In this document: positions 1 through 64,000 of the stretch, one piece after another
How positions within the stretch are numbered: the stretch's first letter is position 1
Layout of the letters: each line of letters starts with the position of its first letter
Source: Escherichia coli
GTDB lineage: Bacteria > Pseudomonadota > Gammaproteobacteria > Enterobacterales > Enterobacteriaceae
Direction: 5' to 3' (one strand)
DNA length: 64,000 nt
Assembly: GCF_022846255.1 (NCBI RefSeq)
Contig: NZ_AP025682.1
Notes under the pieces: model-generated
Told to the model about the DNA's origin: nothing
The model's database searches: none
What the model saw: the letters and a program-made list of their open reading frames with translations, nothing else
Program-made: the position numbers and the translations under genes

Positions 1-811
1 CTACACCGCTGGCGAAGCGGACTGACTCCGCTAAATCCCCACCTGTGGCCAGCGCCACCGCCAAAGCGCCGTGAAAAACATCACCCGCTCCTGTGGTATC
101 TACCACATCAACTTTGAAGGCCGGTTGATGTTGACGCCCGCCATTTTCCAGCCAGTCGCAGCCTGCGCTGCCCTGGGTCACATAGACATGACCATTTGTG
201 AGCGTTTGTGCCTGTTTTAGGGCACTCGCCATCTCTTTCACGCCCGTTAAGCGCGCCAGACCCGGTTCTGAAAAAGCTGCATGATCGCTTAACGCCACCA
301 GTTCGCTGATATCCTGCGGCGTAATATCACCGTCCAGCACGGTCATTACGCCCGCCTGCCGCGCCAGAGTGAAGGCTTTTTTCGCGCCGTCGTGCCAGCG
401 TACATCTGCCAGCACCACGTCCCACTGAGAGAAATCAATTTCCTCCAACCACTCTGCATCAGGCAGTAGGTCTGGGCTGGGATAGTTAATGATGATGCGC
501 TCACCTTTGGCATCCACCATGATGGCGGATTGCGAAGATTTCGCCTGGTTATACCGTTTGGTGTAACGGGTGTTAACACCCCAGGATTCCAGCTCTGCCA
601 GCAGGCTGTTGCCCGTGTCGTCGTCACCGACGCGACCAATAAAATCGACCTGCGCACCTAGTCTGGCCGCCGCAACTGCTGCTGTAGCCGCTGGCCCGCC
701 GCCAACTTCCGTATAATTTTTCGCCACGTATTTACCGCTCTCCGTCGGCAATCCTTCCACGTAATAGATGCGATCCATCACGGTAATTCCTACACAAGCA
801 ACACGAATCAT
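1..811 (-). CDS. yihV: 6-deoxy-6-sulfofructose kinase (pfkB/ribokinase family); C-terminal ~28 aa lie beyond the window edge
   Basis: Minus-strand reading frame from ATG at 809-811 translates MIRVACVGITVMDRIYYVEGLPTESGKYVAK...TTGAGDVFHGALAVALA; no stop inside window; divergent from yihU. Not in the ORF track because it is unterminated. Confidence 0.85.
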   Translation of the reverse strand, partial: MIRVACVGITVMDRIYYVEGLPTESGKYVAKNYTEVGGGPAATAAVAAARLGAQVDFIGRVGDDDTGNSLLAELESWGVNTRYTKRYNQAKSSQSAIMVDAKGERIIINYPSPDLLPDAEWLEEIDFSQWDVVLADVRWHDGAKKAFTLARQAGVMTVLDGDITPQDISELVALSDHAAFSEPGLARLTGVKEMASALKQAQTLTNGHVYVTQGSAGCDWLENGGRQHQPAFKVDVVDTTGAGDVFHGALAVALATGGDLAESVRFASGV

Positions 812-978
812 GGTCATTCCTTAAGCATTTTGGGATGCGTTCATTTTAATTTCATCAATTGTTTAAAAAGTGACGGCTGTCAATTTTTTGACGATAAATT
901 ACAAATACGATCAAAAACAGACAAGCAAGGCATGTCATAAATGACAAAAAGTGACATCACTGTATTCAGGAGAGAGTT
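812..978. promoter_or_regulatory. Divergent yihV/yihU promoter region with repeated AAAAAGTGAC motifs and a TGACGGCTGTCA palindrome (candidate CsqR/YihW operator sites)
   Basis: AT-rich 167 bp intergenic region between divergent genes; two copies of AAAAAGTGAC (around 860 and 941) and palindrome at 864-875; RBS AGGAGAG upstream of yihU ATG. Confidence 0.4.
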
Positions 979-1875
979 ATGGCAGCAATCGCGTTTATCG
1001 GTTTAGGGCAAATGGGTTCGCCAATGGCGAGCAATTTATTGCAGCAAGGGCATCAACTTTGCGTCTTCGATGTGAATACCGAAGCCGTACAGCATCTGGT
1101 CGACAAAGGGGCGACTCCCGCTGCTAACCCAGCGCAGGCCGCTAAAGGTGCCGAATTTATCATTACCATGTTGCCGAATGGCGATCTGGTGCGTCACGTG
1201 TTGTTCGGTGAAAACGGTGTCTGTGAGAGCTTATCTTCCGATGCGCTGGTCATTGATATGTCGACCATCCACCCGCTGCAAACCGATAAATTGATTGCTG
1301 ATATGCAGGCCAGAGGCTTCAGCATGATGGATGTTCCGGTAGGCCGTACTTCCGCAAATGCCATTACCGGTACTCTGCTACTGCTGGCTGGCGGCACTGC
1401 TGAACAAGTTGAACGCGCCACGCCGATCCTGATGGCGATGGGCAGCGAGTTGATCAACGCGGGCGGTCCGGGCATGGGGATCCGCGTTAAGCTTATCAAC
1501 AACTACATGAGCATCGCGCTCAATGCGTTGTCGGCAGAAGCCGCCGTTTTGTGCGAAGCCCTCAATCTTCCCTTCGATGTTGCCGTCAAGGTAATGAGCG
1601 GTACTGCCGCCGGTAAAGGCCACTTCACCACTTCCTGGCCGAACAAAGTCCTCAGCGGAGATCTTTCTCCCGCCTTCATGATCGATCTTGCCCATAAGGA
1701 TCTTGGCATCGCCCTTGATGTCGCCAACCAGTTGCATGTGCCGATGCCACTGGGGGCCGCCTCACGGGAGGTTTATAGCCAGGCGCGCGCAGCGGGTCGC
1801 GGTCGCCAGGACTGGTCCGCCATTCTGGAGCAGGTCCGTGTCAGTGCCGGGATGACTGCCAAAGTAAAAATGTAA
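979..1875 (+). CDS. yihU: 3-sulfolactaldehyde reductase (beta-hydroxyacid dehydrogenase family)
   Basis: 298 aa ORF, N-terminal Rossmann motif [13 protein letters not shown]; matches remembered E. coli YihU. Confidence 0.9.
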
Positions 1876-1898
1876 CGACTGGATAAAGGAATAAATGA

Positions 1899-2777
1899 AT
1901 GAATAAGTACACCATCAACGACATTACGCGTGCATCGGGCGGTTTTGCCATGCTGGCGGTCGATCAGCGCGAAGCCATGCGCATGATGTTTGCCGCGGCT
2001 GGCGCACCCGCTCCAGTAGCCGATAGCGTTTTAACTGATTTCAAAGTTAACGCCGCGAAGACTCTTTCACCTTATGCATCGGCGATTCTGGTAGATCAAC
2101 AATTCTGCTACCGCCAGGTGGTTGAGCAAAACGCGATTGCCAAAAGTTGCGCCATGATTGTCGCCGCCGATGAGTTCATTCCTGGCAACGGTATTCCGGT
2201 AGATAGCGTGGTCATTGACCGCAAAATCAATCCGCTACAAATCAAACAAGACGGTGGCAAAGCCTTAAAACTGCTGGTGCTGTGGCGTAGTGATGAAGAT
2301 GCGCAGCAACGCCTGGATATGGTGAAAGAGTTTAACGAAATGTGCCACTCACACGGTCTGGTAAGCATCATTGAGCCAGTCGTCCGCCCACCGCGTCGTG
2401 GCGATAAATTCGATCGCGAACAAGCAATCATCGATGCAGCCAAAGAGCTGGGCGACAGTGGCGCTGATCTCTACAAAGTTGAAATGCCGCTTTACGGTAA
2501 AGGTCCGCAACAAGAGCTTCTCAGTGCTTCACAACGTCTGAATGACCATATCAATATGCCGTGGGTGATCCTCTCTTCCGGTGTCGACGAAAAACTGTTC
2601 CCGCGTGCCGTACGCGTGGCAATGACAGCGGGTGCATCGGGCTTCCTGGCTGGTCGTGCCGTCTGGGCATCGGTCGTCGGTTTACCAGACAACGAGCTGA
2701 TGCTGCGTGACGTTTGCGCACCGAAATTACAACAACTTGGCGATATCGTCGACGAAATGATGGCTAAACGCCGTTAA
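1899..2777 (+). CDS. yihT: 6-deoxy-6-sulfofructose-1-phosphate aldolase
   Basis: 292 aa ORF 23 bp downstream of yihU; class I aldolase-like; synteny with sulfoglycolysis cluster. Confidence 0.9.
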
Positions 2778-2792
2778 GATGGGGATACAAAA

Positions 2793-4034
2793 ATGAAATG
2801 GTTTAACACTTTAAGTCACAACCGTTGGCTGGAACAGGAAACCGATCGCATCTTTGATTTTGGTAAAAAATCCGTAGTACCGACCGGATTTGGCTGGTTA
2901 GGCAATAAAGGGCAAATCAAAGAAGAGATGGGCACCCATCTGTGGATCACAGCTCGTATGTTGCACGTTTATTCCGTTGCTGCGGCGATGGGCCGACCTG
3001 GCGCTTACTCGTTGGTTGATCACGGTATCAAAGCCATGAATGGCGCACTGCGCGATAAAAAATATGGCGGTTGGTATGCCTGCGTGAATGACGAGGGCGT
3101 GGTGGATGCCTCCAAACAGGGCTATCAACATTTCTTTGCTCTGCTGGGTGCTGCCAGCGCCGTCACTACCGGTCATCCGGAAGCGCGCAAGCTGCTCGAT
3201 TACACCATTGAAATTATCGAGAAATACTTCTGGAGCGAAGAAGAGCAGATGTGCCTGGAGTCCTGGGATGAAGCCTTCAGCAAAACCGAAGAGTATCGCG
3301 GCGGCAATGCCAATATGCACGCGGTGGAAGCCTTCCTGATTGTCTATGACGTCACCCATGACAAAAAATGGCTGGATCGCGCGATTCGCGTGGCTTCCGT
3401 GATTATCCACGACGTCGCCAGAAATAATCATTATCGCGTTAACGAACACTTCGATACCCAGTGGAATCCGCTGCCAGATTACAACAAAGATAACCCGGCG
3501 CACCGCTTCCGCGCGTTCGGAGGTACTCCGGGCCACTGGATCGAATGGGGCCGTTTAATGCTGCACATTCACGCGGCCCTGGAAGCCCGTTGCGAACAAC
3601 CGCCAGCATGGCTGCTAGAAGATGCCAAAGGTCTGTTTAACGCCACCGTGCGCGATGCCTGGGCACCCGATGGCGCGGACGGGATTGTTTATACCGTTGA
3701 CTGGGAAGGAAAACCGGTGGTCCGCGAACGTGTGCGTTGGCCTATCGTCGAAGCGATGGGTACGGCCTACGCGCTCTACACCGTCACTGGCGATCGCCAG
3801 TACGAAACTTGGTATCAGACATGGTGGGACTACTGCATCAAATACCTGATGGACTACGAAAATGGTTCATGGTGGCAGGAGCTGGATGCGGACAATAAGG
3901 TCACCACCAAAGTCTGGGACGGCAAACAGGATATTTATCATCTGCTGCATTGTCTGGTGATCCCACGTATCCCGTTAGCGCCAGGCCTGGCTCCGGCGGT
4001 TGCGGCGGGTCTGCTGGATATTAACGCGAAATAA
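2793..4034 (+). CDS. yihS: sulfoquinovose isomerase (AGE/N-acylglucosamine epimerase-like fold)
   Basis: 413 aa ORF; synteny yihT-yihS-yihR. Confidence 0.9.
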
Positions 4035-4100
4035 CTGACTAAAAAAACGACATATCAGGCTGCACGCCGGGTATGTCGTTATTCAATAAAGGTACCTCGT

Positions 4101-5003
4101 ATGCAAATCACCAACATGCATTGCAGTGGACAGACCGTTTCACTTGCCGCGGGGGATTATCACGCGACCATTGTGACCGTCGGTGCAGGTCTGGCTGAAT
4201 TAACCTTTCAGGGCTGTCATTTAGTTATTCCGCATAAACCCGAAGAGATGCCGCTGGCACATCTGGGCAAAGTCCTTATTCCGTGGCCAAACCGGATCGC
4301 CAACGGCTGTTATCGCTATCAGGGGCAGGAATATCAGTTACCCATTAATGAACATGGTTCAAAAGCCGCTATTCATGGGCTGCTCGCCTGGCGTGACTGG
4401 CAAATCAGCGAATTAAGCGCCACCAGCGTCACATTAACCGCCTTTCTGCCACCCAGTTACGGCTACCCGTTTATGCTGGCTTCGCAGGTGGTTTATTCGC
4501 TCAACGCCCGCACGGGTCTTTCCGTTGAGATCGCAAGCCAGAATATCGGCACTGTCGCAGCGCCTTACGGTGTGGGTATTCACCCTTATTTAACCTGCAA
4601 CTTAACATCTGTTGATGAATATCTGTTCCAGCTTCCGGCAAACCAAGTTTATGCCATCGATGAGCACGCTAATCCGACAACGCTTCACCACGTTGATGAG
4701 CTGGATTTAAATTTCACGCAGGCGAAAAAAATAGCCGCGACAAAAATCGACCACACCTTTAAAACCGCTAATGATTTGTGGGAAATGACTATTACCCATC
4801 CACAGCAGGCGCTTTCGGTGAGCCTCTGTTCCGATCAACCCTGGGTGCAGGTTTATAGCGGTGAAAAATTACAACGTCAGGGACTGGCAGTTGAACCAAT
4901 GAGTTGCCCGCCTAACGCCTTTAATTCAGGTATCGACTTATTATTACTGGAACCAGGGAAAACGCACCGCCTGTTTTTTAATATTCACGGGCAGCACAAT
5001 TAA
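4101..5003 (+). CDS. yihR: aldose 1-epimerase family protein (sulfoquinovose mutarotase)
   Basis: 300 aa ORF MQITNMHCSGQTVSLAAGDYHATIV...; RBS AAAGG upstream. Confidence 0.85.
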   Translation: MQITNMHCSGQTVSLAAGDYHATIVTVGAGLAELTFQGCHLVIPHKPEEMPLAHLGKVLIPWPNRIANGCYRYQGQEYQLPINEHGSKAAIHGLLAWRDWQISELSATSVTLTAFLPPSYGYPFMLASQVVYSLNARTGLSVEIASQNIGTVAAPYGVGIHPYLTCNLTSVDEYLFQLPANQVYAIDEHANPTTLHHVDELDLNFTQAKKIAATKIDHTFKTANDLWEMTITHPQQALSVSLCSDQPWVQVYSGEKLQRQGLAVEPMSCPPNAFNSGIDLLLLEPGKTHRLFFNIHGQHN

Positions 5004-5063
5004 TTTTATTAAGAAAAGAACGAGATCATTGTTTAGAGTTGTATTTACACAACAGGAAATATT

Positions 5064-5939
5064 ATGGACTTTTTTACGTTATTTTCACCGGATGGGGTCA
5101 TGCTGGAAACAAACGTGGTATGTATCGTTATCGCGTTAATGTTTCTTTATACCTTTGTGGGGATATGCGCGGGATTTGGCGGTGGTTTAACCACCATGCC
5201 GCTCGTCACGTTAATGCTCCCCGTAAAAATGGCAACTCCGCTCTCGGTGATTGTCGGCACCGCGACCGCCTTGTACGCCACCTGGCTGTCACGTAAAGAA
5301 ACGGATTGGCGATCGGCAATGGTACTGATTATTTTCTCGTTTCTGGGAATACCCGTCGGTTTATATGCGCTGTCGTATTTACCCGACCATTTTATGAAAG
5401 TGGGCTTAGGCGGATTCCTTATCCTGTACTCCTTTTACAGTATGTTTATTCCACGCCTGCCGATTTATGACCGTAGCTGGATCGCCGCACCTATCGGCGC
5501 CGTGGCAGGAGCGTTAGGGGCAGCATTTTCAACCAACGGACCGCCGATGGTTATCTACGGTATGCTGCGTAACTTAGGCCCGGCGGCATTTCGCGGCACT
5601 CTGAACGCTTTCTTCACCGCAAACAACATCGCGGTGATCGGCGGGCTGGCGACCAGCGGAATTTTGACTGTCTCTATCTTTAAACTGGTGCTGTTTTGTA
5701 TTCCCACCATGATCCTCGGTTCACTGGTTGGACAATATGTGCATAAACGCATTTCGGTCAAAGTGTTCCGTGTGATGGTCTTTTTATTGCTGATTGCCTC
5801 CGGTTCTATGTTGATAAAAGGCGCGCTGGGAATTCCCGCCGCTGCCGCACTTCTTCCTCCGTTTACCTTGTTAGTTATACTGCAACTGGCATTTGGTAAA
5901 AAAGTGGCGGCAATCCGTCGGGCGGAAGAAAGTAAATAA
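5064..5939 (+). CDS. TauE/SafE (TSUP) family integral membrane protein, putative sulfite/organosulfonate exporter
   Basis: 291 aa ORF, highly hydrophobic with ~8 predicted TM segments and two Gly-rich repeats (GFGGGLTTMP, GALGAAFSTNGPPM) typical of 4-toluene sulfonate uptake permease/TauE proteins; RBS AGGAAA 7 bp upstream of ATG; sits between yihR and yihQ. Confidence 0.7.
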   Translation: MDFFTLFSPDGVMLETNVVCIVIALMFLYTFVGICAGFGGGLTTMPLVTLMLPVKMATPLSVIVGTATALYATWLSRKETDWRSAMVLIIFSFLGIPVGLYALSYLPDHFMKVGLGGFLILYSFYSMFIPRLPIYDRSWIAAPIGAVAGALGAAFSTNGPPMVIYGMLRNLGPAAFRGTLNAFFTANNIAVIGGLATSGILTVSIFKLVLFCIPTMILGSLVGQYVHKRISVKVFRVMVFLLLIASGSMLIKGALGIPAAAALLPPFTLLVILQLAFGKKVAAIRRAEESK

Positions 5940-5945
5940 TCATTA

Positions 5946-5969
5946 TGCGGGTTTTAATTTATACCCGCA
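5946..5969 (+). terminator. Weak hairpin (7 bp stem TGCGGGT/ACCCGCA) just after the TauE-like gene
   Basis: Inverted repeat 5946-5952/5963-5969 read from sequence; no strong T-run follows, so may be an attenuator or mRNA-stability element rather than a terminator. Confidence 0.3.
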
Positions 5970-6044
5970 CACATTCTTTAATTAATGAAACCTGTAATAA
6001 CAGGATGGCATGAAATATTAGTTTTATATCTATGGAGATTATTT

Positions 6045-8081
6045 ATGGATACGCCACGCCCACAGCTATTAGATTTTCAATTTCATCAGAATAACGACAG
6101 TTTTACTCTACGTTTTCAAGACCGCCTTATTTTAATCCATAGCAAAGATAATCCTTGTTTATGGATTGGTTCAGGTATAGCGGATATCGATATGTTCCGC
6201 GGTAATTTCAGCATTAAAGATAAATTGCAGGAGAAAATTGCGCTTACCGACGCCATCGTCAGCCAGTCACCGGATGGCTGGTTAATCCATTTCAGCCGTG
6301 GTTCTGACATTAGCGCCACGCTGAATATCTCTGCCGACGATCATGGCCGTTTATTGCTGGAACTACAAAACGACAACCTTAACCACAACCGCATCTGGCT
6401 GCGCCTTGCCGCACAGCCGGAAGATCATATCTACGGCTGCGGCGAACAATTCTCCTACTTTGATCTGCGCAGCAAACCGTTCCCGCTGTGGACCAGTGAA
6501 CAAGGCGTTGGTCGCAACAAACAAACCTATGTCACCTGGCAGGCCGACTGCAAAGAGAATGCGGGAGGGGATTACTACTGGACCTTCTTTCCACAACCCA
6601 CGTTTGTTAGCACGCAGAAGTATTACTGCCATGTTGATAACAGTTGCTATATGAACTTCGACTTTAGCGCGCCGGAATACCATGAACTGGCGCTGTGGGA
6701 AGACAAAGCAACACTGCGTTTTGAATGTGCTGATACATACATCTCCCTGCTGGAAAAATTAACCGCGCTGCTGGGACGCCAGCCAGAACTGCCCGACTGG
6801 ATTTATGACGGAGTAACGCTCGGCATTCAGGGCGGCACTGAGGTGTGCCAGAAGAAACTGGACACCATGCGTAACGCGGGCGTGAAGGTCAACGGCATCT
6901 GGGCGCAGGATTGGTCCGGTATTCGTATGACCTCTTTTGGCAAACGCGTAATGTGGAACTGGAAGTGGAACAGCGAAAACTACCCGCAACTGGATTCACG
7001 TATCAAGCAGTGGAACAAAGAGGGCGTACAGTTCCTTGCCTATATCAACCCGTATGTTGCCAGCGATAAAGACCTCTGCGAAGAAGCGGCAAAGCGCGGC
7101 TATCTGGCAAAAGATGCCGCCGGCGGCGATTATCTGGTGGAGTTTGGCGAGTTCTACGGCGGCGTTGTCGATCTCACTAATCCGGAAGCCTACGCCTGGT
7201 TCAAGGAAGTGATCAAAAAGAACATGATTGAACTCGGCTGCGGCGGCTGGATGGCTGACTTCGGCGAGTATCTGCCCACCGACACTTACCTGCATAACGG
7301 CGTCAGCGCCGAAATTATGCATAACGCCTGGCCTGCGCTGTGGGCGAAATGTAACTACGAAGCCCTTGAAGAAACGGGCAAGCTCGGCGAGATCCTCTTC
7401 TTTATGCGCGCCGGTTCCACCGGTAGCCAAAAATATTCCACCATGATGTGGGCGGGCGACCAGAACGTTGACTGGAGTCTGGACGATGGACTGGCGTCTG
7501 TCGTCCCGGCGGCGCTGTCGCTGGCAATGACCGGACATGGCCTGCATCACAGTGATATTGGCGGTTACACCACCCTGTTTGAGATGAAGCGCAGCAAAGA
7601 GCTGCTGCTGCGCTGGTGCGATTTCAGCGCCTTCACGCCGATGATGCGCACCCATGAAGGTAACCGTCCAGGCGACAACTGGCAGTTTGATAGCGACGCG
7701 GAAACTATCGCCCATTTTGCCCGTATGACCACCGTCTTCACTACCCTGAAACCTTACCTGAAAGAGGCCGTCGCGCTGAATGCGAAGTCCGGCCTGCCGG
7801 TTATGCGCCCGCTGTTCCTGCATTACGAAGACGATGCACAGACCTACACCCTGAAATATCAGTACCTGTTAGGCCGCGACATTCTGGTCGCTCCGGTGCA
7901 TGAAGAAGGCCGTAGCGACTGGACGCTCTATCTGCCGGAGGATAACTGGGTCCACGCCTGGACGGGTGAAGCGTTCCGGGGCGGGGAAGTGACCGTTAAT
8001 GCGCCCATCGGTAAACCGCCGGTCTTTTATCGCGCCGATAGCGAATGGGCGGCACTGTTCGCGTCGTTAAAAAGCATCTAA
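6045..8081 (+). CDS. yihQ: sulfoquinovosidase (GH31 alpha-glucosidase family)
   Basis: ORF track starts at 5985; true start taken as ATG 6045 (MDTPRPQLLDFQFHQ...) with RBS GGAG upstream, giving 678 aa. Confidence 0.9.
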   Translation: MDTPRPQLLDFQFHQNNDSFTLRFQDRLILIHSKDNPCLWIGSGIADIDMFRGNFSIKDKLQEKIALTDAIVSQSPDGWLIHFSRGSDISATLNISADDHGRLLLELQNDNLNHNRIWLRLAAQPEDHIYGCGEQFSYFDLRSKPFPLWTSEQGVGRNKQTYVTWQADCKENAGGDYYWTFFPQPTFVSTQKYYCHVDNSCYMNFDFSAPEYHELALWEDKATLRFECADTYISLLEKLTALLGRQPELPDWIYDGVTLGIQGGTEVCQKKLDTMRNAGVKVNGIWAQDWSGIRMTSFGKRVMWNWKWNSENYPQLDSRIKQWNKEGVQFLAYINPYVASDKDLCEEAAKRGYLAKDAAGGDYLVEFGEFYGGVVDLTNPEAYAWFKEVIKKNMIELGCGGWMADFGEYLPTDTYLHNGVSAEIMHNAWPALWAKCNYEALEETGKLGEILFFMRAGSTGSQKYSTMMWAGDQNVDWSLDDGLASVVPAALSLAMTGHGLHHSDIGGYTTLFEMKRSKELLLRWCDFSAFTPMMRTHEGNRPGDNWQFDSDAETIAHFARMTTVFTTLKPYLKEAVALNAKSGLPVMRPLFLHYEDDAQTYTLKYQYLLGRDILVAPVHEEGRSDWTLYLPEDNWVHAWTGEAFRGGEVTVNAPIGKPPVFYRADSEWAALFASLKSI

Positions 8082-8126
8082 TCACATCCGCCCGTGGGGA
8101 AACTCACGGGCAAAGGGAGAACAACG

Positions 8127-9512
8127 ATGAGTCACATCACAACGGAAGATCCAGCAACTCTACGCCTGCCCTTTAAAGAGAAACTCTCTTACGGTATCGG
8201 CGATCTGGCCTCTAACATCCTACTGGATATCGGCACGCTTTATCTTTTGAAGTTTTATACCGATGTTCTGGGGCTGCCTGGCACCTATGGCGGCATTATC
8301 TTTTTGATTTCAAAATTCTTTACCGCCTTTACCGATATGGGTACCGGCATTATGTTGGATTCCCGACGCAAGATCGGTCCAAAAGGTAAGTTCCGTCCTT
8401 TTATTCTGTATGCGTCATTTCCGGTCACCCTGCTGGCGATCGCCAACTTTGTCGGCACACCGTTTGATGTCACCGGTAAAACGGTGATGGCCACCATCCT
8501 GTTTATGCTTTACGGACTGTTTTTCAGCATGATGAACTGCTCGTATGGCGCGATGGTCCCCGCTATTACTAAAAACCCCAACGAACGCGCCTCACTGGCG
8601 GCATGGCGTCAGGGTGGCGCTACATTGGGCCTGCTGCTTTGTACGGTGGGATTCGTGCCGGTTATGAATCTTATCGAGGGTAATCAGCAACTTGGCTATA
8701 TCTTCGCCGCCACGCTGTTTTCACTGTTCGGCCTGCTGTTTATGTGGATCTGCTATTCGGGCGTGAAAGAGCGTTATGTCGAAACCCAACCTACCAATCC
8801 GGCGCAAAAGCCTGGCTTGTTGCAATCTTTCCGCGCAATTGCGGGGAACCGCCCACTGTTCATTTTGTGCATTGCCAACCTCTGTACCTTAGGGGCGTTT
8901 AACGTCAAGCTCGCCATTCAGGTCTATTACACCCAGTACGTGCTTAACGATCCCATCCTGTTGTCATATATGGGATTTTTCAGCATGGGCTGTATTTTCA
9001 TCGGCGTGTTCCTGATGCCTGGTGCAGTCAGACGTTTTGGTAAGAAGAAGGTCTATATCGGCGGTCTGCTGATCTGGGTGCTGGGCGATCTGCTCAACTA
9101 TTTCTTCGGCGGCGGCTCGGTCAGCTTTGTGGCTTTCTCCTGCCTGGCGTTCTTTGGTTCGGCGTTTGTTAACAGCCTGAACTGGGCGCTGGTTTCTGAC
9201 ACCGTCGAGTACGGCGAGTGGCGCACCGGTGTGCGTTCAGAAGGTACGGTCTACACCGGTTTCACCTTCTTTCGCAAAGTATCTCAGGCGCTGGCAGGTT
9301 TCTTCCCAGGCTGGATGCTGACGCAAATTGGCTATGTGCCAAACGTCGCCCAGGCTGACCACACTATCGAAGGGTTGCGCCAACTGATCTTCATCTACCC
9401 AAGCGCACTGGCAGTAGTCACCATTGTGGCAATGGGTTGCTTCTACAGTCTGAACGAGAAGATGTACGTCCGCATTGTTGAAGAGATAGAAGCCCGTAAA
9501 CGCACGGCGTAA
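8127..9512 (+). CDS. yihP: GPH-family sugar:cation symporter (proposed DHPS exporter)
   Basis: Start at ATG 8127 (MSHITTEDPATLRL) after RBS AAGGGAGA; 12-TM melibiose-permease-like sequence; paralog of downstream yihO. Confidence 0.85.
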   Translation: MSHITTEDPATLRLPFKEKLSYGIGDLASNILLDIGTLYLLKFYTDVLGLPGTYGGIIFLISKFFTAFTDMGTGIMLDSRRKIGPKGKFRPFILYASFPVTLLAIANFVGTPFDVTGKTVMATILFMLYGLFFSMMNCSYGAMVPAITKNPNERASLAAWRQGGATLGLLLCTVGFVPVMNLIEGNQQLGYIFAATLFSLFGLLFMWICYSGVKERYVETQPTNPAQKPGLLQSFRAIAGNRPLFILCIANLCTLGAFNVKLAIQVYYTQYVLNDPILLSYMGFFSMGCIFIGVFLMPGAVRRFGKKKVYIGGLLIWVLGDLLNYFFGGGSVSFVAFSCLAFFGSAFVNSLNWALVSDTVEYGEWRTGVRSEGTVYTGFTFFRKVSQALAGFFPGWMLTQIGYVPNVAQADHTIEGLRQLIFIYPSALAVVTIVAMGCFYSLNEKMYVRIVEEIEARKRTA

Positions 9513-9554
9513 TTATAATAAACAACGCCCTGCGGGGCGTTATAAGGAGTGATT

Positions 9555-10958
9555 ATGTCTGACCATAATCCACTGACATTAAAACTGAATCTGCGGGAAA
9601 AAATCGCCTATGGTATGGGCGACGTCGGTTCGAATTTAATGCTTAGCATCGGCACTCTGTATCTCCTCAAATTTTATACCGATGAATTAGGGATGCCTGC
9701 TTACTATGGCGGGATTATCTTTCTGGTGGCGAAATTCTTTACCGCATTTACCGATATGCTCACCGGATTTTTACTCGACTCGCGGAAAAATATTGGACCT
9801 AAAGGAAAATTCAGGCCGTTTATTTTATACGCAGCGATTCCGGCGGCGTTAATTGCAACGCTCCAGTTTATCGCCACCACCTTTAGTTTGCCGGTTAAAA
9901 CGACGATTGCCACCGCACTGTTTATGATGTTTGGACTTTCATACAGTCTGATGAACTGCTCGTATGGCGCGATGATCCCGGCCATTACCAAAAACCCGAA
10001 TGAGCGCGCGCAACTCGCTGCTTACCGCCAGGGTGGTGCAACCATAGGGCTATTGATCTGTACCGTGGCGTTTATTCCTTTGCAGTCACTATTTTCTGAC
10101 TCCACCGTCGGCTACGCCTGCGCGGCACTGATGTTCTCCATTGGCGGCTTTATTTTTATGATGCTGTGCTACAGAGGTGTCAAAGAGCATTATGTGGACG
10201 CGACGCCAACCGGACATAAGGCCAGTATTCTCAAATCATTTTGCGCGATATTTCGTAATCCACCTTTGCTGGTATTGTGCATTGCTAACCTGTGTACCCT
10301 GGCGGCATTTAATATCAAACTGGCGATTCAGGTCTATTACACCCAGTATGTGCTGAATGATATTAACTTATTGTCGTGGATGGGATTCTTTAGTATGGGA
10401 TGCATTCTCATCGGCGTATTACTGGTGCCACTAACTGTAAAATGTTTTGGTAAAAAACAGGTTTATCTGGCTGGCATGGTGCTGTGGGCGGTGGGGGATA
10501 TCCTGAATTATTGCTGGGGCAGTAACTCATTCACTTTCGTCATGTTCTCTTGTGTCGCCTTTTTTGGCACGGCCTTTGTAAACAGCCTGAACTGGGCACT
10601 GGTACCAGATACCGTAGATTATGGTGAATGGAAAACAGGTATACGTGCCGAAGGTTCTGTTTATACCGGTTATACCTTCTTTCGTAAAATTTCAGCCGCA
10701 CTTGCTGGCTTCTTGCCCGGCATTATGCTGACGCAAATCGGTTATATTCCCAACATCGCGCAAAGCGATGCAACATTACAGGGTTTGCGTCAGCTCATTT
10801 TTATCTGGCCTTGTGCGCTGGCAATTATTGCTGCATTGACGATGGGGTTCTTTTACACGCTCAATGAGAAACGGTTTGCACTGATTATTGAGGAAATTAA
10901 CCAACGCAAAAATAAAGAAATCGAGACAGAAGAAAAAACGGCTTCCGTAACGTTATAA
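9555..10958 (+). CDS. yihO: GPH-family sulfoquinovose importer
   Basis: Start ATG 9555 (MSDHNPLTLKL) after RBS AAGGAGTG; 467 aa; strong similarity to yihP product. Confidence 0.85.
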   Translation: MSDHNPLTLKLNLREKIAYGMGDVGSNLMLSIGTLYLLKFYTDELGMPAYYGGIIFLVAKFFTAFTDMLTGFLLDSRKNIGPKGKFRPFILYAAIPAALIATLQFIATTFSLPVKTTIATALFMMFGLSYSLMNCSYGAMIPAITKNPNERAQLAAYRQGGATIGLLICTVAFIPLQSLFSDSTVGYACAALMFSIGGFIFMMLCYRGVKEHYVDATPTGHKASILKSFCAIFRNPPLLVLCIANLCTLAAFNIKLAIQVYYTQYVLNDINLLSWMGFFSMGCILIGVLLVPLTVKCFGKKQVYLAGMVLWAVGDILNYCWGSNSFTFVMFSCVAFFGTAFVNSLNWALVPDTVDYGEWKTGIRAEGSVYTGYTFFRKISAALAGFLPGIMLTQIGYIPNIAQSDATLQGLRQLIFIWPCALAIIAALTMGFFYTLNEKRFALIIEEINQRKNKEIETEEKTASVTL

Positions 10959-11025
10959 ATGTCAATAGCCGCTATTTCCATCCTGATGGGTGGCGGCCTC
11001 CCTACGTTTAAAAAATGGACTTATT

Positions 11026-11718
11026 ATGAAAAATATTAATGCAATAATTTTATTATCTTCTCTGACCTCTGCCTCGGTATTCGCTGGCGCATACGTCGAA
11101 AACAGGGAAGCATATAATCTCGCCTCCGATCAGGGCGAGGTTATGCTACGTGTGGGTTATAACTTCGATATGGGCGCGGGTATTATGCTAACCAATACCT
11201 ACACCTTTCAGCGAGAAGATTAACTCAAACATGGCTATAATGAAATTGAAGGTTGGTATCCTTTATTTAAACCTACCGATAAATTAACCATCCAGCCCGG
11301 TGGCTTAATTAATGACAAGAGTATCGGTTCGGGTGGTGCTGTTTATCTGGATGTTAACTACAAATTTACTCCGTGGTTTAACCTGACGGTGCGTAATCGC
11401 TATAACCATAATAATTACAGCTCTACAGATTTGAACGGCGAATTGGATAATAACGACACCTATGAAGTTGGCACCTACTGGAACTTTAAAATAACAGAAA
11501 AATTTTCCTATACATTTGAACCACATTACTTCATGCGAGTGAATGACTTTAATAGTAGCAACGGGAAAGATCATCATTGGGAAATCACTAACACCTTCCG
11601 TTACCGTATTAATGAACACTGGCTTCCTTATTTCGAATTGCGCTGGTTAGACCGCAACGTCGAGCCGTACCACCGCGAGCAAAACCAGATTCGTATCGGA
11701 ACGAAGTATTTCTTCTGA
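11026..11718 (+). pseudogene. ompL: outer membrane porin OmpL interrupted by an in-frame TAA stop at 11221-11223
   Basis: Signal peptide MKNINAIILLSSLTSASVFA then porin sequence; reading frame has TAA after ...TYTFQRED and continues in the same frame (LKHGYNEIEGWYPLFKPTDKLTIQPGG...YFF) to the normal end at 11718. Confidence 0.75.
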
Positions 11719-11728
11719 TGTAAAAATT

Positions 11729-11764
11729 CCTGATGCGATGCTGGCGCATCTTATCAGGTCTACA
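11729..11764. repeat. REP (repetitive extragenic palindromic) element
   Basis: TCCTGATGCGATGCTGGCGCATCTTATCAGGTCTAC resembles canonical E. coli REP consensus. Confidence 0.5.
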
Positions 11765-11770
11765 AAAGCC

Positions 11771-11802
11771 AAAAAAAACCTGCCATCGCTGGCAGGTTTT
11801 TT
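11771..11802. terminator. Bidirectional rho-independent terminator between convergent ompL and typA
   Basis: Hairpin CCTGCCA-TCGC-TGGCAGG flanked by A-run on the left and T-run on the right. Confidence 0.6.
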
Positions 11803-11819
11803 ATGACTAAAAAACGAAA

Positions 11820-13643
11820 TTAATCGTCTTTCGGTGCGCGGTTGGCGCGACGACGATCGTTTTCCGTCAGGTGACGTTTACGAATACGGATAGAGGTCGG
11901 AGTCACTTCTACCAGTTCGTCATCATCGATGAACTCCAGAGCTTGTTCCAGAGTCATGCGGATAGGCGGAACCAGAACAACGGCTTCGTCAGTACCGGAA
12001 GCACGCATGTTGGTCAGTTTCTTACCGGTCAGGCAGTTTACAGTCAGGTCGTTAGAGCGGCTGTGAATACCGATAATCTGACCTTCGTAAACTTCAGCAC
12101 CGTGACCGAGGAACAGCTTACCGCGATCCTGCAGACCGAACAGCGCGAACGCTACCGCTTTACCCTGACCGTTAGAGATCAGTACGCCGTTCTGACGCTG
12201 GCCCACTTCACCCGGACGTACGTCGTCGTAGTGGCTGAAGGTGGAGTACAGCAGACCAGTACCGGAAGTCATGGTCATGAACTCAGAACGGAAGCCAATC
12301 AGACCACGGCTTGGGATCACGTAGTCGAGACGTACGCGGCCTTTACCGTCTGGATTCATGTTTTTCAGGTCGCCTTTACGTTCGCCCAGCGCCTGCATTA
12401 CAGAACCCTGATGCTGTTCTTCAACGTCCAGAGTCACGTTTTCATACGGCTCTTGTTTACGACCGTCGATTTCACGGAAGATAACTTTCGGACGGGATAC
12501 CGCCAGTTCGAAACCTTCACGACGCATGTTTTCGATAAGAACAGACAGGTGCAGTTCGCCACGACCAGAAACGCGGAACGCATCGGCGTCTTCGGTTTCT
12601 TCTACGCGCAGCGCAACGTTGTGTACCAGTTCTTTGTTCAGACGATCCAGGATCTGACGAGACGTTACGAACTTACCTTCTTTACCGCAGAACGGCGAGG
12701 TGTTAACGCAGAAGAACATAGAAACGGTCGGCTCATCAACGGAGAGTGCCGGCAGCGCTTCAACGTTTTGCGTGTCGCAAACGGTGTCAGAAATGTTCAG
12801 TTCGCCAAGACCCGTGATCGCCACGATATCGCCAGCTTCCGCCAGATCGGTTTCGATACGTTCCAGACCGAGGTGGCCCAGCACTTTACCGACTTTCGCG
12901 TTGCGGGTTTTGCCTTCGCTATCGATGATAGTAACCTGCTGGTTCGGCTTCACTTTACCGCGCTTGATGCGGCCAATGCCGATAACGCCAACATAGCTGT
13001 TGTAATCGAGCTGAGAAATCTGCATCTGGAACGGACCGTCAAGGTCAACGTCCGGCGCAGGAACGTGGTCAACAATCGCCTGGTACAGCGGGGTCATGTC
13101 TTCCGCCATATCTTCGTGGTCCAGACCCGCGATACCGTTCAGCGCAGAAGCGTAAACGATCGGGAAGTCCAGCTGCTCGTCGGTCGCGTCGAGGTTAACG
13201 AACAGATCGAATACCTGATCCACAACCCAATCAGGACGCGCGCCAGGGCGGTCAACTTTGTTGATAACAACAATCGGCTTCAGGCCGTAAGCAAACGCTT
13301 TTTTGGTTACGAAGCGCGTTTGCGGCATCGGGCCGTCAAATGCGTCAACCACCAGCAGCACTGAGTCTACCATGGACATTACACGTTCAACTTCACCACC
13401 GAAGTCGGCGTGCCCCGGGGTATCAACGATGTTGATACGGTAATCATTCCATTTGATAGCGGTGTTTTTCGCGAGGATGGTAATCCCACGCTCTTTCTCC
13501 AAATCGTTGGAGTCCATCACGCGCTCTTGGGTTTCGGCACGAGAGTCGAACGTACCGGATTGTTGGAGCAGCTTGTCTACCAGGGTGGTTTTACCATGGT
13601 CTACGTGCGCGATGATGGCGATATTACGCAATTTTTCGATCAC
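11820..13643 (-). CDS. typA: ribosome-dependent translational GTPase BipA/TypA
   Basis: 607 aa; N-terminal G-domain [18 protein letters not shown]; EF-G-like. Confidence 0.95.
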
Positions 13644-13794
13644 AACTTTGCCTCAGGCATTAGAAATAGCGCGTTATTGTACACGGATTAATCGCACTAC
13701 AAAACAGGATCACAAACATCCTCCGCAAACAAGTATTGCAGAGTCCCTTTGTGATCGCTTTCACGGAGCATAAAAAGGGTTATCCAAAGGTCAT

Positions 13795-13844
13795 TGCACC
13801 AATATGGTGCTTAATGTTCCCATTGAAGCACTATATTGGTGCAA
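13795..13844 (+). promoter_or_regulatory. NtrC (NRI) enhancer sites upstream of glnA
   Basis: Two dyads TGCACCAATATGGTGCT (13795-13811) and GCACTATATTGGTGCAA (13828-13844) matching NtrC consensus TGCACC-N5-GGTGCA. Confidence 0.7.
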
Positions 13845-13915
13845 CATTCACATCATGGTGCAGCCCTTTTGCACGATGTTAAGCATGATAACGCCTTTTA
13901 GGGGCAATTTAAAAG

Positions 13916-13932
13916 TTGGCACAGATTTCGCT
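13916..13932 (+). promoter_or_regulatory. sigma-54 promoter glnAp2
   Basis: TTGGCACAGATTTCGCT: GG-N10-GC spacing of sigma-54 -24/-12 elements, ~85 bp upstream of glnA ATG. Confidence 0.75.
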
Positions 13933-14015
13933 TTATCTTTTTTACGGCGACACGGCCCATTTAATTGCAGATTTCGTTACCACGACGACAATGACCAATC
14001 CAGGAGAGTTAAAGT

Positions 14016-15425
14016 ATGTCCGCTGAACACGTACTGACGATGCTGAACGAGCACGAAGTGAAGTTTGTTGATTTGCGCTTCACCGATACCAAAGGTAAAG
14101 AACAGCACGTCACTATCCCTGCTCATCAGGTGAATGCCGAATTCTTCGAAGAAGGCAAAATGTTTGACGGCTCCTCGATTGGCGGCTGGAAAGGCATTAA
14201 CGAATCCGATATGGTGCTGATGCCAGACGCATCCACCGCAGTGATTGACCCGTTCTTCGCCGATTCTACCCTGATTATCCGTTGCGACATCCTTGAACCT
14301 GGCACCCTGCAAGGCTATGACCGTGACCCGCGCTCTATTGCGAAGCGCGCTGAAGATTACCTGCGTTCTACTGGCATTGCCGACACCGTACTGTTCGGGC
14401 CAGAACCTGAATTCTTCCTGTTCGATGACATCCGTTTCGGATCGTCTATCTCCGGTTCCCACGTTGCTATCGACGATATCGAAGGTGCATGGAACTCCTC
14501 CACCCAATATGAAGGTGGTAACAAAGGTCACCGTCCGGCAGTGAAAGGCGGTTACTTCCCGGTTCCGCCGGTAGACTCAGCTCAGGATATCCGTTCTGAA
14601 ATGTGCCTGGTGATGGAACAGATGGGTCTGGTGGTTGAAGCTCATCACCACGAAGTCGCTACCGCAGGTCAGAACGAAGTGGCTACCCGCTTCAATACCA
14701 TGACCAAAAAAGCTGACGAAATTCAGATCTACAAATATGTCGTGCACAACGTGGCGCACCGTTTCGGTAAGACCGCGACCTTTATGCCAAAACCGATGTT
14801 CGGTGATAACGGTTCCGGTATGCACTGCCACATGTCGCTGTCTAAAAACGGCGTCAACCTGTTTGCTGGCGACAAATACGCAGGTCTGTCTGAGCAGGCA
14901 CTGTACTACATTGGCGGCGTAATCAAACACGCTAAAGCGATTAACGCCCTGGCAAACCCGACCACCAACTCTTACAAGCGTCTGGTCCCGGGCTACGAAG
15001 CACCGGTAATGCTGGCTTACTCTGCGCGTAACCGTTCTGCGTCTATCCGTATTCCGGTGGTTTCTTCTCCGAAAGCACGTCGTATCGAAGTACGTTTCCC
15101 GGACCCGGCGGCTAACCCGTACCTGTGCTTTGCTGCCCTGCTGATGGCCGGTCTTGATGGCATCAAGAACAAGATCCATCCGGGCGAAGCCATGGACAAA
15201 AACCTGTATGACCTGCCGCCAGAAGAAGCGAAAGAGATCCCACAGGTTGCAGGCTCTCTGGAAGAAGCACTGAACGAACTGGATCTGGACCGCGAGTTCC
15301 TGAAAGCTGGTGGCGTGTTCACGGATGAAGCGATCGATGCGTACATCGCTCTGCGTCGCGAAGAAGATGACCGCGTGCGTATGACTCCGCATCCGGTAGA
15401 GTTTGAGCTGTACTACAGCGTCTAA
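14016..15425 (+). CDS. glnA: glutamine synthetase
   Basis: 469 aa [31 protein letters not shown]...; adenylylation-site region NPYL present. Confidence 0.97.
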
Positions 15426-15485
15426 TAGTTGAAGTTGTACTACCCGGCGCAACAACGCCGGGATTTAGTTGCCGTGGAAACTTTC

Positions 15486-15512
15486 AGCCCATCTCTGCAT
15501 GGGCTTTTTTCT
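15486..15512 (+). terminator. glnA rho-independent terminator
   Basis: Hairpin AGCCCAT-CTCTGC-ATGGGCT followed by TTTTTT. Confidence 0.6.
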
Positions 15513-15555
15513 CCGTCAATTCTCTGATGCTTCGCGCTTTTTATCCGTAAAAAGC

Positions 15556-15577
15556 TATAATGCACTAAAATGGTGCA
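15556..15577 (+). promoter_or_regulatory. glnL promoter -10 (TATAAT) overlapped by an NtrC operator (TGCACTAAAATGGTGCA)
   Basis: TATAAT at 15556-15561 immediately followed by NtrC-consensus dyad 15561-15577. Confidence 0.6.
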
Positions 15578-15598
15578 ACCTGTTCAGGAGACTGCTTT

Positions 15599-16648
15599 AT
15601 GGCAACAGGCACGCAGCCCGATGCTGGGCAGATCCTCAACTCGCTGATTAACAGTATTTTGTTAATTGATGACAATCTGGCGATCCATTACGCCAACCCC
15701 GCCGCGCAACAACTGCTCGCCCAAAGCTCCCGCAAATTGTTTGGTACACCGTTACCGGAACTGTTGAGCTACTTCTCATTAAATATCGAGCTGATGCAAG
15801 AAAGTCTGGAGGCGGGGCAAGGTTTTACCGATAACGAAGTGACGCTGGTCATCGACGGGCGCTCGCATATCCTTTCTGTGACGGCTCAGCGTATGCCGGA
15901 CGGCATGATCCTGCTGGAGATGGCACCGATGGATAACCAGCGCCGCTTAAGTCAGGAACAGCTACAGCACGCCCAGCAGGTTGCTGCCCGTGATTTAGTG
16001 CGCGGCCTGGCACATGAGATTAAAAATCCGCTTGGCGGTTTACGTGGCGCGGCGCAGCTACTCAGCAAAGCATTACCTGACCCGTCACTACTCGAATATA
16101 CCAAAGTGATTATCGAACAGGCGGACCGGCTGCGAAATCTGGTCGACCGTCTGTTGGGGCCGCAGCTGCCCGGTACGCGCATTACCGAAAGTATTCACAA
16201 AGTGGCTGAACGCGTGGTGACGCTGGTGTCGATGGAACTGCCGAACAACGTGCGGTTGATTCGGGATTACGACCCCAGCCTGCCGGAACTGGCGCACGAC
16301 CCGGATCAAATTGAACAGGTCTTGCTGAATATTGTGCGCAATGCGCTACAGGCGCTGGGGCCGGAGGGTGGTGAAATCATTCTGCGTACCCGCACAGCGT
16401 TTCAACTGACCTTACACGGCGAGCGCTATCGGCTGGCGGCGCGGATTGATGTGGAAGATAACGGGCCGGGCATTCCGCCTCATTTGCAGGATACGCTGTT
16501 TTACCCGATGGTCAGCGGCCGCGAAGGTGGCACCGGGCTTGGCTTATCCATCGCCCGTAATTTGATTGATCAGCATTCAGGCAAAATTGAATTTACCAGT
16601 TGGCCAGGTCATACCGAGTTCTCGGTTTACCTGCCTATCAGGAAATAA
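15599..16648 (+). CDS. glnL: nitrogen regulation sensor histidine kinase NtrB (NRII)
   Basis: 349 aa; H-box [14 protein letters not shown]-binding G-boxes. Confidence 0.95.
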
Positions 16649-16659
16649 AGGTGACGTTT

Positions 16660-18069
16660 ATGCAACGAGGGATAGTCTGGGTAGTCGATGACGATAGTTC
16701 CATCCGTTGGGTGCTTGAACGTGCGCTCGCTGGAGCGGGTTTAACCTGTACGACATTTGAGAACGGCGCGGAAGTACTGGAGGCGCTGGCGAGCAAAACG
16801 CCGGATGTGCTGCTTTCAGATATCCGTATGCCGGGAATGGACGGGCTGGCGCTGCTCAAGCAGATTAAACAGCGCCATCCGATGCTTCCGGTCATCATTA
16901 TGACCGCACATTCCGATCTGGATGCTGCCGTCAGCGCCTATCAACAAGGGGCATTTGATTATCTGCCCAAACCGTTTGATATCGACGAAGCCGTGGCGCT
17001 GGTTGAGCGCGCCATCAGTCATTACCAGGAACAGCAGCAGCCGCGTAATGTTCAGCTTAACGGCCCAACGACCGATATCATCGGTGAAGCGCCAGCCATG
17101 CAGGACGTGTTCCGGATTATCGGTCGGCTTTCGCGTTCTTCTATTAGCGTGCTGATTAACGGCGAATCCGGCACCGGTAAAGAACTGGTCGCTCATGCCC
17201 TGCATCGCCACAGTCCGCGAGCCAAAGCGCCGTTTATCGCGCTCAATATGGCGGCTATCCCGAAGGATTTGATCGAATCCGAACTGTTTGGTCACGAGAA
17301 AGGCGCATTTACCGGCGCGAATACCATTCGTCAGGGGCGTTTTGAACAGGCTGATGGCGGTACATTATTTCTTGATGAAATTGGCGATATGCCGCTGGAT
17401 GTGCAGACGCGTTTGCTGCGCGTGCTGGCAGACGGTCAGTTTTATCGCGTTGGCGGCTATGCGCCGGTGAAAGTAGATGTGCGGATTATCGCTGCCACTC
17501 ACCAGAATCTTGAACAGCGGGTGCAGGAAGGCAAGTTCCGTGAGGATCTGTTCCACCGCCTGAACGTCATCCGCGTTCATCTGCCGCCACTGCGCGAACG
17601 TCGGGAAGATATTCCCCGTCTGGCACGCCATTTTTTACAGGTTGCCGCGCGAGAGCTGGGCGTAGAAGCGAAGTTGCTGCATCCGGAAACCGAAGCCGCG
17701 CTGACGCGTCTGGCGTGGCCAGGCAACGTGCGCCAGCTGGAAAACACCTGTCGCTGGCTAACGGTGATGGCTGCCGGACAGGAAGTGTTGATTCAGGATT
17801 TGCCTGGCGAACTGTTTGAATCAAACGTACCGGAAAGCACTTCACACATGCAGCCGGACAGTTGGGCAACGCTGTTAGCACAGTGGGCAGACAGAGCGCT
17901 GCGTTCCGGTCATCAAAACCTGCTTTCCGAAGCACAGCCAGAGCTGGAAAGGACGTTACTGACCACCGCGCTGCGACATACGCAGGGGCATAAACAGGAA
18001 GCGGCGCGGCTACTTGGCTGGGGTCGCAACACCCTGACGCGTAAGTTAAAAGAGCTGGGGATGGAGTGA
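16660..18069 (+). CDS. glnG: nitrogen regulation response regulator NtrC (sigma-54 enhancer-binding protein)
   Basis: Start at ATG 16660 ([19 protein letters not shown]); receiver domain, AAA+ domain with GESGTGKE and GAFTGA motifs, C-terminal HTH. Confidence 0.95.
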
Positions 18070-18180
18070 TTCACGGCTTGTGTGTAAAGATTGATTATTG
18101 AGCGCAAATTGCTGGTATTTTGCGCTTTACTGTTCCGATAAGTTCAGTATGATCTTGCCCGGAAAACGGGGAGAGTCATT

Positions 18181-18291
18181 ATGCTGGAATCAATAATTAA
18201 TCTGGTATCGAGTGGCGCAGTTGACAGCCACACACCGCAAACTGCTGTTGCTGCCGTGCTGTGTGCCGCGATGATAGGGCTGTTTAGCTGA
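18181..18291 (+). CDS. yshB: small protein YshB (36 aa)
   Basis: ATG 18181 preceded by RBS GGGGAGAG; MLESIINLVSSGAVDSHTPQTAVAAVLCAAMIGLFS; below ORF-track size cut-off. Confidence 0.55.
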   Translation: MLESIINLVSSGAVDSHTPQTAVAAVLCAAMIGLFS

Positions 18292-18302
18292 AGCTCGTTG
18301 TT

Positions 18303-18456
<154 letters not shown>

Positions 18457-18523
18457 AATCTTGTTCTCAGCACATTGATGGCGCTTTCGTTTTCTACTTT
18501 GTAAACGAAGCGCCATTCACAAT

Positions 18524-19897
18524 TTAAATCACCCGAGAGAACTGCTGCATCCGCGCTTTCTGGCGCAGATAGGTATCAAAGCACATGCAAATGTTGCGGA
18601 TAAGCAGGCGACCTTTCGCCGTCACCTGAATCCCCTTCTCATCCACATCCACCAGCCCATCTTTTGCTAACGGGGCGAGCAGCTTGAGATCTTCCGCAAA
18701 GTAATCAGCGAAGTACAAATCCCACTGTTGCTCAATCGGAGCGTAATCCAGACGGAAGTTGCAGATGAGCGACTTAATCACATCGCGGCGAATACAGTCA
18801 TCACGCGTTAGCGCAATACCACGCCACAGCGCATTGCCTTGTTCATCCACTTGCTGATAGTACTGCTTCAACTCTTTCTGGTTCTGCGCGTAGCAGTCGC
18901 CAATCATGCTGATGGCGGAAACGCCCATCCCCAGCAAATCGGTATCGCCCTGAGTGGTATAGCCCTGGAAGTTACGATGCAACACGCCTTCGCGCTGGGC
19001 CACTGCCAGCTCGTCATCAGGGCGAGCAAAGTGATCCATACCGATAAACTGATAGCCCGATTGTGTCAGGAAGGCGATGGTTTCCTGCAAGATATCGAGT
19101 TTTTGTTGCGGACTCGGCAAGTCAGCATCTTTGATTTTGCGTTGGGCGGCAAAAATAGTTGGCAGATGCGCGTAGTTAAAGACGCTCAGACGGTCAGGGT
19201 TCAGTTCCGCCACGCGTTTCAGGGTAAAGGCGAAACTCTCCGGCGTCTGTTTCGGCAGGCCGTAAATCAGGTCGATGTTGGTGGAGGTAAAACCAATCTC
19301 ACGCGCATGGTTAAGCAGTGCAAAGATGAACTCTTCATCCTGCTCGCGGTTAACCAGACGTTGCACTTCTTTGTTGAAGTCCTGCACGCCCATGCTCAGG
19401 CGATTAAAGCCTTCGGCGCGTAAATGATCGAGTACATCCAGTTCGATTTCCCGCGGATCGACTTCGATCGAAATCTCCGCATCGGCATTGAACTGGAAGT
19501 TTTCGCGCAGCAGCTTCATCAGGCGGCTGATTTGCGCTTTATTCAGATACGTCGGCGTTCCGCCGCCCCAGTGCAATTGGCTGACGTGACGCCCGGCGAA
19601 CAGCGGTGCACGATGGACGATTTCTTGCTCCAGCGCGTCCAGATACTGATCGGCCTTGTGCTGCTGGCGAGTAACAATCTTATTGCAACCGCAGAAGTAA
19701 CAAAGCTTATGGCAGAACGGAATATGTACGTAGAGAGATAATGGACGCTCAGGATAGCGCGCCACGGCTTGTAAAAACGCCTGTTCGCCGAAGTCTTCTG
19801 AAAACTCCAGCGCGGTCGGGTACGAGGTGTATCGTGGCCCGGAATAGTTATATTTCTGGATCAGGGCCAGATCCCAGTCGATTTGCTGTACAGACAT
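18524..19897 (-). CDS. hemN: oxygen-independent coproporphyrinogen III oxidase (radical SAM)
   Basis: 457 aa from ATG 19897 (MSVQQIDWDLAL); CxxxCxxC radical-SAM motif HIPFCHKLCYFCGC; RBS GGAAGGAG. Confidence 0.95.
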   Translation of the reverse strand: MSVQQIDWDLALIQKYNYSGPRYTSYPTALEFSEDFGEQAFLQAVARYPERPLSLYVHIPFCHKLCYFCGCNKIVTRQQHKADQYLDALEQEIVHRAPLFAGRHVSQLHWGGGTPTYLNKAQISRLMKLLRENFQFNADAEISIEVDPREIELDVLDHLRAEGFNRLSMGVQDFNKEVQRLVNREQDEEFIFALLNHAREIGFTSTNIDLIYGLPKQTPESFAFTLKRVAELNPDRLSVFNYAHLPTIFAAQRKIKDADLPSPQQKLDILQETIAFLTQSGYQFIGMDHFARPDDELAVAQREGVLHRNFQGYTTQGDTDLLGMGVSAISMIGDCYAQNQKELKQYYQQVDEQGNALWRGIALTRDDCIRRDVIKSLICNFRLDYAPIEQQWDLYFADYFAEDLKLLAPLAKDGLVDVDEKGIQVTAKGRLLIRNICMCFDTYLRQKARMQQFSRVI

Positions 19898-20085
19898 GCT
19901 CACTCCTTCCGATGGCGTCTCTGGCGGCTACGGCGTACCGGCGGATGCCCGTTTCGGGTCATCAGCCGGTTGCGCAGCCACTTTTGTCGCCGCGACAACC
20001 GCTGTAGTTTAACGAATAACCACACCAGATAACATATAACCGGAAGGGTTATCAGCAGAACGGGAAGGCCCACGGCGGCAATCCG

Positions 20086-20595
20086 TTAGTTGCCCCGCAG
20101 CAGACGCATCATGTCTTCTTGCTTCTCGTCTTCTTCCTCTTCTTCGTCATCGTCATAAGAGAGGCCGAGTTTCTGCATCAACTCATCAATACGATCCAGT
20201 TTGGCATCCACCCAGGATTGCTCTTCGGCGCTCAGGGTTTTGCCTGCTTCCAGACGTTCCAGCAGCGCATCCAGACGCTCATCCGTTTCCAGTAACTCCA
20301 ACTCCGCCTTCGGTGAAAGCATAGGTTTCTCACTCTTCGGTTTGTGCTGTTTGGTGACTTTTTCAGTCACGCCCAATGGAATAGGGGTTTTACTGCCAAT
20401 ACGTGGATCTTTTGGTGCGTTCTGACCTTTGCTGCCTGACGTGGTGTTACCGCCCGCTGCGCGGCTGCCCGGCGCATGACCACGACGTTTTTTCTGACGC
20501 TTACGGTCACGAGCTTCCTGATCCAGCTCCTCGCGTGTTTTTCGACGCGCTTTTGCATGACCTTTGCTGCGTGAGTTTGAAGATGATGGTTTCAT
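20086..20595 (-). CDS. yihI: Der GTPase-activating protein YihI
   Basis: Start taken at [19 protein letters not shown] (169 aa); highly basic N-terminus, acidic C-terminus [12 protein letters not shown]. Confidence 0.9.
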
Positions 20596-20661
20596 AATGG
20601 TTCGTCTTTTAGCCGTTTTATTCAGTATAGATTTGCGGCGGAATCTAACAGAAAGCAAGCA

Positions 20662-20906
20662 AAGAAAAAAGGCGACAGATTACTCTGTCGCCTTTTTTCC
20701 TGACTCATAACCCTTAACGGGTCTTACAATCCTTGCAGGCCGCCAACACACCCTGTTTTTCCATTAGCCGGAACAATCCGTGTTGATTCCATTTCCATTT
20801 AATTACGTCTCCGGACGTTTATCTTCCTGACAATCCTCTGTCTTCGCCTCCTGGCGCTCCTGACCCTCATCCTGAGTCATTGTTCCTGTTAGCGTCCTCG
20901 CTCTAT
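20662..20906 (-). ncRNA. csrC: CsrC small RNA (CsrA-sequestering)
   Basis: Minus-strand sequence begins ATAGAGCGAGGACGCTAACAGGAACAATGACTCAGGATGAGGGTCAGGAGCGCCAGGAGG and contains multiple GGA motifs in predicted loops; ends at intrinsic terminator hairpin GGCGACAGAGTAATCTGTCGCC plus U-run. Confidence 0.8.
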
Positions 20907-21176
20907 GGGTGCTACTTTACGCCTTTGCTTTAAATAAACAATCAACCGCCATCAGTATTTGCACATTTTCAGAGTTTTATATAAAAGCAATTCACTGATT
21001 TATATAGCTTATTTGACATGCGTCGCAGAATTTTCTCTGCTATTTCGCATAAAGACTATCGGCAATGTCTCACAAAGCATATGGCTTTTACTTACAACGC
21101 TCACGCCGAAAAATCCGCCTTTTATTATGGTTCAGGTATAATCGCCGCAAAGCTTTGACTGATGGAGACGACCGCT

Positions 21177-21809
21177 TTGACTAATTTGAATTATCAACAG
21201 ACGCATTTTGTGATGAGTGCGCCTGATATTCGCCACCTACCTTCCGATACCGGAATTGAAGTGGCTTTTGCAGGCCGTTCCAACGCAGGTAAATCCAGCG
21301 CGCTGAACACGCTGACTAACCAGAAAAGCCTGGCTCGTACCTCAAAAACCCCAGGGCGCACCCAGCTTATCAACCTGTTTGAAGTGGCTGACGGCAAGCG
21401 TCTGGTTGACTTGCCTGGATACGGTTATGCGGAAGTCCCGGAAGAGATGAAGCGCAAATGGCAGCGCGCGCTCGGCGAGTACCTCGAAAAACGTCAGAGC
21501 CTGCAAGGTCTGGTGGTGCTAATGGATATTCGCCATCCGCTGAAAGATTTGGATCAGCAGATGATTGAGTGGGCGGTAGACAGCAATATCGCCGTGCTGG
21601 TACTGCTGACCAAAGCGGACAAACTGGCAAGCGGCGCACGTAAAGCGCAATTGAATATGGTGCGTGAAGCGGTGCTGGCGTTTAACGGTGATGTGCAGGT
21701 TGAAACGTTTTCTTCGCTGAAGAAACAAGGCGTGGACAAGCTGCGGCAGAAACTGGATACCTGGTTTAGCGAGATGCAGCCTGTAGAAGAAACGCAGGAC
21801 GGCGAATAA
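21177..21809 (+). CDS. engB: ribosome biogenesis GTP-binding protein EngB/YsxC
   Basis: G-domain GRSNAGKSS; start assigned to TTG 21177 (MTNLNYQQ, 210 aa) as in E. coli annotation; ORF track uses upstream ATG 21162. Confidence 0.88.
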
Positions 21810-21827
21810 TTTTCTTGCCTTAATGCT

Positions 21828-21912
21828 TGTGCCGGATGTGGCGTATCCGGCCCGTAAATTCAATAGATTACAATTCTACCGTTGGCCTGATAAACATGGC
21901 GTATCAGGCATT
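21828..21912. repeat. REP-like palindromic units
   Basis: GCCGGATGTGGCGTATCCGGCC and GGCCTGATAAACATGGCGTATCAGGC. Confidence 0.5.
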
Positions 21913-21934
21913 ACGGATCTTTTCTTTCGCCCAA

Positions 21935-22043
21935 TAAAAAACGCCCCAGTCATTACTGACTGGGGCGGCTAAAATATTCAGCCAAATCCGATTACGTGAA
22001 GTAAAAGGTCTGAAAGATAGAACATCTTACCTCTGTACCCTAC
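21935..22043 (-). ncRNA. spf: Spot 42 small RNA
   Basis: Minus-strand sequence GTAGGGTACAGAGGTAAGATGTTCTATCTTTCAGACCTTTTACTTCACGTAATCGGATTTGGCTGAATATTTTAGCCGCCCCAGTCAGTAATGACTGGGGCGTTTTTTATTGG, immediately downstream of polA; terminal hairpin plus U-run. Confidence 0.8.
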
Positions 22044-22190
22044 GCGACTAACTTTACTCTTTTTTGTTCAGTTCAGAAAGCATTTTTTGTAATTTTTTTT
22101 CAGTTGTTGCATAGGAATTTCTAATAGCCATCACAAAACGTGACAGCTTATGTTGCTTACTTACGAAAAAAGGGCATGTTCAGGCGAATC

Positions 22191-24977
22191 TTAGTGCGCC
22201 TGATCCCAGTTTTCGCCACTCCCCACTTCCACCAGTAACGGCACATCCAGACGGGTACAGTTTTCCATCAGTTGATGAATCTGCTTCGCGACGGCATCGA
22301 CATCATCTTTATGGACTTCAAATACCAGTTCATCGTGTACCTGCATGATCATACGCACACGCGGTTGCTCAGCCTGTAGCCACGCATCAACGGCAATCAT
22401 CGCCCGTTTGATAATGTCGGCGGCGGTTCCCTGCATTGGCGCGTTAATGGCTGCACGTTCAGCCGCTGCACGACGAGCACCATTGCTGGATTTGATATCC
22501 GGCAGATACAGACGGCGTCCGTCCAGCGTTTCAACGTAGCCCTGCTCTTTCGCCTGAGCACGGGTGCGTTCCATATACTCCAGCACGCCAGGGTAGCGTT
22601 CGAAGTAAAGGTCCATGTACTTCTGCGCTTCTTTACGTGGAATGTTCAATTGCCGCGCCAGACCGAAAGCACTCATGCCATAAATCAGACCAAAGTTGAT
22701 CGCTTTTGCACTACGACGTTGCTCGCTGGTGACGGTTTCCAGTGGCAAACCAAACACTTCTGCCGCCGTTGCACGGTGGATATCTTTTCCTTCCGCGAAT
22801 GCGGTCAGCAAGCCTTTGTCACGCGAGAGATGCGCCATAATGCGCAGTTCAATCTGCGAGTAGTCCGCTGAGACAATCACATAATCCTCTGGCGCAATAA
22901 ACGCCTGGCGGATACGGCGACCTTCTTCGTTACGCACCGGAATGTTTTGCAGGTTAGGATCGGTTGACGATAAACGTCCCGTTGCGGTTACTGCCTGGTG
23001 ATAAGAGGTATGTACACGCCCGGTTTTCGGGTTGATCATCAACGGCAGCTTGTCGGTGTAGGTCGATTTCAGCTTCGCCAGACCACGATACTCCAGAATC
23101 ACTTTTGGCAACGGATAGTCCAGCGCCAGTTCTTCCAGTACCTCTTCCGACGTTGACGGCGCGCCACCCGGAGTTTTCTTCAGCGGTTTAATGCCCTGTT
23201 TTTCAAACAGAATGGTTTGTAACTGCTTGGTGGAAGAAAGGTTAAATTCTTCACCTGCAATTTCATGCGCTTTCTTTTCCAGCTCAGCCAGACGCAAGGT
23301 GAGCTCTTCAGAGTGATTGTGCAGCACTTTCGGATCGATCTTCACACCGTTACGTTCAATGCGTGAAAGCACCGGCACCAGCGGCATTTCGATATTCTCG
23401 AAGACGTTCAACGGCCCTTTGTGTTTTTGCAGATCCGGCCACATTTTCAGATGCAACTGCAAGGTGACATCTGCATCTTCGGCGGCGTAACGCCCGGCTT
23501 CTTCGAGGGCAATCTGGTTAAAGGTCAGTTGATTTTTGCCTTTACCCGCAATCTCTTCAAAAGTGATGGTTTTGTGCTTCAACCAACGTTCCGCGAGGCT
23601 GTCCATATCGTGACGCCCGGCAACGCTATTGAGAATGTAGGACTCCAGCATGGTATCAAACGCAATCCCACGTAGTTCAATGCCGTAGTTCGCCAGAATA
23701 CCGCGATCGTATTTCAGGTTTTGCCCGACCTTCAGCGCCTTTTCATCTTCCAGCAGCGGTTTTAGCAACTCGAGTGCACGCTCGCGAGAGATTTGATCGG
23801 GCGCATCAAGATAATCATGAGCAACCGGAATATATGCCGCTACGCCTGGCTCGATAGCAAAAGAAAGCCCGACCAGGTTAGCAGAGATGTTATCAAGGCT
23901 GTCAGTTTCGGTATCAAATGCAAATACCGGCGCTTTTTCCAGCTTCGCAATCCACTCTTTCAGTGTTTCTTCATCAAGGATGGTGACGTAGTTGTCATAA
24001 GAAATCACCGTTGCCGTCACTTCTGGCGCTTCGTCTGCAACACTGGTTTCCTGCGGCCTGGCTGCGGGTTTCGCCCCTTTAGCCTGTAGCCATTTTCCCG
24101 CTTCGACATCAGCAGTCCAGCGTTTGAACTCATACTTTTTGAACAGCCCTAACAACTCTTCCGCCGCCGGTGGCTGCACTTCCAGTTGTTCACAGGTCAG
24201 CTCCAGTTCAACGTCGGTTTTAATCGTCGCCAGCTGGTATGAGAGATAAGCAACTTCTTTGTTTTGCTCGAGCTTCGCTGCCATTGTTTTCGCGCCACGG
24301 AAGCTCAACCCAGCAATTTTTTCTGGCTCGGCATACAGCGTATCCAGCCCGCCAAGACCTTGCAGCAATGCCTGCGCGGTTTTTTCACCGACGCCCGGTA
24401 CGCCAGGAATGTTATCAGAGGAGTCACCCATCAGCGCCAGGAAATCGATGATCAGTTCTGGCGGCACGCCGTACTTATTCACCACCTCTTCCGGTCCGAG
24501 GATGGTATTCGTCATGGTGTTGATAAGCGTGATATTTGGTGTCACCAGCTGCGCCATATCTTTATCGCCAGTGCTGATCAGCACCGGACGCCCGGCTTTT
24601 TCGGCTTCGCGCGCCAGAGTACCAATAACGTCGTCCGCTTCTACGCCAGAAACCGCCAGCAGCGGCAGTCCCATCGCTTTAACCATCGCGTGCAGAGGTT
24701 CGATTTGTGCTCGCAGATCGTCCGGCATTGGCGGGCGATGTGATTTGTAATGTTCAAACAGTTCATCACGAAAGGTTTTTCCCTTGGCGTCAAAGACCAC
24801 CGCTGCATGCGTCGGTTTATATTGCATGATCAGACTGCGCAGCATGTTGAGGACACCATACATCGCACCGGTCGGCTCGCCTGCGCTGTTAGTCAGCGGG
24901 GGAAACGCGTGATATGCGCGATAAAGGTAAGATGAACCATCTACAAGGATAAGTGGATTTTGGGGGATCTGAACCAT
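22191..24977 (-). CDS. polA: DNA polymerase I
   Basis: 928 aa; 5'-3' exonuclease, 3'-5' exonuclease and polymerase domains; [25 protein letters not shown]... Confidence 0.97.
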
Positions 24978-25102
24978 AATGTCCGTGCCTGTTTATCAGA
25001 TTATGGGTAAAGGATGCCACAGACAGGATGAAAACATGAGTTTTTCACCGCTTTTCGTGAAAATCTTTTGTAGATCTTCTGGATCGCTCGCAAATCGTCA
25101 TG

Positions 25103-25111
25103 TGGATAACT
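25103..25111. promoter_or_regulatory. DnaA box (TGTGGATAA) in polA/yihG divergent promoter region
   Basis: Perfect match to DnaA box consensus on reverse strand (TTATCCACA); second near-match TGTGGATAG at 25242-25250. Confidence 0.4.
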
Positions 25112-25340
25112 TTGTGCATAAATTATTTACATCGCTTTTAATTTATTATCATGCTTTTTACAGCATGGTGTTTGTCTTTGTTTTTCATGCAGTTAAAAAT
25201 AAAGCCATCCCTAATAATTGAGATAATGGGATTTTTTCTAATGTGGATAGATATGAATTATTTTTCTCCTTAAGGATCATCCGTTATTTGGGTCGTTTTC
25301 TGCTAAAATCTGCGCCTTGCGCTTCTTTAGCGCACTGTCT

Positions 25341-26273
25341 ATGGCTAACCTTTTGAATAAATTCATTATGACGAGAATACTCGCTGCGATAACCCTTTTG
25401 CTGAGTATCGTATTGACCATTTTGGTCACTATTTTTTGTTCCGTCCCGATCATCATTGCCGGGATTGTAAAACTATTGCTACCTGTGCCAGTCATTTGGC
25501 GAAAGGTTTCGCGTTTTTGTGATTTTATGATGTATTGCTGGTGTGAAGGTCTGGCGGTATTACTGCATCTGAACCCATACCTGCAATGGGAAGTTCACGG
25601 GCTGGAAGGGTTAAGTAAGAAGAACTGGTATCTGCTTATTTGTAACCACCGTAGTTGGGCAGATATTGTCGTACTGTGCGTGCTGTTTCGTAAGCACATT
25701 CCGATGAATAAATATTTCCTCAAGCAGCAGCTGGCCTGGGTGCCTTTTCTTGGCCTGGCGTGCTGGGCGCTGGATATGCCGTTTATGAAGCGTTATTCCC
25801 GCGCTTATTTATTACGTCATCCGGAGCGACGTGGTAAAGATGTCGAAACCACTCGGCGTTCTTGTGAAAAGTTTCGCCTGCATCCCACCACCATTGTCAA
25901 TTTCGTTGAAGGCTCCCGTTTCACGCAAGAAAAACATCAGCAAACCCACTCCACTTTTCAAAACTTGTTGCCACCAAAGGCGGCAGGCATTGCGATGGCG
26001 CTAAATGTACTGGGTAAACAATTCGATAAACTGCTTAATGTTACGCTGTGTTATCCGGACAATAACCGTCAGCCGTTCTTCGATATGTTAAGCGGTAAAC
26101 TGACGCGGATTGTCGTACATGTGGATTTACAGCCTATTGCCGATGAGTTACATGGCGACTACATCAATGACAAAAGCTTTAAGCGCCATTTTCAGCAATG
26201 GCTGAACTCACTGTGGCAGGAAAAAGACCGGCTTCTGACGTCGTTGATGTCATCACAGCGGCAGGACAAGTAA
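25341..26273 (+). CDS. yihG: PlsC-family acyltransferase YihG
   Basis: Start at [14 protein letters not shown] (310 aa); N-terminal TM segment; HxxxxD acyltransferase motif NHRSWAD. Confidence 0.85.
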
Positions 26274-26280
26274 ATTTTGC

Positions 26281-26304
26281 TCGCCTCTGAATGAGCAGAG
26301 GCGA
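26281..26304. terminator. Hairpin terminator between convergent yihG and yihF
   Basis: 9 bp stem TCGCCTCTG/CAGAGGCGA with 6 nt loop, T-rich flank. Confidence 0.5.
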
Positions 26305-26313
26305 GTGAGTATT

Positions 26314-27744
26314 TTAATGAACAAAACGTCCGGCACGAGACATAAATTCTTCTTCGCTCATCTCCTGTCCGTTAAAAGCAACTTTACCCGGTGTATAACG
26401 CAGTTGCAGCGAGGCGGTATTGTTGTCAATCGTGATTAACTGAAACATCTGACCTAAGGTCATCATCCCGCTGATTTGTTTATCAGCCTGCTTTTGCGCT
26501 TTTTCCGCATCCATTCCTTCAGATAAATTAAGCTGTTTTGCGATTTCTGTGGCGACATTAAGCGGTAATTTCACATCAAAATTGAGCGATTTAATATCTT
26601 TGTTTGTGGATGATGAAGATTTGGCTGGGTCGGCAATACTGATATCCAGATTGGCATTTAGTTCGCCGAGTGCATTCTTCCATCTTACCGGTTGTTTAAT
26701 GGTCGGCTCACTTTTTTTTAATAACGGTAAATACTCTTTGAACAATGCAGTATTCACTTCTTGCAGAGCAACTTCATCGTTTGCTAACTCAGGGTGTGCA
26801 GCAAGCTGCTTCTGCATCGCAATGTTATACTGGATGATAAATTGGCGCACCGCTGAGGGATCAATAGATTCAGCAATCAATGACCACTCACCACTACCGA
26901 GTTGCTGATTCCCTTTTGTTAACTTATCAAGTTCGTAGGTCAGATTGACATTGATATAATCTTTGTCTTTAACGCGATCCAGCCTGGTTTTTGCAACGAA
27001 AGCATCGATTTGGGCAACGTCTTCCCCGTGATTGATAATGTTAATCTGATTAAATTTCGACTCGCTTTCACCAACCGGAAATTTCTTTTCTTCTAATCGC
27101 GCCAGAGAATCAATGGTAAAACTTTTCGCCGTTACTTTGTTCATTGGTGATAATTGCAGAACAATATCTTCGACTTTGCCTTCAATATCCAGGTTAGACA
27201 ATGAACTACCATCACCATTAAAAGTAAACTGGCCCTCACCAAAAGAAAACTTTCCATATTTTGCAGGGGCAACATCTAATGTCGTGGAGAATGAGCCACC
27301 AAACGCGAATCGCAATGTCGCTTCCACGGGCGATTTATTTTTCGCGGCGATAAATAGCGGTTGTGTCAGTTCATTATTCACTAATTTCACTTTTGCCGCT
27401 GCCAGTGCGGGGATGACATTACCACGCATTAACATTGTGATGGGCAACGGACCGTGCTCAACATCCACATCAAATACAATTTTCTGGCCTGGCTTGATAT
27501 CGAGATCGGGTGCACCGTTATCAAATGTCATTTGCATTTGAAAACGGGAATTAAAAAAGCCTTTGTCAAAATTTTTATAACTTAACGTCATATCGTAGGC
27601 ATGTTCACCTTTCTTTTTAGCATCGTTAAAACCTTTAATAAACTTTTCGACACCAGGTTGAATTTGCGTACCTGTGTACCATGTGCCACCACCCCAGATT
27701 ACGGCTAACGCAACAATAGCACCTGTAGCTGACTTACGTATCAT
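26314..27744 (-). CDS. yihF: DUF945-family protein YihF
   Basis: Start taken at MIRKSATGAIVALAVIWGGGTWYTG (476 aa); N-terminal signal/anchor. Confidence 0.8.
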   Translation of the reverse strand: MIRKSATGAIVALAVIWGGGTWYTGTQIQPGVEKFIKGFNDAKKKGEHAYDMTLSYKNFDKGFFNSRFQMQMTFDNGAPDLDIKPGQKIVFDVDVEHGPLPITMLMRGNVIPALAAAKVKLVNNELTQPLFIAAKNKSPVEATLRFAFGGSFSTTLDVAPAKYGKFSFGEGQFTFNGDGSSLSNLDIEGKVEDIVLQLSPMNKVTAKSFTIDSLARLEEKKFPVGESESKFNQINIINHGEDVAQIDAFVAKTRLDRVKDKDYINVNLTYELDKLTKGNQQLGSGEWSLIAESIDPSAVRQFIIQYNIAMQKQLAAHPELANDEVALQEVNTALFKEYLPLLKKSEPTIKQPVRWKNALGELNANLDISIADPAKSSSSTNKDIKSLNFDVKLPLNVATEIAKQLNLSEGMDAEKAQKQADKQISGMMTLGQMFQLITIDNNTASLQLRYTPGKVAFNGQEMSEEEFMSRAGRFVH

Positions 27745-27851
27745 ATAAATATTCCCTGATAAAACAGCAAAACTTTGAATATCCACTTATGCTGAAATAA
27801 TGTCCAGCAGCAGGACGCATTATCAGAATGTATTTATATTTATTAAATAAT

Positions 27852-27879
27852 AAAAAAAGCCCGTGAATATTCACGGGCT
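27852..27879 (-). terminator. dsbA rho-independent terminator
   Basis: Hairpin GCCCGTGAA-TAT-TTCACGGGC followed (on minus strand) by U-run. Confidence 0.55.
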
Positions 27880-27898
27880 TTATGTAATTTACATTGAA

Positions 27899-28525
27899 TT
27901 ATTTTTTCTCGGACAGATATTTCACAGTATCAGCATACTGCTGAACAAAAACATCCATATTGCTGGTATCCATACCCTGCGGATTCAGCTGATATTTACC
28001 GTTAACAAACATCGCCGGAACACCACGCAATTGCACGTCAGCTGCAGCTTTTTCCTGCTGAGCGACCAGAGATTTCACCACGAAGCTGTTCCACGCCGCG
28101 TCGTACTCTTCACCTTTAATACCTGCGTTGATAAATACATCGCGGATATCAGATGCTGAACGAATGGTCTGGGTTTTTTGTACGCCTTCAAACAGCGGAA
28201 CTGTGACTTTGTCTTCCACGCCCAGCGCCATCGCCACAGCCCATGCCTGAGTCAGCTCTTTGCCCAGGTCACCCCCCATGAAGTTGACGTGGTATTTAGT
28301 CATCTTCACGCCTTCCGGCAGTTTTTTCTTCACGTTATCAGAAATATGCAGAACTTCTTCAAACTGATAGCAGTGCGGGCAGAAGAAAGAGAAAAACTCC
28401 AGCACTTGCGGCGCGCCAGCAACTGGTTTTTCCAGGGTAGTGTACTGTTTACCATCTTCATACTGCGCCGCCGATGCGCTAAACGCTAAAACTAAACCAG
28501 CCAGCGCCAGCCAAATCTTTTTCAT
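27899..28525 (-). CDS. dsbA: periplasmic thiol:disulfide interchange protein DsbA
   Basis: 208 aa; signal peptide and active site CPHC ([13 protein letters not shown]). Confidence 0.97.
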
Positions 28526-28541
28526 GATCTACTCTCTCCGA

Positions 28542-29528
28542 TTAATACATAGGTGTTAATTGCAAAGGGGGTTCTTGTAGAACTTTTGCCTGTTCTATAA
28601 AAGTCACCGTCTGTCGTAGCCAGTAATCTTCCCCGGTTAACCACGGGAAATTTTTCGGGAACGCGGGATCAGCCCAACGCCGCATTAGCCAGGCAAGATA
28701 ATAAACCAAACGCATGGCGCGTAAAGGTTCAATCAGTCCGATTTCAGCGGTGTCGAACTCGCTAAATTCTTCATAAGCCTCAATAATAGTTTCCAGTTGC
28801 ATCCGCTGCTCGGCTTTATCACCATTGAGCAACATCCACAAATCCTGAACGGCTGGACCATTACGTGCATCATCCAGATCAACAAACATTGGACCATCGC
28901 GCCAGAGAATATTCCCGGCGTGGCAGTCTCCATGTAGCCGCAGAACGGTGAAATCTTCCCGCCAGTGTGCTGTAACGGCGGCAATCAGCTCATCTGTCGC
29001 TTTCAGGAATGCCGCTTTCAACCCGGAAGGTATCAGTGTAGCGTCCTCAAACAGCTTGCGTGGCTCAATGAGATATTCATTCAAACCGATGGTCGGGCGA
29101 TGGATAAAAAGCTGTTTGCGCCCCGTCTGGTGCATACGCCCTAAATAACGCCCAACCGCTTCCATCTGATCGATATTATCAGCTTCGAACTGGCGACCAC
29201 CGACGCTTGGAAAAACAGCGAAATAAAATCCCTGATGGTTCAATAAAGTCTGACCATTAAAGGCCACAGGTGCTGCGACCGGAACTTCATCGTTAACCAG
29301 CTGCAACGCAAATTGATGTTCTTCGAGGATTTGATCGGCTGTCCAACGTTCAGGGCGATAAAATTTGACGACAAAACGTCGACGATCTTCGTCCTGAAAT
29401 TGATAGACACGGTTTTCATAGCTGTTAAGCGGGGTAAGACCGGAATCCACCCGAATCCCATGCTCAAACAGAGCGTCCATGATGGTATCCGGGTGTAGTG
29501 TCTGGAAAGTAAAAGCGCTGTTGTTCAT
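28542..29528 (-). CDS. srkA: stress response Ser/Thr kinase SrkA (RdoA/YihE)
   Basis: 328 aa; kinase-like fold, HGDCHAGNILW catalytic motif. Confidence 0.9.
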   Translation of the reverse strand: MNNSAFTFQTLHPDTIMDALFEHGIRVDSGLTPLNSYENRVYQFQDEDRRRFVVKFYRPERWTADQILEEHQFALQLVNDEVPVAAPVAFNGQTLLNHQGFYFAVFPSVGGRQFEADNIDQMEAVGRYLGRMHQTGRKQLFIHRPTIGLNEYLIEPRKLFEDATLIPSGLKAAFLKATDELIAAVTAHWREDFTVLRLHGDCHAGNILWRDGPMFVDLDDARNGPAVQDLWMLLNGDKAEQRMQLETIIEAYEEFSEFDTAEIGLIEPLRAMRLVYYLAWLMRRWADPAFPKNFPWLTGEDYWLRQTVTFIEQAKVLQEPPLQLTPMY

Positions 29529-29604
29529 CCCATCATCCGGAAAACATTACGAATGATGAAGGATATCATTTCACGATGATTTTGGTTGCGCCGCTTACAA
29601 GCTT

Positions 29605-29874
29605 TTACTCTTTAATTACACCACGTGCGCGTAATAGCGCCGTTTTGAAATCTTCTTCATAATCTTTCTGCAAACCCGGGATCACCGCATCTTTCGCGGA
29701 ATCACGCATTTTCAGGTGATAGATCAGAATGTCATCCGTCAAATCCGCCAGTTCGCCGTCAAAACCTGACTCTTTCGCCAGTTTCTGCAAGAATTGCAGC
29801 AGGTTAAGGTCTGGCTCTTTTTGCCAGGCTGGCTGGAGGAGTTCAATAACTTCATTCAGACGTTTACATTTCAT
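29605..29874 (-). CDS. yihD: DUF1040 protein YihD
   Basis: Start taken at [14 protein letters not shown] (89 aa). Confidence 0.85.
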
Positions 29875-29943
29875 AGTAATGCTCCTTACTCTTGAGACAG
29901 ACACGTTAGCAGGGTCAATCCCACAATAAAAGAGGCGATATCG

Positions 29944-30528
29944 GTGAATCTGATGACGACGATAACAGGCGTTGTGCTGGCGGGCGGTAAAGCCAGACGA
30001 ATGGGCGGCGTAGATAAAGGATTGCTTGAATTAAACGGCAAACCATTATGGCAGCATGTCGCTGACGCGCTTATGACGCAGCTTTCTCACGTCGTGGTTA
30101 ATGCTAATCGTCATCAGGAAATCTATCAGGTAAGCGGTCTGAAAGTGATTGAAGATTCACTGGCGGATTACCCTGGTCCTCTGGCAGGAATGCTTTCAGT
30201 AATGCAGCAGGAAGCGGGTGAGTGGTTTTTGTTTTGCCCGTGCGATACGCCTTACATTCCCCATGATTTAGCCGCCCGGCTTACTCATCAGCGCAAAGAT
30301 GCGCCTGTCGTGTGGGTCCACGACGGTGAACGCGATCACCCGACTATTGCTCTGGTAAACCGCGCAATTGAGCCTTTATTACTGGAATATCTGCAAGCAG
30401 GAGAACGCCGGGTTATGGCATTTATGCGTCTGGCTGGCGGTCATGCGGTTGATTTCAGCGATCGTAAAGAGGCATTTATAAACGTGAATACGCCAGAGGA
30501 GCTTGCCCGATGGCAGGAAAAACGATGA
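29944..30528 (+). CDS. mobA: molybdenum cofactor guanylyltransferase
   Basis: 194 aa [28 protein letters not shown]. Confidence 0.92.
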
Positions 30529-31037
30529 TACCGTTACTCGCCTTTGCTGCATGGAGTGGCACCGGAAAAACAACGCTGCTGAAAAAATTGATCCCGGCAT
30601 TATGCGCCAGAGGGATCCGTCCGGGGCTGATTAAGCATACGCACCATGATATGGATGTTGATAAACCGGGCAAAGATAGCTATGAGTTGCGCAAGGCTGG
30701 CGCGGCGCAAACCATCGTTGCCAGCCAGCAGCGATGGGCCTTGATGACGGAAACACCAGACGAAGAAGAGCTGGATCTACATTTTCTCGCAAGTCGAATG
30801 GATACCTCAAAGCTGGATTTGATTCTGGTCGAAGGGTTTAAGCATGAAGAGATCGCAAAGATTGTGCTGTTTCGCGATGGAGCCGGACATCGACCGGAAG
30901 AATTAGTGATAGACAGGCATGTTATTGCTGTAGCCAGTGATGTGCCGCTTAATCTTGATGTCGCGTTACTGGATATTAATGATGTTGAGGGGCTGGCTGA
31001 TTTTGTGGTGGAGTGGATGCAAAAGCAGGACGGATAA
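30510..31037 (+). CDS. mobB: molybdopterin-guanine dinucleotide biosynthesis adapter protein MobB
   Basis: 175 aa; Walker A GTGKTT; overlaps mobA 3' end. Confidence 0.9.
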
Positions 31038-31054
31038 GCAAGAGTAGGCTGGAG

Positions 31055-31082
31055 CAAACGCGCCAGCGTCGCATCCGGCATT
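31055..31082. repeat. REP-like element
   Basis: GCGCCAGCGTCGCATCCGGCA matches REP half-site. Confidence 0.4.
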
Positions 31083-31097
31083 TATTCCGCACCAACG

Positions 31098-31125
31098 CAA
31101 AAAAGCCCAGTCTTCCGACTGGGCT
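31098..31125 (-). terminator. rRNA operon terminator (T1-like)
   Basis: 9 bp stem AGCCCAGTC/GACTGGGCT with loop TTCC, followed on minus strand by U-run; immediately downstream of 5S rRNA. Confidence 0.7.
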
Positions 31126-31139
31126 CTTCGCTTAATTTG

Positions 31140-31259
31140 ATGCCTGGCAGTTCCCTACTCTCGCATGGGGAGGCCCCACACTACCATCGGCGCTACGGCG
31201 TTTCACTTCTGAGTTCGGCATGGGGTCAGGTGGGACCACCGCGCTACGGCCGCCAGGCA
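31140..31259 (-). rRNA. rrfA: 5S ribosomal RNA
   Basis: 120 nt reverse complement of TGCCTGGCGGCCGTAGCGCGGTGGTCCCACCTGACCCCATGCCGAACTCAG...AGTAGGGAACTGCCAGGCAT. Confidence 0.95.
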
Positions 31260-31357
31260 AATTCTGTTTTATCAACACGTCTCGTTATGACCTGTCGATT
31301 TAATCTGTATCAGGCTGAAAATCTTCTCTCTATCCGCCAAAACATCTTCGGCGTTGT

Positions 31358-34262
<2,905 letters not shown>

Positions 34263-34445
34263 TCACAACCCGAAGATGTTTCTTGCGATTCATCATCGTG
34301 TTGCGAAAATTTGAGAGACTCACGAACAACTTTCGTTGTTCAGTGTTTCAATTTTCAGCTTGATCCAGATTTTTAAAGAGCAAAACTTCGCAGTGAACCT
34401 TTGCAGGTACACTCTGAAGTATTTTTTATTTAATCACTACAGAGA

Positions 34446-34521
34446 TGGTGGAGCTATGCGGGATCGAACCGCAGACCTCCTGCGTGCAAAGCAGGCGCTC
34501 TCCCAGCTGAGCTATAGCCCC
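34446..34521 (-). tRNA. alaT: tRNA-Ala (anticodon UGC)
   Basis: Reverse complement GGGGCTATAGCTCAGCTGGGAGAGCGCCTGCTTTGCACGCAGGAGGTCTGCGGTTCGATCCCGCATAGCTCCACCA. Confidence 0.95.
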
Positions 34522-34563
34522 ATAACATGTAGTTAAAACCTCTTCAAATTTGCGGTGCAAATT

Positions 34564-34640
<77 letters not shown>

Positions 34641-34708
34641 GTAGAGGTTTTACTGCTCATTTTCATCAGACAATCTGTGTGAGCACTGCAAAGTACGCTT
34701 CTTTAAGG

Positions 34709-36250
<1,542 letters not shown>

Positions 36251-36426
36251 AAAAGTTTGATGCTCAAAGAATTAAACTTCGTAATGAATTACGTGTTCAC
36301 TCTTGAGACTTGGTATTCATTTTCGTCTTTCGACGTTAAGAATCCGTATCTTCGAGTGCCCACACAGATTGTCTGATAAATTGTTAAAGAGCAGTGCCGC
36401 TTCGCTTTTTCTCAGCGGCGCGGGGT

Positions 36427-36460
36427 GTGCATAATACGCTTTCCCGCTACAGAGTCAAGC
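36427..36460 (-). promoter_or_regulatory. rRNA operon promoter P2
   Basis: Minus strand TTGACT (-35, 36453-36458) and TATTAT (-10, 36432-36437). Confidence 0.6.
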
Positions 36461-36544
36461 ATTTATTTTTGCTTTCTCTGCCGGAATTCTCAGGAGAACC
36501 CCGCTGACCCGGCGGCGTGTTTGCCGTTGTTCCGTGTCAGTGGT

Positions 36545-36600
36545 GGCGCATTATAGGGAGTTATTCCGGCCTGACAAGAGGAAATTTAAAATAATTTTCT
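36545..36600 (-). promoter_or_regulatory. rRNA operon promoter P1 with UP element
   Basis: Minus strand reads ...AAATTATTTTAAATTTCCTCTTGTCAGGCCGGAATAACTCCCTATAATGCGCCACCA: -35 TTGTCA, -10 TATAAT, GC-rich discriminator, A+T-rich UP element; Fis sites expected further upstream. Confidence 0.7.
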
Positions 36601-36626
36601 GACCGCGCATTTTTTATTCTTTATGC

Positions 36627-37172
36627 TTATTTCAGCGTCGGTTTGTCGGTTAAATGGGCGATTTCTCGGGCGAAATTCGCCACCTGCTCCCAATCGGTAT
36701 AGACAACTTCTTTGCGCGTATCCGTTTCACCGCCTGACATCTTCATAATTAACTTGATCATAAAACGGTCGTACCAGCGATAACGTGGGTAACGCAGCGC
36801 CCCGGCAATGACCGCGCAGCGATCGGGACGCCATTGTGAACTCATCAGAAACTTCCGCGCGTAGCTGTTGGTCTGTGGAGTACGCTTCTCAGGTTTACGC
36901 GCCACCAGGTTTACGGAGTAAAAGGCGCTCGGCATCGAATTCAGCCGCGTCGCATGCTTTTTGACAAACTCCTGGAACGCAGAGTGGTAGTGACCATAGC
37001 GAATAGAAGCACCAATGACCACACGGTCGTAGTTTTCCCACTGTGGTTCTTCAATGCGGTGCACATTGGCGACATCCGCCTGGATCCCCAGTTCTTTCAG
37101 TTCCGAAGCCAGGTAGGAGGCAATCTCGCGCGTTTGTCCGTCCCTTGTTGAGAAAAGAATTAATGTTTTCAC
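36627..37172 (-). CDS. hemG: protoporphyrinogen IX dehydrogenase (menaquinone-dependent), flavodoxin-like
   Basis: 181 aa [29 protein letters not shown]. Confidence 0.92.
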
Positions 37173-37183
37173 GTATTACTCCA

Positions 37184-38635
37184 TCATTCACGCCAGAAAG
37201 TCGGGGTAAAGAGCACCAGCAATGTAAAGACCTCGAGACGACCAAACAGCATGTTGGCAATCAGGATCCATTTAGCCACCGGGTTCATACTGGTAAAGTT
37301 ATCAGCAACCACGCCAAGCCCTGGCCCCAGGTTATTCAATGTCGCAACAACCGAGGCAAAAGCAGAAAAGTCATCCACGCCCGTGGCGATAATCGCCAGC
37401 ATACTGACAATAAACACCAATGCATAGGCGGAGAAAAATCCCCAAACGGCTTCGAGGATACGTTCCGGCAGTGCGCGATTCCCCAGCTTAATGCTATAGA
37501 CGGCGTTCGGATGCACCAGTCGTTTCAGCTCACGGTTCCCCTGCTTAAACAGCAGCAGGATGCGGATCACTTTCAGGCCACCGCCCGTTGACCCGGCACA
37601 ACCGCCGATAAAAGCTGAACATAAAAGCAGTACCGGCAAAAAGAGCGGCCAGCGGGCAATGCTGTCAGTCGTAAACCCGGCGGTTGTCGCCATCGACACC
37701 ACCTGGAAAAACGCCTGGTTAATTGTCATCAGCGCCGAACTGTAGACATTATGAAACCACAGTACGAGGGTACAAATAACCACCAGCGTAAACTGTACGC
37801 CGATAAACATGCGAAATTCCGGATCGCGCCAATAAACCTTCAGACTACGCCCACTTAACAGCGAAAAGTGCAGACCGTAGTTACAGCCGGAGATCAGCAG
37901 GAAGATAGCAATGATAGTGTTAATAGTCGGGCTATCGAAATAACCGATACTGGCATCATGTGTCGAGAAGCCGCCAATAGCGATAGTCGCAAAGCTATGG
38001 CCGATGGCATCAAAGGCATCCATTCCGGCAAACCACAACGCCAGCGCACAGGCGACGGTCAGCAAGACATAAATCAACCACAGGGTTTTCGCCGTTTCCG
38101 CAATTCGCGGGCGCATTTTGTTATCTTTCAGTGGGCCGGGCATTTCTGCGCGATAGAGCTGCATCCCACCCACGCCGAGGATAGGCAGTATCGCAACCGC
38201 CAACACGATGATCCCCATCCCGCCAAACCATTGCAGCATCTGGCGATAAAAGAGGATGGCGTGAGGGAGCGAATCCAGTCCCACCAGCGTAGTGGCCCCC
38301 GTGGTAGTCAGACCGGAGAAAGATTCAAAAAACGCATCGGTAATCGTGAGGTTTGGGCTTTCCGAAAAGATAAAAGGGAGCGCACCGACGCTACCCAACA
38401 CGGTCCAGAACAGCACCACTATCAGAAACCCTTCACGGGATTTCAGTTCGCCCTTTTCTTTACGGTTCGGCCACCACAGCATAGAACCAATGGCAAGAGC
38501 GACAAAAAAGGTCTGGGTAAAGGCGCGGCCCGCACCATCCCGGTAGATGAGTGCTACCAGTCCAGGGATAATCATGGTCCCTGAAAATAAGATGACCAGT
38601 AGTCCAACGATTCGGGTAATGGCGCGAAAATGCAT
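37184..38635 (-). CDS. trkH: Trk system potassium uptake protein TrkH
   Basis: 483 aa polytopic membrane protein MHFRAITRIVGLLVILFSGTM. Confidence 0.95.
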   Translation of the reverse strand: MHFRAITRIVGLLVILFSGTMIIPGLVALIYRDGAGRAFTQTFFVALAIGSMLWWPNRKEKGELKSREGFLIVVLFWTVLGSVGALPFIFSESPNLTITDAFFESFSGLTTTGATTLVGLDSLPHAILFYRQMLQWFGGMGIIVLAVAILPILGVGGMQLYRAEMPGPLKDNKMRPRIAETAKTLWLIYVLLTVACALALWFAGMDAFDAIGHSFATIAIGGFSTHDASIGYFDSPTINTIIAIFLLISGCNYGLHFSLLSGRSLKVYWRDPEFRMFIGVQFTLVVICTLVLWFHNVYSSALMTINQAFFQVVSMATTAGFTTDSIARWPLFLPVLLLCSAFIGGCAGSTGGGLKVIRILLLFKQGNRELKRLVHPNAVYSIKLGNRALPERILEAVWGFFSAYALVFIVSMLAIIATGVDDFSAFASVVATLNNLGPGLGVVADNFTSMNPVAKWILIANMLFGRLEVFTLLVLFTPTFWRE

Positions 38636-38673
38636 CTCTGCCGCTTCCTTAGTTCTGCAAAACGAAGTGGGGA

Positions 38674-39291
38674 TTATTCTTCAATCGCTAACAATTGCAA
38701 TGAACCACGGCTAAAATCCGCCAGCTTTGCGGAAAATTCAGCCACTTTCGCCGCCGGAAGCGCCACCCGCAGCAGAACGAATGCCTGATAATCACTGTTG
38801 ATAATTTTGCCGTCACACTGCCCCAGCAACGCTTCAATGCCGGTTAACTGACTATATTCACATTGCAAAGTATATTCGGTTAATGGTGTCTTGCGTTGGG
38901 TCGTTAGCTGGCGCAGCGCCTGATTCACGCCGCCGCCATACGCTTTCACTAACCCACCGGTGCCCAGCAATATGCCGCCGTAGTAGCGCACCACCACAGC
39001 GGTAATTTCCCCGACGCCGCTGCCCATTAGCTGGGCGAGCATCGGTTTACCTGCCGTTCCCGCCGGCTCCCCGTCGTCAGAGAAACCCAGCTGTTGAGAA
39101 TCATCCGGCGCACCCGCCACCCACGCCACGCAATGGTGGCGGGCATCGGGGTGCTCTGCCCGCACCGATTCAACAAACGCTTTTGCCGCCTCAACGCCAT
39201 CGGTATGCGCCAACAGCGTAATGAAGCGGCTCTTTTTGATCTCTTCAACGACCGTGACCGGTGCCGCAGGAATTAACCAGCTTTCCATCAC
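38674..39291 (-). CDS. yigZ: IMPACT-family protein YigZ
   Basis: 205 aa; overlaps pepQ start by 4 bp. Confidence 0.9.
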
Positions 39292-40619
39292 GCCAGTTTC
39301 AGATCCCGGGTCATGTTTTCCACGTTGTTTTCGTGAATCACCACGTTGTCTTCGATACGAATGCCGCCGAACGGTTTCAGTGCTTCAATTTTCTGCCAGT
39401 TGAAGTGTTTGCTGAACTGCCCTTCACGCCACGGTGCCAGAAGCGATTCGATGAAGTAGATACCCGGTTCGATGGTTAACACCATGCCCGGCTGGAGAAT
39501 ACGGGTGCAGCGCAGGTACGGATATTTTGCCGGTGCCGCGAGGTGCGTACCGCTATCATCCTGCATAAAACCGGCTACGTCATGCACCTGCAGGCCCAGC
39601 GGATGGCCGATACCGTGCGGCATAAACGGTCCGGTGAGATCGTTTTCGACCATCGCTTCTTCACTCATATCGGTGATGATTTGATGTTTACGCAGCAGTT
39701 TGGCGATGCGCTGATGGAACTGGATGTGGTAATCCACATAGCTGACGCCTGCTTTCATGGTGGCGATCAGCGCAAGTTGCTCATCATTTACGTCTTTCAC
39801 CAGCTGTGCGTAGTCGTTGTCGCTTTTTGCCGACCAGGTACGGGTTAGATCAGCCGCATAGCCGTTATATTCGGCCCCGGCATCCAGCAGGAAGCTGCGC
39901 ATCTCTTCCGGTGCCTGGTGGTCCAGTTTGGTGTAATGCAACACCGCAGCGTGTTCGTTAAGCGCCACAATGTTGCTATAAGGTACGTCGGTATCACGAT
40001 GACCGGTCGCGGTCAGATAGGCAATGTTGATATCGAACTCGCTCATGCCAGAACGGAACGCTTCTTCTGCCGCACGATGACCGTTGACCGCCATTTTCTG
40101 CGCTTCACGCATACAGGCCAGTTCGTACTCGGTTTTGAAGGAGCGATAGTAATGCAGGTAGTCGATCACCCCTTTCGGGTTGATATTGCTGGCCTCAATA
40201 CCCAGTTGCAGCGCACGTTCTGGCACCGGACCGATATAACCGATATTGCCGCGCGCAGCAGGCAACAGACTACCAATGCCATCGGCTTTCGGCAGCGCGA
40301 TCACTTCTACATCTTCAGTCCAGAAGGAGTTCGGCAGCGGTTCGACGTTGTGCCAGTAATCAACCGGCAGATAGAACCACAGTTTCGGCTTATTCACGCC
40401 ATCCACCAGCAGCCAGCAGTTTGGCACCTGAGTTACTGGCACCCACGCTTTGAATTGCGGGTTCACTTTAAACGGATAGGGATGATCGTCGAGAAAAACG
40501 TTGAACAGTTCGCCGGAGTGAATAAGTAACGCATCCAGCCTGAAGCGCGCCAGCGCATCGCGAGTCCGTTCCTGTAAGGTAGCTATATGATTTTTATAGA
40601 GCGAGGCCAGTGATTCCAT
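39288..40619 (-). CDS. pepQ: Xaa-Pro dipeptidase (prolidase)
   Basis: 443 aa [26 protein letters not shown]; M24 metallopeptidase motifs. Confidence 0.95.
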
Positions 40620-40766
40620 TTTTTACCCTTCTGTTTTTTTGACCTTAAGTCTCCGCATATTAGCACATCGTTCATCCAGAGCGTGATTTCTGCCGAGCGT
40701 GATCAGATCGGCATTTCCTTAATATTTTATTTGCATATTTTTAACACAAAATACACACTTCGATGC

Positions 40767-40783
40767 ATCTGGTACGACCAGAT
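40767..40783. promoter_or_regulatory. FadR operator in fadBA promoter
   Basis: Perfect palindrome ATCTGGTACGACCAGAT ~25 bp upstream of fadB ATG. Confidence 0.7.
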
Positions 40784-40808
40784 CACCTTGCGGATTCAGG
40801 AGACTGAC

Positions 40809-42998
40809 ATGCTTTACAAAGGCGACACCCTGTACCTTGACTGGCTGGAAGATGGCATTGCCGAACTGGTATTTGATGCCCCAGGTTCAGTTAATAAACT
40901 CGACACTGCGACCGTCGCCAGCCTCGGCGAGGCCATCGGCGTACTGGAACAGCAATCAGATCTAAAAGGGCTGCTGCTGCGTTCGAACAAAGCAGCCTTT
41001 ATCGTCGGTGCTGATATCACCGAATTTTTGTCCCTGTTCCTCGTTCCTGAAGAACAGTTAAGTCAGTGGCTGCACTTTGCCAATAGCGTGTTTAATCGCC
41101 TGGAAGATCTCCCGGTGCCGACCATTGCTGCCGTCAACGGCTATGCGCTGGGCGGTGGCTGCGAATGCGTGCTGGCGACCGATTATCGTCTGGCGACGCC
41201 GGATCTGCGCATCGGTCTGCCGGAAACCAAACTGGGCATCATGCCGGGCTTTGGCGGTTCTGTACGTATGCCACGTATGCTCGGTGCTGACAGTGCGCTG
41301 GAAATCATTGCCGCCGGTAAAGATGTCGGCGCGGATCAGGCGCTGAAAATCGGTCTGGTGGATGGTGTAGTCAAAGCAGAAAAACTGGTTGAAGGGGCGA
41401 TGGCGATTTTACGCCAGGCCATTAACGGCGACCTCGACTGGAAAGCAAAACGTCAGCCGAAGCTGGAACCGCTAAAACTGAGCAAGATTGAAGCCGCCAT
41501 GAGCTTCACCATCGCTAAAGGGATGGTCGCGCAAACGGCGGGGAAACATTATCCGGCCCCCATCACCGCAGTAAAAACCATTGAAGCGGCGGCCCGTTTT
41601 GGTCGTGAAGAAGCCTTAAACCTGGAAAACAAAAGTTTTGTCCCGCTGGCGCATACCAACGAAGCCCGCGCACTGGTCGGCATTTTCCTTAACGATCAAT
41701 ATGTAAAAGGTAAAGCGAAGAAACTCACCAAAGATGTTGAAACCCCGAAACAGGCCGCTGTGCTGGGCGCAGGCATTATGGGCGGCGGCATCGCCTACCA
41801 GTCTGCGTGGAAAGGCGTGCCGGTTGTCATGAAAGATATCAACGACAAGTCGTTAACCCTCGGCATGACCGAAGCCGCGAAACTGCTGAACAAGCAGCTT
41901 GAGCGCGGCAAGATCGATGGTCTGAAACTGGCTGGCGTGATCTCCACAATTCACCCAACGCTCGACTACGCCGGGTTTGACCGCGTGGATGTTGTGGTAG
42001 AAGCGGTTGTTGAAAACCCGAAAGTGAAAAAAGCCGTGCTGGCAGAAACCGAGCAGAAAGTACGCCCGGATACCGTACTGGCGTCTAACACTTCAACCAT
42101 TCCTATCAGCGAACTGGCCAACGCGCTGGAACGTCCGGAAAACTTCTGCGGGATGCACTTCTTTAACCCGGTCCACCGAATGCCGTTAGTAGAAATTATT
42201 CGCGGCGAGAAAAGCTCCGACGAAACCATCGCGAAAGTCGTCGCCTGGGCGAGCAAGATGGGCAAAACGCCGATTGTGGTTAACGACTGCCCCGGCTTCT
42301 TCGTCAACCGTGTACTGTTCCCCTATTTCGCCGGTTTCAGCCAGTTGCTGCGCGACGGCGCGGATTTCCGCAAGATCGACAAAGTGATGGAAAAACAGTT
42401 TGGCTGGCCGATGGGTCCGGCATATCTGCTGGATGTTGTGGGCATTGACACCGCGCATCACGCCCAGGCTGTCATGGCAGCAGGCTTCCCGCAGCGGATG
42501 CAGAAAGATTATCGCGATGCCATCGACGCGCTGTTTAATGCCAACCGCTTTGGTCAGAAGAACGGCCTCGGTTTCTGGCGTTATAAAGAAGACAGCAAAG
42601 GTAAGCCGAAGAAAGAAGAAGATGCCGTCGTTGACGACCTGCTGGCAGAGGTCAGCCACGCAAAGCGCGATTTCAGCGAAGAAGAGATTATCGCCCGCAT
42701 GATGATCCCGATGGTCAACGAAGTGGTCCGCTGTCTGGAAGAGGGCATTATCGCCACTCCGGCAGAAGCGGATATGGCGCTGGTCTACGGCCTGGGCTTC
42801 CCTCCGTTCCACGGCGGCGCGTTCCGCTGGCTGGACACCCTCGGCAGCGCAAAATACCTCGATATGGCACAGCAATATCAGCACCTCGGCCCGCTGTATG
42901 AAGTACCGGAAGGTCTGCGTAATAAAGCACGTCATAACGAACCGTACTATCCCCCGGTTGAGCCAGCCCGTCCGGTTGGCGACCTGAAAACGGCTTAA
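40809..42998 (+). CDS. fadB: fatty acid oxidation complex alpha subunit (enoyl-CoA hydratase / 3-hydroxyacyl-CoA dehydrogenase)
   Basis: Start at ATG 40809 ([32 protein letters not shown]), 729 aa; NAD-binding [10 protein letters not shown]. Confidence 0.97.
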
Positions 42999-44171
<1,173 letters not shown>

Positions 44172-44174
44172 CCA

Positions 44175-44290
44175 CTTGCCGGATGCGGCGTGAACGCCTT
44201 ATCCGGCCTACCGATCCTGCACCCATGTGGGTCTGATAAGAAGCGCCAGCGTCGCATCAGGCATCGTGCATCGATTGCCGGATGCGACAT
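44175..44290. repeat. BIME (REP cluster) downstream of fadA
   Basis: GCCGGATGCGGCGTGAACGCCTTATCCGGCCTAC, CTGATAAGAAGCGCCAGCGTCGCATCAGGC, GCCGGATGCGACA units. Confidence 0.7.
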
Positions 44291-44331
44291 AGATCTAAAT
44301 GCCACTGTATAAAGTTTTAGTTGCCGTTCTT

Positions 44332-44358
44332 CCCGCCTGTCAGGGGCGGGTTTTTTAT
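44332..44358 (+). terminator. fadBA rho-independent terminator
   Basis: Hairpin CCCGCC-TGTCAGG-GGCGGG followed by TTTTTT. Confidence 0.6.
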
Positions 44359-44361
44359 ATC

Positions 44362-45063
44362 TCAGATAAATGCAAACGCATCGCCAAACAGGCGATCTTC
44401 CCGCGCATTACGCTCGCTGCAAAACAGGTCACGGGCAATTTTCGCCATCTCAAAACGTCCGGCAATATAGATATCATGCTCTGCCAGCGTACCATGATCC
44501 TGCAATACCGCCGTTAACACGGTGCCAGTACGCCCACGCCAGCCCGCTTCCGGTTGTTCAACCACCGGCACCACTTGTAGACCAGGATGCTTCAACGAAA
44601 GCGCCTCAAGCTCGCAGAGATCATACAGATGCTGCTCTTCACGCCCGCCCCAGTAAATGGTGATATCACGGTTTGGGTTACGCGCCAACGCTGTCAGCAA
44701 AATCGAGCGGGCATAAGAGAACCCGGTGCCGCCCGCAATCAAAATCATCGGACGCTCTTCATCATCGCGCAGCCACGCTTCTCCGTGGGGAATATCGACC
44801 ACGATTTGATGATCTTTGAGGATGCGGTCCATGACTGCTTTCGCGTAAAGGTTGATTTCAGAAGCGCCAATATGCAGCTCGATAAACCCTTTTTCATCTG
44901 GCGTCGAAGCCATTGAGAACGGACGTTTGTCGCGCTCATCCATCACTACCATCAAATACTGACCAGCACGAAAAGAAAAGGCCGCGTCTGGCACGATGCG
45001 GACACGATATACGGTATCCGTGATAGCTTCTACCGAGGTCACTTTACAGCTTAAGGTTGTCAT
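44362..45063 (-). CDS. fre: NAD(P)H-flavin reductase
   Basis: Start at [21 protein letters not shown] (233 aa); FNR-like RxYS and GGTG motifs. Confidence 0.92.
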
Positions 45064-45108
45064 GCGCTTTCTCTGTCGGATCGATAAATAGGGCAAAACA
45101 AACGCGCA

Positions 45109-46602
45109 TCAGGCGCTTTTACCGTTGTTAAAAATAGCCAGTTCATCCCAAATGGCGTCAATATGCGCGACAACATCTGGATCTTTTTTGATGGGACGTC
45201 CCCATTCACGCTGGGTTTCCCCCGGCCATTTATTCGTGGCATCCAGCCCCATTTTTGAACCCAGCCCGGAGACAGGGGAGGCAAAATCCAGATAATCAAT
45301 AGGCGTATTTTCTACCAGAACGGTATCCCGCGCCGGGTCCATACGGGTGGTAATCGCCCAAATCACATCGTTCCAGTCGCGGGCGTTGACGTCATCATCG
45401 CAAACGATCACAAATTTAGTGTACATAAACTGGCGTAAGAACGACCAGACGCCCATCATGACGCGCTTCGCGTGTCCGGCATACTGTTTTTTGATCGTCA
45501 CTACCGCCAGGCGATAAGAACAGCCTTCCGGCGGCAGATAAAAATCGACAATTTCCGGGAACTGTTTTTGCAGAATCGGCACGAACACTTCGTTCAGTGC
45601 TACGCCCAGTACCGCAGGTTCATCTGGCGGACGCCCGGTATAGGTGGAATGATAAATCGCATCTTCACGCTGGGTAATATGCGTCACGGTAAATACCGGG
45701 AAACTATCGACTTCGTTATAGTAACCGGTGTGGTCGCCATACGGCCCTTCCGGCGCAGTTTCGCCTTGTTCGATATACCCTTCCAGCACAATCTCCGCAC
45801 TGGCGGGCACTTCAAGGTCATTGGAGATACACTTCACCACTTCGGTCTTGGTGCCGCGCAGCAATCCGGCAAACGCATACTCTGAAAGCGTATCCGGAAC
45901 GGGGGTGACTGCACCGAGAATCGTGGCAGGATCGGCACCCAGCGCCACAGAAACCGGGAAACGTTCGCCCGGATGCGCCGCACACCACTCCTGATAATCC
46001 AACGCGCCGCCGCGATGCGACAGCCAGCGCATAATCAGTTTGTTTTTACCAATTAGCTGCTGGCGATAAATGCCCAGATTCTGCCGCTCTTTATGCGGGC
46101 CGCGCGTTACGGTGAGCCCCCAGGTAATCAGCGGCGCGGCATCTTCCGGCCAGCAGGTCATAATGGGAATACGATTGAGATCGACGTCATCGCCAGAGAC
46201 GATTTTTTGTTGGCAGGGCGCACCACGCAGTCGCTTTGTCGGCATGTTCAATACTTGCTTAAACTGCGGCAGTTTATCAAACAGGTCGCGGAAACCTTTT
46301 GGCGGCTCCGGCTCTTTCAGAAACGCCAATAATTTACCAACTTCACGCAGCGCCGAAACATCTTCCTGCCCCATGCCCATCGCCACGCGCTTTGGCGTAC
46401 CGAACAGGTTGCACAGCACCGGCATTGAGTAGCCTTTAGGGTTTTCGAACAACAGCGCAGGCCCACCGGCACGCAAAGTGCGGTCAGCAATTTCAGTGAT
46501 TTCCAGGTGCGGATCCACCGGGAGCGTGATACGTTTTAGCTCACCCTGCTGTTCAAGCAGCGTCAAGAAGTCGCGTAAATCGTTATATTTCATGGCGTCC
46601 AT
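45109..46602 (-). CDS. ubiD: 3-octaprenyl-4-hydroxybenzoate decarboxylase
   Basis: 497 aa [26 protein letters not shown]. Confidence 0.95.
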
Positions 46603-46723
46603 TGTAGCCTCTTAATCTGCGCCCATTATACGGCGTTCATCTTTGCGATGCTGTAAATTTGTTAAATTAGCGTGAACTCTGACGGTATAACGCAAACCGG
46701 GGAATATAATTAACTTAGCGTAA

Positions 46724-48036
<1,313 letters not shown>

Positions 48037-48077
48037 CCTGTACTCCATATGACAACCGCCCTGACGGGCGGTTGAAT

Positions 48078-48854
48078 TTATTCTTCAGTTTTTTCGCTTT
48101 CTGCTTCAGCGTCGTTTTCCTCTTCCCGGTTTCGCCCTTTACCAACGTAAAAGCGTGAGAAGAAGACACCGATTTCAAACAGGCAGTACATCGGGATCGC
48201 CAACAGCGTTTGCGAGAAGACATCCGGCGGCGTCAGCAACATCCCGACAACGAATGCACCAACCAGCACATACGGGCGTTTTTTGCGTAAGTCTTCTGGC
48301 GAGGTAATCCCCATCCAGCACAGCAGCACAATTGCCACCGGCACTTCAAAGGAGACACCAAACGCCATAAACAGCGCCATAACGAAGCTTAAATAGCTCG
48401 CAATGTCGGTGGATACCTGTACCCCTTCCGGCGCGGTATTGGCAAGGAAGCCAAATGCCAGCGGAAAGACCACAAAGTAGGCGAACGCCATGCCGATATA
48501 AAACAGCAGAGAGCTGGAAACCAGCAGCGGCACCACCAGGCGACGTTCATGCTTATACAGCGCTGGGGCGATAAACGCCCACACCTGATAGAGAATCACC
48601 GGCGCTGACAGAATCAGCGACACCATAAAGGTCAGCTTGATCGGCGTAAAGAACGGCGAGGCCACGTCGGTGGCGATCATCGTTGAACCTTGCGGCAACT
48701 GCTTGATCAATGGCGCGGATACCAGGTGATAGATGTCATTGGCGAAATAGACCAGACACAGGAATATCACGATCACCGAGATAATGCAGTTCAGCAGACG
48801 CTTACGCAGCTCAATCAGATGCGTGATAAGCGGTTGAGTATCTTCTACAGACAT
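48078..48854 (-). CDS. tatC: twin-arginine translocase subunit TatC
   Basis: 258 aa, six TM segments. Confidence 0.95.
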
Positions 48855-48856
48855 GT

Positions 48857-49372
48857 TTACGGTTTATCACTCGACGAAGGGGAAGGTGCAGCGGTTTTCG
48901 GTTCAGCGTCCGCAGCAGGTTTTACCACCGGCTCTGGCGTAGTTTCTGGCTTCTGTTCCGGCGAACTGGCCTGCGTTTGTGCAGCAGCAGGCGTTACGCC
49001 TTCATGCGCAGTTTCATTGTCTTTCACCACCGGGTTATGGATGGTGTGCGCTTCATCGCTCGCCTTTTCAGGATCGTTTGCAACGTAGGAACGCTTCATC
49101 GACTCCGCAGCCTGGCGTAATTCATCCATCGACGCTTTCAGTTCGGGCGTCAGGTTAGTGAGGCTCGCCTTTTCAACCTTTTTCAGACTGTCCTGAAACT
49201 CCTGGAGTTTTAACTCCTGGGTCAGTTCGTTCTGCACCGTTGTCGCCAGTGAACGCAACGCGCGAATCCAGCCCGCTACCGTTTTTACCGCCACAGGCAG
49301 TCGTTGCGGCCCCAGAACGACGAGGCCGATGATGAACACCAATAGCAGTTCGCTAAAACCGATATCAAACAC
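48857..49372 (-). CDS. tatB: twin-arginine translocase subunit TatB
   Basis: 171 aa [26 protein letters not shown]. Confidence 0.95.
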
Positions 49373-49375
49373 AGA

Positions 49376-49645
49376 TTACACCTGCTCTTTATCGTGGCGC
49401 TTCGCGTCTTCTGTTTTAGCCTGTTCCTGATTCGTATCCGCCTGCTTATCGGCGATAGTTTTCGCAGTAAAATCAGCATCCTGGCTGGTTTTATCCTGCT
49501 TTGGTTCATCATCGCTCATTGCTTTTTTAAAGCCTTTGATCGACGCACCAAGATCGGAACCGATGGAGCCGAGCTTTTTGGTGCCAAAAAGCAGTACAAC
49601 GATGACGGCAATAATCAATAACTGCCAAATACTGATACCACCCAT
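49376..49645 (-). CDS. tatA: twin-arginine translocase subunit TatA
   Basis: Start at [27 protein letters not shown] (89 aa). Confidence 0.92.
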
Positions 49646-49723
49646 ACATGTTCCTCTGTGGTAGATGATGATTAAACAAAGCCGCATTATACGTTACACG
49701 GCCCGCCTTGAGCGATGAAAAAA

Positions 49724-51966
<2,243 letters not shown>

Positions 51967-51979
51967 TTCCGGTCTCCTG

Positions 51980-52735
51980 TCAGAACTTATAACCACGATG
52001 CAGCGCCACAACCCCTGCCGTCAGATTGTAGTAGTCGACACTTTCGAATCCGGCATCCTGCATCATGGTTTTCAGGGTATCCTGATCGGGATGCATACGG
52101 ATGGATTCTGCCAGATAACGGTAGCTGTCGGCGTCGTTCGCGACCAGTGAGCCAATACGCGGCAGCACATGGAAGGAGTATGCATCATAGGCTTTGCTCA
52201 GCGGCTCGATAATTGGCTTCGAGAACTCAAGTACCAGCAGGCGGCCGCCGGGTTTCAGCACGCGATACATTGAACGCAGTGCTTTATCTTTGTCGGTGAC
52301 GTTACGCAGACCAAACGAAATGGTGATGCAATCAAAGGTGTTATCCGGGAACGGCAGCGCCTCAGCGTTCGCCTGAACATACTCAACGTTGCCAATCACA
52401 CCGATATTACGCAGCTTCTCGCGGCCCATTTTGAGCATGGATTCATTGATATCAGCAAGGACCACTTTGCCAGTTTCTCCGACCAGGCGAGAGAATTTCG
52501 CTGTCAGGTCGCCGGTGCCACCAGCCAGATCCAGCACGGTCTGCCCACGGCGTACGCCGCTGCAATCAATCGTGAATCGCTTCCACAAACGATGAATACC
52601 GAATGACATCAAATCATTCATGACATCGTATTTTGATGCCACGGAATGGAAAACGTGGGCGACCATATCCGCTTTTTGTTCCTTCGCGACGGTCTGAAAA
52701 CCAAAGTGCGTCGTTTCTTGTGACTTATCCACCAT
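51980..52735 (-). CDS. ubiE: ubiquinone/menaquinone biosynthesis C-methyltransferase
   Basis: 251 aa; SAM-binding motif LDLAGGTGD. Confidence 0.95.
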
Positions 52736-52829
52736 CTCAATGCCTGCTCATCAAAAAATTGTTCCAGAAGTGTAACAGATTGGGCGTCGATGCCCTAGAT
52801 TTCTACCCGGCTTAACTACCCCCAATGGG

Positions 52830-54257
52830 CTAGCGCGACTGCTGATTATATTCATCATCGCGTTGATAAGCTTCATCATTCGGCTGCTCCGGAACCGACC
52901 GAAGTCGATACTCTTCATCCTGGCTCACCGCCTGTTCAGCCAAATCCGGATTAATCTCGCGTTTAATTTCTACCCCTAAACCGCGAAACGCTTCTGCCTG
53001 CGCCAGCACATTTCCGCGACCTGAAGAGAGTTTTTTCATTGCCTGGCGATAGTTATCCTGCGCTTTGTCGAGACTTTGACCAATCGCGGACATGTCATCG
53101 ACAAACAAACGCATCTTGTCGTACAGCTTGCTGGCACGATCGGCGATTTGCTGGGCGTTGCGGCTTTGATGCTCATAACGCCACAGGTTGGCGATAGTGC
53201 GCAGCGCCACCAGCAGCGTAGTCGGGCTAACCAGCATGATATTGTTTTTCAACGCTTCGGTGATCAGCTCCGGCTGACGGTCAAGCGCCAGTAAAAAAGC
53301 GGGTTCAACGGGAATAAACATCAGCACGTAATCCAGAGTTCGCAGCCCCGGCAGCTGTTGATAATCTTTGCGTCCCAGCAAACGGATATGGTTACGTACC
53401 GACGCGATATGTTCCTGTAGCGCGCTTTCACGGGAGTAGTCATCTTCGGCGTTGAAATAGCGTTCATAGGCGACCAGCGTCATTTTGGCGTCGATCACCA
53501 CATCTTTTCCCTGCGGCAACCGCACGATGACATCCGGCTGCATCCGCGAGCGGGCGTCATTTTCGATGCTGACCTGGGTTTCATATTCATACCCTTCACG
53601 CAGACCGGAAGCCTCCAGCACCCGCGTCAATACTACCTCGCCCCAGTTGCCCTGGGTTTTATTGTCGCCTTTCAGCGCACGCGTCAGGTTGATCGCTTCC
53701 TGGGCCATCTGGGCGTTGAGTTGCTGGAGGTTGCGGATTTCGTGAGTCAGGGTATGACGTTCTTGGGCTTCTTTACCAAAGCTGTCCTGGACCTGACGGC
53801 GGAAACCATCCAGTTGTTCACGCAACGGCGACAAAAGACTGTTCAGACTCTGGCGATTTTGCTCATCAACCCGACGATTACTGTGTTCAAAAATACGGTT
53901 GGCAAGGTTTTCAAATTGCTCACTGAGGCGCTGTTCGCTGTTGATCATCTGGCGAATTTTATCGTCAGCGTGTTGCTGTGCGGCTTCCATCCGCGTGGTC
54001 ACTTCACGCAGATCGGCCTCCAGCGAGGTGTTAATACTTTGCAGGCTGCGCACTTCGTTATTGAGCAATTCACACTCTGCGCGCCAGTGCTCGCTTTGGG
54101 TAATTTGTTGTTTTGCCGCGCTTAACTCCGCGACCATCTCTTCACGTTCAGCTAATTGCTCGGCTTTTTGCTGCGCATGTTGATAACTGGCAAACAGCCA
54201 GCCAATTGCCACACCCACCAATGCAATAACTGCGTAAACCATGATTGAGAAATCCAC
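52830..54257 (-). CDS. rmuC: DNA recombination protein RmuC
   Basis: 475 aa; N-terminal TM, long coiled-coil, C-terminal RmuC domain. Confidence 0.92.
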   Translation of the reverse strand: MDFSIMVYAVIALVGVAIGWLFASYQHAQQKAEQLAEREEMVAELSAAKQQITQSEHWRAECELLNNEVRSLQSINTSLEADLREVTTRMEAAQQHADDKIRQMINSEQRLSEQFENLANRIFEHSNRRVDEQNRQSLNSLLSPLREQLDGFRRQVQDSFGKEAQERHTLTHEIRNLQQLNAQMAQEAINLTRALKGDNKTQGNWGEVVLTRVLEASGLREGYEYETQVSIENDARSRMQPDVIVRLPQGKDVVIDAKMTLVAYERYFNAEDDYSRESALQEHIASVRNHIRLLGRKDYQQLPGLRTLDYVLMFIPVEPAFLLALDRQPELITEALKNNIMLVSPTTLLVALRTIANLWRYEHQSRNAQQIADRASKLYDKMRLFVDDMSAIGQSLDKAQDNYRQAMKKLSSGRGNVLAQAEAFRGLGVEIKREINPDLAEQAVSQDEEYRLRSVPEQPNDEAYQRDDEYNQQSR

Positions 54258-54376
54258 AACGCCTCCTGACGCAACAACTTACCCGCACAAAATAGAATTG
54301 TGCTGTACAAACGTCCAGTTTGAAAGAAGTTTCCTGCGAGGCGCTACGCAAAACGATCGTTAATTTTCATTATTTT

Positions 54377-54412
54377 ATCCCACAATATGAGATGGAGTTT
54401 ATATTGTGGGAT
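54377..54412. promoter_or_regulatory. Perfect 12 bp inverted repeat (ATCCCACAATAT-N12-ATATTGTGGGAT): candidate operator for the downstream IclR-family regulator
   Basis: Arms 54377-54388 and 54401-54412 are exact reverse complements; located ~60 bp upstream of the regulator ATG in an AT-rich divergent promoter region. Confidence 0.5.
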
Positions 54413-54473
54413 ATATCACCTTTTCCCCACGTCATTATGTGGAACACTTCAGCAATATCATCAGGAGAAACGT

Positions 54474-55241
54474 ATGGCAGAAACCTCTTCAACCACCGCA
54501 GGCGCACAAACGTTATTACGTGGACTGGCGGTTCTTAATGCTGTTTATAACGGCTGCCATGACCTAAAAAGTATCGGCGAGTTCACCGGCACGACCCGGA
54601 GCACAACCCATCGTTTAGTCACCGTTCTGGTGGAACAACGCTACCTGCGCCATGTCCCAACGCAGGGCTACCAACTGGGTGCCAAACTGATCGAATTTGG
54701 TGCCAGAGCACTGGAAAGCACCTCGCTGTACGAAATTGCCCAGCCCGTTTTGCAACGCCTTGCCCGTTACACCCTGGACACCGTGCATCTGGGGATCGTT
54801 GAAGGCGACGAAGTGCTGTATCTGGAGAAGATCAACAGTCAGCGCGGGCTGGAAATGCGCTCACGCCCAGGCCATCGCATGCCACTGGCAATCACCGGCA
54901 TCGGCAAGGCATTGATCCTCAACCGAACAGAAGAAGAGTGGCGCACGCTGTTTAAGACCTGTGGTGATGAAACAAAACTGGGCACATTTATTCAGAACAT
55001 GCGTCGTTATGCCGCCAGTGGTTTTGCTTTTGATCTGGAAGAGAACGAGCCGACTATCCGTTGCGTTGCAGCGCCGGTTTACAACGCCCGGGATGAAATT
55101 GTGGCGGCTATTTCTGTCGCCAGTACCACCACGTATATGTCGCTGGCGCGTCTGGAAGAACTGGCACCTTACGTCAAATCCTGTGCAGAAGAGATATCCG
55201 CTGAACTGGGCTGGGGTAAGCACGTCCGCAAAGATAAATAA
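54474..55241 (+). CDS. IclR-family transcriptional regulator (KdgR-like)
   Basis: Start taken at ATG 54474 (RBS AGGAG 8 bp upstream): MAETSSTTAGAQTLLRGLAVLNAVYNGCHDLKSIGEFTGTTRSTTHRLVTVL...; N-terminal wHTH plus C-terminal effector domain; ~255 aa. Confidence 0.8.
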   Translation: MAETSSTTAGAQTLLRGLAVLNAVYNGCHDLKSIGEFTGTTRSTTHRLVTVLVEQRYLRHVPTQGYQLGAKLIEFGARALESTSLYEIAQPVLQRLARYTLDTVHLGIVEGDEVLYLEKINSQRGLEMRSRPGHRMPLAITGIGKALILNRTEEEWRTLFKTCGDETKLGTFIQNMRRYAASGFAFDLEENEPTIRCVAAPVYNARDEIVAAISVASTTTYMSLARLEELAPYVKSCAEEISAELGWGKHVRKDK

Positions 55242-55264
55242 ACCATGATTAAAGGAAACGACTA

Positions 55265-56269
55265 ATGCCGGGAGCACCCTCATTTATTGCCCTGGACTGG
55301 GGAACGTCATCGCTTCGGGCATGGCGTTTTGGCGAATCACCAAATCCACAAGAAAAACGTGAATTCCCCTGGGGGATCATGAAATTACCCTCCCAGGCAG
55401 CAACACGTGAGGACGCTTTCCACGATACGTTTTTACGTGTCTGCGGCGACTGGCTGGCACAAACCCCATGCCCGGTACTGGCTTGCGGCATGCTCGGCAG
55501 TGCGCAAGGGTGGCAATCAGCAGCTTATTTACCTTGCCCGGTCACTCTCGAGGGTCTGGCGAAGCAGTTGACGCCTGTTATCCACCAGCAGCAGACAATG
55601 CTGCATATCATTCCTGGCGTGATTAAAGAAGGTGAAATGCCCGAAGTGATGCGTGGCGAAGAAACACAAATCTTCGGTGCTATCTCGATGGAACCGGCCC
55701 TGCAAAACGCGATCCATCAGGGTATGCCAGTGCTGATAGGCTTACCCGGCACACATGCGAAATGGGCAGTAGTTGAAAACAACACCATTACCGATTTCCG
55801 AACCTTTATGACGGGCGAGTTATTTGATGTTTTATCCCGCCATTCGATTCTCGGTGCCACCATGCATCCTGGAGATGAACCGCACTGGGATGCCTTCACC
55901 CACGGGCTGACAGCAGCACAAGAGCATCATCAGACCGGATTATTATCGACGCTGTTTTCGACCCGTTCGCGCCTGCTGACCAGTAATCTTACGTCGTCCT
56001 CGCAGGGGGATTACCTTTCCGGATTACTGATAGGCCATGAATTATGTGGTCTGGCATCCAGTTTGCTACGTGATTTACCCGCCACAACACCGATCGCCTT
56101 AATCGGTAGCGCAAATCTGAACAGCCGCTATTCACAAGCATTCAGCCACGTTTTTCCCGACAGACAGATACACGCCATTCCTAATGCCACTGAACAGGGA
56201 TTATGGCGAATCGCCCACGCTGCCGGGTTACTGTCCACCAACGCCAGGGAATGTACCCATGCCATTTAA
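55265..56269 (+). CDS. 2-dehydro-3-deoxygalactonokinase family protein (DgoK paralog)
   Basis: 334 aa; motifs shared with remembered E. coli DgoK: IALDWGTSSLRAW, MRGEETQIFGA, LPGTHAKW, DFRTFMTGELFDVL, DYLSGLLIGHE. Confidence 0.8.
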   Translation: MPGAPSFIALDWGTSSLRAWRFGESPNPQEKREFPWGIMKLPSQAATREDAFHDTFLRVCGDWLAQTPCPVLACGMLGSAQGWQSAAYLPCPVTLEGLAKQLTPVIHQQQTMLHIIPGVIKEGEMPEVMRGEETQIFGAISMEPALQNAIHQGMPVLIGLPGTHAKWAVVENNTITDFRTFMTGELFDVLSRHSILGATMHPGDEPHWDAFTHGLTAAQEHHQTGLLSTLFSTRSRLLTSNLTSSSQGDYLSGLLIGHELCGLASSLLRDLPATTPIALIGSANLNSRYSQAFSHVFPDRQIHAIPNATEQGLWRIAHAAGLLSTNARECTHAI

Positions 56270-56888
56270 TACGCTTTTGCAAAAAACCGGGTTAGTCGCC
56301 ATTTTACGCGGCGTGAAACCGGATGAGATTGTCGCCATCGGTGAAAAACTGTACGCCGCCGGATTCCGCCTGATTGAGATTCCTATGAACTCGCCGGAGG
56401 CGTTGCAAAGTATCAGTATACTGCGCGACGCCCTGCCTAAGGACTGCCTGGTCGGAGCCGGAACTGTGCTTTCGGTAGAGCAGGTGGTTGCGGTTAAAGA
56501 GGCTGGGGGCCAGATTATCGTGATGCCGCATTGCGATACTGCGGTGATCCGTCGCGCCCGTGCGCTGGGTATGTATTGTGCGCCTGGCGTCGCCACGCCC
56601 ACCGAAGCCTTTGCTGCCATTGAACATGGTGCTAATGCCATCAAGCTGTTCCCGGCTGAACAAATTACGCCAGAAGTTACCAAAGCCTGGCGTGCGGTTA
56701 TTCCACAATCCGTTCCGATGTTACCGGTTGGCGGTATCACACCGGAAACCATGGCGCGTTATCTGAGCCACGGCGCAAACGGCTTTGGCCTCGGTTCTGC
56801 GCTATATCGCCCCGGCATGACGCCAGAGCAAGTCTATGAAAATGCAGTACTGTTTATGAACGCATGGAACAATTTAAATAGCAACTAA
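56259..56888 (+). CDS. 2-dehydro-3-deoxy-6-phosphogalactonate (KDPGal/KDPG) aldolase family protein (DgoA paralog)
   Basis: Start at ATG 56259 overlapping kinase stop (ATGCCATTTAA); MPFNTLLQKTGLVAILRGVKPDEIVAIGEKLYAAGFRLIEIPMNSPEALQS...GAGTVL...; strong similarity to remembered DgoA. Confidence 0.8.
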   Translation: MPFNTLLQKTGLVAILRGVKPDEIVAIGEKLYAAGFRLIEIPMNSPEALQSISILRDALPKDCLVGAGTVLSVEQVVAVKEAGGQIIVMPHCDTAVIRRARALGMYCAPGVATPTEAFAAIEHGANAIKLFPAEQITPEVTKAWRAVIPQSVPMLPVGGITPETMARYLSHGANGFGLGSALYRPGMTPEQVYENAVLFMNAWNNLNSN

Positions 56889-56912
56889 CTGATAAATAAG
56901 GATATAAAAGCA

Positions 56913-57887
56913 ATGATAAAACATCTTACCTTACCGAAAAAAATGGCTGCAATGGTACTTCTTGCAGGCGCTGCCCTCAGCATTGCGCCTGTACAGGCAG
57001 CCTCCTGGCCAACCAAACAGATCGAGTTAGTCGTTCCCTACGCTGCCGGAGGCGGTACGGATCTGGTTGCCCGTGCCTTTGCTGATGCCGCCAAAAACCA
57101 TTTACCCGTCAGCATCGGGGTTATCAATAAACCTGGCGGAGGCGGTGCTATCGGCCTGAGTGAAATCGCCGCTGCCCGCCCTAACGGTTACAAAATTGGT
57201 TTAGGCACGGTTGAACTGACCACCCTTCCCAGCCTCGGAATGGTGCGTTTTAAAACCAGCGACTTTAAACCCATTGCCCGTCTGAATGCGGATCCGGCTG
57301 CTATCACAGTCCGTGCCGATGCGCCGTGGAATAGCTATGAAGAATTTATGGCTTACTCCAAAGCGAATCCCGGAAAAGTACGCATTGGTAACTCAGGCAC
57401 CGGAGCTATCTGGCATCTGGCGGCAGCTGCACTGGAAGACAAAACGGGCACAAAGTTTTCTCATGTCCCGTATGACGGCGCAGCCCCTGCCATTACAGGC
57501 CTGTTAGGCGGGCACATTGAAGCGGTTTCCGTAAGCCCAGGAGAAGTTATCAACCATGTGAATGGCGGCAAGCTGAAGACACTGGTAGTGATGGCGGATG
57601 AGCGAATGAAAACCATGCCTGACGTCCCGACGTTAAAAGAGAAAGGCGTTGATCTCTCCATCGGCACCTGGCGCGGCCTGATTGTGTCGCAAAAAACGCC
57701 GCAGGATGTGGTGGATGTTCTGGCAAAGGCAGCAAAAGAGACGGCTGAAGAGCCTGCATTCCAGGATGCACTGCAAAAGTTGAATCTCAACTATGCATGG
57801 CTTGACGCTGCCAGCTTCCAGACCCAAATCAGCGAACAGGAAAAGTACTTTGACGAGTTGCTGACTCGCCTGGGCCTGAAAAAATAA
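56913..57887 (+). CDS. tripartite tricarboxylate transporter (TTT) periplasmic substrate-binding protein, TctC/Bug family
   Basis: 324 aa with signal peptide ...AALSIAPVQAASWP; Bug-family motifs VPYAAGGGTD, KPGGGGAIG. Confidence 0.8.
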   Translation: MIKHLTLPKKMAAMVLLAGAALSIAPVQAASWPTKQIELVVPYAAGGGTDLVARAFADAAKNHLPVSIGVINKPGGGGAIGLSEIAAARPNGYKIGLGTVELTTLPSLGMVRFKTSDFKPIARLNADPAAITVRADAPWNSYEEFMAYSKANPGKVRIGNSGTGAIWHLAAAALEDKTGTKFSHVPYDGAAPAITGLLGGHIEAVSVSPGEVINHVNGGKLKTLVVMADERMKTMPDVPTLKEKGVDLSIGTWRGLIVSQKTPQDVVDVLAKAAKETAEEPAFQDALQKLNLNYAWLDAASFQTQISEQEKYFDELLTRLGLKK

Positions 57888-57900
57888 ACCTGAGGTACGG

Positions 57901-58410
57901 TTGATGAACACAAAACAGTCTGTTGCTCAACTCGCCGTACCGCACCGCAAGCGCCTTTCATCAACGATGGTGGTGGCGCTGTTACTTTGTGTGGTTGCTG
58001 GCGCGGTGATGATTAATGCCGCTGATTTTCCAGCAACTGCCATTGAAACGGATCCCGGTGCAAGTGCCTTCCCTACCTTCTATGCCTGTGCCCTGATTGT
58101 GCTCGCTGTCTTGCTGGTGATACGCGATCTTTTGCAGGCAAAACCAGCCTCTTGCGCCAACGCACAGGAAAAACCGGCATTCAGGAAAACAGCAACAGGA
58201 ATTGCGGCAACCGCGTTTTATATTGTGGCGATGAGCTACTGCGGTTATCTCATTACTACTCCTGTTTTCCTCATCGTCATTATGACGTTGATGGGCTACA
58301 GGCGATGGGTACTCACACCGGGTATTGCGCTGCTGTTAACGGCAATCCTCTGGTTGCTGTTTGTCGAAGCGTTACAGGTGCCATTGCCTGTCGGCACATT
58401 TTTCGAATAA
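57901..58410 (+). CDS. TTT small membrane subunit (TctB-like)
   Basis: 169 aa, 4 predicted TM helices, positioned between TctC-like and TctA-like genes. Confidence 0.7.
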   Translation: MMNTKQSVAQLAVPHRKRLSSTMVVALLLCVVAGAVMINAADFPATAIETDPGASAFPTFYACALIVLAVLLVIRDLLQAKPASCANAQEKPAFRKTATGIAATAFYIVAMSYCGYLITTPVFLIVIMTLMGYRRWVLTPGIALLLTAILWLLFVEALQVPLPVGTFFE

Positions 58411-58422
58411 CAGGGGCCAGCA

Positions 58423-59913
58423 ATGTTTGAAAGTGAACTTTTAACTCAGGGTTTTTCGACATTACTCAATAATCCTCAGGCGCTGCTGTTTGCCACTTTT
58501 GGGGTGATGCTGGGTATTGTGATTGGCGCTTTGCCTGGTCTGACAGCGACCATGGGTGTGGCGATTTTGCTGCCTTTCACCTACGGCATGGAGCCTGTTT
58601 CTGGATTGTTGATGATTTGCGGCGTCTTTTTTGGTGGCGTCTACGGTGGTTCTATCACCGCAATTTTGCTCAAAATTCCCGGAACGCCTGCCGCCGCAGC
58701 CACCGCTATTGATGGTTATGAGCTGACGAAACAGGGAAAAGCAGGGCTGGCATTGAGTGCCGCCACGTTCTCTTCCTTTAGTGGCGGAACGCTCAGCATT
58801 ATCGTGCTGATGTTTCTCTCTCCGGTACTTGCCAGTTGGGCGCTGAAATTTAGTGCCTCGGAGTCCTTCGCCCTGGCAACCTTCGGACTGAGCATTATTG
58901 CCAGTATTTCCGGTGAGTCGCTGATTAAGGGGCTGATTGCCGGGGTTGGCGGATTGCTGATCGCAACGATAGGCCTTGATCCAATGGGCGGTTTTCCACG
59001 GTTTACAGGTGGATTTGTGGAGCTGATGAATGTGCCATTTATCCCGGTGATGATTGGTTTATTTGCTGCTTCAGAAGCATTCCGCTCTATGGAGCAAAAC
59101 CAGCAAATTCGTCGGGGCGCGAAGGTGGCTATCGGCAGTCTGTTACTGCCCTGGCAAACACTACGCCGCATCGCATTAACCATTTTGCGCTCATCAGGAT
59201 TAGGGGTTTTTATCGGCATGATCCCCGGTGCGGGGGCGGATATTGCAGCTTTTGTTGCCTATAACGAAACTCGTCGTTTCAGTAAGACACCAGAAAACTT
59301 TGGTAAGGGTGAAATTAAAGCTGTGGCCTCCTGTGAGGCAGGCGCGAATGGCTGCACCGGTGGCGCATTGTTACCTATGCTGACGCTGGGGATCCCTGGC
59401 GATGCGGTAACCGCCATCATGCTGGGCGCGTTAACGTTACAGGGAATGCAACCAGGCCCGCTGATGTTTACCGACCACGGCGATATGGTTTATACACTGT
59501 TTGTCGGCATGATCTTTTGTTACTTCATGCTGCTAGTTCTTGGACTGCTCTCTTTGAAAGTCATCGGTAACGTGGTGAAGATCCCCGGCAATATTCTCAC
59601 ACCGATGATCCTCGCACTTTGTGTGGTCGGGACTTATGCGTTGAACAATAGCCTTTTTGATGTTGGCATTATGCTGATTGCAGGCGTGGTGGGCTATTTC
59701 ATGCAGAAAGGAGGATATCCGGCATCACCCGTAGTGCTGGCATTGATTATGGGGCCAATGGCGGAAAGTAATTTTCGCCGTGCGCTGTCGCTTTCTGGTG
59801 GGTCACTCGACTTTCTGTATACCCGACCGATCACTCTGGCATTGCTAACTCTGGCAGCCTTTACGCTACTGACGCCAATAATCCGCAAAATAATGCGTTT
59901 ACGGCGTCAGTAA
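58423..59913 (+). CDS. TTT large permease subunit (TctA-like)
   Basis: 496 aa polytopic membrane protein with duplicated-domain architecture typical of TctA. Confidence 0.8.
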   Translation: MFESELLTQGFSTLLNNPQALLFATFGVMLGIVIGALPGLTATMGVAILLPFTYGMEPVSGLLMICGVFFGGVYGGSITAILLKIPGTPAAAATAIDGYELTKQGKAGLALSAATFSSFSGGTLSIIVLMFLSPVLASWALKFSASESFALATFGLSIIASISGESLIKGLIAGVGGLLIATIGLDPMGGFPRFTGGFVELMNVPFIPVMIGLFAASEAFRSMEQNQQIRRGAKVAIGSLLLPWQTLRRIALTILRSSGLGVFIGMIPGAGADIAAFVAYNETRRFSKTPENFGKGEIKAVASCEAGANGCTGGALLPMLTLGIPGDAVTAIMLGALTLQGMQPGPLMFTDHGDMVYTLFVGMIFCYFMLLVLGLLSLKVIGNVVKIPGNILTPMILALCVVGTYALNNSLFDVGIMLIAGVVGYFMQKGGYPASPVVLALIMGPMAESNFRRALSLSGGSLDFLYTRPITLALLTLAAFTLLTPIIRKIMRLRRQ

Positions 59914-59920
59914 CTGATAT

Positions 59921-59947
59921 CGCTCCCCGAAGTTGGGGAGCGTTTTT
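59921..59947 (+). terminator. Rho-independent terminator after the tctA-like gene
   Basis: Hairpin GCTCCCCGAAGTTGGGGAGC followed by GTTTTTTTATTT; lies in the 34 bp gap before the convergent udp stop. Confidence 0.6.
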
Positions 59948-60712
59948 TTATTTCAGCAGACGACGCGCCGCTTCCACCACGATTTTCACCGCATGGCTTT
60001 CGGTTTGTTTCATCGTCTCAGCATTCGGGATCTCTTGCTGGGTGCGGTTAACGATAACCCCCGCTACCATACCGGCACGCAGGCCCTGACTTGCACACAT
60101 GGTCAGCAGGGTTGCAGATTCCATTTCATAGTTCATTACGCCCATCGCCTGCCACTCTTCCATAGAACCTTTAAAGTGACGAACTACGCGACCAGAGTAA
60201 GTATCGTAACGTTCCTGACCAGGGTAGAAGGTATCAGAAGAAGCTGTCACGCCAACGTGAGTCGTCGCGCCAATGGATTTCGCAGCTTCAACCAGCGCAG
60301 TCGTACATTCGAAATCAGCGACAGCCGGGAATTCCAGCGGTGCGAAGTGCAGGCTCGCACCATCCAGACGAACAGACGCCGTGGTAACCAGGACATCGCC
60401 AACATTAATATGCGGCTGAATAGCGCCCGTTGTGCCGATACGCAGGAAGGTGCGAATGCCCAGCTGTGCCAGCTCTTCAACAGCAATAGAGGTAGACGGG
60501 CCGCCGATACCGGTAGAGCAGACGATAACAGGTTTACCATCCAGCTCTGCACGCCAGGTGGTGAATTCGCGATGAGATGCCAGCTTAACCGGCTTATCCA
60601 TCAGCGCGGCGATCTTTTCCACACGATCCGGGTCGCCAGGGACGATGGCAAGCGTAGCCCCTTGTAAATCGTTTTTAGTGAGGCCGAGATGAAAAACATC
60701 AGACTTGGACAT
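59948..60712 (-). CDS. udp: uridine phosphorylase
   Basis: Start taken at [44 protein letters not shown]; PNP/UDP family. Confidence 0.95.
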
Positions 60713-60973
60713 ATACAACTCCTCTGTGAATCGGTTTAGTCAGAAGAAGCAAAAAGACACTTTACCGAAGGGTTTAACATTTTTTCGTGATACTCATCAC
60801 CATGACGAAAATGCGTTGCATAAATTTACCCGCCAAAAGTGATGCAAATCACATAAATCACTCTTCATTCTGCAGGACTGCATAAAAGATGAGCCGATTC
60901 AGGCAATGTGATTTGTTGCATGCTGACTATAGTTAACATTGCGCAACATTTTTATAAGGGTACGGAGAATACC

Positions 60974-61783
60974 ATGGCAACAACACAACAATCTGGATTT
61001 GCACCTGCTGCATCGCCTCTCGCTTCGACCATCGTTCAGACTCCGGACGACGCGATTGTGGCGGGCTTCACCTCTATCCCTTCACAAGGGGATAACATGC
61101 CTGCTTACCATGCCAGACCAAAGCAAAGCGATGGCCCACTGCCAGTGGTCATTGTAGTGCAGGAAATTTTTGGCGTGCATGAACATATCCGCGATATTTG
61201 TCGCCGTCTGGCGCTGGAGGGGTATCTGGCTATCGCACCTGAACTTTACTTCCGCGAAGGCGATCCGAATGATTTTGCCGATATCCCTACGCTGCTTAGC
61301 GGTCTGGTAGCAAAAGTGCCTGACTCGCAGGTGCTGGCCGATCTCGATCATGTCGCCAGTTGGGCTTCCCGCAACGGCGGCGATGTTCATCGTTTAATGA
61401 TCACCGGATTCTGCTGGGGTGGACGTATCACCTGGCTGTATGCCGCGCATAATCCACAGCTAAAAGCCGCAGTGGCGTGGTACGGCAAACTGACGGGCGA
61501 CAAGTCGCTGAATTCACCGAAACAACCTGTTGATATCGCAACCGATCTTAACGCGCCGGTTCTCGGCTTATATGGTGGTCAGGATAACAGCATTCCGCAA
61601 GAGAGTGTGGAAACGATGCGCCAGGCGTTGCGGGCAGCAAACGCGAAAGCAGAGATTATCGTGTACCCGGATGCAGGGCATGCGTTCAACGCCGATTATC
61701 GTCCGAGCTATCATGCCGAGTCTGCGAAAGACGGCTGGCAGCGAATGTTGGAATGGTTTACACAGTATGGTGTTAAAAAGTAA
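60974..61783 (+). CDS. ysgA: dienelactone hydrolase family protein
   Basis: Start at ATG 60974 (RBS GGAG): MATTQQSGFAPAASPLASTIVQTPDD...; alpha/beta hydrolase with GFCWGG nucleophile elbow. Confidence 0.85.
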   Translation: MATTQQSGFAPAASPLASTIVQTPDDAIVAGFTSIPSQGDNMPAYHARPKQSDGPLPVVIVVQEIFGVHEHIRDICRRLALEGYLAIAPELYFREGDPNDFADIPTLLSGLVAKVPDSQVLADLDHVASWASRNGGDVHRLMITGFCWGGRITWLYAAHNPQLKAAVAWYGKLTGDKSLNSPKQPVDIATDLNAPVLGLYGGQDNSIPQESVETMRQALRAANAKAEIIVYPDAGHAFNADYRPSYHAESAKDGWQRMLEWFTQYGVKK

Positions 61784-61848
61784 CGCCATAGTCGCTAAAT
61801 CTGATGATTAAGCTCACACAATTTCAACGATTTTTTTAATCTCAAAAC

Positions 61849-61960
61849 CATACAGCATCAAAAAATTTGTTGCTGTATGCCACTCTTTGACTCCCTTCAC
61901 ATTCGTCATCACACCACCTGCTGAATGCAAAAATTTCGTTGCTGTGCGGCAAACTTTTTT
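61849..61960. promoter_or_regulatory. Repeated AAAAATTT(C)GTTGCTGT motifs, the first inside a 9 bp inverted repeat CATACAGCA-N13-TGCTGTATG; candidate regulatory sites upstream of the hydrolase operon
   Basis: Copies at 61861-61876 and 61930-61945 (~69 bp apart); inverted repeat arms 61849-61857 and 61871-61879; no sigma-70 consensus confidently assigned. Confidence 0.3.
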
Positions 61961-62039
61961 CCTGTTTTGTGCCGCTTTTCTCCTGAATACTCGTTCTCAG
62001 AACAACTGGATCGTTTAAACATCAGACAGGAGATTTACC

Positions 62040-62708
62040 ATGACGCAATCCATTTTTCAGGCTCAACCCTTTGAATTACCTTTTGATCCGCGCACAACTG
62101 CACTGGTCATGATCGACATGCAGCGTGACTTTGTCGAAGCAGGGGGCTTCGGTGAGGCACTGGGCAATGATGTTTCACTGGTACGCACGGCTATCGCACC
62201 ATGTACAGAGGTGCTGGCAGCCGCACGTCAAAAAGGAATTATGGTTATTCATACTCGTGAAGGCCATCGTGCAGACTTAAGCGACTGCCCGCCAGCCAAA
62301 CTGACGCGCGGCGGAAAAACCTTTATTGGTGAACCAGGACCGATGGGACGCATTCTGGTCAGAGGTGAAGCAGGTCATGACATCATTCCTGAACTGTACC
62401 CGGTGGCAGGCGAACCGGTGATTGATAAGCCTGGCAAAGGCGCGTTTTATCAAACCGACTTACATCTGATTTTGCAAAACCACGGTATCAAGACGCTGAT
62501 AGTTTGTGGTGTTACAACCGAAGTTTGCGTAACCACCACCGTGCGCGAAGCAAATGATCGTGGCTATGAATGCATTATCCCGGAAGATTGTGTCGGCTCC
62601 TATTTCCCGGAATTCCAGAAATACGCCCTCGAGATGATCAAAGCACAAGGTGCCATTTTCGGTTGGGTTACTGATTCCAAAGCCATTATTGCAGGCCTGG
62701 AAGGCTAA
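62040..62708 (+). CDS. isochorismatase-family cysteine hydrolase (RutB-like amidohydrolase)
   Basis: 222 aa; RBS ACAGGAGA; catalytic-triad contexts MIDMQRDF (Asp), DKPGKGAFYQT (Lys), GVTTEVCVTTT (Cys); resembles remembered RutB ureidoacrylate amidohydrolase. Confidence 0.8.
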   Translation: MTQSIFQAQPFELPFDPRTTALVMIDMQRDFVEAGGFGEALGNDVSLVRTAIAPCTEVLAAARQKGIMVIHTREGHRADLSDCPPAKLTRGGKTFIGEPGPMGRILVRGEAGHDIIPELYPVAGEPVIDKPGKGAFYQTDLHLILQNHGIKTLIVCGVTTEVCVTTTVREANDRGYECIIPEDCVGSYFPEFQKYALEMIKAQGAIFGWVTDSKAIIAGLEG

Positions 62709-62713
62709 CACCG

Positions 62714-63574
62714 ATGGTACAGGTTACGCTTTGCGCATCGTCGTTGGGATATCTTTTCCCGCAGAATGAAACGCAAGATTTACGTCTACATAGCGCTTTT
62801 AAACATGCGGTAAATCTGTATTCAGACGCGGGAACATTCATCACTCTGTTGTGTGCGCAAACGTATCTGAATCTCCCTGATGCAGCCAGAGTCTGGCTAC
62901 CTGAATGTTGGGACTGGCGAAGAGAGATTGCCCATTCAGATCCCATTCAGTTAACCCCAGGCTTACTGCGGACACCTCGATTTTGTGTGGCGCTCGAAAA
63001 CGCAACGCTCTGGCAGTCGCCATTTGTGGGGGGAATGCTGACACTTGAGGCATTCCCTTTGGTTTTCCAGCACTACCCAACGATGGCATCGCAACGGCTT
63101 TTATTTTGTCTGGAACATAACGTTCAAAGCACATTGCACCTGCCGGATAGTCTCACGCACCAGGGATTAGCGATTATGGAGCATCCAGATGCGCTGGAAC
63201 GCCAGGTGCCACAACTGATCGGCTTTGGTAAAGGCTTAACGCCCGATGGAGATGACTATTTGTTGGGCTATCTGGCAGCACTCTGGTTATGGCAACTCCC
63301 TGCACCACTTGCCGATCATCAATACCGGTTGCAGCAGGTAATTGATCAACATGCGCACAACACCACGGATATCAGTCGTCATTATCTGGAGCGTGCGCTT
63401 CAGGGACATTTTTCAGAACCGATTTGCCAGTTACTCGCACAACTGGTTGGGAGTGCATCGGCAATGACAATCGCATCCTGTGCAGAACAGGTCATGCAAT
63501 TTGGCGCAACGTCAGGAGTAGATTGCCTTGCAGGAATGCTGCATGGCTTTCGAACCCTGAACACCATGAATTGA
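62714..63574 (+). CDS. DUF2877-like protein (AllH/YlbF/YahE-type partner of FdrA-like proteins)
   Basis: 286 aa starting 6 bp after the hydrolase stop (translationally coupled); motif GKGLTPDGDDYLLGYL; family assignment from size and position before an FdrA-like gene. Confidence 0.55.
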   Translation: MVQVTLCASSLGYLFPQNETQDLRLHSAFKHAVNLYSDAGTFITLLCAQTYLNLPDAARVWLPECWDWRREIAHSDPIQLTPGLLRTPRFCVALENATLWQSPFVGGMLTLEAFPLVFQHYPTMASQRLLFCLEHNVQSTLHLPDSLTHQGLAIMEHPDALERQVPQLIGFGKGLTPDGDDYLLGYLAALWLWQLPAPLADHQYRLQQVIDQHAHNTTDISRHYLERALQGHFSEPICQLLAQLVGSASAMTIASCAEQVMQFGATSGVDCLAGMLHGFRTLNTMN

Positions 63575-63668
63575 TTTCAACCTTTTCTCCCGTAGCCCGT
63601 TTATGGGGCTACACGGGGATGCTTTGCCCGAATTTTGCTATCGGGCGGAATGAAACAGGCGTAACAGC

Positions 63669-64000
63669 ATGAAAGTTAAATATAAAGTTTTCAGTAATCT
63701 TTATCAGGACTCAGTTTCTCTGATGCAGATTTCCGCGCAAATCAGCAAGTTGCCCGGTATTCAACAGGCCTCGGTCGTCATGGGAACACCCAATAATCTC
63801 GAGCAATTGAGCGATGCGGGTCTGGGTAACGAAATCAACGCCAGTCCCAATGATTTAGTGATTGCAGTCATGGGTGAAGAAGATATTTGCAATGAAGCAC
63901 TGGTACTGGCCCAGCAACGTCTGACCAGCAAACCCGATGATGAAACGGATAGTGGCATTAAAACACCGGAAAAGGTCAGCCTGGAAATGGCACTGGAAGC
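63669..64000 (+). CDS. FdrA/AllF-like protein (CoA-binding/succinyl-CoA-synthetase-like fold), N-terminal 110 aa only; continues beyond window
   Basis: MKVKYKVFSNLYQDSVSLMQISAQISKLPGIQQASVVMGTPNNLEQLSDAGL...SPNDLVIAVMG aligns with remembered FdrA N-terminus (FQDSVSLM...VMMGTP...TPNDI); no stop in window. Confidence 0.8.
   Translation, partial: MKVKYKVFSNLYQDSVSLMQISAQISKLPGIQQASVVMGTPNNLEQLSDAGLGNEINASPNDLVIAVMGEEDICNEALVLAQQRLTSKPDDETDSGIKTPEKVSLEMALE

What the first reader, a model, noticed from the sequence alone, without database searches (positions are those of the whole stretch)
59914..59947. Only 34 bp separate the convergent tctA-like and udp stops, occupied by a single hairpin
The hairpin GCTCCCCGAAGTTGGGGAGC is followed by a T-run only in the plus direction, so it is suited to terminating the island operon but not udp. 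The right-hand insertion junction of the island may therefore have replaced the native udp terminator, which could expose udp transcripts to read-through into the island antisense strand.
Basis: inference. Interest (0 to 1): 0.25.

Follow-up and report, generated by a model that had tools for sequence, protein, structure and literature searches.

The report
Islet terminator replaced native udp terminator
A 5.6-kb sugar-acid/transporter islet carried by about a quarter of E. coli strains replaced the ancestral terminator of the uridine phosphorylase gene, so that udp and the islet's last gene now share one hairpin that is a textbook terminator only for the islet; this is an ordinary kind of arrangement, but it offers a natural K-12 versus BL21 test of how "wrong-way" hairpins end transcripts.

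Summary
The stops of tctA (59911-13, +) and udp (59948-50, -) are 34 bp apart. The spacer holds one stable hairpin (59921-59942, about -16.5 kcal/mol). A T7 run follows it on the + strand only.

The main inference is also correct. K-12 and about 70 other Enterobacteriaceae have a conserved canonical udp terminator, and Term-seq shows it is used in K-12. A 5,596-bp islet (IclR regulator, dgoK-like, dgoA-like, tctCBA) replaced exactly that terminator in 1,456 of 5,426 complete E. coli genomes. BL21, Nissle 1917 and ST131 are among them.

The read-through prediction is untested and probably overstated. In K-12, mog/satP (also a 34-bp spacer) and can/hpt have the same layout of stop codon, A-run, hairpin and non-U tail. 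Both show strong Term-seq 3' ends 5 nt past the stem. Published work shows that Rho-terminated transcripts end at such U-less hairpins. A C-rich, G-poor stretch lies 100-260 nt downstream.

Most likely the hairpin is the islet's intrinsic terminator and also the 3'-end-defining stem-loop for udp, with Rho as backup.

Other points:
- About 19 E. coli genomes carry a ~210-bp two-hairpin spacer with a BIME.
- The islet sits at the same junctions in Klebsiella spallanzanii.
- Most islet strains have a Udp that is one lysine longer.

This is a known kind of feature and of low to moderate interest.

The parts
59914..59947 (.). 34-bp spacer between the convergent tctA and udp stop codons
59921..59942 (+). 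GC-rich hairpin CGCTCCCCGAAGTTGGGGAGCG. It forms on both transcripts: 9 bp on + and 8 bp on -.
   Evidence: identical in all 10 strains aligned
59943..59949 (+). T7 run. It is the U-tract of the tctCBA terminator and the right-hand end of the islet. It overlaps the udp stop codon and is T6 in some strains.
59916..59920 (-). Tail after the hairpin in the udp direction (AUAUC...), which has no U-tract. The udp 3' end is predicted here by analogy with mog and can in K-12.
   Evidence: inference
58423..59913 (+). tctA-like permease, the last gene of the islet operon
   Evidence: PF01970
59948..60712 (-). udp (uridine phosphorylase). This is the 254-aa form with an extra C-terminal Lys: the K-12 stop TAA has become AAA, and the new TAA is at 59948-50.
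54354..59949 (+). 5,596-bp islet carrying an IclR regulator, a dgoK-like kinase, a dgoA-like aldolase and tctC, tctB, tctA. It replaces 44 bp of the ancestral udp-rmuC spacer. GC content is 52.1%.
   Evidence: mentioned in PMC3349570
54347..54353 (-). Left junction. TTTTGCG is the surviving distal end of the native udp terminator's T-run, followed by the conserved rmuC upstream region.
59630..59815 (-). C-rich, G-poor stretch on a hypothetical udp read-through RNA (C/G 1.4-2.1; the background 95th percentile is 1.71). Candidate rut region.
   Evidence: composition only; inference

Best explanation
The hairpin plus T7 run is the Rho-independent terminator of the islet's tctCBA operon and forms the islet's right-hand end. 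When the islet was acquired it replaced the ancestral canonical udp terminator, from 1 nt past the udp stop codon into the terminator's distal T-run. In islet strains the same hairpin now sits 5 nt after the udp stop in the A-run-first orientation.

For udp the hairpin is not a canonical intrinsic terminator. It most likely still defines the udp mRNA 3' end. RNA polymerase pauses or partly terminates at the hairpin. Polymerases that pass it make untranslated RNA antisense to tctA, which Rho terminates within a few hundred nucleotides. 3'-5' exonucleases then trim that RNA back to the protective stem-loop. When the islet is transcribed, head-on polymerase collisions at the hairpin may add to this.

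What is shown: the anatomy, the replacement, that the K-12 state is ancestral, and that the native terminator is used in K-12. What is inferred: how udp 3' ends form in islet strains.
For: Anatomy and asymmetry:
-.

Replacement and its endpoints:
-.

Ancestral state:
- The native terminator (GGCCGACGCGTTCGGCC plus T-run) is conserved next to udp in E. albertii, Salmonella, Citrobacter and Enterobacter. Klebsiella and Pseudescherichia carry structure-preserving variants.
- K-12 Term-seq puts the primary udp 3' end at 4017235...GGCCUUUUGUA.

The hairpin belongs to the islet:
- In E. whittamii and in about 19 E. coli genomes with a BIME-containing spacer, a copy stays attached to the tctA stop and a second copy with the T-run abuts udp.
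- Klebsiella spallanzanii has a different hairpin plus T6 at the same place, abutting TAAT of udp.

Wrong-way hairpins do mark 3' ends:
- mog/satP (34-bp spacer) has its 3' end at 9920, and can/hpt at 141973 with 281,346 reads. Both lie 5 nt past a hairpin that has an A-run upstream and no U-tract.
- Dar & Sorek 2018 report the same pattern for Rho-dependent transcripts.
- A candidate rut stretch lies 100-260 nt past the hairpin.
- Wang, Ju, Liu et al. describe hairpin-positioned collisions at bidirectional terminators.
Against: - No transcript data from an islet-bearing strain were available, so the udp 3' end at this hairpin is unobserved.
- Term-seq 3' ends in the K-12 analogues cannot separate termination from processing.
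- The first ~100 nt past the hairpin are G-rich (C/G 0.5-0.8), which is not ideal for immediate Rho loading.
- The udp stop codon is only 4-5 nt from the stem, so a terminating ribosome could hinder folding. This rests on general knowledge and was not tested.
- The d-score formula I recalled from memory scores even the proven K-12 terminator below zero. Its absolute values are therefore not usable; only the ranking is.
Confidence: 0.6

Rival explanations
1. The hairpin terminates only the islet operon. udp transcription reads through substantially, producing long antisense RNA across tctA/tctB that interferes with islet expression or wastes transcription.
For: The tail in the udp direction has 3 U in 8 nt and a hybrid energy of -7.7 kcal/mol. 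The K-12 native terminator has -4.8 and the + direction -1.8. The native terminator is gone.
Against: K-12 analogues with equally poor tails give strong defined 3' ends. Untranslated read-through RNA with a C-rich stretch is a typical Rho substrate. The arrangement is fixed and unchanged in about 1,437 genomes, with no compensating U-tract.
Confidence: 0.2
2. A true bidirectional intrinsic terminator. The hairpin itself releases RNA polymerase efficiently in both directions, and the A/U-rich tail AUAUCAGUUA is sufficient, possibly with help from NusA or NusG.
For: The stem is strong in both directions (-16.3 and -16.5 kcal/mol). The tail hybrid is weaker than 85% of 8-mers in the window. The K-12 analogues show 3' ends 5 nt past the stem.
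Against: The tail has no run of two or more U directly after the stem. Canonical models require a U-tract. The 3' ends in the analogues may come from processing.
Confidence: 0.12
3. Collision-driven bidirectional termination. udp 3' ends form mainly when the islet operon is transcribed convergently, and the hairpin sets the position of head-on polymerase collisions.
For: The model and evidence of Wang, Watters, Ju and Liu. The geometry fits: a single hairpin in a short convergent spacer.
Against: The islet begins with an IclR-family regulator gene and is probably silent without its inducer. Collisions would then be rare while udp is expressed. This is inference.
Confidence: 0.06
4. The islet is ancestral and K-12-type strains lost it by deletion, so nothing was replaced.
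For: The islet has backbone-like GC content (52.1%) and no mobility genes or flanking repeats.
Against: A deletion cannot recreate a 44-bp terminator that is conserved, in sequence or in structure, across about 70 Enterobacteriaceae species at the same place.
Confidence: 0.02

Closest known systems
Rho-independent (intrinsic) terminator
   Same: In the tctA direction it has a GC-rich 9-bp stem, a 4-nt loop and U7 directly after the stem, 7 nt downstream of the last stop codon of an operon.
   Different: In the udp direction the U-tract is missing (AUAUCAGU) and an A7 run precedes the stem instead.
Overlapping or bidirectional terminators between convergent genes (Ju et al. 2019 as summarised in bioRxiv 10.1101/2022.10.23.513370). 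K-12 examples: mog/satP and can/hpt.
   Same: There is a single hairpin in a 34-40-bp convergent spacer. The stop codon is followed by an A-run and then the stem on one side, and the stem is followed by a T-run on the other. The mog/satP spacer is also exactly 34 bp.
   Different: The pair here was created recently, by an islet replacing a canonical one-way terminator. No 3'-end data exist for it.
3'-end-protective stem-loops of Rho-dependent transcripts (Dar & Sorek 2018, PMC6061677)
   Same: It is a stable stem-loop not followed by U, and C-rich RNA lies downstream.
   Different: Rho dependence was not tested. The C-rich stretch starts about 100 nt past the stem rather than immediately after it.
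REP/BIME elements in 3' UTRs
   Same: The rare long form of this spacer contains a pair of REPs between two copies of the hairpin.
   Different: The window's 34-bp spacer contains no REP sequence, and the hairpin is not a REP.
The udp-rmuC islet of APEC O1 (Li et al. 2012, PMC3349570)
   Same: It is the same ~5-kb, 6-ORF islet between udp and rmuC, next to the 16-kb tkt1 island.
   Different: That paper only mentions the islet. Its junctions, its terminator and the loss of the udp terminator are not described there.

Membership tests
Intrinsic terminator, tctA (+) direction | Stable GC-rich stem-loop | tested here: met
   9 pairs, 7 of them G-C, -16.5 kcal/mol, z = -4.6
Intrinsic terminator, tctA (+) direction | U-tract directly after the stem | tested here: met
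   T7 at 59943-49; 7 U in the first 8 nt; hybrid energy -1.8 kcal/mol
Intrinsic terminator, tctA (+) direction | Transcript 3' ends map 7-9 nt after the stem in vivo or in vitro | not testable with these tools
   No transcript data for islet strains
Intrinsic terminator, udp (-) direction | Stable GC-rich stem-loop | tested here: met
   8 pairs, -16.3 kcal/mol
Intrinsic terminator, udp (-) direction | U-tract directly after the stem | tested here: not met
   The tail is AUAUCAGU: 3 U in 8 nt, hybrid energy -7.7 kcal/mol
Bidirectional terminator of a convergent pair | A single hairpin shared by two convergent transcription units in a short spacer | tested here: met
   34-bp spacer with one hairpin. 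The geometry matches mog/satP in K-12.
Bidirectional terminator of a convergent pair | Overlapping 3' ends mapped on both strands | not testable with these tools
   Only K-12 analogues have data
Rho-dependent 3' end with a protective stem-loop | Stable stem-loop without a U-tract at the 3' end | tested here: met
Rho-dependent 3' end with a protective stem-loop | A rut-like C-rich, G-poor region downstream, and sensitivity to bicyclomycin | tested here: inconclusive
   C/G reaches 2.1 at +100 to +260 nt, but the first 100 nt are G-rich. Bicyclomycin sensitivity cannot be tested here.
REP/BIME | REP consensus palindrome (GCCGGATG...CATCCGGC type) | tested here: not met
   Absent from 59914-59947. 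It is present only in the long variant, in L011, L012, L091 and L092.
Known Rfam RNA family | Score at or above the gathering threshold | tested here: not met
   The only hit is narK RNA at 23.6 bits, against a threshold of 43.2

The most novel reading that the evidence does not exclude
The swap from a canonical terminator to a wrong-way hairpin changes udp regulation in a quarter of E. coli. udp 3'-end formation, mRNA stability or expression would become dependent on Rho or on convergent transcription of the islet, which would couple nucleoside catabolism to islet induction.

The identical junction endpoints in Escherichia and Klebsiella spallanzanii, despite only 49-86% protein identity inside the islet, would then reflect either an old 'terminator-or-islet' allele pair moved between genera by flanking recombination, or a mechanism that targets terminators.
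Probability: 0.12. Interest if true: 0.5.

Novelty: new member of a known kind. Interest (0 to 1): 0.22.

Why it matters
Two isogenic-like natural alleles of the udp 3' end exist in standard laboratory strains. K-12 has a canonical terminator. BL21 and Nissle 1917 have an A-run-first hairpin shared with a convergent operon. This offers a ready-made test of how U-less hairpins between convergent genes end transcripts, whether by intrinsic termination, by Rho plus trimming, or by polymerase collision. It is also an example of how the acquisition of an islet rewires the 3' end of a neighbouring core gene. Beyond that it is an ordinary terminator at an islet boundary.

Tried and rejected
- K-12 deletion instead of insertion. 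Rejected by outgroups.
- The hairpin as a remnant of the native terminator. Rejected: the two sequences show no similarity.
- A known RNA family. Rfam gave only a sub-threshold narK hit.
- A repeated element. The motif GCTCCCC-N6-GGGGAGC occurs once in the window. The window's spacer has no REP.
- A different genomic context for the operon, to show the hairpin travels with tctA. The TctA protein search returned almost only Escherichia variants. The one 86%-identity cluster sits at the same rmuC-udp locus in Klebsiella. No independent context was obtained.
- The d'Aubenton-Carafa-type d score, with the formula recalled from memory. It scored the proven K-12 terminator below zero, so I used it only as a ranking.
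- A literature search for Term-seq in BL21, Nissle or UPEC. The query was badly framed and found nothing usable.
- The overall count from the terminator scan (5 found, 3.3 +/- 2.1 expected) is not significant on its own. The case rests on this one site's strength, position and conservation.

Full report
**1. The observation**

The window is E. coli. The tctA-like permease gene ends with TAA at 59911-13 on the + strand. udp ends with TAA at 59948-50 on the - strand. The 34 bp between them are CTGATATCGCTCCCCGAAGTTGGGGAGCGTTTTT.

The only structure in the spacer is the hairpin CGCTCCCCGAAGTTGGGGAGCG at 59921-59942.
- It folds at -16.5 kcal/mol on the + transcript and -16.3 on the - transcript.
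- At most 1 of 200 shuffles does as well.
- It is the strongest terminator-like site in 58.5-61.5 kb.

The two directions differ in their tails.
- On + the hairpin is followed by T7, whose last two bases are already part of the udp stop codon.
- On - it is preceded by A7 and followed by AUAUCAGUUACUG.
- The first 8 tail bases hold 7 U on + and 3 U on -. The estimated RNA:DNA hybrid energies are -1.8 and -7.7 kcal/mol, against a window mean of -10.3.

The description is accurate.

**2.

In K-12, udp is followed by rmuC on the same strand after 140 bp. About 17 nt after the udp stop lies GAAGGCCGACGCGUUCGGCCUUUUGUAUUUUUGCG, a canonical terminator. In published Term-seq data for MG1655 the primary 3' end of udp is at 4017235, that is ...GGCCUUUUGUA, inside this terminator (PMC7815308, supplementary file 1).

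In the window this element is absent. Homology with K-12 stops at 54353 (...GCGCTACGCAAAA) and resumes at 59950 (ATT[T/A]CAGCAG). A 5,596-bp segment (54354-59949) therefore replaces 44 bp of spacer: the stretch from 1 nt past the stop codon, through the hairpin, into the distal T-run. What survives of the old terminator is TTTTGCG at the left junction.

The segment carries an IclR-family regulator, a 2-dehydro-3-deoxygalactonokinase-like gene, a KDPGal-aldolase-like gene and tctC, tctB, tctA. It has no mobility genes and no flanking repeats. Its GC content, 52.1%, is like the backbone. A 2012 paper on APEC O1 mentions it in one sentence as a ~5-kb islet of six ORFs between udp and rmuC (PMC3349570).

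**3. Which state is ancestral**

A scan of one genome per species with Udp returned 80 loci. In nearly all Enterobacteriaceae, udp is followed by rmuC after about 140 bp. The terminator is conserved in sequence in E. albertii, Salmonella, Citrobacter and Enterobacter, and conserved in structure with changed stem bases in Klebsiella oxytoca/michiganensis and Pseudescherichia. The K-12 state is therefore ancestral, and the islet replaced the terminator.

Among 5,426 complete E. coli genomes, 3,969 have the K-12 junction and 1,456 have the islet junction. The islet carriers include BL21/C43 and other B strains, Nissle 1917, ST131 (EC958, O25b:H4), NC101 and APEC strains.

**4. Where the hairpin comes from**

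Ten islet strains aligned across the junction have an identical hairpin. The only variation is T6 versus T7, a synonymous CAG/CAA in the last tctA codon, and the udp stop.

About 19 E. coli genomes, plus E. whittamii and a divergent "E. coli" representative, carry a ~180-210-bp spacer instead. In the full form its order is:
- the tctA stop;
- hairpin A, which has no T-run;
- a BIME made of two REPs;
- hairpin B plus T6-7;
- udp.

E. whittamii lacks hairpin B and the T-run: its BIME segment runs straight into udp, which ends with TGA. The contig of the divergent "E. coli" representative ends before the tctA side, so only the BIME, hairpin B and udp are seen there.

The window's hairpin matches A on its left flank and body, and B on its right flank (CG plus T-run). 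This is what a deletion between the two ~20-bp hairpin copies would leave. The reverse event, an insertion with duplication, is not excluded.

Klebsiella spallanzanii has a diverged version of the same six genes at the same locus: TctA 86%, TctC 81%, IclR 62%, DgoA 57%, TctB 50% and DgoK 49% identity. Its junction endpoints match within 1 nt (right TAAT|AAAAAA, left |TTTGCGT). It also has two unrelated hairpins, the one with T6 abutting udp.

A hairpin plus T-run oriented for tctA is thus a constant feature of the islet's right end. This supports reading it as the operon's own terminator. I found no copy of the operon at another locus to confirm this independently.

**5. What happens to udp transcripts**

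Three lines of evidence argue against simple run-through.

(a) K-12 contains exact anatomical analogues.
- mog and satP converge across a 34-bp spacer. The mog stop TAA is followed by A5, then the hairpin TCCCCCCGAGCGGGGGGA, then the tail UCUCAAAAC. The T7 run is on the satP side.
- Term-seq nevertheless lists a primary mog 3' end at 9920, 5 nt past the stem.
- can/hpt is built the same way. The can 3' end at 141973, again 5 nt past the stem with tail AACUU, is one of the strongest signals in the part of the table I read, at 281,346 reads.

(b) Dar & Sorek (PMC6061677) report that Rho-terminated E. coli transcripts end precisely just after stable stem-loops that lack U-tracts. These structures protect against PNPase and RNase II, and rut sites lie just downstream.

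(c) RNA made past the hairpin would be untranslated antisense tctA. From +100 to +260 nt it is C-rich and G-poor, with C/G of 1.4-2.1 against a background 95th percentile of 1.71.

A further option is collision-assisted termination at hairpins between convergent genes. The islet probably needs induction, so this is unlikely to be the main route.

My reading is that udp changed from intrinsic termination to a hairpin-defined 3' end backed by Rho. Some read-through over the first few hundred nucleotides of antisense tctA is likely. All of this is inference; no transcript data from an islet strain were available.

**6. Comparison with known systems, and verdict**

- In the tctA direction the element meets the sequence criteria of an intrinsic terminator.
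- In the udp direction it fails the U-tract criterion and should not be filed as one.
- It fits the geometry of the overlapping or bidirectional terminators described for hundreds of convergent E. coli pairs, and of the protective stem-loops of Rho-dependent transcripts.
- It is not a REP and not an Rfam family.

This is a new instance of a known kind of feature. Its modest value is that K-12 and BL21/Nissle carry the two alternative udp 3' ends, a convenient natural experiment.

The "native terminator replaced" inference is confirmed. The "udp exposed to read-through" inference remains open and is probably overstated.

Noticed in passing
window 59948-59953: Udp is 254 aa in most islet strains because it carries an extra C-terminal Lys. 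The K-12 stop TAA has become AAA, and a new TAA is formed from the shared T plus the islet's A-run. One islet strain, Z1323CEC0015, keeps the K-12 stop, giving tandem TAA TAA and the 253-aa protein. E. whittamii has AAA followed by TGA.
   Followed up: partly
L091 and L092 (E. coli), L011 (E. whittamii), L012: A rare long spacer of about 180-210 bp lies between tctA and udp. It contains a BIME (two REPs) flanked by two copies of the hairpin. The window's single hairpin looks like a recombinant of the two copies.
   Followed up: yes
L019 and L093 (Klebsiella spallanzanii-like): The same six-gene islet lies between rmuC and udp with the same junction endpoints. Protein identity inside it is only 49-86%, whereas the flanking Udp is 97% and RmuC 82% identical. 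It is unclear whether this reflects an old shared insertion moved by flanking recombination or a site preference.
   Followed up: partly
window 54258-54353, motif at about 54303-54318: The rmuC upstream region is left intact by the islet. It contains a CTG-N10-CAG motif (CTGTACAAACGTCCAG) that is conserved across Enterobacteriaceae. It resembles a LexA box; from memory, rmuC (yigN) is reported to be LexA-regulated.
   Followed up: no
window 62040-64000 and beyond: A second island lies to the right of ysgA, carrying a cysteine hydrolase, DUF2877, fdrA, DUF1116, arcC and more. It is absent from K-12, where ysgA abuts metE. It corresponds to the 16-kb tkt1 island described in PMC3349570.
   Followed up: partly
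window 54379-54410: A 10-bp inverted repeat, CCCACAATAT-N12-ATATTGTGGG, lies just inside the islet's left end, upstream of the IclR-family gene. It is conserved in E. whittamii and may be an operator.
   Followed up: no
L068-L090 (Yersinia, Serratia, Rouxiella and others): These genera have 2-4 kb of other DNA between udp and rmuC. The udp-rmuC spacer is therefore a recurrent insertion site.
   Followed up: no
protein hits P0001, P0002, P0008, P0027; record NZ_CP170379.1: The databases hold TctA variants: a 518-aa Shigella boydii form, 657-669-aa TctB-TctA fusions, and many truncated forms. Separately, a 294-kb record labelled as a plasmid carries udp and tctA.
   Followed up: no

What the first reader, a model, noticed from the sequence alone, without database searches (positions are those of the whole stretch)
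61849..61960. Paired AAAAATTTNGTTGCTGT repeats and a 9 bp inverted repeat upstream of the hydrolase operon
Two copies of a 16-17 bp motif lie ~69 bp apart in the 256 bp leader. The first is embedded in the exact inverted repeat CATACAGCA-N13-TGCTGTATG. Such spacing is reminiscent of upstream activator or repressor sites, but no regulator gene is visible in the window, so the cognate factor is unknown.
Basis: seen in the sequence. Interest (0 to 1): 0.35.

Follow-up and report, generated by a model that had tools for sequence, protein, structure and literature searches.

The report
LysR-type operator pair before island operon
The two repeats are almost certainly binding sites for a LysR-family regulator encoded at the far end of the same 8-gene E. 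coli accessory island, just beyond the window. This is an ordinary kind of promoter control region, placed in front of an uncharacterised nitrogen-compound breakdown operon.

Summary
Two related boxes (centres 61864 and 61933, 69 bp apart) lie in the 256-bp ysgA–hydrolase spacer, and the first sits in a 31-bp palindrome (61849-61879). They are not chance: they are the only strong matches in 64 kb.

Leaders of the same operon in about 45 other genera carry the same box, a 21-bp dyad AGCATCAAA-N3-TTTGATGCT of the T-N11-A type. The promoter-proximal box always lies 51-53 bp upstream of a conserved TATACT/AATACT hexamer, which puts it at about -65. A weak second dyad follows 22 bp downstream.

A conserved CRP-like site (61886-61901) lies between the boxes and keeps its helical phase across clades. 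A degenerate third dyad lies 31 bp upstream of box 1.

The island ends with a LysR-family gene about 5.3 kb past the window end. Its closest characterised relative is PunR. PunR's published operator has the same core and the same geometry.

Box presence tracks the presence of this regulator gene. I therefore read the element as a multi-site LysR-type operator with CRP co-control.

It is a new member of a known kind. No transcription start or protein binding has been measured.

The parts
61773..61773 (.). Left junction of the ~8.85-kb accessory island. Homology to K-12 ysgA ends at 61772.
   Evidence: blastn against the K-12 ysgA-metE region. All regulatory elements below lie in island-specific DNA. 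The island replaces the K-12 60-bp spacer and its terminator hairpin.
61803..61818 (+). Conserved TCACA block (GATGATTAAGCTCACA). It matches a CRP site 8/10, but only the right half is conserved.
   Evidence: The CACA columns are invariant in the 22-sequence Enterobacterales alignment. Pattern scan. Role not established.
61823..61843 (.). Site 0: degenerate third dyad TTCAACGATTTTTTTAATCTC, centre 61833, 31 bp upstream of site 1.
   Evidence: It scores 6.1 bits, in the 100th percentile of background. The same offset of -31/-32 is found in 17 of 18 correctly assigned Enterobacterales leaders, with up to 18.6 bits in Serratia.
61849..61879 (.). 31-bp palindrome CATACAGCATCAAA-AAA-TTTGTTGCTGTATG. 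The outer 5 bp of each arm are an E. coli-specific extension of site 1.
   Evidence: I4. Complementarity beyond +/-10 is not conserved in other genera. As RNA it forms a stable hairpin (z = -4.4), but no U-tract follows.
61854..61874 (.). Site 1: near-consensus LysR-type box AGCATCAAAAAATTTGTTGCT, centre 61864 (predicted about -134).
   Evidence: 27.1 bits, the best hit in the window. TTG is invariant in alignment A1.
61886..61901 (.). CRP-like site TTTGA-CTCCCT-TCACA (9/10), centre 61893.5 (predicted about -104.5).
   Evidence: Conserved in most Enterobacterales leaders and, with better left halves, in most Vibrionales leaders. Its distance to the site 2 centre is 29.5-30.5, 39.5-40.5, 49.5-51.5 or 60.5 bp in different clades, which is the same helical face.
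61923..61943 (.). Site 2: promoter-proximal LysR-type box GAATGCAAAAATTTCGTTGCT, centre 61933 (predicted about -65). Proposed recognition site (RBS).
   Evidence: 19.2 bits. The distance from its centre to the conserved -10 hexamer is 51-53 bp in nearly all lineages. The validated PunR box has the same geometry.
61945..61965 (.). ABS-like weak dyad TGCGGCAAACTTTTTTCCTGT, centre 61955, 22 bp downstream of site 2. It overlaps the -35 region.
   Evidence: In all 30 leaders scanned the best weak dyad lies 18-26 bp downstream of site 2, mostly at 21-23 bp. Scores average -5.0 against a background of -17.2, and the E. coli site is in the 99th percentile. The A/TT/CT columns are invariant in A1.
61986..61991 (+). 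Predicted sigma-70 -10 hexamer AATACT (TATACT in most relatives). The -35 is poor (TGTTTT, 61963-61968).
   Evidence: A, C and T are invariant in A1. Constant distance from site 2. The start near 61998-61999 (conserved CAG) is inferred, not measured.
62028..62033 (+). Shine-Dalgarno sequence AGGAGA of the first gene.
   Evidence: Conserved CAGGAGA in A1.
62040..62708 (+). First gene of the operon: cysteine hydrolase of the biuret/triuret hydrolase family.
   Evidence: NCBIfam BiuH 1.3e-83, below the equivalog cutoff. PDB TrtA 6xix 9e-80 and BiuH 1e-69.

Best explanation
The two repeats are operator boxes (T-N11-A dyads, family consensus AGCATCAAA-N3-TTTGATGCT) for a LysR-type transcriptional regulator (LTTR) of the PunR/AllS subfamily. 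That regulator is the last gene of the same accessory island: hydrolase, DUF2877, FdrA, DUF1116, carbamate kinase, a small allophanate-hydrolase-like protein, an NCS1 permease, then LysR.

Site 2 (centre 61933) is the promoter-proximal recognition site at about -65 of a weak sigma-70 promoter (-10 AATACT, 61986-61991). A degenerate activation-type dyad lies 22 bp downstream over the -35 region. Site 1 (centre 61864, about -134) is a stronger auxiliary box. A weak partner dyad lies 31 bp further upstream.

A CRP-like site at about -104.5 lies between sites 1 and 2.

Proposed mechanism (inferred, not shown):
- LTTR tetramers occupy the strong boxes constitutively.
- Binding of an inducer shifts contacts onto the -43 dyad and recruits RNA polymerase. 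The inducer is probably a ureide taken up by the permease.
- cAMP-CRP adds catabolite control and bends the spacer, so that the upstream-bound regulator can contribute.

Shown here: the sequence anatomy, the conservation, the fixed geometry, the linkage to the regulator gene, and the similarity to the PunR operator.

Inferred: the transcription start, actual binding, the sign of regulation and the inducer.
For: 1. Unbiased MAFFT alignment of 22 Enterobacterales leaders gives conserved islands exactly at both boxes, the CRP-like site, the ABS-like block, the -10 and the SD.
2. The box recurs upstream of the orthologous hydrolase in Enterobacterales, Vibrionales, Burkholderiales, Neisseriales and Xanthomonadales. 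There are 66 hits of at least 15 bits in 32.8 kb of leaders against 12 in 1.54 Mb elsewhere. All four perfect ATCAAA-N3-TTTGAT matches in 1.57 Mb lie at -116/-117 of the hydrolase gene.
3. The distance from the site 2 centre to the -10 hexamer is 51-53 bp in nearly all lineages. This is the canonical -65 position of an LTTR recognition site (established LTTR knowledge).
4. The LTTR gene is part of the conserved cluster. Box present in 39/43 leaders with the regulator gene against 6/39 without (Fisher 2e-12). Within Burkholderiaceae the split is 7/7 against 0/6. Loci not used to train the matrix (L030, L033, L052, L058, L060, L061, L072) still score 16-20 bits.
5. The island LTTR's best family matches are PunR (2e-85) and AllS (2e-63). 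Its recognition helix PSAISYTIK compares with PSAVSYTVR in PunR.
6. The published, experimentally validated PunR operator TsttwTCAAwAwwwTTGaaGGCA (PMC8376909) has the same core. My matrix finds it as the only hit in the K-12 punR-punC region (15.1 bits). It also lies 53 bp from a TACACT hexamer, and the second-best matrix window in that intergenic region, a weak one (1.4 bits), lies 22 bp downstream of it.
7. Site 1-site 2 spacings fall in classes of 69-71, 79-81 and 100-103 bp. CRP-site offsets fall at 30, 40, 50 and 60 bp. These differ by whole helical turns.
8. The palindrome is single-copy per genome and restricted to the island.
Against: - No transcription start, binding or expression data exist. 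The -65 assignment rests on a predicted -10.
- The regulator gene is not divergently transcribed, as is typical of LTTRs. It lies 7.3 kb away at the 3' end of the operon.
- The upstream box (site 1) is stronger than the -65 box, which is atypical.
- The weight matrix was seeded by eye and trained on many of the same leaders, so the enrichment figures are partly circular.
- The co-occurrence statistic ignores phylogeny and GC content. Many loci without the regulator are high-GC actinobacteria or assembled metagenome genomes.
- The chromosomal paralog PunR has a similar operator and could bind instead.
- The plasmid-borne copy of the island keeps the regulator (91% identical) but has damaged boxes. 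Tight coupling is therefore not universal.
- The left half of the CRP-like site is weak (TTTGA).
Confidence: 0.78

Rival explanations
1. The boxes are real LTTR operators, but the protein that uses them in E. coli is the core-genome paralog PunR or another LTTR, not the island-encoded regulator.
For: The PunR operator shares the TCAAA-N5-TTTGA core. It scores 15.1 bits with the island matrix, and its half GCCTGCAAAA resembles the left half of site 2.
Against: - The boxes co-occur with the island LTTR in genera and contexts far from E. coli, and are absent from sister Caballeronia clusters that lack it.
- The island LTTR is only 35% identical to PunR.
- AllS-controlled K-12 intergenic regions lack the box (best 3.7 bits).
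Confidence: 0.1
2. The 31-bp palindrome is mainly an RNA hairpin that ends or stabilises the ysgA transcript. The second copy is then incidental.
For: - The RNA hairpin is stable (region MFE -23.7 kcal/mol, z = -4.4).
- The island removed the K-12 ysgA-metE terminator hairpin.
- No other terminator-like element lies between 61783 and 61849.
- The outer 5 bp of each arm are E. coli-specific, so a secondary role in forming the ysgA 3' end is possible.
Against: - No U-tract follows the stem (CCACUCUUUGAC).
- The palindrome core is conserved where ysgA is not upstream (Serratia, Rahnella, Edwardsiella, Vibrionales).
- Symmetry is conserved only to about +/-9, the size of a protein dyad site.
- This reading does not explain site 2, the fixed spacing to the -10, or the linkage to the regulator.
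Confidence: 0.07
3. The repeats are CytR operators (GTTGCATT-type half sites next to CRP), extending the neighbouring udp CytR regulon.
For: Site 2 reads AATGCAAA...CGTTGC, which resembles inverted CytR octamers (from my own knowledge of the CytR consensus). A CRP-like site is adjacent, udp is nearby, and the operon includes a 'cytosine permease'-type transporter.
Against: - The TGCAA resemblance is lineage-specific. The family consensus is ATCAAA-N3-TTTGAT.
- There is one CRP-like site between the boxes rather than the tandem CRP pair that CytR bridges.
- The element travels with the island into genomes and plasmids unrelated to udp.
Confidence: 0.03
4. The element is a chance repeat, or a relic of the island's insertion such as a recombination site, with no regulatory role.
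For: The palindrome lies only 76 bp inside the left island junction. A 9-mer, TGTATGCCA, is inverted near the right end (about 0.1 expected by chance).
Against: - The motif statistics argue against chance.
- No flanking direct or inverted terminal repeats were found.
- The element is conserved at fixed distances from promoter elements in dozens of genera with different flanks.
- It is single-copy per genome.
Confidence: 0.02

Closest known systems
PunR (YdhB) operator at the E. coli K-12 punC promoter (Rodionova et al. 2021, PMC8376909)
   Same: - The core dyad is the same: TCAAA-N5-TTTGA inside a palindrome of about 21-23 bp.
- The regulator belongs to the same LTTR subfamily. PunR is the best NCBIfam match of the island regulator, and the recognition helices are similar.
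- The geometry is the same: box centre 53 bp upstream of a TAnACT hexamer, and the second-best matrix window in that spacer, a weak one (1.4 bits), 22 bp downstream.
   Different: - The island regulator is a paralog, 35% identical and below the PunR equivalog cutoff.
- It is not divergently transcribed.
- The target is an 8-gene catabolic operon rather than a single transporter gene.
- There are two strong boxes 69 bp apart, plus a third weak one and a CRP-like site. PunR has a single palindrome.
- The inducer is unknown. For PunR it is adenine.
AllS activation of the allD and allF(GHK) operons in the E. coli allantoin regulon (PMC12535856)
   Same: - An LTTR of the same subfamily (second-best match, 2e-63).
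- It controls an operon that encodes FdrA/DUF1116/DUF2877 (oxamic transcarbamylase, PMC11326118) plus a carbamate kinase. These are paralogs of four island genes.
- A global regulator co-controls each system: ArcA there, a putative CRP site here.
   Different: - The K-12 allD-allF and allS-allA intergenic regions contain no match to the island box (best 3.7 bits), so DNA specificity differs.
- AllS is encoded elsewhere in the regulon.
Classical LTTR promoters with a recognition site at -65 and activation sub-sites near -35 (BenM/CatM, CbnR, AtzR-atzDEF; from my own knowledge of the family)
   Same: - A T-N11-A dyad at about -65.
- A weaker dyad two helical turns downstream over a poor -35.
- An activator-dependent promoter.
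- AtzR likewise controls biuret/allophanate-type nitrogen catabolism.
   Different: - An extra, stronger box at about -134, with its own weak partner arranged as a mirror image.
- A CRP-like site between the two modules.
- The regulator gene lies at the distal end of the operon.

Membership tests
LysR-type regulator operator (T-N11-A box, RBS/ABS promoter) | Dyad-symmetric box with T-N11-A | tested here: met
   Site 1 ATCAAA-AAA-TTTGTT and site 2 TGCAAA-AAT-TTCGTT. The family consensus ATCAAA-N3-TTTGAT has T(2)-N11-A(14).
LysR-type regulator operator (T-N11-A box, RBS/ABS promoter) | Recognition site centred near -65 of the regulated promoter | tested here: inconclusive
   The site 2 centre lies 51-53 bp upstream of a conserved TATACT/AATACT hexamer in nearly all lineages. 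That implies about -65, but the start site is predicted, not mapped.
LysR-type regulator operator (T-N11-A box, RBS/ABS promoter) | Weaker activation-site dyad about 2 turns downstream, overlapping -35 | tested here: met
   A degenerate dyad lies 18-26 bp downstream in all 30 leaders scanned, mostly at 21-23 bp. Scores are well above background, and the E. coli site is in the 99th percentile.
LysR-type regulator operator (T-N11-A box, RBS/ABS promoter) | Cognate LTTR gene genetically linked to the target | tested here: met
   The LTTR gene is the last gene of the island. It is conserved with the cluster. The box and the gene co-occur.
LysR-type regulator operator (T-N11-A box, RBS/ABS promoter) | LTTR gene divergently transcribed from the operator (typical, not obligatory) | tested here: not met
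   In E. coli and most relatives the gene is co-directional at the 3' end. In Vibrionales it is co-directional just upstream. It is divergent only in Neisseriales and Pseudovibrio relatives.
LysR-type regulator operator (T-N11-A box, RBS/ABS promoter) | Physical binding of the regulator and inducer-dependent footprint change | not testable with these tools
   Needs EMSA, DNase footprinting or ChIP.
PunR regulon (punC-type operator) | Operator matches TsttwTCAAwAwwwTTGaaGGCA | tested here: met
   The core is shared. The island matrix recovers the validated PunR site at 15.1 bits as the only hit in 5 kb. The outer flanks differ.
PunR regulon (punC-type operator) | Regulator is a PunR ortholog | tested here: not met
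   286.7 bits against the equivalog cutoff of 345, and 35% identity to K-12 PunR. It is a paralog, not PunR.
cAMP-CRP binding site | TGTGA-N6-TCACA dyad | tested here: met
   61886-61901 matches 9/10. The right half is invariant across most of Enterobacterales and the left half is variable. Full 9-10/10 sites occur in Motilimonas, Thorsellia and Avibacterium leaders.
cAMP-CRP binding site | Position on the activating face of the helix relative to the promoter | tested here: inconclusive
   Offsets from site 2 of 29.5-30.5, 39.5-40.5, 49.5-51.5 and 60.5 bp keep one helical phase. A rough chance estimate for three further classes is about 0.02. Absolute positions depend on the predicted start.
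Rho-independent terminator (of ysgA) | Stable stem-loop immediately followed by a U-tract | tested here: not met
   The stem is stable, but it is followed by CCACUCUUUGAC. The scan calls no terminator there. The one call at 61938-61950 reflects adjacent half-sites of site 2 and the ABS being mutually complementary.
Dispersed repeat / mobile-element end (REP, IS terminal repeat) | Multiple copies per genome or paired terminal repeats | tested here: not met
   One place per genome in about 1,500 genomes. No terminal repeats at the island ends.
Known structured RNA (Rfam) | Match at the family gathering score | tested here: not met
   Only a sub-threshold hit: Mu-gpT-DE, 19.8 bits against a gathering score of 49, E = 0.05, at 61981-62042.

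The most novel reading that the evidence does not exclude
The four phased dyads (weak-strong ... strong-weak) together with the CRP-type sites may assemble a higher-order complex. In it, two LTTR tetramers would communicate across a CRP-bent 69-bp spacer. That would be a looped, dual-input switch not described for PunR-type regulators. It would control a previously unrecognised ATP-yielding pathway in which a biuret/triuret-type hydrolase feeds a transcarbamylase-like FdrA/DUF1116/DUF2877 enzyme and a carbamate kinase. The island occurs in ExPEC, BL21 and many environmental Proteobacteria.
Probability: 0.15. Interest if true: 0.55.

Novelty: new member of a known kind. Interest (0 to 1): 0.35.

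Why it matters
This gives a concrete, testable regulatory model for an uncharacterised accessory island: regulator, operators, promoter and CRP input. The island is carried by about 28% of complete E. coli genomes, including ExPEC lineages, BL21-type laboratory strains and ColV-type plasmids, and it is conserved across Proteobacteria.

The operon couples a triuret/biuret-hydrolase-like enzyme to paralogs of the recently identified oxamic transcarbamylase and a catabolic carbamate kinase. Knowing the regulator and its sites is the practical route to finding the inducer, and therefore the substrate of the pathway.

As a regulatory element it is ordinary. Its value lies in annotation and in enabling experiments.

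Tried and rejected
- **Sigma-54, NtrC, NAC, FNR, IHF, PurR and ArcA consensus scans** of 61773-62042. Nothing was convincing: NtrC-like 8/12 only, and no sigma-54 or NAC match.
- **Simple sigma-70 scan.** It found no plus-strand promoter, consistent with an activator-dependent promoter. The -10 was identified by conservation instead. An alternative promoter reading of the upstream block (CTCACA-N16-TTTAAT) was rejected because CACA is the conserved part, not the TTG of a -35.
- **Terminator call at 61938-61950**. It is explained as the complementarity of neighbouring half-sites.
- **Extended-hairpin covariation around site 1.** Complementarity beyond +/-10 is at chance level outside E. coli.
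- **AllS-type sites.** None is present in the K-12 allD-allF or allS-allA spacers.
- **A conserved strong matrix hit downstream of lysR in Rahnella**. It lies inside the start of a small secreted-protein gene and encodes NVKIFAV, so it is a coding coincidence.
- **Rfam.** Nothing at threshold.
- **Literature**. No study of this island's regulation was found. It is listed as 'GR 29' in PMC12928451 with a speculative function only.
- **Cluster look-up.** Only generic names exist for the regulator.
- **Genome-wide regulon search.** Whole-genome scanning of an island-bearing E. coli for further matrix hits was not possible with these tools. Only a 40-nt BLAST was run.

Full report
**Observation.** The window is E. 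coli. ysgA ends at 61783 and a cysteine-hydrolase gene starts at 62040, so the spacer is 256 bp. The two motif copies are at 61860-61876 and 61929-61945, 69 bp apart. The first lies in an inverted repeat that is longer than reported: 14-nt arms, 13/14 complementary, around a 3-nt centre, at 61849-61879.

The motif has 2 hits in 64 kb against 0.05 expected, and the exact dyad is unique.

**Genomic context.** The region matches about 1,500 of 5,426 complete E. coli genomes, plus about 120 plasmids. In a fully annotated match (L001) the hydrolase opens an eight-gene, same-strand island:
- cysteine hydrolase
- DUF2877 protein
- FdrA
- DUF1116 protein
- carbamate kinase
- a 129-aa protein like the C-terminal domain of allophanate hydrolase
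- an NCS1 'cytosine permease'
- a LysR-family regulator

metE follows the island. K-12 lacks it. Homology to K-12 stops at 61772 on the left and inside the metE 3' end on the right. The island replaces a 60-bp spacer that carries a terminator hairpin. All elements discussed here are island DNA. The regulator gene lies about 7.3 kb downstream of the hydrolase start, which is 5.3 kb beyond the window end.

**Comparative footprinting.** A scan of one genome per species returned 80 loci encoding close relatives of the hydrolase. The gene order, with LysR last, is conserved in Enterobacterales, Burkholderiales, Dyella and Silvimonas. In Vibrio, Photobacterium, Shewanella and relatives the LysR gene sits just upstream on the same strand. 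In some Neisseriales it is divergent.

A MAFFT alignment of 22 Enterobacterales leaders shows discrete conserved blocks:
- a TCACA block followed by CAACnATTTTTT
- box 1 (GCATCAA..TTTGCTGC)
- TTTGA-N6-TCACA
- box 2 (TGCAAAA..TTCGTTGCTG)
- AAAnCnTTT..CTGT
- TATACT
- the ribosome-binding site

An iteratively built palindromic matrix has the consensus AGCATCAAAAATTTTGATGCT, a T-N11-A dyad. In the window it scores 27.1 bits at 61854-61874 and 19.2 bits at 61923-61943, with nothing else above 12.2. Over all loci there are 66 hits of at least 15 bits in 32.8 kb of leaders and 12 in the other 1.54 Mb. These figures are partly circular, because many of the leaders trained the matrix. However, leaders not used for training also score 16-20 bits. 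All four perfect seed matches in 1.57 Mb lie at -116/-117 of the hydrolase gene.

**Geometry.** The centre of the promoter-proximal box lies 51-53 bp upstream of the conserved TATACT/AATACT hexamer in nearly every lineage. With AATACT at 61986-61991 and a conserved CAG at 61998-62000, the start is predicted near 61998. This places site 2 at about -65.

A degenerate dyad follows 18-26 bp downstream in all 30 leaders scanned, mostly at 21-23 bp. The E. coli copy is at 61945-61965, in the 99th percentile of background. It overlaps a poor -35.

Site 1 is at about -134, and a weak third dyad (61823-61843) lies 31 bp further upstream. That offset recurs in 17 of 18 correctly assigned Enterobacterales leaders. 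The upstream pair (weak-strong) is therefore a mirror image of the downstream pair (strong-weak).

Between sites 1 and 2 lies TTTGA-CTCCCT-TCACA (61886-61901), a 9/10 match to a CRP site. Its offset from site 2 is 39.5-40.5 bp in the E. coli, Citrobacter, Rahnella and Serratia group. It is 49.5-51.5 bp in Buttiauxella and Budvicia, 29.5-30.5 bp in Vibrionales, and 60.5 bp in Thorsellia. These steps are whole helical turns. Site 1-site 2 spacings likewise fall at 69-71, 79-81 and 100-103 bp. The phase conservation suggests that the bound proteins must face each other or the polymerase in a fixed way. With only three or four independent spacing classes, the statistical support is modest (my rough estimate is about 0.02 for the CRP offsets).

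**The regulator.** The island LysR matches the NCBIfam models for PunR (2e-85, below the equivalog cutoff) and AllS (2e-63) best. It is 35% and 34% identical to the K-12 proteins, so it is a distinct paralog. All sources name it only generically.

PunR's operator has been predicted by footprinting and validated by ChIP-exo, fluorescence polarisation and EMSA. Its consensus is TsttwTCAAwAwwwTTGaaGGCA (PMC8376909), which has the same core as the island box. The island matrix finds that operator as the only hit in the K-12 punR-punC region (15.1 bits). It also lies 53 bp upstream of a TACACT hexamer. The second-best matrix window in that intergenic region, a weak one (1.4 bits), lies 22 bp downstream of it. 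That is the geometry seen at site 2. The recognition helices are similar: PSAISYTIK against PSAVSYTVR. The AllS-controlled K-12 spacers do not contain the box.

**Linkage of box and regulator.** The box is present in 39 of 43 leaders whose cluster includes the regulator gene, and in 6 of 39 without it (Fisher 2e-12). Four of those six 'exceptions' have a more distant, divergently oriented LysR homolog next to the hydrolase. The test ignores phylogeny and base composition. A fairer contrast is within Burkholderiaceae: 7 of 7 clusters with the regulator have the box (17-20 bits), and 0 of 6 without it do (at most 10.8 bits).

**Mechanism proposed.** The boxes are operators for the island's own LTTR. 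Site 2 plus the -43 dyad form a classical recognition/activation module on an activator-dependent sigma-70 promoter. Site 1, with site 0, is an auxiliary high-affinity module. CRP between them adds catabolite control and DNA bending. Inducer binding, start site, sign of regulation and CRP occupancy are all inferences.

**Rivals.**
- *A ysgA terminator.* The RNA hairpin is stable (z = -4.4) and the island removed the K-12 terminator. But no U-tract follows it. The core is conserved where ysgA is absent. Symmetry is conserved only to about +/-9. A secondary role for the E. coli-specific arm extension is not excluded.
- *PunR cross-binding.* It cannot be excluded from sequence alone.
- *CytR, chance or an insertion relic.* These are poorly supported.
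- *A known RNA family.* No match was found.

**What the operon may do (context only).** The hydrolase is closest to the solved triuret hydrolase TrtA (6xix, 9e-80) and to biuret hydrolases (1e-69). FdrA/DUF1116/DUF2877 are paralogs of the oxamic transcarbamylase AllFGH (PMC11326118), and a carbamate kinase follows. Co-location of biuH/trtA with allFGHK has been noted in nitrifier genomes (PMC12625717). The E. coli island is listed as 'GR 29' with a speculative function only (PMC12928451). I found no study of its regulation.

**Verdict.** This is a genuine, conserved regulatory element and a new member of a well-known kind: an LTTR operator array with a probable CRP input. The finding is useful for annotation and for discovering the island's substrate, but it is not surprising to a specialist.

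Noticed in passing
window ~54475-59914: A second non-K-12 insertion lies between rmuC and udp. It carries an IclR-family regulator, a 2-dehydro-3-deoxygalactonokinase-like gene, a KDPGal-aldolase-like gene and a tripartite tricarboxylate transporter (Bug/TctB/TctA). In K-12, rmuC lies 140 bp from udp.
   Followed up: no
window 61544-61772 and L001 24626 onward: The last 229 nt of ysgA shared with K-12 are only 90% identical. The metE side of the island is 99% identical. The island replaced the K-12 60-bp ysgA-metE spacer, including its terminator hairpin ACCGGGTGGTATTACCACCCGGT.
   Followed up: partly
L002 11780-12017 (plasmid pMS1718-1): About 120 plasmids, here next to an ABC-transporter/MFS cluster, carry a copy of the whole island whose proteins are 91-97% identical. 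The leader is homologous, but both boxes are damaged: site 1 has a C-to-G change at the key position and site 2 has a +1-bp spacer (matrix best 7.3 bits). The plasmid regulator has two substitutions in the recognition helix (A33T, I38L).
   Followed up: partly
H18, H22 (BL21 TaKaRa, Rosetta2-DE3 chromosomes): The island and its palindrome are present in E. coli B laboratory strains. The regulatory model can therefore be tested in standard strains.
   Followed up: no
L084 11856-11876 (K-12 541855-541875, ybbY/glxK junction): A 20.3-bit match to the island box (CGCATCGAATAATTTGTTGAA) lies just upstream of glxK in the allantoin regulon. Two further hits of 16-17 bits lie inside allD and ppiB. This is more than the background rate predicts for 26 kb.
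   Followed up: no
L001 23555-23631 (between permease and LysR genes): The 77-bp gap holds a TATACT hexamer and a 10-bp-stem hairpin, GGCTGAATCT-GGAG-AGATTCAGCC (23583-23606). There is no LysR-type box. The regulator gene may have its own promoter or an attenuating structure.
   Followed up: no
window 62040-64000 and L001 16341-23554: The operon pairs a triuret/biuret-hydrolase-like enzyme with paralogs of oxamic transcarbamylase (FdrA/DUF1116/DUF2877), a carbamate kinase, a stand-alone allophanate-hydrolase C-terminal-like domain and an NCS1 permease. This suggests an ATP-yielding route for a ureide compound. The hydrolase is 82-92% identical across distant Proteobacteria.
   Followed up: partly
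window 61981-62042: A sub-threshold Rfam hit to Mu-gpT-DE RNA (19.8 bits against a gathering score of 49, E = 0.05) covers the predicted 5' UTR. It is probably chance.
   Followed up: no
window 61874-61882 and L001 ~24545-24553: The 9-mer TGTATGCCA at the right edge of the palindrome recurs inverted (TGGCATACA) just after the LysR stop, near the right island end. About 0.1 such matches are expected by chance.
   Followed up: no

What the first reader, a model, noticed from the sequence alone, without database searches (positions are those of the whole stretch)
62040..64000. Second accessory operon after ysgA: RutB-like cysteine hydrolase, DUF2877-like protein, FdrA-like protein (truncated by window end)
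In K-12 as I recall it, ysgA is followed directly by metE. Here a co-directional, translationally coupled operon begins 256 bp after ysgA. The FdrA-like and DUF2877-like genes resemble the paralogous fdrA-ylbE-ylbF (allantoin region) and yahE-yahF-yahG clusters of E. coli; the fdrA-ylbE-ylbF set has been associated with oxamate carbamoyltransferase activity, while the yah set is uncharacterised. An isochorismatase-family amidohydrolase as the first gene suggests an amide or ureido compound is hydrolysed before a carbamoyl-transfer step, which would be an undescribed nitrogen-scavenging route. The window ends inside the third gene, so the remaining components cannot be seen.
Basis: partly seen in the sequence, partly recalled or inferred. 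Interest (0 to 1): 0.7.

Follow-up and report, generated by a model that had tools for sequence, protein, structure and literature searches.

The report
Accessory biuret/triuret nitrogen-scavenging gene cassette
The window ends inside an eight-gene accessory cassette of pathogenic and probiotic E. coli that is known as DNA but not by function. It most likely imports biuret- or triuret-type urea oligomers and breaks them down to ammonia and ATP by a route nobody has tested.

Summary
In genomes identical to the window but for one base, they begin an eight-gene cassette between ysgA and metE. K-12 lacks it. About 29% of complete E. coli genomes carry it, as do about 80 conjugative plasmids.

The DNA is already described. 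It is the ysgA-side half of the 2012 "tkt1 genomic island" of B2 ExPEC, and one of its proteins (c4763) has a crystal structure.

Gene 1 is not RutB-like in any useful sense. It belongs to the triuret hydrolase (TrtA) clade, and keeps all six residues that separate TrtA from biuret hydrolase as well as every triuret contact.

The same cassette order recurs in beta- and gammaproteobacteria. Across 80 species, this hydrolase subclade travels with its own AllF/AllG-type carbamoyltransferase genes (AllH detected in most), carbamate kinase and a free-standing allophanate-hydrolase C-domain, and never with a biuret hydrolase.

E. coli Nissle, which carries the cassette, uses biuret as a nitrogen source. 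K-12 does not.

Best reading:
- the cassette takes up biuret or triuret;
- the hydrolase removes an amide nitrogen;
- the carbamoyltransferase cleaves allophanate or carboxybiuret with phosphate;
- carbamate kinase makes ATP.

This is plausible and directly testable, but untested.

The parts
60974..61783 (+). ysgA (dienelactone hydrolase family). This is the core-genome gene that forms the left boundary of the insertion. It is not part of the cassette.
   Evidence: Annotated ysgA at L001 15191-16000, and L001 16001 corresponds to window 61784. In K-12 the gene lies directly next to metE.
61784..62039 (+). 256-bp intergenic and presumed promoter/operator region. It holds a 31-bp near-perfect palindrome at 61849-61879 and a partial direct copy at 61928-61957. 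An AGGAG ribosome-binding site lies 7 nt before the ATG.
   Evidence: Repeats and sequence. The scan found no sigma-70 consensus site. The palindrome is not conserved upstream of the plasmid copy or in other taxa, so its function is unproven.
62040..62708 (+). TrtA-type (triuret/biuret-family) isochorismatase-like cysteine hydrolase, 222 aa. Proposed entry amidase of the pathway.
   Evidence: Best solved relatives are TrtA 6XIX/6XJ4 (270 bits), ahead of BiuH 6AZO (237 bits) and RutB (105 bits). The catalytic D26/K130/C163 are present. All six TrtA-versus-BiuH discriminating residues are TrtA-type (FNAEYI). Criteria come from PMC7948467.
62714..63574 (+). AllH/DUF2877-type subunit of a three-subunit carbamoyltransferase, 286 aa.
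63575..63668 (+). 94-nt spacer within the operon, predicted to fold into two hairpins.
   Evidence: Minimum free energy -34.2 kcal/mol, z -2.5. No Rfam family matches. The spacer is not conserved in length in other taxa.
63669..64000 (+). 5' end (110 codons) of the AllF/FdrA-type subunit, cut by the window end. The full gene is 1560 nt.
   Evidence: NCBIfam NF004760: E 2.1e-15 for the fragment, and 496 bits against a cut-off of 433 for the full gene in SMS-3-5. Pfam gives Ligase_CoA plus CoA_binding. It is 42% identical to YahF and 40% to AllF.

Best explanation
The finding is the first 2 kb of a self-contained, horizontally mobile eight-gene cassette. It is about 8.2 kb long and lies between ysgA and metE.

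Gene order: TrtA-type cysteine hydrolase, AllH-like, AllF-like, AllG-like, carbamate kinase, free-standing allophanate-hydrolase C-domain (AH_C; identical to the CFT073 protein c4763, by my recollection of Kim et al. 2015, and to PDB 5C5Z), NCS1 permease, LysR regulator.

I propose that it lets the cell use linear carbamoyl-ureas (biuret and/or triuret, the latter an oxidation product of uric acid) as a nitrogen source with net ATP gain:
1. The NCS1 permease imports the compound.
2. The cysteine hydrolase removes a terminal amide nitrogen. Triuret gives 1-carboxybiuret; biuret gives allophanate.
3. The AllFGH-like complex cleaves the N-carbamoyl carboxylate with phosphate, by analogy with oxalurate + Pi -> carbamoyl phosphate + oxamate. 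Carboxybiuret would give carbamoyl-P + allophanate. Allophanate would give carbamoyl-P + carbamate.
4. Carbamate kinase converts carbamoyl-P + ADP to ATP + carbamate, which decays to NH3 + CO2.
5. AH_C handles an N-carboxylated remainder. Its exact step is unknown.

In effect the AllFGH-like enzyme plus carbamate kinase replace BiuH and/or the amidase domain of allophanate hydrolase.

Shown here or in published work:
- gene content;
- residue signatures;
- conserved synteny and co-occurrence;
- the activities of the characterised homologues;
- the Nissle biuret phenotype.

Inferred:
- the substrate;
- the phosphate-dependent cleavage step;
- the role of AH_C;
- the inducer.
For: - **Full cassette.** It is present in SMS-3-5, which is identical to the window over the last 2217 nt but for one base. 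Overlaps or short gaps link allF/allG (-4 nt), allG/CK (-8 nt), CK/AH_C (16 nt) and AH_C/permease (25 nt).
- **Hydrolase.** It is 59% identical to TrtA and 53% to BiuH, and scores far lower against RutB. It keeps the triad, the triuret contacts (D24, E72, K132, T158, E160, Q202 equivalents) and all six TrtA-type discriminators (criteria).
- **Other families.** AllH, AllG and FdrA are confirmed. Carbamate kinase scores above its equivalog cut-off. AH_C matches PF21986 at 1.8e-41 and is identical to PDB 5C5Z.
- **Purified AllFGH is oxamic transcarbamylase** (PMC11326118).
- **Synteny.** The same gene order occurs in Caballeronia, Dyella, Photobacterium, Serratia, Silvimonas and Paraburkholderia, with no other catabolic gene shared in the flanks.
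- **Co-occurrence in 80 species loci.** AllF/G linkage goes with carbamate kinase (13/17 versus 1/63) and with short AH_C (11/17 versus 4/63, p 1e-6). It never goes with a BiuH-type hydrolase (0/17 versus 14/63, p 0.03).
- **Subclade.** The linked hydrolases form a subclade (15 of 18). Their AllF/AllG/CK partners are closer to the island proteins (42-83%) than the island is to K-12 AllFGK or YahFGI (38-48%).
- **Specific to this set.** The K-12 all and yah clusters have no AH_C and no such hydrolase. K-12-type allFGHK is core (5423 of 5426 genomes), so the cassette is an extra set.
- **Phenotype.** E. coli Nissle 1917 uses biuret as a nitrogen source in Biolog PM3 and K-12 does not (PMC7924626). 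Nissle carries the island.
Against: - No enzyme of the cassette has been assayed. Phosphate-dependent cleavage of allophanate or carboxybiuret has never been shown for any enzyme.
- The sequence signature says triuret. [quoted passage not shown] The only phenotype clue is on biuret, from one strain pair that differs in much of its accessory genome, and triuret impurity in the Biolog well cannot be excluded.
- The characterised TrtA lies outside the AllFG-linked subclade, so specificity may have shifted.
- The protein is below NCBI's BiuH equivalog cut-off (280 versus 370 bits).
- 49 of 63 unlinked TrtA-type loci also lack a nearby BiuH. Absence within 10 kb is therefore weak evidence.
- The co-occurrence counts are not phylogenetically independent.
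- The proposed scheme gives AH_C no compelling step.
Confidence: 0.5

Rival explanations
1. It is a second oxalurate (oxamic transcarbamylase) system. The hydrolase would deamidate some oxalurate precursor, such as an oxaluric amide or a parabanate-derived compound. The AllFGH-like enzyme would then cleave oxalurate as in the allantoin pathway.
For: AllF and AllG are 40-48% identical to the proven oxamic transcarbamylase subunits, with an adjacent carbamate kinase. Oxalurate is also an oxidation product of uric acid. The nitrifier study annotates such genes as oxalurate catabolism.
Against: Every cassette-bearing E. coli already has the core allFGHK genes. The hydrolase keeps the whole triuret-binding set. 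The allophanate-hydrolase C-domain travels with this clade but is absent from the all operon. The partners form their own clade.
Confidence: 0.12
2. It catabolises a different, unidentified ureide or N-carbamoyl amide. The substrate would be related to biuret and triuret in shape, possibly a nucleobase breakdown product, with the same hydrolase-then-carbamoyltransferase logic.
For: The hydrolase subclade is distinct from characterised TrtA. The transporter is of the NCS1 nucleobase/hydantoin type. The regulator's best family matches are the purine-linked PunR and AllS. The paralogous yah cluster is also of unknown substrate.
Against: All known substrate-contact and discriminator residues are identical to TrtA. 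The Nissle biuret phenotype fits the biuret/triuret family. AH_C points to allophanate-type chemistry.
Confidence: 0.22
3. It is a pyrimidine (Rut-like) degradation module. CodB-like uptake of a pyrimidine would be followed by RutB-like hydrolysis to carbamate, as suggested in the BEN2908 genome paper.
For: The hydrolase is 32% identical to RutB and the permease 26% to CodB, as reported in PMC12928451.
Against: RutB scores 112 bits against a cut-off of 378, while TrtA and BiuH score 270-280 bits. The cassette contains no RutA-type ring-opening enzyme in any taxon. This reading leaves AllFGH and AH_C unexplained.
Confidence: 0.03
4. It is a urea-utilisation system working through allophanate that substitutes for urease. 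This is how PMC7558591 summarises the crystal-structure paper on c4763.
For: AH_C is homologous to the C-domain of allophanate hydrolase and urea amidolyase. The claim is relayed in PMC7558591.
Against: No urea carboxylase and no amidase domain is present in the cassette in any of the taxa examined. The 129-aa protein lacks the catalytic amidase domain.
Confidence: 0.03

Closest known systems
Hydrolytic triuret/biuret pathway (TrtA, TrtB, BiuH, AtzF) of Herbaspirillum sp. BH-1 and Rhizobium leguminosarum
   Same: The entry enzyme belongs to the same TrtA-type clade, with identical catalytic, substrate-contact and discriminator residues. The AH_C domain is shared with AtzF. Both are nitrogen-scavenging pathways that end in NH3 and CO2.
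   Different: The cassette has no BiuH, no TrtB and no amidase domain. An AllFGH-type carbamoyltransferase and a carbamate kinase sit in their place, so the proposed route uses phosphate cleavage and yields ATP. The permease is NCS1 rather than the unannotated 9-TM protein found beside most TrtA-type genes.
AllFGH-AllK oxamate branch of anaerobic allantoin degradation in E. coli K-12
   Same: Three subunits of the same Pfam families plus an adjacent carbamate kinase. The presumed chemistry is the same: a carbamoyl group is transferred to phosphate and then used for substrate-level phosphorylation.
   Different: This is a paralogue, not an orthologue: 40-48% identity for AllF and AllG, and 33% over the C-terminus only for AllH. 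The gene order differs (H-F-G rather than F-G-H). It has no allantoin genes, and it is linked to a TrtA-type hydrolase, AH_C, a permease and its own LysR regulator. It is accessory, whereas allFGHK is core.
yahB/yahD-yahEFG-yahI-yahJ cluster of E. coli K-12 (uncharacterised)
   Same: The order DUF2877-FdrA-DUF1116-carbamate kinase is the same, and both have a LysR neighbour. Identities are slightly higher for FdrA (42%), the kinase (48%) and the DUF2877 subunit (26% over nearly its full length). The DUF1116 subunit is marginally closer to AllG (48%) than to YahG (46%).
   Different: The yah cluster has a metal-dependent amidohydrolase (YahJ) and an ankyrin protein in place of the cysteine hydrolase. 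It has no AH_C and no NCS1 permease.
tkt1 genomic island of APEC O1 / GR29 of BEN2908 / c4763 of CFT073
   Same: This is the same DNA. APECO1_2632-2639 are the eight cassette genes, and the hydrolase and AH_C proteins are identical (same WP accessions).
   Different: The window's lineage carries only the 8.2-kb cassette. The extra 7.5-kb tkt1/PTS/hxlB module found in B2 strains is absent. Published work treated the eight genes as hypothetical, or guessed at pyrimidine or urea use.

Membership tests
Isochorismatase-like cysteine hydrolases | Asp-Lys-Cys catalytic triad and the V-T cis-peptide motif before the Cys | tested here: met
   D26, K130 and C163 are present, within GVTTEVC, which is identical to TrtA.
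TrtA (triuret hydrolase) | Six residues that separate TrtA from BiuH (F35, N41, A134, E160, Y187, I205 in TrtA; Y, Y, S, D, T, V in BiuH) | tested here: met
   The signature is FNAEYI in the window protein and in all cassette orthologues. TrtA-type and BiuH-type sequences are reciprocally monophyletic in a neighbour-joining tree. The criterion comes from PMC7948467.
TrtA (triuret hydrolase) | Triuret-contacting residues D24, E72, K132, T158, E160 and Q202 | tested here: met
   All are conserved in the alignment to 6XIX.
TrtA (triuret hydrolase) | Genomic clustering with biuH and atzF, as in the defining organisms | tested here: not met
   No BiuH-type gene and no full-length AtzF lies in the cassette. 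None of the 17 AllF/G-linked loci has a BiuH-type gene.
TrtA (triuret hydrolase) | Specific hydrolysis of triuret to carboxybiuret | not testable with these tools
   This needs an enzyme assay. The protein belongs to a subclade that does not contain the characterised enzyme.
BiuH (biuret hydrolase) | NCBIfam equivalog NF050097 cut-off and the BiuH-type signature residues | tested here: not met
   It scores 279.8 bits against a cut-off of 370. The signature is FNAEYI, not YYSDTV. The Nissle biuret phenotype keeps the activity itself open.
RutB (ureidoacrylate amidohydrolase) | TIGR03614 equivalog cut-off | tested here: not met
   It scores 111.9 bits against a cut-off of 377.95.
AllFGH-type three-subunit carbamoyltransferase | Adjacent genes of the AllH (PF11392), FdrA/AllF and AllG (PF06545) families | tested here: met
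   AllH E 6.5e-27. FdrA 496 bits against a cut-off of 433. AllG E 8.6e-99. AllG and most of AllF lie beyond the window end, in genomes identical to the window but for one base.
Oxamic transcarbamylase proper (orthologue of K-12 AllFGH) | Orthology to allFGH and an allantoin-pathway context | tested here: not met
   Identity is 40-48% (33% for AllH), about the same as to the yah set. The core allFGHK coexists in 5423 of 5426 genomes. The flanks contain no allantoin genes.
Oxamic transcarbamylase proper (orthologue of K-12 AllFGH) | Carbamoyl transfer between oxamate and phosphate | not testable with these tools
   This needs an assay of the purified complex.
Carbamate kinase | TIGR00746 equivalog cut-off | tested here: met
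   It scores 364.4 bits against a cut-off of 358.25. The gene lies outside the window.
Allophanate hydrolase (AtzF/DUR1,2) | Amidase-signature catalytic domain together with the AH_C domain | tested here: not met
   Only AH_C is present: 129 aa, PF21986 E 1.8e-41, matching just residues 472-595 of the 600-residue profile.

The most novel reading that the evidence does not exclude
A previously unrecognised route for breaking down urea oligomers that yields ATP. An AllFGH-type carbamoyltransferase would cleave allophanate and/or carboxybiuret with phosphate to give carbamoyl phosphate, in place of biuret hydrolase and allophanate hydrolase. The module is conserved from E. coli through Burkholderiales, Vibrionaceae and Mycolicibacterium to Chloroflexi. 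By gene content it looks like the biuH-allFGHK clusters reported in comammox and archaeal ammonia oxidisers, which I did not analyse. In ExPEC, APEC and Nissle it would link host- or bird-derived uric-acid oxidation products (triuret) to bacterial nitrogen and energy supply.
Probability: 0.4. Interest if true: 0.75.

Novelty: new variant of a known kind. Interest (0 to 1): 0.6.

Why it matters
- **A function for a long-unexplained island.** The cassette sits in an island carried by most B2 ExPEC (80.6% of UPEC and 94.1% of NMEC in the 2012 survey), by Nissle 1917 and by large IncF conjugative plasmids, many from poultry. Yet its eight genes have had no assigned function for over a decade.
- **A possible niche adaptation.** A concrete substrate class would explain an orphan phenotype, Nissle's growth on biuret. 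It would also suggest adaptation to uric-acid-rich or inflamed sites such as the urinary tract and the bird gut.
- **New biochemistry.** It would extend the newly defined AllFGH enzyme family to a second substrate. It would add substrate-level phosphorylation to biuret, triuret and cyanuric-acid catabolism. It would also change how the 'oxalurate genes' next to biuH in nitrifier genomes are read.

Tried and rejected
- **Upstream region.** The sigma-70 scan found nothing. The 31-bp palindrome is not conserved in the plasmid allele or in other taxa, so I do not claim it as an operator.
- **RNA families.** Rfam found nothing real.
- **AllF-like catalytic histidine.** I looked for a conserved phospho-histidine. 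H226 alternates with Arg among homologues, so I make no such inference.
- **Alternative permease.** Pfam and NCBIfam do not recognise the protein found next to most TrtA-type genes.
- **Literature.** Searches for CFT073 locus tags c4761-c4767 found nothing. No paper in the library links biuret or triuret with fdrA and carbamate kinase other than as adjacent pathways. The c4763 structure paper and the allophanate hydrolase structure paper are not held. What I say of them rests on memory or on secondary citation.
- **Rejected readings.** I rejected the RutB/pyrimidine and urea-carboxylase readings because the defining partner enzymes are absent.
- **Naive ORF calling.** Calling ORFs in the flanks of high-GC loci was too noisy to type further neighbours.
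Full report
**Observation**

The window's last 2 kb holds three co-directional ORFs at the stated coordinates: 62040-62708 (222 aa), 62714-63574 (286 aa), and an ORF from 63669 that runs off the end. ysgA ends at 61783, giving the stated 256-bp gap.

- Gene 1 is an isochorismatase-family cysteine hydrolase.
- Gene 2 matches Pfam AllH/DUF2877, E 6.5e-27.
- The gene 3 fragment matches the FdrA subfamily.

K-12 MG1655 has ysgA directly next to metE, so the operon is accessory. One detail is off. Genes 1 and 2 are 5 nt apart, but genes 2 and 3 are 94 nt apart, so the visible part is not translationally coupled throughout.

**What lies beyond the window**

The last 2217 nt match E. coli SMS-3-5 and many other genomes, with one mismatch to SMS-3-5 at 63568. 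In these genomes the operon continues as follows:

1. full-length FdrA/AllF-like gene;
2. DUF1116/AllG-like gene (Pfam AllG, 8.6e-99);
3. carbamate kinase (above its equivalog cut-off);
4. a 129-aa protein that is only the C-terminal domain of allophanate hydrolase (AH_C; PF21986, 1.8e-41);
5. an NCS1 'cytosine permease'-type transporter;
6. a LysR regulator whose best family matches are PunR and AllS;
7. then metE.

Gene overlaps and short gaps link the last six genes.

**Distribution and prior description**

- 1559 of 5426 complete E. coli genomes carry the region.
- About 1135 of them have it as the ysgA-side half of a 16-kb island that also carries tkt1, a PTS gene and hxlB.
- About 362, like this window, have only the 8.2-kb cassette abutting metE.
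- 82 conjugative plasmids carry a 94.5%-identical allele. Of these, 78 are from E. coli and 4 from Klebsiella. About half of the 60 I listed come from chickens, ducks or turkeys. The one I examined is IncFIA/FIB/FIC.

[quoted passage not shown] That survey found it in 80.6% of B2 UPEC and 94.1% of B2 NMEC, and listed the eight genes as hypothetical (PMC3349570). A 2026 paper calls it GR29 and guesses at pyrimidine degradation (PMC12928451).

The AH_C protein is 100% identical to PDB 5C5Z. From my own recollection of Kim et al. 2015 this is c4763 of CFT073. That paper is not held here. A secondary citation reports it as proposing urea breakdown. So the DNA is known and its function is not.

**What gene 1 is**

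Its best solved relatives are the triuret hydrolase TrtA of Herbaspirillum (6XIX/6XJ4, 270 bits, 59% identity). Biuret hydrolase BiuH follows (237 bits, 53%). RutB is far behind at 105 bits.

The TrtA paper defines six positions that separate more than 500 TrtA and BiuH sequences. TrtA has F35, N41, A134, E160, Y187 and I205; BiuH has Y, Y, S, D, T and V. The paper also lists the triuret contacts D24, E72, K132, T158, E160 and Q202 (PMC7948467). The window protein and all its cassette orthologues have the TrtA state at every one of these positions. It falls below NCBI's BiuH cut-off (280 versus 370 bits) and far below RutB's.

**Comparative genomics**

Proteins 80-88% identical to the hydrolase occur in Caballeronia, Paraburkholderia, Silvimonas, Dyella, Serratia, Edwardsiella, Photobacterium, Vibrio, Shewanella, Avibacterium and Psychrobacter. 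Where I looked, the same gene order recurs with unrelated flanks. The module is therefore self-contained.

A scan of one genome per species returned 80 loci with TrtA-type hydrolases, 62-86% identical to the window protein.

| Feature within 10 kb | AllF/AllG-linked loci (17) | Other loci (63) |
|---|---|---|
| Carbamate kinase | 13 | 1 |
| Free-standing short AH_C | 11 (p 1e-6) | 4 |
| BiuH-type hydrolase | 0 (p 0.03) | 14 |
| Full-length AtzF | 2 | 17 |

- In a neighbour-joining tree the TrtA-type and BiuH-type sequences are reciprocally monophyletic. The AllFG-linked hydrolases form a subclade: 15 of 18 members are linked. The three exceptions are two short contigs and one Cys-to-Ala variant. 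The characterised TrtA lies outside this subclade.
- The linked AllF/AllG/kinase proteins are 42-83% identical to the island's proteins. The island's set is only 38-48% identical to K-12 AllFGK or YahFGI. The hydrolase and its carbamoyltransferase therefore appear to have travelled together for a long time.
- The K-12 all and yah clusters have neither AH_C nor such a hydrolase.
- K-12-type allFGHK is core, present in 5423 of 5426 genomes. The cassette is a third, additional set.

**Phenotype clue**

Biolog PM3 includes biuret as one of its nitrogen sources. E. coli Nissle 1917 grew on biuret and K-12 MG1655 did not. The authors named no gene for this (PMC7924626). Nissle carries the entire island, identical to that of CFT073.

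This is one strain pair and only a correlation. Still, the cassette contains the only TrtA/BiuH-family enzyme I encountered in E. coli.

**Proposed mechanism**

Purified AllFGH interconverts oxalurate + Pi and carbamoyl phosphate + oxamate, and AllK makes ATP from carbamoyl phosphate (PMC11326118 and PMC9843812).

The products of TrtA and BiuH are close analogues of oxalurate (H2N-CO-NH-CO-COO-):
- 1-carboxybiuret, H2N-CO-NH-CO-NH-COO-;
- allophanate, H2N-CO-NH-COO-.

Carboxybiuret is known to be handled enzymatically by more than one route.

I therefore propose this pathway:
1. NCS1 uptake.
2. Deamidation by the TrtA-type hydrolase.
3. Phosphate-dependent removal of carbamoyl groups from carboxybiuret and/or allophanate by the AllFGH-like complex.
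4. ATP formation by carbamate kinase, followed by spontaneous decay of carbamate.

Where AtzF has an amidase domain fused to AH_C, these loci have AllFGH plus the kinase and a free AH_C. That fits AllFGH replacing the amidase on an allophanate-type substrate. From memory, the yeast enzyme's C-domain was proposed to decarboxylate N-carboxycarbamate. What AH_C does in the cassette remains open.

All of these steps are inference.

**Weaknesses**

- Sequence says triuret, while the phenotype is on biuret.
- The subclade may have altered or broadened specificity.
- Absence of BiuH within 10 kb is also common among unlinked loci.
- The co-occurrence counts are not phylogenetically corrected.
- The key phosphate-cleavage reaction has no precedent.

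The nitrifier-genome paper saw the same co-location of biuH/trtA with allFGHK (and sometimes codB). It read them as two adjacent pathways, with allFGHK serving oxalurate (PMC12625717). No paper in the searchable library proposes a single pathway.

**Verdict**

The families and the general logic are right. 'Undescribed' and 'RutB-like' need correcting.
- The locus is a known island whose function is unresolved.
- The best-supported reading is a new variant of two known systems, triuret/biuret hydrolysis and the AllFGH-AllK branch, joined into one ATP-yielding pathway.
- It can be tested directly with a cassette transfer into K-12 and a coupled enzyme assay.

Noticed in passing
window 61849-61879 and 61928-61957: A 31-bp near-perfect palindrome (CATACAGCATCAAA-AAA-TTTGTTGCTGTATG) lies upstream of gene 1, with a partial direct copy 69 bp downstream. 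It could be a regulator site, but it is absent upstream of the plasmid allele and in other taxa.
   Followed up: partly
window 63575-63668: The 94-nt spacer between the AllH-like and AllF-like genes folds into two hairpins (-34.2 kcal/mol, z -2.5). No Rfam family matches. Other taxa have a short gap or an overlap at this position.
   Followed up: partly
L017:7930-9552 and the equivalent position in 60 of the 80 loci L011-L090: A conserved membrane protein of about 500-560 aa, with about 9 predicted TM segments, sits directly beside the TrtA-type hydrolase in most species. It has no Pfam or NCBIfam match. It is probably the usual triuret/biuret permease. The E. coli-type cassette uses an NCS1 permease instead.
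   Followed up: partly
L010 (plasmid NZ_CP059918.1) 24171-26183: On the IncF plasmid, about 7 kb downstream of its copy of the cassette, there is a further LysR / ankyrin / DUF2877 (yahB-yahD-yahE-like) cluster. The plasmid therefore carries two paralogous sets. An iron ABC transporter and MFS genes lie upstream.
   Followed up: no
window about 54.4-59.9 kb (between rmuC and udp): A second accessory islet is absent from K-12. It encodes an IclR regulator, 2-dehydro-3-deoxygalactonokinase, an aldolase and a TctCBA tripartite tricarboxylate transporter. It corresponds to the '5-kb islet with 6 ORFs' mentioned by Li et al. 2012.
   Followed up: no
window 63568: This is the only difference from SMS-3-5 in the last 2217 nt (G versus A). 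It makes residue 285 of the AllH-like protein Met instead of Ile.
   Followed up: yes
[not shown]
   Followed up: partly
L091 3948-5081 and L092 5358-6491 (B2 form of the island): The longer B2 form of the island carries a tssD (Hcp) pseudogene with an internal stop, and small hypothetical ORFs, between metE and the tkt1 module.
   Followed up: no
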